From the NCBI RefSeq assembly GCF_009914755.1, contig NC_060935.1: a stretch of DNA of 64,000 nt; one strand, given 5' to 3'. The stretch comes from the human T2T-CHM13v2.0 reference genome, Homo sapiens. This document shows positions 1 to 64,000 of the stretch, piece by piece; within the stretch, counting starts at the first letter, position 1; the number at the start of each line of letters is the position of its first letter. Below the pieces are notes generated by a model, which made no database searches, was not told the DNA's origin, and saw only the letters and a list, made by a program, of their open reading frames with translations. The translations under genes were made by a program, and so were the position numbers.

Positions 1-1004
1 CCCTGGGCAGCATTTGCTGAGCTGGGAGATTAGGAGGCATCATTTGGTGCCCAGTACTCACATCCCCCAATTGTTCAGAGGCAGTGTAAGGACGATGCAG
101 GCAAGACAGTCTTCAGAGTCAGATGCCAAGTCCTCATGTGACCTTAGAAAAGAAGTGTGACTTCCTGTAAAACAGGAACAAACAGGACTTTTTAGCTGTT
201 AACTTAAAAAAATTACAACACATGCTTGTTATGGAAAATTAAAAGTGTAAAGAGGTTATATAAGGTAAAAAATACCTTCTTCATCCAGCTGTGCTTCCCA
301 GAGATAACCACTGTAAATAGGAGGTGTGTCACCTTCCAGACATGTTTCTATGTGTGCACACATGGACCCAGGCACATAGGCACATACTACTTTCTTTTAC
401 AAAAATATAATAGTGCCAGGCCATATATACTTTTGCCTATGGAGAAGCTGATTCCCAGAGAAAAGAAGTGATGTGCACAAGGTCACACAAAGACAGATTG
501 GAGCAGAGATGGCCCTGACCCTGTGTCTCTTGCCTGTATTTCCAGACTCAGACCGCCTCCTACCCTGCCTCACTCTCTTGGGCTGTGTGCATTCTAATTG
601 AGCACCATAGGGGATACAAAGGCAGACAATTATTCTGGCAGATAGTCAAGGGCAATAGTCAAAATATTTACTACTCTGCAAGTTGCAGCCCCAGCCAATC
701 ATAACTAACATTGGCTGCAAATGACCTTCCTGAGGTTACTGGCTAAATATTGGCCCTGCATGTAGGAGTCTCATTTCACACCCTACATATCTCTCCACGG
801 ATGGCTGGGAAGGAATCCATGAATGAATAAATGAGGATGCAAAGTGATCTGAAATAATATCGCAAAGGAAGAAAAACTTCTTTCGATAGAAGTGTAATGT
901 TATCAACTGCAGTGTTATCTGCCTATATATTTTTACAATCAGAGCCCTGTGAAAGGAGAAGAGGCAATAATAGAAAATGAAGGAAGTAGAAAGGAGATGT
1001 TTAT

Positions 1005-1125
1005 TGGAGTTCAACAGAACTGGACTCGAGATATGGCTCTGCGCTTAGTGGCTCTCAGACCCTGGGCAAGTGACTTAATCTCCTTGACTTTTTTTTTTTT
1101 TTCCTGTAAACATCTGTGAATGTGA
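1005..1125 (+). mobile_element. MIR SINE fragment
   Basis: Core-like 'accctgggcaagtgacttaatctc...catctgtgaatg'. Confidence 0.6.
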
Positions 1126-1258
1126 GGAGGAGAGGCACAAAAAGTAACTTAACCATGATTATACTAATTAAGGGACAGATAGGCTGAGGGGTCTGAGGGA
1201 CTTTTAGTCTAGTGGGCTTATAATTTAATGTCAGGGGTAGCCCAGGGATCCTGAATTT

Positions 1259-2185
1259 TGCCAACAGAAAAATCATGAGATCTATGCAGATTTGGAAACA
1301 GGACTTTATTTCTCATAAAGGGTTATAGCCTGCCAATGGTCATCCTGACAGGCTGAGAAGTGTACCTTCAACAGAGACCGAAAGGCAGTACTTTGAAGAA
1401 GGAGGGGTTGAGGCAGGAGCTTTATGCTACATAGGTTGGCTAAATATACATATTCAACAGGTTACAGGAGAAGCTATGAATATTCACCAAGTGGTTTCTG
1501 ATGCATGCATACTGAATAAACATGCATGCTACAAATGATCTATGTTCATATTGGAGAGGGTACTTAACATTTAAATTTATTACAATGAGGCTATCTATAT
1601 TTCAGAAGATAAAACAGGGACATAAATGTTCTCAAGTGCAAAGCCTCTATAAAACCGACCAGAACCAGTCCATAGTCGGTGGTCTTTTACCAGGAAAGTT
1701 ACTGAAATCTCTTTCTTGTCTAATCAAAGCTGTAGTTATGGCTTGTGGAACAGGAGGTCGGTTAGTCAGCACATGGTGGTGAATGAGCTGCAGTTATTTT
1801 AATATTGCTTTCCTTGAGGCCAGTGCTTGTTGAGCTGCTTAAGAAAGAAAAACCTTGTGGCAGTTAAAACAAAGCTTATTCTTTAAGTGTAGGGGTGCGT
1901 GACTTAACCTTTGCCTGACATGGGCGTAGGTCCTGTTTATAATTGGATATCTTACTGCCACAAAGAGTCTGTTCTGTCAGTCATATGATCTCTATTTTAA
2001 CATTCATGCTGGTCAGTTGGTGTGTCTGTATACAAAAGGGAGAGGATATAACGAGGCTTGTGTGATCTCTTGTCTCCTTATGGCCAGGAACTCCATTTTT
2101 AAGGTTTCTCTGAGGTCTCCTTGGCCAAGAGGGAGTCTGTTCAATTGGTTGGGGTGGGTGCTTAAGGTTTAAATTTTAGTTCTCA
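1259..2185 (-). mobile_element. MER4-group ERV1 solo LTR (MER49/MER4D-like)
   Basis: TG...CA termini; reverse-complement homolog of the LTR at 30870-32113. Confidence 0.75.
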
Positions 2186-2649
2186 ATCCCATATAGGGTC
2201 TTGAGACCTTTCTCATCCTCGATTCAATCTGAGGGCAATTCTGAGTTAAATCTCCAAATAACTTCTATTCTCTCCTTGTGCACCTCATCTCTACCCCAAC
2301 ATACACAGGAGAAGATCACCTGAACAATAAACTTGTAGGTTTAAAGAAACTACTAGGCACCTGGCAATCCCTTGCTTCCTGCAATCTTCCTGTCTTTCTT
2401 GAGATACTTTTTCTTAAGGATTTCTCATGGGTCTGCCTCACTTGACAATGGATATATATACTCTCAGTATTTAGCGTGGAGAAGACCCAGACTCATGAAA
2501 GAGATGCAGAGAACTAGCAGGGAGAGACAGAGACAGAGACAGAGAAAAGCCATGACTAGCATCACTAAATTAACCATGTCCTCGAGACTCATAATTCATA
2601 CCATCGTTATATGTTCTCTAGGTAATTTCTGCAACCTTCCAACAAGTGT

Positions 2650-3229
2650 TCCCATCTCCTGAAGGACAGCTGGGATCATGGCAAACTCTGAGACAAAAAC
2701 CTGCAGTGGCTCGTTGTTTATAGCATTGGCTCCCAATTAAGCCTGTTAAAAATAGAGGTTTGGGGTTTCAATGTATGGAACTTTAGAAGACGAGTTCTGA
2801 GAACTAAAACTATCTACGCCCTACAGAGCTTCTACATCAACGTGACATTACTATAACACTGTCTTCACTAGCATAACTTTACCATTCCAGTGACCGTTAC
2901 ATGGAAAAATGGCTTGATTATTCATTATAGGAATTTCCCAAAATATCCATCAACTCTTCAATGAAAAGTATCAACAGTTTTTACCTTTGAATCTCTTGCC
3001 TTGCCTTGCTTTTCCCACCAATCTTAAACTTCCATGTTGTGATTTTTGCCCTTTTCAAATCAAGACCTCCCCACTCTCTCCACGGAGGGAAGTGGCTTAA
3101 ATGAAACTTAAATTCTCAATAAATTCTAACCTTGCTTTCTGAGATACTGCCAAATCTCTGCTGAAATGGTGTTTTCCCTATCTCATCAACAGTTTGTATT
3201 GGTGATATTTGCGGAAATGGCATTTGACA
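2650..3229 (+). mobile_element. Old ERV-class LTR-like remnant
   Basis: LTR-like 3' end ending '...gcatttgaca'; family not resolved. Confidence 0.35.
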
Positions 3230-3419
3230 GTCCCTAGAAAATTTTGTAGCACAGTTAGATTTGAGAATTCCTTGACAAAATTAAGTCCTAATTCTTGAGT
3301 TTAATGTTCAAGGTCGCCAGCAGTCTGACTGTTGCCTTGGTTTCAAATCAAATGTCCAATTAATCTCTTTTCCCTCTCTTTATTACACTTTATGCTTTCA
3401 AAACCTACACTATATTTAT

Positions 3420-3904
3420 TTTTTGTTTTCTAATCTTATTTTTTACTGATGCTTTGTGTGTGTGATAACTTCATATATTCAAATAAGCTTTGAAGATCAA
3501 ATTGGTGCAATTGGGATATCCATTACCTTAAATATTTATTTATGCTAGAAACATTTGAATTATTCTTTTCTCACTATTTTGAAATAAAGAATATATTATT
3601 GTATAGTCACCTCTCTGATGTATCAAGCACTGGGTCTTATTTCTTCTATCAAACTGTATATTTGTACCCATTAATCAACCTCTCTTCATTTTCCCTCCCT
3701 GCTTGTCTTCCCAACATCTGCTAAACACCAATCCACTCCCTATCATCATGAGATCCACTTTTTTTAGCTCCCACATATGAATAAGAATATGTGGTATTTA
3801 TCTTTCTATGTTTGACTTATTTCACTTAACATAATGACCTCTAGTTCCATTCGTGTGGCTGCAAATGACAGAATTTTATTCTTTTTCATAGATGAATAAT
3901 ATTC

Positions 3905-3961
<57 letters not shown>

Positions 3962-4031
3962 ACATTTTCTTTATCCATTCATCCATTGATGGGAACTTAG
4001 GTTGATTCCATATTTTTGCTATTGTGAATAG
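3420..4031 (-). mobile_element. L1MA-type 3' end containing (TA)n at 3910-3959
   Basis: 'tttagctcccacatatgaataagaatatgtgg...ttcacttaacataatgacctctagttccat'. Confidence 0.85.
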
Positions 4032-5889
4032 CACGGATCTCTAGGGCAGGAGCAAAATGCTGCCAGTCTCTTTGCTAAAGCACAGCAAGAATCACCTTTG
4101 TTCCAATTCCCAGTAAGTTCCTCATTTCCATCTGAGACCGTCTCAGCCTGGACTTTGTTGTTTATATCACTATCAGCATTTTGGTCAAAATCATTCAACA
4201 AGCCTCTAGGAAGTTCCAAACTTTCCCACATCTTCCTATCTTCTTCTGAGCTCTCCAAACTGTTTCAATCTCTTCCTGTTACCCAGTTCCAAAGTTGCTT
4301 TCACATTTTTGGGTATCTTAATAGCAGTACTCCACTTTACCAGTACCAATTTACTGTATTAGTCCATTTTCATACTGCTATGAAGAAATACCAGAGACTG
4401 GGTAATTTATAAAGAAAAAGGGGCTTAATAGACTCACAGTTCCACGTGGCTGGGGAGAAATTCAAGCTGGCTTATTCACTATCATGAGACTTATTCACTA
4501 TCATGAGAACAGCACAGGAAAAACCTGACCCCATAATTTAGTTACTTCTCACTGGGTCCCTCCCATGACACATGGGGATTATGGGAACTACAATTCAAGA
4601 TGAGACTTGGGTGGGGACACAGCCAAACCATATCATTCCACTGCTGACCCCTTCCAAATCTCATGTCCTCACATTTCAAAACCAATCATGCCTTCTCAAC
4701 AGTCCCCCGAAGTCTTAACTCATTTCAGCATTGACTCAAAAGTCCACAATCCAGTCTCATCTGAGACAAGGCAAGTCCCTTCCACTTATGAGCCTGTAAA
4801 ATCAAAAGCAAGTCAGTTACTTTCTAGATACAGTGGGGTACAGGCATTGGGTAAATACACCCATTCCAAATGGGAGAAACTGGACAAAACAAAGGGGCCA
4901 CAGGCCTCATGCAATTTTGAAATCCAATAGGAGAGTCATTGAAGTTCCAAAATGATCTCCTTTGACTACATGTCTCACATCCAGGTTGCACTGATGTAAG
5001 AAATAGGCTCCCATGGTCTTGGGCAGCTCCACCTCTGTGGTTTTGCAGGGTATAGCCCCTGATCCTGGCTGCTTTTACAGGCTGGCATGGAGTGTCTGCA
5101 GCTTTTCCAGGTGCACAGCGCAAGCTGTTAGTGGATCTACCATTCTGGGATCTGGAGAAGGATGGTGGTCCTCTTCTCACAGGTCTACTAGGCAGTACTC
5201 CAGTAGAGACTCTGTGTGGGGCCTCCAACCCCACATTTACATTCTGCACTGCCCCAGTAGAGGTTCTCCATGAGGGCTCTGCCCCTGTAGCACACCTCTG
5301 CCTGGACATCCAGGCATTTTCATACATCCTCTGAAATCTAGGGAGAGGTTCCCAAACCTCAGTTTTTAACTTCTGTGCACCCACAGGGCCAACACCATAT
5401 GTAAGCTGCCAAGGCTTGGGGCTTGCACCCTCTGAAGCAATGGCCAGAGCTGTACATTGGTTTTTTTAGCCACAGATGGGACACAGAGCACCAAGTCCTG
5501 AGACTGTACAAAGCAGAAAGGCCCAGGGCTTAGCACACAAGACCATTTTTTCCTCCTAGCTCTCCAGGCCTGTGATGGGAGGGGCTGCCATGAAGACTTC
5601 TGACATACCCTGGAGGCATTTTCCCCATTGTCTTGGCAATTAACATTTGGATCCTTGATACTTATGCAAATTTGCAAATTTCTGCAGCCAGCTTGAATTT
5701 CTCCTCAGAAAATGAGTTTTTCTTTTCTATCACATTGTCAGGCTGTAAATTTCCCAAACTTTTATGCTCAGCTTCCCTTTAAGACACAAGTTTCAATTTC
5801 AAACCATGTCTCTGTGAATGAATAAAACTCAATGCTTTTAAGAATACCCAAGTCACCTCTTGAATGCTTTGCTGCTTAGAAATTTCTTC
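4032..5889 (-). mobile_element. THE1(C/D) MaLR element, circularly permuted: internal 4032-4354, single LTR 4355-4635, internal 4636-5889
   Basis: LTR 'tgtattagtccattttcatactgctatgaag...agccaaaccatatca' has THE1 internal sequence on both sides. ORFs 4824..5384 and 4019..4258 are decayed THE1-int peptides. Confidence 0.9.
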
Positions 5890-7680
5890 TTTCTCTGGTG
5901 CCTCCTTGATTAGCTTAATAATCAAAGCTCTGATTTCTTTTTCTGGCAATTCAGAGATTTCTTCTTGGTTTGGATCCATTGCTGGTGTGCTAGTGTTATA
6001 TTTTGGGGGTGTTAAAGTACTTTGCTTTTTCATATTACCAGAATTGTTTTTCTGATTCCTTCTTATTTTGGTAGACTGTGTCAGAGGAATGCTATGGGGC
6101 TCAAGGATACTCTTCAGATTCTTTTGTCCCAAGGGGGTGATCCCTTGAAGCCCTTCCACTAGGGATGGGGCTTCCTGAGAGGTGGACTGCAGTGATTGTT
6201 ATTGTTATTCTGGACCTAGCCACCTAGAAGAGCTAATGGGCTTCATGCTGGTACTGGGGAGTGTCTGCAACTTGTCCTGTGATGTGATCTGTCTTCAGGT
6301 CTCTCAGCTGTGGATACCAGCACCTGCTCTGGTGGAGGTAGCTGGGGAGTGAGGTGGACTCTGTGTGGGACCTTGATTATAGTTTTATTTAGTGCACTGT
6401 TTGTTTGAAATGCTAGTTAATGTAGCAGTGAAGTTGTCACATGGACAGACTCAGGACCTCTGGTTAGCCAGGATGTTACAGGTGATAGAATTAGCTGTTG
6501 TTTTCTCCTTTCTTAGAGCAGGGTTGTTCTTTTTTGAGTTTCTGTAATGGCTTGAGTTTGTTGGCCTCCAACCAGGAGGTGGTGCTTTCAAGAGAGCTTC
6601 AGCTGCAGTGGTATAGGGAGAATACAAGCTTGCCCTAAGGTATTCAGATTTCTTGGGTGATGGGTGGGGCCACAGAGCTCCCAAAAGATTATGACTTTTG
6701 TCTTTAGCTACCATAGTGGTTAGTGAAAGACCATCAGGTGGGGGCAGTGTTAGGCCTGTCTGAGCTCAGACTCTCTTTGGCTGGGGATTGCTGCAGCTGC
6801 TGTGGGGGATGGAGGTGTGGTTCTCAGGCCAATGGGGTTATGTTCCCAGGGGGATTATGGCTGCCTCTGCTGCATCATACAGGTCACCAGGGAAATGGGG
6901 GAAAGCCAGCAGTGACAGGCCTCACACTGCTTACATGCAGCCAAAAAGGCCAGTCTCACTCCCACCATGCCCTACCAAGAGCACCAAGTTTATATCCAGG
7001 CAGCCGGTGAGCAGGGCTGAGATCTTGCCCCAGGCTACAAGCCTCCCCACTGAGAAAGCAGATGTGGCTTTCATGCTTTACCCCTTCCCACCTGCTGTGG
7101 CTTCTGTACTCATATCTGCACTTCCTATTCACCCCCTATCCCCTAGATTCTGCCCAGGAAAATTCATGTTCGGCTGAAATTATTTCAAAGTTCAGCTGGA
7201 AGTTTCCTTCTCACTGTGGTTCTTCCCCAATTCCACTGGCAGCTGTCCCCAAGGACCCCTGTAAGATAAAGTCAGAAATGGCTTCCCTGGGTTTCCTTGG
7301 GGGTCAGGAGTGTGTATACAGCTCTTTCCGCTGCTTCTTCTACTTTGATATTTCACTTGGCTCTCTAAATTTGTTTCAGCACTAGATAAAGTTAAACTCT
7401 TCTTCCACGATCTGGATTTTCAGGTTCCCCAGTGAGGATATGTGTTCAGAGGTAGACTCTCCCCCTCTCACACTCTGGGCATTCACAATTTTTTAGCTGT
7501 CTCATGGTGTTTGCAGCAGCAAGCTACTTCTTTCAAAGGGTCAGTGAATTCTTTTGGTTTTTCTACTATGCTTCTGTGGTAGTTCTTGAAGCAACTGTTC
7601 ACAATGTGAGTTTCCACATGCTGTTCTGTCTGTCTAAGTGGGAGCTACAAGTTATTCCTGCCTCCTATCTGCCATTTTTT
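5890..7680 (-). mobile_element. L1PB-type 5'UTR and ORF1 start
   Basis: ORF 5779..6159 contains L1 ORF1 N-terminus (NQKNNSGNM...PAMDPNQEEISELPEKE). Confidence 0.8.
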
Positions 7681-9564
7681 TTTTCCAATTTGAGTTGGGA
7701 ATGGTCTTTTAAATGTGTTGTTGAATTTGGTTTGCTGGTATTTTTTCATATCTAAATTCATGAGAGATGTTGGCCTGCAGTGGTCTTTTTGTTGTGTTCT
7801 TGTCTGATTTTGGTATCAAGGTAATGCTGGTCTCATAGAATGAGTTTGGAAGTATTCTTTTATCTGTAATTTTTTGAATAGTTTGAGTGAAATGGGTATT
7901 ACCTTTCTTTAAATGTTTGGTAGAATGCAGCAGTGAAGATACTAGGTCCTGGACTTTTCTTTGATGGGAGACTTTTTATTATGGCTTTGACCTTGTTGCT
8001 TGTTACTTGTTGGTAAGTTTAGGTTTTCCATTTCTTCATGATTCAGTCTTGGTAGGTGTATGCATCCATGAATCTATCCATTTATTTTAGGTGTGCCAAA
8101 GTTTTGATGTGTATTTGTTCATAATAGTCTGTAATGATTTTTTTTTTGTATTTCTGTGGTCTCAGTGGTTATGTCTCCTTTTTATGTTTGATTTTCTTTA
8201 TTGGGGGTCTTCTTTCTTTTTTCTTGGTTAGTATAGCTAAAGGTTTGTTTATTTTGTTTACCTTTTCAAAAAACCTACTTTCTGTTTCATTAATCATCTG
8301 GATTTATTTAGTTTCAATTTTATTTATTTCTACTCCGATTTTTATTATTTCTTTCCTTCTGCTAATTTTGGGTTTCATTTGTTCTTGCTTTTCTAGTTTC
8401 TTGAGGTTCATTATTAGATTGTTTATTTGAATTCTTTCTATTTTTTGTTGTAGATATTTGTTGCTATAAAATTCCCTCTTAGTACTGCTTTTGCTGTATC
8501 CCATAGATTTGGGTATGTTGTGTTTCTATTTTCATTTGTTTAAAGATATTTTAAAATTTCTTTCTTAATGTTTTTATTGACCTATTTGTTATTCAGGAAT
8601 ATGTTTAATTTCCATGTGTTTGTGAATTCTTCAAGGTTTCTCTTGTTATTGATTCTAGTGTTATCTCATTGTGGTCAGAAAAGATATTTTGTATGATTTC
8701 TACATTTTTTAATTTGTTGATACTTATTTTGTGGCTTCAGATATGGCCTATCCTAGAGAATGTTGCATGTGCTGATGATAATAATGTGCATTTTGCAGCA
8801 TTTGGGTGAAATGTTCTGTAAATATCAGGCCTACCTATTTGGTCTAGTATGCACTTTAAATTCATTGATTATTTGTTGATTTTCTCTTTGGGTGATCTGT
8901 ACATTACTGAGAGTGGGGTGTTAAACTCCTCTACTATTATTGTATTGCCACTTATCTCTTATTTTAGAATTATTAGTGTTTGATTTAAATAGTCATGAGT
9001 GCCTATGTTGAGTGCATACATATTTATAATTGTTATATTCTCTTGCTGGGTTGACCTGTTTATCATTATATAGTGGTCTTCTTTGTCTCTTATTAGTCTT
9101 TGACTTGCAGTCTATTTTATCTGACATACATATAGCTACTCATATTCTTTTTTGGTTTCCAGATGCATGAAATATCTTTTTCCACTCCTTCACTTTTAGT
9201 CTATGTGAGTCTTTATAGGTGATGTGGGTTTCTTGTAGGCAGCGTATAGTTGGTTCTATTTCTTTATTCATTTAGCTACAGTCTGCCTTTTGATTGGAGA
9301 ATTGAGCCCATTTACATTTAATGTTATTATTGATAAGTAAGGACTTTCTATGGCCTTTTTTCAGGTTTCTTTTCTGGTTGTTTTGAGACTCCTCTCTTCC
9401 TGTTTTCTTTCTTTATTGCTTTCCTTTGTGAGTAAGTGATTTTCTCTGGTTGTATGTTTTAATTTGTTGCTTTCTATTTTTAGTAAATTTATTATAGGTA
9501 TTTGCATGTGGTTACATGAGGCTCACAAAGAATGTCTTATAGATAGATATAACAAGTTATTTTG

Positions 9565-9880
<316 letters not shown>

Positions 9881-10169
9881 TTATTTTAGATTACCAGGAA
9901 AAAAAAAAACAAATAAAAAATGAAAGAAAACCTTTACACTTTAACTCCATTGCCACCACATTTTGACTTTGTGTTGTCTCAGTTTACATGTTTTTTTTAT
10001 TTTCCATCTCTTAACTGGTTAACAATGTTAGCTATATCAATAACTATTACTGTTTTTGATAGATTTGTCTTTTGGCTTCATATTAGACTTATGAGTGGAT
10101 TACACACCACAGTTACAGTAGGAGAGTATTCTGGGTTTGTTTACATACTTATTTTTAGCTGTGAGTTCT

Positions 10170-10472
<303 letters not shown>

Positions 10473-12221
10473 AGCAATGGGTTCTATACCTTCAAATATT
10501 TTCTTTTTGTATGTTAGTGTATTTTCTTTTTCTATTTCTGATTGAAGACCTCCAGTTGGGATTTCTTGCAAGACAGGTCTGGTGGTGGTGAATTATCTCA
10601 GCTTTTGTTTGTCCAGGGAAAACTTTATGTCTTCATATTTGAAAGATAGCTATTTTGGATACAGTATTCTTGGATTATAGGTTTTTTTCTTTCAAGACTT
10701 TGAAAATATACTACTCTCTTTAGTCCTTCTTTTCTTTGAGAAATCTGTTGCCAGATGAATTGGAGTTCTTTTGTATGACATTTGGATCTTTTCTCTTGCT
10801 GCTTTTAGGATCCCCTCTCTCTTTGATCTTTGAGAGTTTTACTATTATATGTCTTGGTGTAGTCTTACTTGGAATGAATCTGTTTGGTTCTCTGATCTTC
10901 TTATACCTGGATATTTATATCTTTTTTTTAAGTTTTAGAACATCATCTTTTTGTTATTATTTCTTTGAATATGCTTTCTACCTCTTATTGAATTCCCTTT
11001 TAAACTCCAATAATTCTTAGATTTGGTCTTTTAAAATTATTTTGATCTTGTTAAATTTCTCTGATAAATTTCTAAATTATTTTTTTGTGTTATCTTGGAG
11101 ATCTCTGAGTTTCCTTGAAACTGCTATTTTGAATTGTTCATCAGAGTTCACATATCCCCATCTCATTAGGGTTAGTCACTTGTGTTTTGCTTTGTCTGTT
11201 TGGGGAGGTCATAGTTCTGTTAGATGTTGTTTCTTGTGGATGTATATCTATGTCTTTGCATTAAAAGATTATTTATTTATTTCAGTCTTCTCTGTTTGGC
11301 TTGTTTTGTCTTTTACTATATATGTATGTTTAGAGATTCTTTGTAATTTACCTGTTGATTGTCTTTTCTTTTCTTCTTTCTTTCATTCTTTTGTTTTCTT
11401 TCTCTTTCTTTCTTTTCTGCTAGGTTGTTGTCTCCTTTTCAGCTCTAGATGACAGCTTAAGCCTAGGTCTGCCTCTAAACAATCAGAGTGCCTCCTGTCT
11501 GGAATGCGGTGGCCTCAAAGGGGATAATGGGGGAAGGCCAGATAGGCGTTTGTGCCCAGAAGACCTGTGGAACAAACCTCCTATAGCATGGTGCTGCTGA
11601 GCAGCCACTCTGATTTGGCATCTCCTTTGGCTGACTTACAGAACAGAGTTTCCAGGGCCGGAGATGATAGTCTCACCTCCCCCATTTGTCTCTGGCTGTC
11701 CTCTGAGATATGTTTTCCTTTAGGCATTTCCAATGATTCTCTTGGGTTGAGGCAGAGACATGTTTCCTATCAGGAAACCCAAGATGATGGGGAAGCTGTT
11801 TGTCAACCTTGATCTCACTTTTACAGTGCAGAAACTGTGATTTGAGGAGAAACTTTTCACATACTTGGTGTTGAGCAGATTTCAGGGAGCAACATTGCTG
11901 ATATGGATATCTGATTCTCTTACTGTCTGCTCAGAGCTTTTTCTGAGCATCTCTCTGTGGCTCTGGGAACTATCTTCTCCTCATATTTGAGTTCTGGGAC
12001 ATTACTGGTGATAATCTTGGTGCTGTATTTTTTTTTCTGGTTTTCTAGGACAATGGGAGGTAAAACCAACTTGCTTCTATGCCACCATTTTGGAACCAGA
12101 AGTTACAAACTCTACACTTTTCACTAGCCTGTATTCTTGTATTTTATCAGCTTCATGCTTTTATTCATGCTTTAGGCTGTGCTAATCCTCCTACATCTCA
12201 GCATCTTTTTCTTACCTGTGT

Positions 12222-12651
12222 TGTAACTGGTCTCCAAAGGCAGTTCCAAATTAACCACCCACCCCAGGATTCATCCCACTTGGAAGTCCTGTTCTACAGT
12301 GAATCTGTGCTGGCCCTGTGACTCACTTTAATTAAATATTGCAGACATGAAGCTGTCCCTACACCTAGAAGGCCTGGGCGCTTTCATATCTAGGAACCCA
12401 AGCCAACCAGCTATTCTAGCTCTGTCAGCATCCTGGCTCAGCCTTTATGCTATTTTCATGTAAGTGCTAGATATGTAGCTGAACCATGTTGGACAGTCAG
12501 GCCTAACTGAGCTCCTGGCCAGCATACCAGGGAACACAAGTGGTGTCCTGCTGAGCCCATTGAAACCACAGAATAGTGAGGGAAAAAGGACTGTTGTTTT
12601 AGACCACCCGGTTTTGTGGTGGTTTGTTATGTAGCAATAGAAAACCAAACA
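12222..12651 (+). mobile_element. MLT1-type MaLR LTR
   Basis: 3' end 'gttttgtggtggtttgttatgtagcaatagaaaaccaaaca'. Confidence 0.7.
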
Positions 12652-13114
12652 CCACTTTCAAGGCCTTTCTCAAAAGCCACTCCTTTAGTAGGCGTGTCAC
12701 TATCCCACTACTGTCCCATTCCACAGCTGGAAGTGGGAATCACATAGTTCCCTAGTGTAGTCAAACAGAAGATATTTAGCTTCCTGAGTGGAGCCTTCCA
12801 ACTTGTCTTTGCCTCCCTAAAGTGTATTTCATAAATTCAGCATGTTTTATAATCAGTGGGCCTTTTTAGGTGAGACCAGCAATTTAGGAAAAACTGTTAA
12901 GGGGTAGAAAAATTTGTGGTATACAATTACCCCCAGCAGATCAAATGTGCTTCCTACAGAGATAAAACTACTATCCAGAGAGGGGATCATAGCTTTTGAT
13001 TTTGAAAGTTAGCCAGTTTACAGCTTATCTACTAGAGACAGGGATAACTACTATATTAAGGAAATATAGAGGTATAACCCCAGGAGCATGTATAAAGAAA
13101 AACGTGGAGGGAGA

Positions 13115-13488
13115 TGATATGGTTTGGCTCTGTGTCCCCACCCAAATCTCATCTCAAATTGTAATCCTCAGGTGTTGAGGGAGGCACCTAGCGGGAAGTG
13201 ATTGGACTATGGGGGCGGTTTCCCCCATGCTGTTCTCATGATAGTGAGTGAATTCTTACAACATCTGGTGGTTCTAAAAAGTGTTTAGCAGTTTCCCCCA
13301 CACTCTTCTGTCTCTCTCCCGACACCATGTAAGATGTGCCTTGCTTCCCCTTTACCTTTCGCCATGAGTGTAAGTTTCCTGAGGCCTCCTCAGCCATGCA
13401 GAAGTGTGAGTCAATTAAATCTCTTTTCTTCATCAATTACCTGGTCTCATGTAGTATCTTTATAGCAGTGTGAGAATGGACTGATACA
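13115..13488 (+). mobile_element. THE1D/MSTA-type solo LTR
   Basis: 'tgatatggtttggctctgtgtccccacccaaatctcatc...gaatggactgataca'. Confidence 0.9.
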
Positions 13489-13659
13489 GAGGACATGACA
13501 TTCGAACTTCTTGGTTTATAGTGCAGGCTTTTCACTAAATTGTTACCCATGACCATACTTTCTGCCTGTTTTAAAAGCCAATAAAATACAAGTCTTCTTT
13601 AGTGGTGAGCAGTTGATTTTATTCTGGAAGCCTGGAACTCCTCGCTGTGTCAGCATCAC

Positions 13660-13678
13660 CGACCAGCAGAGGGCGGTG
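13660..13678 (+). promoter_or_regulatory. CTCF motif (forward)
   Basis: CGACCAGCAGAGGGCGGTG matches core CCASYAGRKGGC, in non-repeat sequence. Confidence 0.65.
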
Positions 13679-14759
13679 CAGATGCAGAGGCACACATCTC
13701 CCTGCAAGTGAGAAACGCTGTGAGGAGTGTAATTTGCTGGCAGCGCCCAGGGGCTGCCCACGTGGGATGGCACTTGGGCCAAGTCTGTACTCTCCCCATG
13801 CTTCCTCTAGGGGACTGAAGGGGTCTTTCTTAGAAAGATCTTGCAGCTAAAACTTGAAGAATGAACAGAACTTACACACACTAAGAGAGATAGCAAAATG
13901 TTCTAGCAAAGGAATTATCCATAAGCCAGACTACAAGCAGAATGTCACTCCTCTCCCTTGGTTACCAAGGAACTGTGCTCCTAGCGGATCCACCTCCTTT
14001 CCACGAATGGTCCTAAATGTGACCTCACCTTGGATCTGAAAATGCTGCTTCTGGTTGATGGGCCCTGTAAATCCTCTGGGTTCTTACCCAGGTAAGTGTT
14101 GGTGTCGTGATCAAAGTCATCTGTCGTCTTCTGGAGGGGTTGGGGAAAAAAAAGTGTTGGACTTTGAACACTGGAGAACCTACGTGGACAGAAAACCTGT
14201 TCCTCTATTTTGGCATAAATATCACTGGGGAATGAACTCAGGTCCCAAAAGAGAACAGTCACTTCCACACATTCTTGTGGCCAGATGACAGTTGTGTTAA
14301 AATTAAGCAACCTGTCCACCAGCACCTGGAGCTAGAATGCTTCCTCTGGTTTATGTGGAAGAGAAACCTATAGCAGCTCGAATAGGGAAAGTCAGAACAC
14401 TGGGAGAGGGCACCAGATCATTGTATGGGTGCGGATAAATCTTGACATAAATTCATAGGCTCTCAGGGATGGCAGGGTTGGGGTCTGTATACAGCATGTT
14501 CACTAAGTGGTATCTGCTTGAACAGCTATAGTTACAGAGAACTCACCACCTTCAAAGGCAACTCAGTCTGCCCTTGATCTTCTCTGACTAATAGAAAGGT
14601 TTGCTTTCTGCTTAGTAGAAATGGATCTCCCTGGTGATCTCATGTTTCATTCTCAGTTTTGGCCATAGTGAACAATTCTACCTTTTATTTTCACCTGACA
14701 GAGCTTCAAGTTGTTGAGTAATATTCAACCAATTATTGCTATACAATAATTGTTATTAT

Positions 14760-14950
14760 ACTTCAAACAGCCCATTCTATGTCAAATACTGTGCTAGACA
14801 TTTAAGATATTATACAGTTTAATCTTTAAAACCACCTGTTGATGCAGGTCCTATTCTCATTTTAGAGTTGATGAAACTGAGGCTGAAAGGCAATAAGTAA
14901 CTTGCTAGTAAGTCATAGAGTTGGGGTCCCATCCAGACTGGTGCAACTTC
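14760..14950 (-). mobile_element. MIR
   Basis: 'cattttagagttgatgaaactgaggctgaaagg...aagtaacttgc'. Confidence 0.7.
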
Positions 14951-15229
14951 AGCCCTCATGTTCTCTACTCTCATGCTTCACATTTACAATCTAAGATGAT
15001 TAAAGAGCTGAGAAAGGGGTGTGGAGGGAAAAGATTGGTGAAAGGAAAACATACATCCTAAGATGTTTCGTATGTTGGAGAGAATGTGATGTTTTAAAAG
15101 AAATGATTGTATTGTTTATAGCTGAACTTGACTTTCTTTAGGTCTAGGATGAAGAAGCTACTGGATTTGGAAGTGGGTGGTACAGGAAGTGGTTCATTGC
15201 CATGTGGGACCTGCGCTCCTGGCCATTCT

Positions 15230-15470
15230 GCAGGTAGCACAATGGTTACAAGTGCAGCCCTGGAGTCAGACTGTGGGGTTTGAATCCTGGCTTTGCTACT
15301 CACTTATTAACCATAAGTCCTTGGGCAGCTTGTTTAATTTTATTTTGCTTCAATTCCCTAATCTTTAAAATGGGAACGTGATAGTACTTCCTGTTGTAAG
15401 CATTAAATGAGATAAAACATTTAAAATGATATCTGGCACATGGTAAGTGTACCATAAATGCCAGCAATTA
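15230..15470 (+). mobile_element. MIR
   Basis: 'ctggagtcagactgtggggtttgaatcctggctttgctact...ttgggcag...aaaatggg'. Confidence 0.8.
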
Positions 15471-15534
15471 TTATTGTTTCTGCCCCAAGTTAGTGGCAAA
15501 GCAAGGTAGGTTTGGAAACTCTAATTCAGTGCTA

Positions 15535-15906
<372 letters not shown>

Positions 15907-15919
15907 TGATATTTTGAAA

Positions 15920-17030
15920 AGCATTTAATTGTGGTTAAAAAACACAGAGAAGTTAGCATCTTAACCAGTTTTAAGGGTACCTTGCTATAGTGTTAAGCAT
16001 GTTCACATTGTTGTGCAATCTCCAGAGCACTTTCCATTTTGCAAAACTGAAATTCCATACCTGTTAAGCAACAACACCGCATTCCCTCCCTCCAGCCCCC
16101 GGCAACAAATATTCTACTTTCTGTCCCTATGGATTTGACTACTCTAGGTAGCTCATATAAGTGGAATCACACAGTACTTGTCTTTTTGTGATCGACTTAT
16201 TTCAGTTAGCATAGTGGCCTCAAGGTTCATCCATGCTGAAGCATAGGTCAGAATTTGCTTCCATTTCAAGGCTAAATCATTTTTGTATGTAGATACTACA
16301 TTTTGTTTAGCCATTCATCCATCTATGGACACTTGGATTGCTTCCAGTTTTGGCTACTGAGAATAATGCTGCCATGAATATGAGTGTATAAGTATCTTCT
16401 TGATACTCTGCTTTTTATTCTTGGGGGTTTATACCCAGAAGTGGAGTTGCTGGGCCATGTGGTAGTTCTATTTTTAATTTCTTGAGGAGCCTCCGTACTG
16501 TTTTCCTTAGTGGCTGCATCATTTCACATTCCCATTAACAGTGCACAAGGGTTTCCATTTCTCTACATTCTCACCAATACTTCTTTTCTGTTGTTTTGTT
16601 TTTCAATAGTAACCATCTTATTGGGTGTGAGATGGTATCTCATTGTAGTTTTGATCTGCATTTCCCTGATGATTAGTGATGTTAAGCATCTTTTCGTGTG
16701 CTTATTGGTAGTTTGAGAACAAAGAAGATATACAAATAACCAATAAGTACATAAAAAAATGGGTTCTTTGTCTATTTTTAAAGTCAGGTTGTTTTGTTTT
16801 TTGGTAGTAAGGGTTTAAATATTCTGAATATTAACCCATTATTAGATACGTGATTTGAAAATATTTTCTCCCATTTTGTGGGTTGTCTTTTCACTATCGA
16901 TTGTGTCTGTTGATGCATAGAACTTAAAATTTTTGATATAGTCCAATTTGTTTTGTTTTGTTGTTGATGTTGCCTGTGCTTCAACTATCATTTCCAAGAA
17001 ATCATCACCAAATTTAATGGCATGAACTGA
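15920..17030 (-). mobile_element. L1MB-type 3' end
   Basis: ORF2 C-terminal remnant ([15 protein letters not shown]) and L1MB-like 3'UTR. Confidence 0.8.
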
Positions 17031-19019
17031 GTCTAGTGTTTTTATCCTCAAATGTGGAGGTAGGTTCCATTGGGCATGAGAAACAACAACTTAAGCTTCA
17101 GAAACCCTTGACAGGTTGCAAAGTGCTTTTACCCACATTGGATTATTTAAACTTCAAAGCAACAATCAGTTCATGAATGATGAAACAGAGACCCAAGGAA
17201 CCTAAGTGAGAGTTACTAAAAAATACCCAGGGGAAAAGCATTGGGCAGAGTTATTGTTTAGGATTATTAATCAATGGTGGACCTGGGCCTGTAGTCCAAT
17301 ATTCAAAGTTGTTTCAATATCATACACGAGTTTTGGGAGCCTCTTAAATCTGCAAATTGAAATCAAGCTGAAAGTATCCAGAAATACAGGCCCCCCTTGC
17401 ACACACACATTCATGGTAGCTTCAGATTATACTCCGGGTAGACTCAAAAAGGTGTTCAACTCCTGGGTCTTCTCCAGAGTCGGCAGTACGTGAAAGTGGG
17501 ATAATGAGCAGCACAGCTGGATTCTTGTCCAAGAGGAGACCCAGAAAGAGCAAGAAACACTTTGGGCACATAGTGTTTAAAGAACTCAGAAGAGATAGAC
17601 TGAATTATGGCCATACACTATGGCAAGGATAGATTGTTCCTAAATATTGATTTACCTCTTGGTGGCTTCCAATCCGCAATGGGCAGTTGTGGATCTCATT
17701 TTGTGACAGCAGATATGTAATCTTGTCAGGCTATTTGGTAGTGGAGCAAATAAACTTAAATAGAAGAGATTTCCCTCTCTGTAAGAGCCTCACAGAAGCC
17801 TACGCGTGATATTTGGGAGGAGGGGGTCTTACAACAGTGTCTTGACAAATGTGCCGATACATGAAATTTGATAGTATGCCTGTCAAGCACACTCTTCACT
17901 TGGGCAGGCTGGCAAACTGTCTTGGGAGTTCAGCTTCTGATGTGTCCCTTTGGGATGGAAAGGGGAGCCATGGCCTATTATCTTAACATAGGGAGCCAGC
18001 TTGTTTGTTTACCATATGATTTGCCTTTCTTCTCAGGTCTCAGTTGCCTGGTAGAGGACCTGAAGGCTTGAAGAGCTGCAAACTGCACATAAACCCTCTT
18101 GCTGTTCACAATTACTCTGCAGGTGCAGGAGGAGAGAGGGTAGCTCATCAGAGCCATCTCCCAGAGCATCCACCTCTGACCCTACCAGAGTGCAAGAAAC
18201 TTGCCATGACATGTTGAAAATGAGCTGGAGTACGATGTCATGTGCCTAGCCACAGAATATGCTCTGGGATAATCCTTCAGGCCTGCCTCTCAGGAGGTTA
18301 ATCTCATGCAGGGTCAGGCTTGGTATATGTAACTCCACCCTGTGTTGCCCCTTGTGGTTGGTAGCATTGCGTTTTGTCATCTTTTGCCTGAAATCCAGCC
18401 ACTGGACAAGCACCAGACAGTATGAATTATTAGAAAAAGCATTGCAGGCATCTTTTTCCCAGGTGACCAAATATGCTCTCTGGATTGCATGATCAAACGT
18501 GCTGTGAGCAGGAAGTCAGGAGTAGGCTAATGATGCTCTCATCTTCTGTCTCCTGAAATGGGGGTTCTTTGATAACCTGTGTTTAAATAGGCTGTGAAAT
18601 TTGGTGTAGACATCTACACTCAGAGATAGTGGGGTATAAGCAAGCATCCTTCCTTCTCTTTGTCTCTCCAACATTTCTGTAAATTCTCTACTCTTCACAC
18701 TTCTTTACATTTATATTCTGCCAACCATCATAGATGTTAGTAACAAAAAGGAATAAAAGGATCAACAAACAAGAGAACACAAGAGACTAGTTATACAAGG
18801 TACGGCAGGATTAAAACTAGGAACTGGTGCAAAAAAGAGAATAGATTAAATAGATGATATTCAAAGCAGAAGCATCTGAACACAAGAGGAGAAAAACAAT
18901 TTTCATAAGAGCAAAGTTTAAAAGTAATTCACTAAAAATAAGATTGTTTGAAAAAACATAACATCAGGAAAATAAAAAGAATATTTATTCATAATAATAG
19001 TTATTATTCCTCATAAGGA

Positions 19020-19290
19020 AAGCTCACCTGAGACTTGGTGTCTAGTTTTTATTGGGGGTGACTCATCGAGGCATGGAGTCATATATTGACCTTAGCTACT
19101 TAGTCACCAGCCCTATACCCCACCCCAGAGGTCAAATTGAATACAGTGAGGCCCAAGGCCCCAGGTGAATGGAATGAAAACAGGTGTATTCCAAAGGCTC
19201 ACAGGTTATTTACAAGAGTTGTTTATCACAGGCCAGTCTTTTCTTAGAAAAATGCAGGATTTGAGCAGCCCAGGCCTGCTGAGTTATGCT
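19020..19290 (-). mobile_element. MER77/MER21-like LTR fragment
   Basis: 'tgcaggatttgagcagcccaggcctgctgagtta'. Confidence 0.5.
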
Positions 19291-20184
19291 TGCTCCCAGG
19301 TGTGTTTAAGATGAAAGTAAAATATATAAAATGAAAAGGCAAAAGTGTAAGGCCACTAAGGTTAAAATCACCCAAAAATGATTGAAAGAAAAAAAGAAAT
19401 TGCAGCCAATTATTAATCAGACTTGAAGTCTGTAAGGCGTTTACTGAGAAATTCCTTAGAGTAAGGTTTCCTGCTGAAGCAACAAGCTGTCTTTCTTCCT
19501 GAAGCAGGGCTTGGCAGAGAGCTGTGAAATACCCTGTGGTTTGCCAGGCTCTTCATCTCATGCTCTGATTATATGTATTTTCCTGCAGGGAGTTCTACAG
19601 GGCAAAATCAGCTATAGCTTCCCCAGCAGCATCTATAGAGTAGGTCCCACCCACTGCACAGTGAGGCTGCTGGGGCACTTACAGCAGGAGAATCTGCAGC
19701 ACTTCTGAACCAAGTCTGCAGAGGGGATGGCTCAACTGGAGAATCAGCCATATATAAGGAGTAGCTGAGCAATTAGAGGGAACTAGACTAAGAAGTAGAT
19801 TGGGATCTTTGTCCTCAACTGGGCAAAGATTGAAAACAGAGTCCAGCCCTTAGATAAAGTATAGATGACAGTGGAAGAGAAGAATGCGAGAGGGTCAGAT
19901 TCTAACCAGGCAAGGAATGTGACTTGAATCCTCATTCCACCTTTGGCCTGACATTTAATCAGGTCATTCATCGGACATTCAGATCCATCTCAATGACATC
20001 TTGTTATCACATAAGGAGGCCGACAAGGAGTAGGGGAGTCTCTCCTGATCACCTTTGTTTAATTTCAGATTGAATATTTTATAAACAAACTGAAACTTAT
20101 GCCTGAAGAATGTGTGTGAAGCATAAAAAGATAGGTTTAGCAGACCAAGGGCAGATATTTAACTTAAGAGTAATTGATGCTTTG

Positions 20185-20606
<422 letters not shown>

Positions 20607-21149
20607 CTACTGGACATTTTGAGTTTTAAGGATAAAACTATTCTCAAAGTATCCAGGCAGATTAGCTACAAAAGGGCAAAAGCATCAGGCGTCTTTGGAT
20701 GTTTCTTCCTCGGCACCATTAGAAGTGAAGGAAGCTATCTGCAACATTTTGAGGGGAAAGTGTTACCAATAAAGGGTCTTGACTGCAAGTTGTCCAGGTT
20801 CTTGGTGTTTTGAACAAAGAATTGGACAAAACACACAGCAAAGTAAGGAAAGAATGAAGCAATGAAAGAACAAAAGCAGGAATTTATTGAAAATGAAAGT
20901 ACTCTCCACAGTGTGGGAAAGGGCCCAAGGAGCAGCTCAAGTGCCCGGGATACAGAATCTTCTTGGGTTCAAATACCCCCTAGAGGTCTCCCATTGGCCA
21001 CTTGGTGCTCACCTCATGTAAATGAAGTGGTGGCCTGGAATCAGGCTAATTGGTTGTGGAAAGCAACCAATCACACATTGAAGTAAAGTTACAAAGATCA
21101 CACTCCTATGCAAACATCTGATTGGTTGCAGAAAGCACTGCAGTATTAC

Positions 21150-30170
<9,021 letters not shown>

Positions 30171-30869
30171 TCTGCTTTTTGCAACCAGTCAGAGGTACTT
30201 TCAATTTCCAATTTGCAGTGCAGAAAATGTGGCGGTTTGCAAAGGGAGTAGCCTCTGGTGCTTTTGTTTCTTAGGTGTGGACAGGTAGGATTTTCCTTTC
30301 AATTTAGCTCTAGGAAGTCAGCGTGAAACGGCCTTAGGTTACCTACCTCCAGACCCTATTCTCCTGCCTCAAAAGGATGCAATATAAAATATTGCTACAA
30401 GCCAAGCTGCTGTTCGTGTGTGATGTCTGCACAAAGACTTTCCTACAGGTGTATACATTCAGGAAGTGTATCACCCATGCACCCTAACTGAAAAATTGAG
30501 TAATGTTATGTTCCAGTGTAATGAGAAGTGAATCAAAATAAAGAAATCAAGAGTTGGTAAACTATTAAGGAGATAAATATTAAAACCAATAAAATAGAGA
30601 ATTAAGCTTAATTTCGTGTTTCAAATATGATAAAATAGAATGAAAGACAAAAAGTAATTATTGACAAAAGTGATACGTAAAAGTAAAATTTCAGGAATAA
30701 TCTGGGTTCAAAAATCTCATACTGCAGTTATTGGAAAAAATGATTGACATTAAATTGGTCTAAACTTTGCTGGGTTTGTTATTTTACATGTGGGAGTGTG
30801 CATAGATACTCTTATTTTCTTTTGTTAATTAGAGAAATACAGCCATAAGCATATTGCTGAAAAATTAGC

Positions 30870-32113
<1,244 letters not shown>

Positions 32114-32305
32114 GTGCTAATTAAATTCAAAACAAAATTTGTGACTTCCAAATTACTTAAAAAACAAAAAAATCTAGTGGCAGGATTGCATTGGGTTTTC
32201 TTCTCTTCACCTCCCGCCATGGCTAAGATTTTTCCTTCCTTAGACTTTCTCTGTATAATTAAACTCTGGTCATCAGTAGCCCACTGAGCCCCTCTTCATC
32301 TAAAG

Positions 32306-32810
32306 CATAACTTTTAAATGCTTTTGTGCAGTGGGCCGCTTGACAGTCTGGGGAGGCCTATTACCCCATTCTCAGGATCACGAGTCATGAATGGGGGAAA
32401 TAAAACACAAGGAATATGAAGGAAACAAAATTATATTGACATATAGTTATCTGAATATCTTAAATTAATTACATCATATCTAGCTGCATCTAGCTGCAAA
32501 GTCTCATATTTAATGAGTTCATTATACAATCATAAATTAAATACTTTCAATATTATAAGAGTAAATGGTAGTTCAGTTATTCTCAGCTATAATCAGATAT
32601 GAAATTTTCTCACTACCATCTTGATGAAGTCAGGGATAATGGAAATCTCTGGTAGTTTGGTACATACATTTATAATTGAAGAAAATCCTAAATTATGGTT
32701 GGAAGTTAATAAAAATAAAGATACGATTTTTCTTCTCTTCAACTTTAGAGAGCCCTTGAATTTAAACGAATGCCCAGGCAGTCTGTGGACACAGATGAAA
32801 TGTCCTTGAT
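32306..32810. mobile_element. hAT-Charlie non-autonomous DNA transposon (MER119-like)
   Basis: 'ttttgtgcagtgggccgcttgacagtctggggaggcctat...aggaaacaaaattatattga'. Confidence 0.55.
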
Positions 32811-33094
32811 CTAAAAAGCTTCATTTCTCTTCAGCGAAAGTTCTCCCCATGAAAACAGGGCTTCTAAAACTGCCTTCCCTCAAAGGCTGTACAAACATGC
32901 ATTCCTGGCAATAACCTAGAGGAGTGCCCATTTCTCCATACTCTCCTTTATAGCAGATGCCCTCAAATGTATTCACACTTTACCAATCTAAAAAGAGAGA
33001 AAAAAAAGGTAATTGCATTGTAGTTTTATTTTGCTTTTTCATAATTTCAAGATTTTCATTCAGCTTTGGTTTCTAATTTCTTTTTAATTACAGA

Positions 33095-33388
<294 letters not shown>

Positions 33389-34002
33389 AGAAAATCTTTA
33401 TATAACATGCATATTATAGAAAGTTCCCACATTCCCTAGGTAACTGTCATATCTGCAAAATATATAAATTGTATAGAAAAATTTAAAAAATTCATGAAAC
33501 TAAAATAATTTTACTTTTCACTGCATTTTGACTAATTCATTTCTTCACTTAATAAATATTGAGTAATTATATACCGGAAACCTTAGTAGGCACAAGATGG
33601 GAATAGTGACCCCAAACTATAATTTTCAGGCACTTTCCCCTCCCCACTTGAGTAATTCAGTATCAAAAACCTCATTATCATTCTCTGTGTGTTTGCAATC
33701 CTTGCAAAGGGAGGGTTGCATGTATGCATGATAAGCACACATTCATGATACACGTGTCCCACGTTCACCTTGGGGTGGAGACTTAACATTTAAATCTATT
33801 ACAATTAGAGATGCCTGTGGAACAAGGAAGTCACCTTTAAGGAATGGACTTGGTTTTTGTTGCAGTGCCCACTTTGAGAACTCTTCCTTGAACAGGTTGG
33901 ACCTCCCACTTGTCATTATCTCATTCACAAGTGTTCTGGCCACAGTGTCCTGAGGTCACAGTTTCCCAGTAGTTGAGTTTTAATAAAAAGCAACACTTAT
34001 TA

Positions 34003-35100
34003 GCTAAGTTAAAATATACCCCAACAGAAGACGAGATGGACTCCCTGTAGCTAAAATGAGATAAACCCAAAAAATTTCATAGCTAGGAGGATGAGGGATC
34101 TGTAACACATCCCGGTGTTATTAATTGCCATAGGTTTTTTTTCCCGGTAATTACGCAGAAACTATCACCTGAAAAGCATTGCCAAAAAACACTACAGTTG
34201 GAAGATTTCCCAGCTGACCCTGACAGAGTGCCGGTTGCCAGCCTACTGAGACAGCCAAGTAAAAAGGGTTCCCCGGCAGGACTTCCGACTGGCCTGCGCA
34301 CTGGGAGGAGTGCGCACTCGGGTGAAGCCTTGAGGAATTTCCTGTTGGTTTGCAGTGAGGAGGAGCCCGGCTTCTCCTGTTCCGGGTGGTAACCCGGTGA
34401 TTCCAGTCTATGAGGTGGGAAGCCCACTGGCAGGACTCTCGCTTTGCTGAGAGTCCCTGTTTCCCCATTTTTCCTTTTCACCCAATAAACCCTGTCCTTC
34501 TCACCCTGCAGAGTGTCCGCAAGCCTAACTTTTCATGGTTGTGCGAGAAGAACCTGGCTTTTAGTCGAACTAAGGAGAAAGTCCTACAACACTACAACAC
34601 TCTTCCCTACCTTGCCTGGCTCCGTCCTCTACCATGCTGTCCTGCCATAACTCAGATTGGACAGAGGACGGGTCTTATAAACATTCCTTATTGATCAATA
34701 GCTGCAGACCTTAAGCCAGTTTCAGTCAGCTTGTGGACATTGTTCAAAAATTGTCTGTATGTCCTGTAGTTTACCTTTTGATGTAAAGGGCCGAATTCCA
34801 CTTCATTTTAATGTTAAATCCTACCAAAATGTGAATATGGGATGTATGTTCCATATATGTTTTCCACTGTGCAATGCCTGACTTCCCTCATGCATATTTG
34901 CATTTTTTCCCCACCCTGCTAGTATGTATGTAAGGCTGAGTGTGCGACCCAGATACCAAATAGCAGCCCTCCTCCGTTCTGCGCAAAGTGCACTTTCCCT
35001 CTCCCCAGGGCAGCGTTTCCTAGATCCGTGGATTGTTTTGCCTTCTGCAAATAAAGTCTCCTCTTTTCCTTCATCCGTGAATTTCACAATCTTTGTGAAT
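34003..35100 (+). mobile_element. MER4-group LTR hosting a nested MER61 LTR
   Basis: MER4-group motifs and AATAAA near 35050; subfamily not resolved. Confidence 0.55.
34247..34591 (+). mobile_element. MER61-type ERV1 solo LTR
   Basis: 'tgagacagccaagtaaaaaggg...aaagtcctacaaca' with perfect 4-bp TSD CTAC (34243-34246, 34592-34595). Confidence 0.85.
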
Positions 35101-35219
35101 AGATACATACTATGCATGAGGCTAAAATCACCTGAAATCTCAACAACTTAAACTCAGAGGCACTCATCATCTTTCAGCGTTCTCAGGGAGGGATCCTGGT
35201 TCTGCAGCCTTGGCTACCT

Positions 35220-35239
35220 CTGCTGCCCTCTGCTGGCGG
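35220..35239 (-). promoter_or_regulatory. CTCF motif (reverse)
   Basis: Reverse complement CCGCCAGCAGAGGGCAGCAG; same 12-nt core as the motif at 13663. Confidence 0.65.
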
Positions 35240-36195
35240 AGCGGAGTCCGCAAAGTCCAGAGCAAGGGACTGCCCTGGGATCTCCAGGCACACTTTGTCC
35301 TGAACGTTGTCAAGGGCTTTCTCCAAAGCCATATAGGTAATACAAATTCAAATCATCCAGCAAACCAGTGCCAGGATACCTATGAGGCTATGGAAGTGTT
35401 ATTCACGCAGGCATACATTCAGGAAATGTCATCTCCATCATTCCAATTTCCTAGACCTTGTTGTCATTCTTGAACTACTTTCTCTCCCTTAGTCCAGGTC
35501 TTCTGAAACTCCTGGACTGGATTAGATGTGCAGGAGATTTATTAGGAGACTGTGAAGCAAAAAGAAAGGGAGGTGGGGGAGGCTGGGACAGCTGTCAGTC
35601 TGCAATCTAAGTCTACTTTAAGTCTCCCTCGTGGAGAGAAAAAAAGAGGAGGTATTAGGCCCACGGGGTTCTTGGGTGAAAATTGCCCCATCAGAAGAGT
35701 CCCCTGTCTTCCTGCTGTGCTGTTACAGGCAGGAGAAGCCCGTGAGAAGCATGAAATCAGAAGTAAGAAGGGTGGATTTCAAAGCCAGCTACTAGGGTCA
35801 CTGGTCAATGATATTACTGACAGAAGGAGGTCTGAGGCGTGAATTTTCGTGGCCTCCACACCGCACATTCAATCAGTCAGCAAATCCTTTTGGCATTACC
35901 TTTAAAGTGTCCTACCACTTCTCAACATTTCCACCATTCCCACTCTGGTCCAACCCTTCACTGTCTCCTTGCTTCCACCTTTGCCTTTCCACAATCTCAT
36001 CTCAATACAGCCCCTCAGTCATGGATGTCTGTCTCTTGCTCAAAGCCCTGCTCAGAAAAATAGCCACAGTCTTCACCATGGCCCACAAGACCCTACACGT
36101 GATTACCCCTTGTATCTTTTTGCCCTTATCTCCCTCAACTCTTCCCTTTCCCACACTGGCCTCCTTACTGCTTGCTCTGTTTTCAACACCCATGA

Positions 36196-36196
<1 letters not shown>

Positions 36197-36242
<46 letters not shown>

Positions 36243-36425
36243 ATCTATCTATTATCTATCTATCTATATCTTCTATTTACCTATCTCTATCTATCTATCA
36301 TCTATCTCCTATCTATCTACCTATCTATCATCTATATCTCTATCTTCTATTTACCTATCTTATCTATCTATCTATCTATCTATCTATCATCTATCATCTA
36401 TCTATCTATCTATCTATCTATCTAT
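36197..36425. repeat. Compound (TCTA)n microsatellite
   Basis: Directly visible. Confidence 0.95.
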
Positions 36426-37111
36426 TCTGTGTTTTTAGACACAGGGTCTCACTCTGTCACCCAGCTGGAGTGCAGTGGAAAGATCACAGCTCACTGCAGC
36501 TTCTGGGCTCAAGTGATCCTCCTGCCTACCTCCCATGTAGCTAGGACTACAGGCAAATGCCACCTCTCCTGACTTCTTTTTTATAACCGGGGGTACATGT
36601 GCAGCTTTGTTACATAGATATATTGTGTATTGCTGAGGTTTGGGCTTCCATCAAACCCATCAACACCTGTAATACACGAGTGAAAGTTGTGTTTGAAAGG
36701 CAAGAAGAGAAGGACCAGCTCAAAATCAACAGATGTACAAGTTGGAACAAATTTCACTCAGGGCTGTTATTTATCAGAGCTAGTTTATGCATAACTTGGC
36801 GGGTTGACCCTTGACTCCATTTTGATTTTTGCTAAGCATTTTTCAAGTAGGAGCACTGCCAGCTGAACTATTAGGCAGTTGAAGAAATAACAAGTACTAC
36901 TGACCCTTGGATGAGGGGAGGGACTCACACAGCAATGGCAAATAATTGCCACAATTTGGAACATACTCTATTCCATTCCCCAGAATACCAGGGGCATGCA
37001 ACAGTCATTTTCTTAAGTATGAATAGGAATTTCCAAACTCAAAGATAAAAAGGAAATCAGGAATCACCAAATATTTTACCAGGAAAGAGGGGAATCAAAT
37101 TCAACCAATGA

Positions 37112-37112
<1 letters not shown>

Positions 37113-37154
<42 letters not shown>

Positions 37155-37200
37155 ATCTATCTATCTATCATCTATCATCTATTATCTATCTATCTTTTAC

Positions 37201-37252
<52 letters not shown>

Positions 37253-37265
37253 ATCTATCTATCTC
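37113..37265. repeat. Compound (TCTA)n microsatellite
   Basis: Directly visible. Confidence 0.95.
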
Positions 37266-37429
37266 TATTCTTTTCTGTTTTTAGACACAGAATCTCATTC
37301 TGTCACCCAGCTGGAGTGCAGTGGAACGATCACAGCTCACTGCAGCTTCTGGGCTCAAGTGATCCTCCTGCCTGCCTCTCAAGTAGCTAGGACTACAGGC
37401 AAATTCCACCACTCCTGACTTTTTAAAAA

Positions 37430-39385
37430 ATATAATCAGGGCGTACATGTGCAGCTTTGTTACATAGATAAACTGTATATTGCTGAAGTTTGAGCTTCCA
37501 TTGAACCCATCACCCAAATAGCGAACATCAGACCCAATAGGTAGTTTTTCAACCCCTACTCCCCTCCCTCCCCCATTTTGGAGTCCCCAGTGTCTATTGT
37601 TTCCATCTTTATGTCCGTGTATACCCATTGTTTAGCTCCCACTTATAAGTGGAAATGTGGTATTTGATTTTCTGTTTTTGCATTAATTCACTCAGGAAAG
37701 TGGCCTCTAGCTCTATCCATTTTGCTGCAAAGGGCATGCTTTTGCTCTTTTTGTGGCTGCATAGTATTCCATGGTGAATATGTACCACATTTTCTTTATC
37801 CGATCCACCACTGATGGGCACCTAGGTTGATTCCATGACTTTGCTATTGTGAATACTGCTGCTATAAACATACTGCAAGTGGCTTTTTGATATAACAATT
37901 TCTTTTTGCTTGGGTGGATACCCAGTTTCTACTGTAATTTCTGCCTTAATTTTATTTTTACCCAAAAGTCATTCTGGAGCAAGCTGTTTAATTTCCTTGT
38001 AATTGTGTGGTTTTGGGAGATCTTCTTGGTATCAGTTTCTATTTTTATCCCACTGTAGTCTGAGAGTATAGTTGGTATGATTTGAGCTTTTTTTAAAAAA
38101 TTTATTAAGACTTGCATGATGGCTGAGCATGTGGTTGATCTTGGAATATATTCCATGTTCAGGTAAGAGGAAAGTATATTTTACAATGGATGAATGGACT
38201 GTTCTGTAGATGTCTATTACTTCCAACTGGTCAAGTGCTGAATTTAAGTCCAGATTTTTTTGTTAGTTTTCTGCCTCAATGATCTATCTAATGCTGTCAA
38301 TGGGATGTTGAAGTCCCCCATTATTATTGTGGGTCTGTATAAGTGTTTTTGTGGGTCTAGAAGTATTAGTTTTATGAATCTGGGTGCTCTGCTGTCAGAT
38401 GCATATGTACTTAGAAAAGTTAAGCTTTCTTGTAGAATTGAACTCTCGATCACAATGTAATGACCTTCTTTGTCCTTTTTTACTGTTGCTGGTTTAAAGT
38501 CTGTTTTATCTGATATGAGAATAGTGAACGCTGCTCTTTTTTGTTTTCCATGTGTGTGACAGATCTTTCTCCAATCCTTTGCTTTGAGCCTGTGGGTGTC
38601 ATTGTGTGTGAGATGGGTCTCTCCAAGGCAGCAGATGGATAAGTCTTGGTTTTTGTTTTTATTCAACTGGCAATAGTGTGCTTTTTAAAGTGGGGGCGTT
38701 TAGACCATTGATATTCAATATTAATTTTGATATGTGAAGTTTTGATCATATCGTGAAGTTGTTAGCTGGTTGCTTTGTAGTTTTGATTCTATGGTTGCTT
38801 TATAGGGTCTCTGGGCTATGTACTTAAGTGTGTTTCTGTGGTAGCAGGTATTGTTTTTTCATTTCCATGTTTACAACCCTCTTAAGGATCTCTTGTAAGG
38901 CTGGTCTAGTGGTAACTAACTCCCTTAATGCTTGATTAAATGGAAAAATTTTATTTTTCCTTAGTTTATGCGGCTTAGTTTGGCAGGATATGAAATTCTT
39001 GGTTGAAATTTCTTTTCTTTAAGAATGCTGAAAATATACCCCCAATCTCTCCTGGCTTGTAAAGTTTCTGCTGAGAAGTCTACTGTTATCCTGATGGGGT
39101 TCCCTTTGTATGTGATTTGACCTTTTTCTCTAGCAGCCTTTAAGATTTTTTTTCTTTAGCATTAACCTTGGACGGTCTAAGGACTATATGCCTTGATGAT
39201 GTTTATTTTGTATAGTATCTCACAGGTGTTCTCTGGATTTCTTGTAACTGGATGTCTACCTCTACCAAGAATAGAGAAATCTTAATTTTTTTGCTCAAAT
39301 ACGCTTTCCAGGTTGTTTACTTCTTCTTTCTTAGAAATGTCAATAATTCATTCATTTGGTCACATTACATAATCCCATATTTCTT
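37430..39385 (-). mobile_element. Older L1PA (PA15/16-like): 3' end joined at ~37925 to the ORF2 endonuclease region and ORF1 end, with most of ORF2 deleted
   Basis: ORF 38244..38666 is L1 EN domain (ICCLGETHL...IIMGDFNIPL); 3'UTR at 37430-37925. Confidence 0.85.
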
Positions 39386-39409
39386 TCTTTTTTTTTTTTT
39401 TTAATTTGA

Positions 39410-40342
39410 GACAGAGGGAGGGACAGGCTGCCATCTTTGCCATTTCCTGGAGTTGGCTGCTGCTGCCTTTGGGCTCTGAAGTGTCTGAGGTGACTGAGGC
39501 TAGCACAGCATGGCCGCCCTGTGGAGAAGTGGCGAGATTATGGTTTGCATGGGTCTTGGATCCTGTTTCTCCTCACTGTGTGAGTCCTCCTGAACAAGGA
39601 CTTCAGCCAACCCCCAGTGGTGTTCTCAGTCAGTAGCAGTTCCACACCTCCATGAAACAGAGCTCCCAGAGAGACAGGAAGGCCACCATCTTTGCTGCCT
39701 TGCAGCCATCACTGCTGCTGCCCTCAGGCTCTGGGGAGTCCAAGGTAACTAGAGACTGGAGCAGACTGGAGGAGATTCCCAGCACAGCCTAGCTGCCCTT
39801 TGGAAAAGCAGTCAGACTGCTCTTTATATGGGTCACCAACCCTGTTTCCCCTCACTGGGAAGGACCTCCCAACCAGGGACTCCAGCCATCTCCACCAGGG
39901 TTTTTGGGCCAGCAAGGGCTCCACACCTCCCTGAGATGGAGCTCCCAGAGGGAGAAACAGCCGGCCATCTTTGCTGTTTTGCATCCTTTGCAGCTGCTGC
40001 CTTTGGGCTTTGGGGAGTCTGAGGAGACTAGGGACTGGAGCAGATCTCTAGCACAGTGCAGCTGCCCTGTGGAAAAACAGCCAGACTGTTTTACACAGTT
40101 TCCTGGTCCCATTTCTCCTTACTGAGCAGGACCTCCCAACCATGGACTTTTGGGCCACCAGGGTTTTTGGGCCAGCAAGGGCTCTATAGCTGCCTGAGAC
40201 AGAGCCCCCAGAGAGAGGGGCAGGCTGCCATCTTTGCTGTTTTGCAGTCTTTGCCTTTGCTGCCTCCAGGCTCTGGAGAGTAAAAGGGCAAGGGGGTCTT
40301 GTGTGGACCCCCAGGACAATGCAGTCATTACACAGAACAGTG
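39410..40342 (+). mobile_element. L1PA15/16-like 5'UTR with about 4 tandem units of 255-279 bp
   Basis: Anchor CCATCTTTGC at 39431, 39686, 39965, 40228. Confidence 0.7.
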
Positions 40343-43300
40343 GTCATGTGCAAAAACACACATAAGCTCAAAATACAGGGATGGAGGAAGGTTTACTAAG
40401 CAAATGGAAAGAAAAAAAAAGAAGCAGGGGTTGCAATTCTAGTCTCTATAAAACAGACTTCAACCAACAAAAATTAAAAAGGACAAAGAAGGACATTACA
40501 TAATGGTAAAGGGATCAATGCAACAAGAAGAGTTAATTGTCCTAAATATATGTGCACCCAATGCAGGAGCACCCAGATACAAAAAGCAAGTTCTTGGAGA
40601 CCTGCAAAGAGGCTTACACTCCCACACAATAATATTGCGAGACTTTAACACCCCACTGTATATGTTAGACAGATCAACGTGACAGAAAATTAACAAGGAT
40701 ATTCAGGACTTGAACTCAGCTCTGGACCAAGCAGACCTAATGGACATCTACAGAACTTTCCACCCCAAATCAACAGAATATACACTCTTCTCAGCACCAC
40801 ATCACACTTATTCTAAAATTGACCACATAATTGGAAGTAAAACACTTCTTAGCAAATGAAAAAGGATGGAAATCATAACAAACAGTCTCTCAGACCACAG
40901 TGCAATCAAATTAGAACTCAGGATTAAGAAACTCACTCAAAACCACACAACTACATGGAAACTGAACAACCGGCCCCTGAATGACTACTGGGTAAATAAT
41001 GAAATTAAGGCAAAAATAAATAAGTTCTTTGAAACCAATGAGAATAAAGACACACGGTACTAGATTCTCTGGGACACAGCTAAGGCAGTGTTTAGAAGGA
41101 AATTTATAGCATTAAATGCCCACAGGAGAAAATGAGAAAGATCTAAAATCGACACCCTAACATCACAATTAAAAGAACTACAGAAGCAAGAGCAAACAAA
41201 TTCAAAAGCTAGCAGAAGACAAGAAATAACTAAGATCAGAACAGAACTGAGGGAGGTAGAAATGTGAAAAACCCTTAAAAAAATCAATGAATCCAGGAGC
41301 TGGTTTTCTGAAAAGATTAACAAAATAGATAGACTGCTAGCCAGACTAATAAAGAAGGAAAGATACAAGAATCAAATAGACACAACAAAAAATGATAAAG
41401 GGGATATCACCATCGATCCCACAGAAATACAAACTACCATCAGAAAATGCTATAAACACCTCTATGCAAAATAAACTAGAAAATCTAGAAGAAATTGAGA
41501 AATTCCTGGACACATACACCTTCCCAAGATGAAATCAGAAAACAGTCAAATCCCTGAATAGACAAATTACAAGTTCTGAAGTTGAGGCAGTAATTAATAG
41601 CCTACCAGCCCTAAAAAGCCCAGGACCAGATAGATTCACAGATGAATTCTACCAGAGGTACAAAGAGGAGCTGGTACATTTCCTTCTGAAACTATTCCAA
41701 ACAATACAAAAGGAGGTATTCCTCCCTAACTCATTTTATGAGGCCAGCATCATCATGATACCAAAACCTGGCAGAGAGAACCTCAATGCAAAAATCCTCA
41801 ATAAAATCCTGCCAAACTGAATTCAGCAGCACATCAAAAAGCTTATCCACCGCGATCAAGTTGGCTTCATCCCTGGGATGCAAGGCTGGTTCAACATATG
41901 CAAATCAATAAACGTAATCCAGCACACAAACAGAACCAATGACAAAAATCACATGATTATCTCAACAGATGCAGAAAAGGCCTTTGATAAAATTCAACAC
42001 CCATTCATGTTAAAAACTCTCAATAAACTAGGTATTGATGGAATGTATGTCAAAATAATAAGACCTATTTATGACAAACCCACAGCCAATATCATACTGA
42101 ATGGGAAAAAGATGGAAGCATTCCCTTTGAAAACTGGCACTAGACAATGATGCCCTCTCTCACCACTCCTATTCAACATAGTATTGGAAGTTCTGGCCAG
42201 GGCAATCAGACAAGAGAAAGAAATAAAGGGTATTCAATTAGGAAGAGAGGAAGTCAAATTGTCTCTGTTTTCAGATGACATGATTGTACACTTAGAAAAC
42301 TCCATCGTCTCAGCACAAAATCTCATTAAGCTAATAAGCAATGTCAGCAAAGTCTCAGAATACAAAATCAATGTGCAAAAATCACAAGCATTTCTATACA
42401 CCAATAATAGACAAATAGAGAGCCAAATCACGAGTGAACTCCCATTCACAGTTGCTACAAAGAGAATAAAATACCTAGGAATACAACTTACAAGGGATGT
42501 GACGGACCTCTTCAAGGAGAACTACAAACCACTGCTGAACAAAATAAGAGAGGACACAAACAAATGGAAAAGCATTCTGTGCTCATGGATAGAAAGAATC
42601 AATACTGTGAAAATGGCCATACTGCCCAAAGTAATTTATAGATTCAACGCTGTCTCCATCAAGCTACCATTGACTTTCTTCACAGAACTGGAAAAAACTA
42701 CTTTAAATTTCATATGAAACCAAAAAAGAGCCTGTATAGCCAAGACAATCCTAAGCAAAAAGAACAAGGCTGGAGGTATCATACTACCTTACTTTAAACT
42801 ATACTACAAGGCTACAGTAACCAAAACAGCATGGTACTGGCACCAAAACAGATACATAGACCAATGGAACAGAACAGAGGCCTCAGAAATAATGTCACAT
42901 CTACAACCATCTGATCTTTGAAAACCTGACAAAAACAGGAAATGGGGAAAGGATTCCCTATTTAATAAATGATATTGGAAAAACTGGCTATCCTTATATA
43001 GAAAATTGAAACTGGACCCCTTCCTTACACCTTATGCAAAAATTAACTCAAGATGGATTAACGACTTAAACATAAGGCCTAAAACCATAAAAAAAAAAAC
43101 CCTAGAAAAAAACCTAGGAAATACCATTCAGGATCTAGGCATGGGCAAAGACCTTATGACTAAAACACCAAAAGCAATGGCAACAAAAGCCAAAATTGTC
43201 AAAAGGGATCTAATTAAACTAAAGAGCTTCTGCACAGCAAAAGAAACTATCATCAGAGTGAAGAGGCAACCTACAGAATGGGAGAAAATTTTTGCAATCT

Positions 43301-44130
43301 ATGCATCTGACAAAGGGCTAATATCCAGAATCTACAAAGAACTTAAACAGATTTACAAGAAAAAAACAAACAACCCCATCAAAATTGGGCAAAGGTTATG
43401 AACAGACACTTCTCAAAAGAAGACATTTATGCGGCCAACAAACATCTGAAAACAAGCTTATCATCACTGGTCATTAGAGAAATGCAAATCAAAACCACAA
43501 TGAGATACCATCTCATGCCAGTTAGAATGGCAATCATTAAAAAGCCAGGAAACAACAGATGCTGGAGAGGATGTGGAGAAATAGGAATGCTTCTACACTG
43601 TTGGTGGGAGTGTAAATTAGTTCAACCATTGTGGAAGACAGTGTGGTGATTCCTCAAGTATCTAGAACCAGAAATACCATTTGACCCAGCAATCCCTTTG
43701 CAGCACTATTCACAATAGCAAAGACTTGGAACCAACCCAAATGCCCATCAGTGGTAGACTGGATAAAGAAAATGAGGCACATATACATCATGGAATACTA
43801 TGCGGCTATAAAAAAGGATAAGCAGGGACATGGATGAAGCTGGAAGCCATCATTCTCAGCAAACTAACACAGGAACAGAAAACCAAACACTGCATGTTCT
43901 CAATCATAAGTTGGAGTTGAACAATGAGAACACATGGAAACAGGGAGGGGAACACCACACACTGTGGCCTGTCGGGGAGTGGGGGGCTAGGGGAAGGATA
44001 TCATTAGGAGAAATACCTAATGTAGATGACTTGTTGATGGGTACAGCAAACCACCGTGGCACATGTATACCTGCGTAACAAACCTGCACGTTCTGTACAT
44101 GTATCCCAGAACTTAAAGTATATTAAAAAA
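40343..44130 (+). mobile_element. 5'-truncated L1PA7/8-like element (disrupted ORF2 plus 3'UTR)
   Basis: ORF2 fragments 41878..42717 and 43006..43649; small internal deletions near 41778, 43697 and 43820. Confidence 0.92.
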
Positions 44131-44567
44131 GAATTAAATTAGATAATGCAAGTAAAGTGCCTAGGACTGTGGCTGGAATATAAGGTTTGCTTACTGAAGA
44201 ATCATAATTATTACTAAGGCAGTGGCTTTCAGCCACGTCAAGTTCCATAGGGTGAAAATGAATGATGATTCTCCATGGCCCCAGACTGTGATTAAAAAGA
44301 AAAATGAAAGAGGTAGAATACCAGTTACAAATGACAAATGTTTTTAAAAATTGTTAGAGCTGAACAAGGGCATATTTGGTTGCCTTTGAAAGTAACAAAT
44401 TCCCTGTAACTCAAGCTCTTCGAGCAGATACCAGTTGGTGAATATGCTGTACAGACTCCAACACTGGCAGCCATAAGAGTCTGTGAATTTATTGAAGAAT
44501 GCTTTGTTGCTTTTTCCAGGGTCTTGACTCTTCCTATTCTTTGAGCTGCTACAGATTTATGCTACAG

Positions 44568-44672
44568 ATTATGTACTGTTTTCCATATAAAGCAGAGGAA
44601 CGCATTCAAGCTTCAGGTGCGAGTGGACAGGTGCCTAATTTCAACACAGTCCTCATCTGGCCACAAGACCAG
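44568..44672 (+). pseudogene. GLYAT-like exon A
   Basis: Frame-corrected it reads IYGTVFHIKQRNAFKLQVRVDRWPNFNTVLIWPQDQ versus recalled GLYAT VYGTVFHINHGNPFNLKAVVDKWPDFNTVVVCPQEQ. Acceptor ctacag is duplicated (AG at 44553-44554 and 44566-44567); donor CAG|gtagg; -2 and -1 deletions. Confidence 0.88.
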
Positions 44673-44813
44673 GTAGGAGTGACTGTTCTCTAACTGGGAC
44701 ATGAGCCCATTTTTTGGTGATATTTTTGTCAGAGTTGGGATGAACAACTTTTCTATCTGCATAAGTTCTCTAGTGTTTCAAAGTCTGTTCTTTTTCTTTT
44801 TGGAGCCATCCAG

Positions 44814-44938
44814 GAGATGACAGATGACCTTGATCACTACACCAACACGTACCAAATCTATTCCAAGAATGCAGAGAATTTACCAGAGGTCCTTGGCCAG
44901 CCAGGCATCATAACTGGAAGCAACATTTGTAGACTCAA
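44814..44938 (+). pseudogene. GLYAT-like exon B
   Basis: atccag|EMTDDLDHYTNTYQIYSKNAENLPEVLGQPGII(-1)NWKQHL*TQ versus recalled GLYAT DMTDDLDHYTNTYQIYSKDPQNCQEFLGSPELINWKQHLQIQ. TAG at 44930-44932. Confidence 0.95.
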
Positions 44939-45499
44939 GTTGCAGGAACATTGGGTGCCATTTGTGGGAAAGAGATAGGCCTTGTGTGGGCACAACCTTT
45001 GGGAACCAAGGTGGGGGCATAAAATTTGGTACCAGGCTGGCTTGTGTGTGGTATTTATTCTAGTCAACCAATGATAGGGGCAAAGAGGTTTATACAAATT
45101 TATAAATTTGTGGGTATCAGTGGGGGAGTCTTTGGACAAGATGAAGGCCAAAGGTTTTAGGTATTGCCTTCCTCCGAGCAGGGAGAGGTAATACTGCCTA
45201 CTTAGTTCAAGGGTCAGTGTCAGAGAGCAGGCTCTATAATTCTTTCTTTCTTTTAAAATCTCATTTAATAGAAAATTAATGATTTCTCTTAAGATTGATG
45301 ATTAACATAAGTTTGCATATGTTTGTTGACCACTCATATTCCTCCTATGCATTGCCTATCATACCTTTGCCAATTATTGTTTTAGCTTATCTTTTGTGCA
45401 TTAATTATGAATAGTTTTTTTATTGCAATATAATACACCCATAAAATTTACCCTTGTAAAGTGTACAGTTAAGTTGTTTTAAGCATACTCATAAAGTGA

Positions 45500-46420
45500 C
45501 CACTGAAGTCTCTGATCAATTAGCTTAGCGATCCTTAAATGCCTGGAACCATTCACCTCCTAGCCTTTGCTGAGGGGCTTTGTGTTTGTATTAGGTCATG
45601 CTTTCAGTTTTTAGGCAGGTAGTTTACAACTCTGCCTTAACCTTCATTTCCTGTGTGTGTGCAGCCTCAAGGTCAATTGGATCGGAGATCTTGTTAGAGT
45701 CTTCTCGTACTTCCCTGGGCATGTCCACAGCTATATGCAAACATGTAGCCTTCTAGATTCTTAGAAATTTGTCAGAGCTTTCAAAGCTGTCTATGGACAT
45801 CTCATCCCCCAGCTGATCCTTTTAAATGTTTTGTTTAGGTTTTTGTTTGCCCTAAATATCGTTGCCATGTCAGGCAGCTATGATGTATTAATCGATGCTG
45901 ACTGTTTTCAGCAGATGACTGGGGGAAATGGCTTTGCACAGTAAGCAAGCCCTGACTAAGATCATCTGAAAAAAGCTGTGAGCGTTGGGGTTCACAGGGA
46001 ACTGCCAGACATGTCAAATAGCAACAAACCTCTGAGAATGTTGCTTTCAGGGAGCTCCAAACCCATACTGCCTGTCCAATAGTTGCTAGGCTCCTGGCTT
46101 TCACCATGATTGTAGGACTGTTGGTTTATACCACGGAGCTGCGGAGAGGCCACTACGGATAGGGCAAGTCACAATACCACAAAGCTCACTATTCTCAGAA
46201 AGTTTCAGCTGCTTTTTCAACAGGTCATGGACAAAAAAACAAACAGATTCAGCTGTTTCTCTGGAATAAATCTTCTTCAGATTGTTGCAAATTTTTGGTT
46301 AATTTTTGGAGTTTTGGAAAATGTTTATTTTGGCTTTTTTCAGTGTTCTTGTCACTTTGATGAAGGAGAGGATTTTTAGAGGTCCTTATTCCATCATTCC
46401 CACTGATGTCACCCTCTAAT
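45500..46420 (-). mobile_element. Old L1M 5' region
   Basis: 'gtagtttacaactctgccttaaccttcatttcctg...'. Confidence 0.55.
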
Positions 46421-46479
46421 GTCATTTATGCCATCCCTGAAAAACCACAGAGGTCTCTGGAGAAATTTTTTATATTTTT

Positions 46480-46974
46480 TATTATGTATTTATTTTTTTT
46501 AAAATAGAGACAGAGTCTCACTATGTTGTCCAGGCAGGTAAGAACTGCTGGTGTCAAGTGATTCTCCCAACTCACCCTCCCAAAGTGTTGGAATTACAGG
46601 CATGAGCCACCATGCCCAGCCTTCTGGAGAAATTTTTTCATGACCTTTTTGCACCTACTTTTATTTGTTTACTTTTAATTTTATTTTAGAAACAGAGTCT
46701 TGCTCTGTTACCCAGGCTGGAGTGCAGTAGCATGATCATGGCTAATTGCCACCTCAAAATCCTGGGCTCAAGTGATCCTCCCACCTCAGCCTCCCAAGTA
46801 ACTGGAACTACAAGCCCATGCCATCTTGCCTGGCTAAATTAAAAACATTTTTCTTTTGTAGGGACCAGAGTCTCACTATGTTGCCCAGGCTAATCTTGAA
46901 CTGGCCTCAAGTGATCCTCTCACCTTGACCTCCCAAAGTGCTGGGATTACAGGCGTGAGCCAGTGTGCCCAGCC
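46480..46974 (-). mobile_element. Alu monomer (46480-46622) plus AluJ (46670-46974)
   Basis: Antisense Alu sequences. Confidence 0.85.
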
Positions 46975-47912
46975 TTCATCCCATTTTTAATCCCTCTTTT
47001 CTAGATTCTTTTCTTCCTGGAAAGCTCCTTTTTCTCTTTACCAGATTATAATACAAAACAGGTAAAAATAAATGGGCTTATTTACCTGTAGCATTAAGAA
47101 AGAAAATGTCCTCATTAGAGTTCTTCTCAGCTGCTTAATCCGAGTTCAAGGTCCCCATCAGTGCTTTACTTCTCAGCACTGGCTTTTAGTCATCCAGGAG
47201 CAAGGCAATCTTTCCCTTGAAGTCAGCTACCTGCCTGTGCCACCAACTGTGCAGAAAACAATTTGAAACAAGGTAGACTAGGAAGTTCCCAGAAAGGTAT
47301 GGGTAAAGTGCTGGAGAGTTTCAGAGGAGAGATAAATCATTTTCCAATCTAGTGTATTAAGGAAGGCTCTATGATAGGTGGAACACTGGAAGGTGTCTTT
47401 GAGGAATTTGTGCTTTTGAATATAGAGCAGTAGAAAGAGAAGGGTGGGAATGGGAGTGGGTGGGAGGGTGAGGAATTGAGGAAGAAACTTACTCAATTTG
47501 ACATAGGGTTGGTAATGTCATTTTCAGATTTGCTGTGATCCCCTAGAAACCTTGTAGTTGTAGAATGGGATCAAAGTTTTCTTTTTGGCATTTATTTTAA
47601 AGAATAAGATTAAAAGCACTTATAGATTATGTAACACTTTGACAGAAAGCATCTCATTTGCTTTTGAATACAGCTCTGTGAATAAGCAGGACAGTAGTTC
47701 AGGTGGTCAAGTGATCACCTGAATGAGTCGAAGTTATTTCAGGGTAAAACTGCACCTCTAAACCTGTCCGTACCTCTGAATCCCATCTATTTTTCATGCC
47801 ACTGCCTAGAACATCTCACCTACCTTTCTAAGAGGGACCTCCTGCAACTCCCTCAAGTGAATTGAGACTCTATTTTATATTGATTTGTAGCTACTTTCAC
47901 TTTTCCCTTTAA

Positions 47913-48216
<304 letters not shown>

Positions 48217-48458
48217 CACAATTTCTAAGTATGCATTTATTTATGTGGTTGCACATGTGATATCTGTCTCTCTTATTAGACTATTTATTTATTAGATCTG
48301 TAAGGTCAGGGATTGCCTGGTTTGTACACCCTTGTATATCAAGGAGCATAGTGCCTAACACTGTACTCAGCAAATGTTTGTGGAATGTGTGCATTCTACC
48401 TACAGACTTCCCCTGAGTTCTCTCTGGACATACACATTCTCTTTTGTTTCCCTTATAG

Positions 48459-48626
48459 TGACTCAGTCCAGCTTAAATGAAGTGATTAAGAATGTGGCAG
48501 CTGCCAAGTCTCTCACTGTCTCATGATTGGAACGACTCACCTTTATGTCTGGAAACTGAAGAAACTTCTTCCTTCTCTGCTTAATGAAAAGAAAATGGCA
48601 TCACATGTTGCTAAACCCGGTGACAT
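48459..48626 (+). pseudogene. GLYAT-like exon C
   Basis: cttatag|TG-TQSSLNEVIKNVAAAKSLTVS*LERLTFMSG(fs)KLKKLLPSLLNEKKMASHVAKPGD-AT|gtgagt versus recalled GLYAT SQPSLNEAIQNLAAIKSFKV...GGKPKAI. TGA at 48524-48526. Confidence 0.9.
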
Positions 48627-48878
48627 GTGAGTGACATAAAAGCTACCTCAAACGGGCATGTGCACATACACACACACACATTCTGCATTTTAAACATCAG
48701 ATGTGTCCCAGTGGAGTTGGCAGTCAAGAGAGTCACTGTAAAGATAATTCCATTTGCCTGCTGGTTCAATTAATCATATGAGAAGATCCTCATCCAACTG
48801 GTTAATCATAGTGAACGTAATTATTTACTGATGACACACTTTGTTCCTGTACTGTGCATACATTATCTCTTTTCATCC

Positions 48879-49333
48879 TGTCAAAGAAAAAAATATTCAA
48901 TGATATTTGCAAAGCTTGGTAAGGAAGACTTCATTCAGGACTATTGCAATGGTATAGGGACCACTGCAATGGGACTTTGCCATAGGGGAGAGAGACTGGG
49001 GTTAACTCTGAATACTGCGTGGGCAAGTAGAAATTTTTACAGCCAAGAGCAGGGTGGAAGTCAGTGGATGGAAAATCACTCAGAAGAAATATCAGGAGTA
49101 AGGGGAATTTTGGCTAAACTGACCTAACAGAATTCTTGCTGAAGACAGGCCGAGCTGATGAGACATCACCTGGGGGATGGTGGAGGATGAAATATTGAGG
49201 GTGGTAGATTATTGCTAAACTGACTTAGCAAGGTTGTTTGATAAAACTGGATTTTATGAGGAAGCACACAGATGGGCCTAGCAGAAGGTTCAGGAGCATG
49301 ACTAAATTTTGATTAAGCAGATAATCTTTGTCT
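48879..49333 (-). mobile_element. MER31-type ERV1 solo LTR inserted in a MIR
   Basis: 4-bp TSD ATCC (48875-48878, 49334-49337). Confidence 0.8.
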
Positions 49334-50349
49334 ATCCTCACAAACTTTCTGAGGATTACTCAGGTGAGCAGAATGGGCCTCAGAGAGCAAGAGGAACTTG
49401 CATGAGGTTACAAAGCAAGCACAAAGTAGGGCTAGAGTTGAGGTCATGTTCATCTGCTTCTAGGGCTCTCGAATTTAAGCTCCATTTTATTTATTTCTAG
49501 GTAATTTTCACGGGTGTCTGTCACTCCAGGGACTGTTTTTGGTTTATATAACTGAAAGTGCTTTTATCCTTTTGTATGTCATAGTTATTTGTCCAAAATG
49601 CTACAAATTCCAAAGCATTTCATACCCATTAACTTTATAGAGTCAGAAATAGAAGCTCAGATCTAGTAATTAACCTGGCAAAAGTTACTCAGTGGGTAAA
49701 GGATAGAGCTTTGGGTGGAAATTCAAGTCAGCCTGCCTGTAAGCTCATGATTCTAACTAGACATGCTGGGATTCTTCTGTACTGTCTCATTACTCAAACC
49801 CCTTTTCATACATCAGGTTAGCTCCAGGCTTTAAAAATTACATACAGCCAGCACTTCAGCAAGGTCCTTTGTATGCACTGAACCTTTTCTTCTGTTAAAA
49901 CTTGGGATCACATTCTCATTCATTACAAAAAATATTCTGGATCTTATGTTTAAGATAAATAATGACAGCTCTATTTATGAGACCCCCTTGACCATATTTG
50001 GTTTAACTAGAAAATGTTAGTGTATTTATGAAAATCAGAGGACAAAAGGCAGAGAACTAGTATGGGGTATGGAGAAGTGTGCACTAATTTCGCCTGTGCT
50101 TCAAGCTACCAAGGATTTCCAAGTCATTTGACTTCTGTGGACTTCAGCTTCCCCAGGTAAAAAGAATCCATTGGCTTGGGTTATCTCAAGGCCTATTTTG
50201 AGCTCTAAAAGATGGACTCCAAAGTTCCAACTATGCTCTTCAATAGATGCAAGCTATATTCTTGGCTTCCTTATTTATAAAACTTGGTACAAAATTTCTG
50301 TCCTACCTACCTCAGAGGGTTTTTTTTTTAGAATTTTAAGATTCATTTT

Positions 50350-50820
50350 TATTTTTAAATTTGTTTAATCGACAAGAATTATATACATTTATTGTATATA
50401 AGATTATGTTTTGAAATATGTGTACACTGTGTAATGGTTACATCCAGCTAATTAACATACCCATTACCTCCCACACTTATCATTTTTTTGTGGCACAAAC
50501 ACTTAAAATCTACTCTCTTAGCAAGTTTCAAGTACACAATACATTGTTATTAACTACAGTCACCATGTTATACAATAAATCTCTTAAGTTTATTCCTCCT
50601 GCCTAATTAAACATTGTATCCTTTAGCCAACATCTCCCCAGTCCCTCCCAAAGCTGCTCCCCAACTCACAGTAACCACCATTCTACTCTCTACTTCTGTG
50701 AGTTTAACTTTTTAAGATTTCACATATAAGATAGATGATGCAGTATTTATTCGTCTTTCTGTACCTGGCTTATTTCACTTAGCATAATGACTGCCAGCAT
50801 CATTGTGAATGACAAGATCT
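50350..50820 (-). mobile_element. L1MA-type 3' end
   Basis: 'cacttaaaatctactctcttagcaagtttcaagtacacaatac'. Confidence 0.8.
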
Positions 50821-50957
50821 TTTCAAGGTTTGTTGTTGTTGTTGTTGTTGTTGTTTGTTTGTTTTGTTTTTAAAGATCAAATAACATAGTGTTAACTTCC
50901 CATTGAAAGCAACTCAATGCCATTTGGTTCACTTTGCCTTTTCCTTGTTCCCTACAG

Positions 50958-51399
50958 CAACAAAGAAATGTTTAAAGAATCTTCCCTGGACATAAGCCAT
51001 GCTGAATTGGTGACTCAGAGTTGGACATTTGGTGGGACGGAGAGGAGCCTGAAATTCATCCACCGTTGTATCTAGAACTTTTCTAACACTTGTCTGCTGG
51101 GCCCAGAGGGGAGGCCTGTGTCCTGGGTCTTGATGGACCAAAGAGGAGAATCAAGAATGGCAGGTATTGTACCCCAGTACTGGGGGAAGGGACTAACGAA
51201 CTATGTCTTTTATACACACACTCATAATATAGAAAATTTCAACGTGCCCCTATACCTCCATGTGGAAAAAACTAATCAAATCATGGTAAAGACTGTGTTG
51301 CGCATGAACTATGTGCACATACTCCCCACCTGGAACCAACGGAACTGTGAGCCAACAGATGCTTCCTCTGAGATGGTAAGTATGTCGTTGGGGTTGTAG
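50958..51399 (+). pseudogene. GLYAT-like exon D (C-terminal GNAT-fold half)
   Basis: cctacag|C-NKEMFKESSLDISHAELVTQSWTFGGTERSLKFIHRCI*NFSNTCLLGPEGRPVSWVLMDQRGESRMAG...WNQRNCEP. Single TAG at 51073-51075. The tail is ORF 51118..51399. Confidence 0.95.
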
Positions 51400-51536
51400 C
51401 TACTTGTAGGGACAGGAGGAAATTGGGGCAGATAAGCTTAGTCTGGAGAGTGCTAAGCACCTTGATTTTCTTGGGTAAAAACTTTAAAGTGATATGTTCA
51501 TAGGTTTATTTATTTATTCTTTCAAGATCTTAAGTT

Positions 51537-51920
51537 GTGTGGTAGATTGAGGTTTTATGACCCAATTTCTCATTTCTTCCCTGTAATGAAATTATACATT
51601 CATGCTCTCTGCCATGTGACTTCTCTGTGCCTTCCATTTGAGCAGGAAGACTCCACTTCCTACCTTCTTCATATTGGGCATTTGTTTTTGCCAATGGAAA
51701 TATGGGCAGAAGTGACAGCATGCCAGCTCTAAGCAGAGGCTACCTACTACTCCTGTGCTTCCACCATCCACTATGTGAGGAATGTGGATACATGTCAGAA
51801 TGAGGAGACTGTGGAATAGATATAGACTCAGCTCACAGCCTGAAGCAGAGTGAACCCACAGACCGGTGAGCAAGAAAAATAAATCGTTGTGGCTGTACGT
51901 CTCTGAGATTTGAAGTCACT
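51537..51920 (+). mobile_element. MLT1-type LTR
   Basis: 'tgtggtagattg...gtgagcaagaaaaataaatcgttgtggctgta'. Confidence 0.65.
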
Positions 51921-53114
51921 GAATCTGGATTTTCTGGATTTAGGCAGAATCCATTTACCACTGGGTAAGCAGGCAAGTCCTGGGGCCATCATTCTATGAG
52001 GATCCCAAAGTCCCTGGCTTAGAACTGGGCTACTACCCAGGAAGACAAACCCTTTTTAACTGCTTATGTCATGTTGCTGAAGTTAAAAGATATCACAGAT
52101 TCTGTGTTCTTCTTCTTTCTCAACCCATGCTACAATCACTTCACAATGCATCTGAAGATGTATAAAACAATGTGCAGGGTTAATTACAGAAGACACTGTA
52201 GTGTTCTTAGCCATTCTCTAATCTTAGCCATTCTCTAATCTTAGATGTTATTTTATAGCTCTTTCCTGTTACAAATTAGTACTGCTCTAAATTTTTTCTA
52301 AGTGGAGATTTTTTCTCTTCAAATAATTTCTTGTACTGGGTTCCAAGACCTAGGCTCTCTGCGTTGCCAGGGGTGTATGAACATCACTATGGCTCTCAGT
52401 CCATATGGCCTAAGTGCCCTCCACATGGATTCTGCTCAATGAATGAGTTTGTCACTTTCCTGCCACTTCCTCAGAATTAAGTTAACGCCATTTATTGAGC
52501 AGACAACTCTTAGAAAGATGCATATATGTGGCTGGTGTAAGCAGGAATTGAAGAGAGACAGCAGCCTCAGTTGCAAAAATGGTGGCCGTAACATACCAGG
52601 AGACCATCTAAGCAAGTAAAAGCAAACCTGTACACTTTACATATTATGTAAAAGCCAAACACAGTCATTCTTACCAACAGCCAATCTAGGAATATTTCTC
52701 TGTGTATGTCACTCAGACATTCCAGAATAGATAGTGCAACAGATGGGTATCTCTTACCACCTAGAGGGTAAAGAAACACAAAAAGGAGCTCTGCTCATTT
52801 CTTAAAAGAAGACTGTCTCCTAACCAGGGGAACTTTTAATTTTATTTTCACTTCCAGAGAACCAGGCAGAAAGCATTTTCATAGGAGTGACAACTTTGTC
52901 AAAAGTGGCAACATAAACCAAGGATGTTGAAAAACTCTTTTATTCATACATTTTCCTTTGTAGTTACATCTTCATATACCCTCGTCATGCCAGTCTTTTT
53001 AATGTAAACTCCCAGAAAACGTCAAGCTGTGTAATTTTAGAAACTAAAAGTTAAAGTTCCCTTCAACAACAACAGTTTTCACTTCTGTAGGCAGAATATT
53101 TAATCTACTGGCAT

Positions 53115-53410
53115 CTGGGAGCAGTGGCTCATGCCTGTAATCCCAGCACTTTGGGAGGCCAAGGTGGTTGTATCACTTGAAGTCAGGAGTTCAAGACCAG
53201 CCTCACCAACATGGTGAACCCCATCTCTACTAAAAATACAAAATTAGCTGGCCGTGTTGGTGCTCGCTTGTAGTCCTAGCTACTCAGGAGGCTGAGGTGT
53301 GAGACTTGCTTGAACCCAAGAGGCAGAGGTTGCAGTGAGCTGAGATTGCGCGACTGCACTCCAGCCTGGACGACAGAGCGACACTCTGTCTCAAAAATAA
53401 AGAAATAAAT
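53115..53410 (+). mobile_element. AluS
   Basis: TSD aatatttaa(t/c)ctactgg. Confidence 0.9.
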
Positions 53411-53814
53411 ATTTAACCTACTGGTAATGCTACATCTCAAATTCTTCTGACTACTTTATAGGTATTCTCCCTATCTAAGTCTTACTGAAAGAGGCCACGA
53501 TCATAAAAGACATGAATCAACGGGATGCTCTTCATTGCAGGAGGTCAGAGGGAGGTGGATGTTTCTATTCAGGAACTGGTGCTTTCAATGTCCAGCTGGG
53601 GACATCTAAATCTAAGAAGTTTTTTTTTTTTTTTAATTTTTTTAAAGGGACAGCTCTTAGATAAACCTTGAAAAGTGGGAAAGGGTATGATACTGCAGAG
53701 TAAAAAAAGATATTTGGAGCAGGGACTAGCATGAATAAAGGCACAAGGAATGAGCAAGCTTAAAGGGCATATAAAGTGGAGTTGAACACCTGGAAACAAC
53801 CAAAATGCCCATCA

Positions 53815-54332
53815 GTAGTGGAGTGAGTTAATTTTATATGTCAACCTGACTGGATCACAGGGTGCCTAGATGTTCAGCGAAACATTCTGGATGTGTCTGT
53901 GAAGGTGCTTCTGGATGAGATTGACATTTTAATCAGCAGACTGAGTAAAGCGGATTGCTCTCCCGAATGTGGGTGGACCTCTTTCAGTCAACTAAACATC
54001 TGAATAGAGCAAAAAGACTAAATAAGAGGGAAACTTCTCCTGCCTCACAGCTTGAGCTGGGACATCAGTCTTCTCAGGACCTTGGATTGGAACTTACACC
54101 ATTGGCTTTCCTTGTTTGGCTTTCCTGTTTCCAGCTTGCTAACTGCAGATCTTGGAAATTTTCGGCTTCCATAGTTACATGAGCCAATTCTTTATTATGA
54201 ATCTATACATACCTACATCTATATCTTTATGATGATATAAATAAAGACATAGATGTAGGTATGTATAGATTTATAATAAAGAATTATCTTTCTTCTATTG
54301 CTTTTTTTCCTTTGGGGAATCCTAATGCAATA
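53815..54332 (+). mobile_element. MLT2-type (ERVL) LTR
   Basis: 'gttaattttatatgtcaacctgactgg...gactgagtaaagcggattgctctccc'. Confidence 0.8.
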
Positions 54333-54459
54333 GATAACTGGTTGAATAAATTCTGGCACATACTTATGATGGGATATAAAAAGAAAAGGAAATGAGAAAT
54401 ATGTTTACTGTTAAGACATATTTCAGGGATATATGTTTCAGGAACAAAACAAGTACAGA

Positions 54460-54772
<313 letters not shown>

Positions 54773-54789
54773 AAAACAAGTACAGAGCA

Positions 54790-55764
54790 GTGTGTATATT
54801 TTGCTTCATCTTAGCAGCATATTAAAAAGTGGAAGGATAAACCAAAACTCATAAAAATGCTTAATATAGGGGGAGGGAGAATAAGGATAAAAGCGATAGG
54901 TATAAGCGCTAGATTTCTTTGGCTATAACTTGTCTTATAGATTTGACTTTGAAACAATATAAATGTTTTTCTTAAATATAAAATAAAATTAGATGAGATA
55001 TTAATGGGTATAAAAATACCATTAGAAAGAAGAAGATCTAGTGTTCAGAGGCACAATAGGGTAACTATAGTTAACAACAATTCATTGTATATTTTAAAAC
55101 ACATAAGAAAAGTAGAACTCGAATGTTCCTAACACAAAGAAATGATAAATGGTTGAGGTGATGGATATCCCAATTACCCTAATATGATCATTACATATTG
55201 TACGCTTGTATCAGAATATCACATGTACCCTGTAAATATATACAACTATCAGGTTTCCATTATAATTAAAAATTAAGAATAATAAATTAAAAATCAATCT
55301 CTTCAAGTCTAAAACAAAATGAAACATAAAGAAATTGTGTTTTAATACAGAAGGAGCAGGATTAAAAAAATTGTGTTTTAAGTTGATGATTGAATGATAC
55401 AGAAATAAATTATTACAATTGAATTTAAAGCACAGAAATTTAATATATGTCCCTAGTGTGATATATCTTAAAGATAAAAATAAATAAAAAGAAAACTAAA
55501 ATATTATTGTCAGTAATAACACTGTTAATAATAAGATTGTTATTGTTGTTTGGAAATACTATGTGTATAATACTATGTATTTATACACATGATTAGGTAA
55601 TTAAGCAAAAATGTTAATAATTTAAACAATTGTATTTATGTCATTAGGAACCAAGATTTTTACTGTAAAATAGAAAAATTACAAGTAAAAAACAAAGAAA
55701 TTAAGTAAAAGTTATATAATATGAAACTTGAATTAAAAAGATCAGTATATAAACTCATTATGAA
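54790..55764 (+). mobile_element. Old L1MC/ME remnant with a nested L1MA 3' end (~54995-55280)
   Basis: AT-rich L1M 3'UTR motifs. Confidence 0.6.
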
Positions 55765-60163
<4,399 letters not shown>

Positions 60164-60831
60164 CTTTTAAGTTTTTTTATGGGTATCTTGTCTTCTAGGG
60201 ATAAGTCTACAAGTTTACACCTGTTCTGGCAGTGAGGAGTACCTGGTAGGATCCTTTCCAGCATGGTTCCTGAGCAATCTGTCTCAGATTTCTTTCCTAG
60301 AATTACCTACTTTTAGGTTATGTGGGAACTAATCCTCTGTCTGATGGGACAAGACAGGCTGTACTTAATGAAAAATAATAGAGTGCAGTGGGTTAGTCTT
60401 TTAAAATATTTATCTACATCAGATTATAAGATGTTGGAATCCAGCATTGGTGGAGCTGTCACTTGTGATGTGGGCCTGCTGGTGAGCAGATCACAGGTGT
60501 ATTCATATAATGGCATAAGACTCAGAAAAAAATTGAATGAAATACTGATATATTGAACAGCATGGATGTGTTTCACAGGTATTTTAATGAATAGAAATAT
60601 CAGACACTAAAAAGAATACCCACTATAAGATGCTAATCACAAAATAAATCTTAACAGTTGTAGGGATGTGAATTGATTGAAGTAAGTTTCAGAGATTATG
60701 TTGTTGTAATTTTTAAAGTAATGCAAATTACATAAATGCAAGCTTGTTTTAATCCCATGGAACTGTAAATTAAGATCTCTGTGTGTATAAAATATATCTC
60801 ATTAAAGAGAGAAAGAATAAGAAAGATTCTC

Positions 60832-61196
<365 letters not shown>

Positions 61197-61708
61197 TTAT
61201 TTAATTTGTCCTTCTAATTAAAGGCTATTTTACTATGCTTGTTATTCTAGATCCAAGAACACTTCTTGCACCTCTAGTACATTACTTCTCTGTCTGCTAA
61301 GTATGTGAGGTTGCTAATGAGAAGCCTGAATCAATGTGGTTCTTAGTTTTCTGATCAAAACCAGTGACTCTGAAACCTTGTAAATGCTTGTCTTCACCAT
61401 TGGTGGTCTAAAATCAACATGAAATATTGAATGAGTGATTCCTCCATTCAGTCTTAAGTTGGTTTTTTGAAGCATAAGTCACTCTTCAGATCTACTGTTT
61501 CCTTCACCTCTTTTTTCTTTTCCTCCCTTTAAATTGTTTTCATCTCTCTGTTTGCCCTGTTCTCCTATTTTTGGAATGCCATTTAAATGGGCATTCAAAC
61601 TTGTCAATCTGTTACTCATTTATCTTATCTTTTCCGTCATATTTTCCCACCTTTCTTCATTTTGTGTGGTGTTCACAGCATACTTTCTGCTAGATCTTCT
61701 AGCTTTCT

Positions 61709-62001
<293 letters not shown>

Positions 62002-62117
62002 TCTAGCTTTCTAATTATCTATGAGCTGTGTCCACCTGGCTATTCAGTTCATATATTAAGATTTTAATTCAGAGTTCTAATATTTAGTTTTTAGAATCTC
62101 TGATTCATTTTTATTCA

Positions 62118-64000
<1,883 letters not shown>

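What the first reader, a model, noticed from the sequence alone, without database searches (positions are those of the whole stretch)
4032..5889. Circularly permuted THE1 element: likely a one-LTR circle captured at a break
Seen: one LTR in the middle with internal sequence on both sides, no terminal LTRs and no TSD. From the recalled THE1-int consensus, the right end (...GCTTAGAAATTTCTTC, 5889) and left start (CACGGATCTCTAGGGCAGG, 4032) are only about 40 bp apart, so the insert is almost exactly one circle opened once. The flanks are mismatched (L1MA 3' end on the left, L1PB ORF1 start on the right), implying a multi-kb deletion at the site. Established: one-LTR circles arise from LTR-LTR recombination or as reverse-transcription by-products. 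Inference: integrase-independent germline reinsertion of extrachromosomal circular DNA.
Basis: partly seen in the sequence, partly recalled or inferred. Interest (0 to 1): 0.72.

Follow-up and report, generated by a model that had tools for sequence, protein, structure and literature searches.

The report
Circularly permuted THE1 filling a deletion
One whole unit of an ancient human LTR retroelement lies in rotated order (inner part, LTR, inner part) where about 7 kb of two nested L1 elements is missing, which is best explained by a free circular copy having been stitched into a chromosome break instead of being inserted by its normal enzyme.

Summary
Window 4032-5889 (minus strand) reads THE1 internal 5' part (4032-4354), one LTR (4355-4635), then internal 3' part (4636-5889). 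Both LTR/internal borders are canonical. In 8 of 8 measurable full-length copies the two outer ends lie 39-40 bp apart. The piece is therefore one unit (364-bp LTR + 1617-bp internal) opened once.

It has no outer LTRs and no target duplication. No other THE1 lies from 10 kb upstream of the window to the window's end. Both junctions are end-joining type, with 0 and 1-2 bp of microhomology.

The piece replaces about 5 kb of a full-length younger L1 and 2-3 kb of the older L1 that the younger one had entered.

The LTR carries a third scar. About 115 bp are lost and 32 nt inserted, 13 of them an inverted copy of the element's own internal sequence.

Best reading (0.62): a unit-length extrachromosomal THE1 circle captured by end joining. 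One-LTR versus end-joined origin stays open. Rivals are break-primed reverse transcription, a doubly trimmed tandem dimer (three such dimers exist, each keeping an outer LTR) and templated copying.

It is a rare natural instance of known processes. Orthologous primate loci could not be checked.

The parts
3461..4031 (-). 3' end (3' UTR and end of ORF2) of an older L1, cut off at 4031
   Evidence: The 39 other scored genomic hits are 76-80% identical. All 12 reference copies fetched by these hits match 3461/3495 to 3916-4031. The reference L1s continue past 4031 with sequence absent here.
4032..4354 (-). THE1 internal region, 5' part (323 bp). It abuts the LTR at the canonical internal/LTR border. 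Junction J1 (4031|4032) with the old L1 is blunt.
   Evidence: 16 copies span the internal/LTR border as here. 0 nt of microhomology at J1.
4355..4635 (-). Single THE1 LTR of 281 bp (canonical about 364 bp), flanked by internal sequence on both sides
   Evidence: Alignment to 7 LTRs from 5 full-length copies. 19 copies span the LTR/internal border as here.
4458..4489 (.). Filler at the LTR lesion (J2), standing in for about 115 bp of lost LTR. 4458-4470 is an inverted copy of internal sequence. 4471-4489 is a tandem copy of 4490-4508.
   Evidence: (D2, I9). 0 of 300 shuffles give such an inverted 23-mer. Only the locus itself among 40 scored places spans it.
5686..5708 (.). Internal stretch whose complement is the template of the 13-nt filler. 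It is entered through the 8-nt word at 4450-4457.
   Evidence: (I9: 23 nt, 96% complementary).
4636..5889 (-). THE1 internal region, 3' part (1254 bp). Junction J3 (5889|5890) with the younger L1 has 1-2 nt of possible microhomology.
5890..7684 (-). 5' UTR plus the first 48 codons of a reading frame of a younger L1. The frame has its ATG at 6033-6031 and is open to the junction. The L1's 5' terminus is the family's usual one.
   Evidence: 77-82% to L019-L022; 35 of 39 other hits end at window 7676-7688; 48 open codons. That this frame is ORF1 is recalled, not returned by a tool.
7685..9499 (-). The older L1 resumes (ORF2 region, by position) with 2.0-3.3 kb of it missing relative to five reference copies
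   Evidence: L031, L033, L034, L037 and L039 match both 3461-4031 and 7684/7712-9499 colinearly on one strand. None of the 12 matches 5889-7683.

Best explanation
The older L1 was entered by a full-length younger L1. Later, in the germline, this stretch broke and lost about 7 kb: the younger L1 from codon 49 of its first reading frame to its tail, plus 2-3 kb of the older L1.

The gap was closed by end joining, with a free unit-length THE1 DNA ligated in between. That DNA was a circle carrying one LTR-equivalent plus the whole internal region. It was opened once, 323 bp into the internal region, and about 40 bp were lost at the opening.

No integrase was involved. The joints lie inside the internal region, there are no LTR ends at the borders, and there is no target duplication.

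The circle was either a one-LTR by-product of reverse transcription or LTR-LTR recombination, or a linear cDNA closed by microhomology-mediated end joining after its LTR ends were chewed back. In the second case the scar in the LTR (about 115 bp lost, two-step templated filler) is the closing joint.

Shown: the anatomy, the unit length, the three joint types and the missing L1 sequence. Inferred: the circle, the order of events and the repair pathway.
For: 1. Unit-length rotation. The outer ends map 39-40 bp apart in 8 of 8 measurable full-length copies. Also 323 + 1254 + 40 = 1617, the internal length of copy L004 (boundaries, used). Two independent random end points would fall within 40 bp of each other in about 5% of cases (my estimate, 2 x 40 / 1617).

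2. Both LTR/internal borders are canonical (16 and 19 spanning copies). The middle is therefore a genuine LTR shared by two internal parts.

3. No outer LTR or further THE1 sequence lies from 10 kb upstream of the window to window position 64000.

4. J1 is blunt and J3 has 1-2 nt of overlap. There is no poly-A and no duplication, so these are end-joining joints, not integrase or L1 joints.

5. The site lacks sequence that was there before.
- The younger L1 has the family's usual 5' end at 7676-7688 (35 of 39 hits), so it arrived as a full-length insertion. It now stops 48 codons into its first frame.
- Near-complete relatives have about 5 kb more.
- The older L1 lacks 2.0-3.3 kb relative to five copies.

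6. Both junctions are single-copy among the places scored (the locus itself is 1 of 40 in each). The chimera was therefore not spread as a unit.

7. The third joint, inside the LTR, has the multi-step templated filler typical of microhomology-mediated end joining.

8. Background from papers (passages read):
[quoted passage not shown] They depend on alternative end-joining factors (10.1101/2022.09.25.509424; PMC12951756).
- MaLR and MuERV-L sequences were 33% and 20% of the DNA captured at Cas9 breaks in mouse zygotes, with truncated ends, no duplications and short microhomologies (PMC4516963).
Against: - No outgroup or empty site was seen. The one-event history (deletion plus capture) is an inference.
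- THE1 tandem dimers (LTR-internal-LTR-internal...) do exist. All 3 genuine internal-LTR-internal places found by two low-sensitivity pattern scans keep an outer LTR. A substrate for the trimmed-dimer rival is therefore real.
- A circle is not the only source of a unit-length permutation (see the reverse-transcription rival).
- The LTR scar may equally be a later, unrelated mutation. Its template word is common among THE1 copies (identical in 2 of 9 copies), so it need not come from the same molecule.
- No donor or sister copy was found. The best other copies are only 89% identical.
- All genome searches scored only 40 of 604 to 10062 candidates.
Confidence: 0.62

Rival explanations
1. Break-primed reverse transcription. 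The 3' end of the plus strand at 4031 primed cDNA synthesis on one THE1 RNA, 323 nt into its internal region. Synthesis ran to the RNA's 5' end and transferred through the R repeat to the 3' end of the same RNA, which rebuilds one LTR. It then came back to where the template had already been degraded. The cDNA end was trimmed by about 40 nt and joined to the other break end.
For: This route gives a unit-length permutation with one LTR and no circle. All three elements lie on the same strand, which is compatible with it. Reverse-transcription-dependent break repair with MaLR sequences is documented, and a 'direct RT' variant was proposed (PMC4516963, passages).
Against: J1, which would be the priming joint, has 0 nt of complementarity. 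The 13-nt filler in the LTR has the polarity of a cDNA or DNA template, not of the RNA. This route predicts no gap at the return point, so the 40-nt loss needs extra trimming.
Confidence: 0.13
2. Trimmed tandem dimer. A THE1 inserted normally between the two L1 break points. It became LTR-internal-LTR-internal-LTR by unequal LTR exchange or multimeric cDNA. Two separate large deletions then removed both outer parts together with the neighbouring L1 sequence.
For: Tandem THE1 arrays exist in this genome. They are at contig 9 near 92.875 Mb, contig 1 near 49.636 Mb and contig 9 near 91.108 Mb, and each has an outer LTR on at least one side.
Against: This needs an insertion, a dimerisation and two independent deletions of more than about 0.7 and 1.7 kb. 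Their end points would have to fall 40 bp apart in unit coordinates, about a 5% coincidence by my estimate. All 3 real dimers examined still keep an outer LTR, whereas this locus has none.
Confidence: 0.1
3. Templated repair. A broken end copied from a chromosomal THE1 elsewhere by synthesis-dependent or microhomology-mediated template switching. It jumped between that element's two LTRs and then returned to the other break end.
For: The LTR scar shows that template switching on THE1 sequence did occur at some time.
Against: Start and stop points of copying would be arbitrary, so the unit length is again about a 5% coincidence. A copied tract of 1.86 kb with blunt or 1-2-nt joints is not the usual picture for such events (this last point is recalled, not tested).
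Confidence: 0.05
4. Assembly artefact or chance resemblance.
For: None found.
Against: All parts are old and diverged: the best other copies are 80-89% identical. Homology to canonical copies is continuous across both LTR borders, and the region is not satellite-like.
Confidence: 0.01

Closest known systems
Capture of retroelement cDNA at double-strand breaks: MaLR and MuERV-L at Cas9 breaks in mouse zygotes (PMC4516963, passages read); Ty1 cDNA at HO breaks in yeast (recalled, not looked up)
   Same: - A member of the same superfamily (MaLR) is ligated into a break.
- No integrase hallmarks.
- Ends lie inside the element.
- No target duplication.
- 0 to a few nt of microhomology.
- Sequence is lost at the site.
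   Different: The reported captures are truncated fragments, for example 950 bp of internal sequence plus part of an LTR. Here a whole unit is present in rotated order, which points to a circular or circle-equivalent source. It is also an old, inherited event rather than an induced one.
One-LTR and two-LTR circles of LTR retroelements and retroviruses (10.1101/2022.09.25.509424; PMC12951756; passages read)
   Same: Same content: one LTR plus the full internal region. The scar in the LTR is of the alternative end-joining type, the pathway those papers tie to circle formation.
   Different: Those circles are described as extrachromosomal end products that rarely reintegrate. Here the product sits in a chromosome, the LTR is not intact, and which circle type it was cannot be told.
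Extrachromosomal circular THE-1 DNA in human cells (Misra et al. 1989, Nucleic Acids Res 17:8327; seen only as a reference-list entry in PMC5633380; the paper itself is not held)
   Same: By its title, circles containing this very family exist and arise by recombination.
   Different: The content of that paper was not read. It concerns free circles in cultured cells, not reinsertion.
Germline relocation through circular intermediates, recognised by circular permutation (colour-sidedness in cattle; recalled, not looked up)
   Same: The same diagnostic logic applies: an inserted segment whose ends are adjacent in the source.
   Different: That case is a segment of hundreds of kb of unique DNA. 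This is a 2-kb retroelement unit that may never have been chromosomal.
Tandem THE1 dimers in this genome (contig 9 near 92.875 Mb, L055; contig 1 near 49.636 Mb; contig 9 near 91.108 Mb)
   Same: An LTR flanked on both sides by internal sequence with canonical borders.
   Different: All three keep an outer LTR on at least one side. This locus has none, and its ends meet in unit coordinates.

Membership tests
   78-82% identity over 1.4 kb to 9 copies, and 86-89% over 190 bp in the other 39 scored hits; copy L004 has two 86%-identical LTRs of about 362-364 bp that start 1981 bp apart.
Canonical integrase-made provirus | Two terminal LTRs with element ends at the host junctions, plus a short target duplication | tested here: not met
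   One central LTR only. The host junctions lie inside the internal region. There is no duplication at 4031|4032 and 5889|5890.
Insertion derived from a unit-length circle | The two outer ends are adjacent in the linear map of the source, and the total length is one unit minus a small loss | tested here: met
   Ends lie 39-40 bp apart in 8 of 8 measurable copies. 1858 = 1981 - 40 - 83.
Insertion derived from a unit-length circle | Pre-insertion (empty or undeleted) site in a related lineage, followed directly by the present structure | not testable with these tools
   No primate genome other than the window's own is held.
One-LTR circle specifically | A single, uninterrupted LTR between the two internal parts | tested here: inconclusive
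   The LTR lacks about 115 bp and has a 32-nt templated filler. This could be a later lesion in a single LTR, or the joint of two chewed-back LTR ends.
Tandem dimer (LTR-internal-LTR-internal-LTR) | Outer LTRs, or at least continuation of the internal region beyond one unit | tested here: not met
   No further THE1 sequence lies from 10 kb upstream of the window to window position 64000. The three other internal-LTR-internal loci do have an outer LTR.
L1-mediated (target-primed) insertion or L1 chimera | Poly-A at the 3' joint, target duplication, and possibly further copies of the chimera | tested here: not met
   There is no A-run at J1. Both junctions are single-copy among the 40 scored places each.

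The most novel reading that the evidence does not exclude
This would be a sequence fossil showing two things.

1. The circular by-products of LTR-retroelement replication, usually treated as dead ends, can re-enter the primate germline by plain end joining. They would then serve as patch DNA for a multi-kb deletion.

2. The scar inside the LTR would be the original closing joint of that circle, made by microhomology-mediated, polymerase-theta-type synthesis. If so, both the birth and the reinsertion of one circle are recorded in one locus.
Probability: 0.25. Interest if true: 0.6.

Novelty: new member of a known kind. Interest (0 to 1): 0.45.

Why it matters
Circles of LTR retroelements are abundant in germ cells, and capture of MaLR cDNA at breaks has been produced in the laboratory. 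What is missing is evidence that whole circles have been fixed in a genome by this route.

A unit-length, rotated THE1 that replaces deleted L1 sequence is such a candidate. It also supplies a simple signature for a genome-wide census: internal-LTR-internal, no outer LTR, ends meeting in unit coordinates.

As a single old locus without outgroup data it is an anecdote, not a new mechanism. I found no description of a permuted genomic LTR element in four full-text searches. Those searches cover open-access papers only.

Tried and rejected
- **Internal polypurine tract at the opening point.** Such a tract would favour a reverse-transcription discontinuity. Seven 12-nt windows with at least 11 purines exist in the internal region of copy L004, and none lies at the break. 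Dropped.
- **Donor or sister copy with the LTR lesion.** Only the locus itself among 40 scored places (604 candidates) spans it.
- **Nearby solo LTR as donor.** The two other LTRs near the locus (13106-13489, and 9.3-9.7 kb upstream of the window) are only 71-75% identical to THE1 LTRs and lie in the opposite orientation. Not donors.
- **Spread of the L1-THE1 chimera as a mobile unit.** Both junctions are single-copy among the scored places.
- **Both flanks as one L1.** Rejected. The 12 copies closest to the left flank never match 5889-7683, while 5 of them match 7684-9499 colinearly.
- **Twin-priming L1 inversion as the cause.** The orientations do not fit, because both L1 parts lie on the same strand.
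- **Whole-genome census of internal-LTR-internal.**
  - A BLAST-type query found none among the 39 other scored places, out of 10062 candidates.
  - Two exact-word patterns gave 4 places, of which 3 are real tandem dimers and 1 is a 6-nt chance match.
  - Sensitivity is low, about a tenth by my estimate, so counts are lower bounds. For two of the three dimers only four 451-bp samples could be read.
- **Pfam naming of the L1 parts.** Five short open frames in 7648-9522 gave no family. A longer decayed frame was not accepted because of stop codons. The L1 and ORF1 labels therefore rest on recall, on the shared 5' terminus and on the 48-codon open frame.
- **Misra et al. 1989.** Not held.
- **Supplementary files.** None were consulted.

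Full report
**What is there**

All of the following lies on the minus strand.
- 4032-4354 is the 5' part of the THE1 internal region.
- 4355-4635 is one LTR.
- 4636-5889 is the 3' part of the internal region.

No tool returns repeat names. What the tools show is membership of dispersed families and their architecture.

A 190-bp probe from the right end found 40 scored places out of 2063 candidates. The 39 other places were 86-89% identical. Nine of them, fetched with flanks (L002-L010), are LTR-internal-LTR elements. In copy L004 two LTRs of about 362-364 bp, 86% identical, start 1981 bp apart.

**Test of the permutation**

- In 8 of the 9 copies both ends of the insert could be placed. Window 5889/5890 and window 4032 fall 39-40 bp apart. 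The ninth copy gave no match to that part.
- The alignment shows the 39-40 nt that all 8 copies have and this locus lacks.
- Both borders of the central LTR are the family's normal borders. 16 copies span the internal/LTR border and 19 span the LTR/internal border in the same way.
- The internal region of L004 is 1617 bp, which equals 323 + 1254 + 40. The boundaries were worked out from the coordinates and used.
- The insert is therefore one unit, opened once, and 40 bp short at the opening.
- The LTR is 83 bp short for a separate reason, given under "A third joint inside the LTR".

**Surroundings**

The layout is as follows.

Left flank:
- 3461-4031 is the 3' end of an older L1 on the minus strand. 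The best other copies are 80% identical.
- Twelve copies fetched as its closest relatives all match it.
- Five of them (L031, L033, L034, L037, L039) also match window 7684/7712-9499 colinearly on the same strand, leaving 2.0-3.3 kb of their sequence unrepresented here.
- Two more (L030, L032) match that stretch in inverted order.
- None of the 12 matches 5889-7683.

Right flank:
- 5890-7684 belongs to a different, younger L1, 77-82% identical to L019-L022. Its best 5'-UTR relatives are 85-86% identical.
- 35 of 39 other hits end at window 7676-7688. This L1 therefore has the family's usual 5' terminus and arrived as a full-length insertion into the older L1.
- It now ends at 5890, 48 codons after an ATG at 6033-6031 in an open frame. 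I take this to be the start of ORF1 by recall.
- Near-complete relatives (L020, L022) carry about 5 kb more between that point and their 3' ends.

So roughly 7 kb that must once have been here is gone, and 1858 bp of THE1 stands in its place.

The rank of best identities is older L1 80%, younger L1 85-86%, THE1 89%. This fits the nesting order. The ranking is an inference from a few hits.

**The joints**

- J1 (4031|4032) is blunt. The older L1 copies continue with different letters, and the THE1 copies are preceded by different letters.
- J3 (5889|5890) allows 1-2 nt of overlap.
- There is no A-run, no duplication and no LTR terminus at either joint. These are end-joining joints.
- Each junction is single-copy among the 40 places scored, out of 3489 and 2569 candidates.
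- No other THE1 LTR or internal sequence lies between 10 kb upstream of the window and position 64000. Only two other LTRs matching THE1 LTRs are there, 71-75% identical to them and in the other orientation.

**A third joint inside the LTR**

- After 4457 about 115 bp of LTR are missing and 32 nt stand in their place.
- 4458-4470 is the reverse complement of internal sequence at about 5689-5701. It is entered through an 8-nt word (4450-4457) that recurs, with one mismatch, at 5701-5708.
- 4471-4489 repeats 4490-4508 (D2 and I9).
- An inverted 23-mer with at most one mismatch occurred in 0 of 300 shuffles of the element.
- No other scored genomic place spans this lesion: the locus itself was 1 of 40, out of 604 candidates.
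- This is the pattern of repeated microhomology-primed synthesis seen in alternative end joining. That characterisation is recalled.
- The scar may be the joint that closed a linear two-LTR cDNA after both LTR ends were resected. Equally it may be a later, unrelated lesion in a single LTR.
- The template word is identical in 2 of 9 other copies, so it does not prove a template from the same molecule.

**Mechanism**

The unit length is the key fact. Any history with two independent end points needs a coincidence of about 5% (2 x 40 / 1617, my estimate). That applies to a trimmed tandem dimer and to copying from a chromosomal element. The dimer route additionally needs an insertion, a dimerisation and two large deletions.

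A circle opened once predicts the unit length directly. So does one route without a circle: cDNA synthesis primed from the break on a single RNA, with an R-to-R transfer. I rate that route lower for three reasons.
- The would-be priming joint has no complementarity.
- The filler has DNA polarity.
- No gap is expected at the return point.

An internal polypurine tract at the opening point was looked for and not found.

**Comparison loci**

- A BLAST-type query across internal-LTR-internal found no other such place among the 39 other scored places, out of 10062 candidates.
- Two exact-word patterns that require internal sequence on both sides of one LTR gave four places.
- One is a 6-nt chance match.
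- Three are real, and each has an outer LTR at the expected distance on at least one side. They are tandem dimers.
- Tandem dimers therefore exist and look different from this locus. How many doubly truncated ones exist is unknown.

**Literature**

Passages read:
[quoted passage not shown] They depend on polymerase theta, XRCC1, ligase 3 and Fen1. Integration is the minority outcome (10.1101/2022.09.25.509424; PMC12951756).
- At Cas9 breaks in mouse zygotes, 33% of captured sequences were MaLR and 20% were MuERV-L. They had truncated ends, no duplications and short microhomologies (PMC4516963).

Seen only as a reference entry:
- Circular extrachromosomal THE-1 DNA in human cells is on record, but I saw only a reference-list entry and the paper is not held.

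Not found:
- Four full-text searches for permuted or reintegrated LTR-element circles found no genomic case.
- Two hits containing 'circularly permuted' were opened and were about other things.

**Verdict**

The locus is a rare natural member of a known class, extrachromosomal retroelement DNA used as filler in break repair. It is distinguished by being a complete rotated unit and by carrying a possible closing scar.

Noticed in passing
G000 contig 9: 92874690-92877700 (L055 1693-4701): A THE1 tandem dimer. It reads: truncated LTR (about the first 160 bp, with a simple-sequence insert), then the last 276 bp of the internal region, a full LTR, a full internal region and another LTR. The first unit is internally deleted.
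   Followed up: partly
G000 contig 1 near 49635602-49637905 and contig 9 near 91105983-91109878: Two more THE1 places with internal sequence on both sides of one LTR. Both have an outer LTR on one side. On the other side one shows no THE1 at the expected distance. The other shows internal sequence that stops about 235 bp before its end. Only four 451-bp samples were read.
   Followed up: partly
window 13106-13489, and 9300-9737 bp upstream of the window (L023 264-701): Two LTRs matching THE1 LTRs in the same orientation, 22.8 kb apart. They are 71-75% identical to THE1 LTRs and about 76% identical to each other over 267 bp. They bracket the whole L1/THE1 cluster.
   Followed up: partly
window 3905-3960: A (TA)n microsatellite of about 55 bp inside the older L1's 3' part.
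   Followed up: no
window 6403-6551: About 150 bp in the younger L1's 5' UTR with no counterpart in copy L021, whose alignment jumps from 6402 to 6552. Whether it is a subfamily-specific segment or a small insertion was not settled.
   Followed up: no
window 5665-5682: A short tandem duplication (an 8-9-nt unit, twice) in the THE1 internal region, absent from the 9 comparison copies.
   Followed up: no
L021 (G000 contig 12: 96767041-96770282) and L019 (contig 3: 151215659-151218335): Among the L1 copies used as rulers, one has a 3.3-kb internal deletion. Another has its 3' 2.2 kb inverted next to the 5' part, a twin-priming-like layout.
   Followed up: no

What the first reader, a model, noticed from the sequence alone, without database searches (positions are those of the whole stretch)
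44568..51399. Hidden intron-containing GLYAT-family paralog: a lost acyl-CoA:amino-acid conjugating enzyme
Seen: four spliceable exons whose corrected translation is clearly GLYAT-like (MTDDLDHYTNTYQIYSK, SLNEVIKN, FGGTERSLKFI, CLLGPEG, WVLMDQRGESRMAG, WNQ). The Glu of the GE-x-RM motif (GAA 51148-51150), equivalent to the proposed GLYAT catalytic glutamate, is retained. Lesions: TAG 44930, TGA 48524, TAG 51073 and several frameshifts. Established: GLYAT enzymes conjugate acyl-CoAs such as benzoyl-CoA with glycine. Inference: much of the sequence differs from GLYAT and GLYATL1/2/3 as recalled, so this looks like an old, distinct paralog that may be intact in other mammals, not a recent copy or retrocopy.
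Basis: partly seen in the sequence, partly recalled or inferred. Interest (0 to 1): 0.8.

Follow-up and report, generated by a model that had tools for sequence, protein, structure and literature searches.

The report
Ancient dead GLYAT-type gene beside GLYAT
This is the decayed, intron-containing remnant of a very old relative of the detoxification enzyme gene GLYAT, which seems to have worked in our primate ancestors until roughly 30-50 million years ago and has no known living copy.

Summary
Window 44568-51399 (+) holds coding exons 3-6 of a GLYAT-family gene, with Pfam N- and C-domain matches up to E 2.7e-29 and GLYAT's own intron positions and phases.

It is a pseudogene:
- no first coding exon was found;
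- stops lie at 44930, 48524 and 51073;
- frameshifts lie in exons 3, 4 and 5;
- the exon-4 donor reads TT, not GT.

It is neither a retrocopy nor a recent copy.
- Third codon positions differ from GLYAT at 53%, against 30% between GLYAT and the neighbouring pseudogene LOC100420019.
- Trees place it with macaque copies outside all 31 sampled placental GLYAT, Keg1-like and phenylacetyltransferase-like proteins (95/93). AU tests do not reject other placements.
- Only 2 of 64 family-conserved columns changed before the human-macaque split. Since then conserved and variable columns have changed equally.

So it probably coded until about the catarrhine stem. Only truncated catarrhine copies turned up in two protein libraries; no full-length ortholog did. 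Dead Keg1 ortholog remains a rival. RefSeq annotates nothing here; GENCODE and other mammalian genomes could not be checked. A second 0.9-kb relic (exons 3-4) lies inverted at 13920-14827.

The parts
44568..44672 (+). Coding exon 3 equivalent (..TVFHIKQRNAFKLQVRVDR / PNFNTVLIWPQDQ). The acceptor is duplicated (first AG ends at 44554, second at 67). One 1-nt deletion lies near 44631. The donor cag|gtagga is intact.
44814..44939 (+). Coding exon 4 equivalent (EMTDDLDHYTNTYQIYSK...NWKQHL*TQ). The acceptor is intact. It has a 1-nt deletion near 44912 and TAG at 44930-44932. The donor is mutated to TT at 44940-44941.
   Evidence: (PF06021 39.3 bits)
48459..48626 (+). Coding exon 5 equivalent (TQSSLNEVIKNVAAAKSLTVS* ... 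KKLLPSLLNEKKMASHVAKPGDM). It has TGA at 48524-48526 and a frame change between the two halves. The acceptor tatag| and donor |gtgagt are intact.
50958..51375 (+). Last coding exon equivalent: the end of the N domain plus the whole C (GNAT) domain. Its only lesion is TAG 51073-51075. The family's stop after ..NCxPL is absent, and the frame runs on through ..CEPTDASSEM to a gtaagt donor at 51376, or to TAG 51397-51399 if unspliced. GAA 51148-51150 is the Glu aligned with the Glu of TGEMRMAG in 7pk0.
   Evidence: (PF08444 101.7 bits)
45008..45012 (+). Possible cryptic donor (aag|gt). The ORF of an unnamed library record closest to the macaque copy (P0152) runs through the exon-4 donor to the equivalent of this point and then joins exon 6.
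   Evidence: inference from the protein only
52858..52887 (+). Match to the last 10 residues of the macaque model P0002 (8 of 10 identical, with a stop in human). It is probably a downstream exon used by the macaque transcript model.
   Evidence: tblastn E 0.2; weak
13920..14827 (-). Relic B: an old inverted partial duplicate of the exon 3 to exon 4 region of the same lineage. Intron identity to relic A is 78% and 72%, exon identity 81-82%. It shares the short (~135 bp) intron 3, keeps the GT donor of exon 4, and lacks A's acceptor duplication.

Best explanation
This is an unprocessed pseudogene with no working parent copy in the human genome. It derives from a GLYAT-subfamily gene that split off before the placental GLYAT, Keg1-like and glycine N-phenylacetyltransferase-like genes diverged, at about the depth of the marsupial-placental split. 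It kept coding for a GNAT-fold acyl-CoA:amino-acid N-acyltransferase for most of its history and lost protein-level constraint at about the catarrhine stem, roughly 30-50 million years ago. It now cannot make the enzyme, because the ATG exon is missing and it carries three stops, frameshifts in three exons and one dead donor. Shown: family membership, exon plan, lesions, synonymous-site age relative to GLYAT/LOC100420019, and neutral change among catarrhine copies. Inferred: absolute dates, the ancestral activity, and the absence of living orthologs.
For: Family and gene plan:
- Pfam N and C domains match, as does the solved GLYAT 7pk0.
- The 3 of 3 shared intron positions have GLYAT's phases 0, 1 and 2.
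- The relic lies about 17 kb from GLYAT in the 11q12.1 cluster, which holds 11 of the genome's 12 C-domain matches.

Old and distinct:
- In exon 6 (132 codons, no indels), third positions differ at 0.53 from GLYAT and 0.53 from LOC100420019, against 0.30 between those two. The contrast is 0.227, bootstrap 0.12-0.33.
- Four-fold sites give 0.56 and 0.45 against 0.32.
- Over exons 4-6, dS is 1.79 [1.07-3.55] and 1.23 [0.83-2.00] against 0.61 [0.44-0.82].
- The other four pseudogene copies tabulated are 0.78-0.93 identical at third positions to working genes, or 0.70 for LOC100420019 vs GLYAT; the 58.754 fragment was not tabulated.
- No intron homology to GLYAT or LOC100420019 was found by blastn.
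- Careful tree (40 rows x 295 columns, LG+C20+F+G4): GLYAT subfamily 96/95; relic plus two macaque-type copies 100/100; 31 placental proteins form a clade without it at 95/93. The topology is the same with 71 rows under LG+G4 (SH-aLRT 99).
- A proxy for the catarrhine ancestor is 54-57% identical to every placental clade (ranges: GLYAT/other 54-60, Keg1-like 50-57, phenylacetyltransferase-like 44-57). Placental clades are 66-70% identical to one another, and placental vs marsupial is 58-59%.
- The ERSLKF state occurs only in the relic's lineage and the 2 marsupials; the -LK- state was scored in 4 of the 118 named library rows, 2 marsupials and 2 relic-lineage records.

A working gene for most of its history:
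- dN/dS to GLYAT is 0.18.
- Only 2 of 64 family-conserved columns carry a change shared by the catarrhine copies. Working proteins show a median of 2.5% departures.

Neutral since then:
- Human vs macaque differences hit conserved columns 12/64 and variable columns 16/85 (p 1.0). Working orthologs give 2/109 vs 16/142 (p 0.005) and stronger contrasts.
Against: - AU tests do not reject the relic as sister of primate GLYAT (dlnL 5.8, p 0.36), of the phenylacetyltransferase-like clade (8.2, p 0.28) or of the Keg1-like clade (4.9, p 0.37).
- The relic is a long branch (stem 0.5-0.7), and the tree tool warned of long-branch joins.
- Exon 4 does not fit the age signal: its third positions differ from LOC100420019 at only 0.28.
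- dS above 1 is saturated.
- A gene that worked until 30-50 million years ago should have left orthologs elsewhere, yet none was found. That is awkward unless the orthologs are the Keg1-like genes or are unannotated.
- Signature columns are few and mixed: 4 placental states, 3 marsupial states and 2 other.
- The macaque protein alone cannot show that any single lesion is shared with human. The His codon could be CAT or CAC, and the exon-5 offsets differ between the two species.
Confidence: 0.62

Rival explanations
1. It is the dead primate ortholog of the Keg1-type gene that tree shrews, rodents, bats and artiodactyls still have. That gene died in anthropoids.
For: No primate falls in the Keg1-like clade among the 117 named proteins placed on the tree. 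The AU test does not reject relic plus Keg1-like, and this is the smallest likelihood loss of the three alternatives (4.9, p 0.37). The exon-5 stretch KKLLPSLLNEKKM is most like Keg1-like rows, for example 10 of 13 residues match the Myotis row. This rival would also explain why a gene that worked until recently has living relatives. From memory only, mouse Keg1 lies between Cntf and Glyat, the same interval as this relic; no call checked this.
Against: The ancestor proxy is 50-57% identical to Keg1-like proteins, whereas Keg1-like proteins are 69-80% identical to each other over the same columns. Third positions are about twice as diverged from LOC100420019 as GLYAT is, although the trees place Keg1-like close to the phenylacetyltransferase-like clade. 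The clade of 31 placental proteins excludes the relic at 95/93. The relic has ERSLKF, not the placental ERSQRF. It lacks the Keg1-like ..NLGKV segment and has ..KSLTV.
Confidence: 0.17
2. It is a primate-specific tandem copy of GLYAT, or of the neighbouring LOC100420019 lineage, that looks old only because it decayed fast.
For: It lies next to GLYAT. Its best amino-acid identity among human copies is to GLYAT (51.5% over exon 6). AU does not reject relic plus primate GLYAT (p 0.36). Exon 4 is 80.6% identical in DNA to LOC100420019.
Against: Decay cannot raise synonymous divergence above that of the equally dead LOC100420019. First and second positions are far better kept than third positions (0.72 vs 0.47). 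Only 2 of 64 conserved columns changed before the catarrhine split. No intron homology to GLYAT was found, while the relic's own old duplicate still aligns in introns at 72-78%.
Confidence: 0.04
3. The locus still does something. It may make a transcript, or a short protein from the last exon, as the 176-aa and 195-aa macaque gene models suggest.
For: UniRef holds two Macaca fascicularis models built on this locus. An unnamed library record looks like an ORF from a spliced transcript joining extended exon 4 to exon 6. Exon 6 has no indel, against about 4-5 in exons 3-5.
Against: Changes among the copies fall on conserved and variable columns alike. Human exon 6 has a stop 39 codons in. Human exon 6 (10 of 61) and exons 3-5 (10 of 49) depart from conserved residues at a similar rate. 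RefSeq annotates no gene in the window (hub note). No expression data could be consulted.
Confidence: 0.07

Closest known systems
GLYAT (glycine N-acyltransferase), 17 kb away on the opposite strand
   Same: It has the same two Pfam domains, the same intron positions and phases for exons 3-6, the same subfamily clade (96/95), and the Glu aligned with the Glu of TGEMRMAG in 7pk0.
   Different: Exon DNA identity is only 63-74% and exon-6 amino-acid identity 51.5%. Third positions are nearly saturated. Intron 3 is about 140 bp here against about 2.4 kb in GLYAT. The family stop is lost. The reading frame is broken and the ATG exon is missing.
LOC100420019, the annotated pseudogene on the far side of GLYAT
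   Same: It is also an intron-containing dead member of the GLYAT subfamily in the same cluster. Its decay at conserved columns is similar (18 of 107, against 20 of 110 for this relic).
   Different: LOC100420019 has clear living orthologs. It is sister to the lemur 'glycine N-phenylacetyltransferase-like' proteins (95/78) inside the Euarchontoglires part of that clade. The relic studied here groups with no living protein.
Keg1-type glycine N-acyltransferase-like genes of non-primate mammals
   Same: They belong to the GLYAT subfamily, no primate member was seen, and orthology is not excluded by the AU test.
   Different: The relic is no closer to them than to any other placental clade, and it falls outside the placental clade in every tree built.
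Macaca fascicularis UniRef entries named 'Glycine N-acyltransferase-like protein' (P0002, P0153)
   Same: They are copies of the same lineage: 79-81% identical over exon 6, with the same lost stop and the same ..CEPTDASSEM tail.
   Different: They are automatic, truncated models of 176 and 195 aa. Their N-terminal parts are unrelated or out-of-frame sequence, so they are not evidence of a working gene.

Membership tests
GLYAT family (Pfam Gly_acyl_tr_N + Gly_acyl_tr_C) | Significant matches to both domains | tested here: met
   PF06021 at 39.3 and 47.5 bits (cut-off 31.2) and PF08444 at 101.7 bits (cut-off 27); 101.4 bits in the genome scan.
GLYAT family | Exon-intron plan of the mammalian genes | tested here: met
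   the exon 3/4, 4/5 and 5/6 junctions fall at the same codons and phases (0, 1, 2) as in human GLYAT. The first coding exon was not found.
GLYAT family | Glu of the ..GE.RM.. motif. Its role as proposed general base is recalled from the literature, not from a call. | tested here: met
   GAA 51148-51150 aligns with the Glu of TGEMRMAG in 7pk0_A. Presence only; no activity can follow from a broken frame.
Working protein-coding gene | Open frame from ATG to stop with usable splice sites | tested here: not met
   Three in-frame stops, frameshifts in exons 3, 4 and 5, a TT donor at 44940-44941 and no ATG exon.
GLYAT subfamily, as against GLYATL1, GLYATL2 and GLYATL3 | Falls in the clade holding GLYAT rather than the GLYATL copies | tested here: met
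   12-row clade with SH-aLRT 99; 96/95. First and second position identity is 0.72 to GLYAT against 0.46-0.57 to the GLYATL-type copies.
Ortholog of GLYAT proper, of the phenylacetyltransferase-like genes, or of Keg1-like genes | Nests inside that clade, closer to it than to the other clades | tested here: inconclusive
   Trees exclude it from all three together (95/93) and it is equidistant to them. AU tests reject none (p 0.28-0.37). No clade-specific signature columns were usable.
Processed pseudogene (retrocopy) | No introns; exons contiguous | tested here: not met
   Exons are separated by about 0.14, 3.5 and 2.3 kb with AG/GT boundaries.
Recent duplicated pseudogene | High synonymous and intronic identity to a working parent | tested here: not met
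   Third-position identity to GLYAT is 0.47, and no intron homology was found.

The most novel reading that the evidence does not exclude
The relic is the last trace of a fourth GLYAT-subfamily gene of roughly therian age. It remained a working mitochondrial acyl-CoA:amino-acid conjugating enzyme in the primate line until about the catarrhine stem, and it has no coding survivor in any annotated mammal. Its death, together with that of the neighbouring phenylacetyltransferase ortholog LOC100420019, would be part of the remodelling of amino-acid conjugation in higher primates, where glutamine replaces glycine for arylacetates.
Probability: 0.33. Interest if true: 0.6.

Novelty: new member of a known kind. 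Interest (0 to 1): 0.45.

Why it matters
Amino-acid conjugation of xenobiotic and microbial acids differs sharply between primates and other mammals. After phenylacetate, primates excrete mainly phenylacetylglutamine and rodents mainly phenylacetylglycine (passages of PMC12572923). The human GLYAT cluster holds at least two dead members of the GLYAT subfamily beside the single working GLYAT. One, LOC100420019, is the ortholog of the phenylacetyltransferase-like genes that lemurs, rodents and cattle keep. The other, this relic, belongs to a much older lineage that seems to have coded until fairly late in primate history.

If that holds, it is a concrete, datable gene loss to set beside the known shift in conjugation chemistry. 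It would also caution against treating rodent or dog glycine conjugation as a model for humans. If the relic turns out to be the Keg1 ortholog, it is an ordinary lineage-specific loss, still worth annotating.

Tried and rejected
- First coding exon: tblastn with a full-length relative, a family HMM on six frames and blastn with exon 2 of GLYAT and LOC100420019 found nothing convincing. The best candidate, 2403-2444 (-), reads ..QTHEKSLRKSI. Its local score of 17 is tied by a hit inside an L1 block near 56.4 kb, it has no other GLYAT feature, and it lies on the wrong strand. I rejected it as chance.
- Clade signature columns for GLYAT proper, Keg1-like and phenylacetyltransferase-like proteins: only 2 columns qualified, which is uninformative.
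- Sharing of marsupial or outgroup states: 16 of 43 departures for the relic against 9 of 29 for LOC100420019 (p 0.62). Working proteins give 45%, so the measure does not discriminate. Marsupial states alone give 7 of 43 against 0 of 29 (p 0.037), which is weak.
- C-terminal extension: marsupial proteins also run past ..NCEPL, but their tails are not alike, so this is not usable.
- The careful tree of 71 rows did not finish in the time allowed. I replaced it with a hand-picked set of 40 rows.
- The search for homologous proteins with 'longer' lengths found nothing. The word index missed even GLYAT, so that blank means little.
- I first read the macaque model P0153 as proof that TGA 48524 and the exon-5 frameshift predate the human-macaque split. 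On checking codons this does not follow: His may be CAC, and the net offsets differ between species. I withdrew the claim.
- Literature: eight searches found no paper on this locus, on LOC100420019, or on pseudogenes of the GLYAT subfamily. Passages of PMC9205974 say only that mouse Glyat and Gm4952 lie near Fam111a. PMC12922068 was irrelevant.
Those tables may list this locus.
- The search of earlier findings was not open.

Full report
**What is there**

The window is human chr11:58590001-58654000 of T2T-CHM13 (hub note). The three stops and the GAA codon lie exactly where stated.

Nine translated pieces were scanned against Pfam, and five matched the two GLYAT domains. Three exceeded the curated cut-offs: PF06021 at 39.3 and 47.5 bits, and PF08444 at 101.7 bits with E 2.7e-29. 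The last exon aligns over 92 residues with the solved Glycine N-acyltransferase 7pk0_A at E 7.9e-25, and the relic's Glu lies under the Glu of TGEMRMAG. A family HMM built from 27 full-length library proteins and run over all six frames of the window picked out the same four exons.

**Gene plan and lesions**

tblastn with a full-length relative mapped human GLYAT's five coding exons in loci L012 and L013. Exon-by-exon DNA alignments show that the relic holds the equivalents of coding exons 3-6:
- exon 3 at 44568-44672
- exon 4 at 44814-44939
- exon 5 at 48459-48626
- exon 6 at 50958-51375

The three shared junctions have GLYAT's positions and phases. DNA identity to GLYAT is 70.1, 74.4, 63.2 and 65.3% for the four exons.

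The lesions are:
- Exon 3: a tandem duplication of the acceptor region (net +11 nt) and a 1-nt deletion.
- Exon 4: a 1-nt deletion, TAG 44930, and a donor that reads TT.
- Exon 5: TGA 48524 and a net -4 nt.
- Exon 6: TAG 51073 only.
- The family's stop after ..NCxPL is absent, so the frame runs on to ..CEPTDASSEM|gtaagt.

The relic's own old duplicate (relic B, below) helped to separate real lesions from alignment noise. No first coding exon was found. The one candidate, at 2.4 kb on the minus strand, is no better than a chance hit inside an L1 block.

**Place in the human cluster**

A scan of the whole assembly with the C-domain model gave 12 matches, 11 in chr11:58.64-59.04 Mb and one on chr6. 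The N-domain model gave 46 exon-sized matches. Over exon 6 the relic is 51.5% identical in protein to GLYAT, 40% to LOC100420019, 32-37% to five of the six GLYATL-type copies on chr11 (29% to the sixth, L009), and 26% to the chr6 copy.

The GLYATL-type pseudogenes tabulated are young copies, with third-position identity of 0.78-0.93 to working genes. This relic is 0.47 identical to GLYAT and 0.47 to LOC100420019 at third positions. That is close to the 0.38-0.44 seen between GLYAT and the GLYATL-type genes. Its first and second positions are 0.72 identical to GLYAT.

**Age from silent sites**

Exon 6 aligns without indels among the relic, GLYAT and LOC100420019 (132 codons).

| Measure | Relic vs GLYAT | Relic vs LOC100420019 | GLYAT vs LOC100420019 |
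|---|---|---|---|
| Third-position difference, exon 6 | 0.53 | 0.53 | 0.30 |
| Four-fold site difference, exon 6 | 0.56 | 0.45 | 0.32 |
| Four-fold transversions, exon 6 | 0.40 | 0.35 | 0.18 |
| Nei-Gojobori dS, exons 4-6 | 1.79 [1.07-3.55] | 1.23 [0.83-2.00] | 0.61 [0.44-0.82] |

The third-position contrast is 0.227, with a bootstrap interval of 0.12-0.33. dN/dS between the relic and GLYAT is 0.18.

All three loci lie within 120 kb in one genome, so differences in mutation rate are an unlikely cause. LOC100420019 is itself dead, so decay alone does not explain the excess. Exon 4 is an exception: its third positions differ from LOC100420019 at only 0.28 over 43 codons, and DNA identity is 80.6%. 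I cannot tell whether that reflects an old conversion tract or constraint on this highly conserved exon. blastn found no intron homology between the relic and 33 kb of the GLYAT and LOC100420019 loci.

**Relatives elsewhere**

An exhaustive HMMER search of 1.84 billion representatives with exon 6, read with X at the stop, gave 151 hits at E<=0.001. The closest were:
- P0002: 79% identical over 140 residues.
- P0003: 92% over 88 residues.
- P0009: 98% over 56 residues, after which the two sequences read differently.
- P0030: 100% over 38 residues.

Everything else was 50% or less over the whole exon. The indexed library names P0002 and P0153 as UniRef 'Glycine N-acyltransferase-like protein' of Macaca fascicularis, 176 and 195 aa. 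Their N-terminal parts are unrelated sequence or an out-of-frame reading of exon 5. An unnamed record (P0152, 209 aa) reads exon 4 out of frame, runs through its donor to the equivalent of about 45010, and joins exon 6.

A profile of these copies was searched against 5.8 billion proteins and gave 255 hits at E<=1e-15. Of the 120 listed, the four copies of this lineage score 197-349 bits. The next hit scores 176 bits, and identity to the first query sequence is 54% or less for all of the other 116. So no full-length protein of this lineage exists in either library. The hits ranked 121-255 were not shown, and mammalian genomes could not be searched.

**Trees**

Five trees were built.
- 103 rows, exon 6 only. 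These were 92 of the 150 library representatives that cover at least 105 residues, plus the 11 human copies (incl. the relic). The relic plus P0002 is sister to a 10-row GLYAT clade, with SH-aLRT 99 for the 12 rows.
- 127 rows, exon 6 only. These were 117 of 118 named or labelled proteins plus the human copies. The tree is poorly resolved, and the relic's lineage joins the two marsupial proteins (SH-aLRT 91).
- 71 hand-picked rows, 295 columns, LG+G4. The result is a three-way split: marsupials, the relic's lineage, and 59 placental rows (SH-aLRT 99).
- 40 hand-picked rows under LG+C20+F+G4, quick search: the same split, with the 31-row placental clade at SH-aLRT 88.
- The same 40 rows under LG+C20+F+G4, careful search. 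The subfamily has 96/95, the relic's lineage 100/100 with a stem of 0.69, and the 31 placental rows 95/93.

Against this, AU tests on the 40-row set under LG+G4 do not reject the relic with primate GLYAT (p 0.36), with the phenylacetyltransferase-like clade (p 0.28) or with the Keg1-like clade (p 0.37). The tool also warned that long branches meet. The trees are therefore consistent with an early split but do not prove it.

**When it stopped coding**

Family-conserved columns were defined as those at least 90% identical among 60 working proteins.
- Human differs from macaque at 12 of 64 conserved columns and 16 of 85 variable columns (p 1.0).
- The other two pairs of copies behave the same way.
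- Working orthologs avoid conserved columns: Homo vs Chlorocebus GLYAT gives 2/109 against 16/142 (p 0.005), and three further pairs give p < 0.0001.

So the copies have drifted freely since the human-macaque split. Only 2 of 64 conserved columns carry a change shared by all copies. That is about the level of a working protein, where the median departure is 2.5% and the maximum 12.4%. In human exon 6, 10 of 61 conserved columns depart. Exons 3-5 give 10 of 49, so the whole gene seems to have been released at about the same time.

A lineage rate of about 11-13% of conserved columns per branch follows. Combining it with a recalled split age near 29 million years gives the dating. The Poisson upper bound for 2 events then puts loss of constraint between the split and roughly 25 million years before it. 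The dates are inference.

A proxy of the ancestral catarrhine sequence (133 columns) is 54-57% identical on average to each placental clade. Those clades are 66-70% identical to each other, and placental vs marsupial is 58-59%. The long stem is therefore made of changes at variable sites, as expected of a long independent working history.

**Rivals**

The main rival is that this is the dead primate ortholog of the Keg1-type genes.
- For it: no primate appears in the Keg1-like clade, the AU test allows it, one exon-5 stretch resembles Keg1-like rows, and from memory mouse Keg1 lies between Cntf and Glyat.
- Against it: the equal distance to all clades, the silent-site excess, the 95/93 clade that excludes the relic, and the ERSLKF state shared only with marsupials.

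A recent copy of GLYAT is nearly excluded by the silent sites and the missing intron homology. A residual function for the transcript or for exon 6 cannot be excluded, but the pattern of change gives no support for it.

**Second relic**

At 13920-14827 on the minus strand lies an inverted partial copy of the exon 3 to exon 4 region. It aligns to 44128-45046. Identity is 78% in the upstream intron (158 of 202), 72% in intron 3 (96 of 134) and 81-82% in the exons. It shares the short intron 3, so it was copied from this lineage and not from GLYAT. At these divergences it is old, tens of millions of years before the gene died.

**Prior knowledge**

RefSeq annotates no gene in the window (hub note). 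Eight full-text searches found nothing on this locus. The macaque UniRef entries show that automatic pipelines have already seen the locus in another species.

**Verdict**

This is a real, intron-containing, very old and now dead member of the GLYAT subfamily. It is ordinary in kind: a pseudogene in a tandem cluster. It is unusual in being an ancient lineage with no known living copy that seems to have coded until fairly late in primate history.

Noticed in passing
outside the window: G000 chr11:58698506-58710570 (-), loci L008, L014, L015 (hub: LOC100420019, window 108500..118174): This annotated pseudogene is the dead human ortholog of the 'glycine N-phenylacetyltransferase(-like)' genes of lemurs, rodents and cattle. 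It is sister to the lemur proteins (95/78), inside a Euarchontoglires group (97/89), with an end branch of 0.42. It lacks the exon-3 equivalent and has a TGA in the last exon. This fits the known excretion of phenylacetylglutamine rather than phenylacetylglycine in primates (PMC12572923 passages). Whether the link is in print was not established.
   Followed up: partly
window 13920-14827 (-): Relic B is an old inverted partial duplicate (exons 3-4 plus flanking intron) of the relic studied here. It lies 30 kb upstream, close to the two RefSeq enhancer features at 11189-11686 and 12318-12872.
   Followed up: yes
G000 chr11:58754278-58754439 (-), locus L011: This is a far more decayed GLYAT-family last-exon relic with many stops. 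It is most like library representatives P0026 and P0011, which lie outside the GLYAT subfamily (..HQWKCTP ending), and may be another ancient dead lineage in the cluster.
   Followed up: partly
locus L012 7100-7147 (-) = G000 chr11:58665091-58665186: A second, partial copy of GLYAT's exon 3 (ALMDKWPDFNTVVVCP) sits about 170 bp upstream of the real exon 3, inside GLYAT's intron.
   Followed up: no
G000 chr11:58.905, 59.000 and 59.044 Mb (loci L003-L005): Three GLYATL1-type last exons have open frames in this assembly, and further GLYATL-type pseudogenes lie at 58.843, 58.943 and 58.945 Mb. The copies at 59.000 and 59.044 Mb are 0.98 identical at third positions.
   Followed up: no
window 43169-43908 vs 16156-16978: Further inverted matches (61-65% identity) run collinear with the relic A / relic B pair but lie inside a block masked as repeats. 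They may be part of the same old inverted duplication or independent L1 pieces.
   Followed up: no
window 2403-2444 (-): A 14-residue match (..QTHEKSLRKSI) to the start of GLYAT proteins. It is judged chance, because an equal-scoring hit lies in an L1 block.
   Followed up: yes
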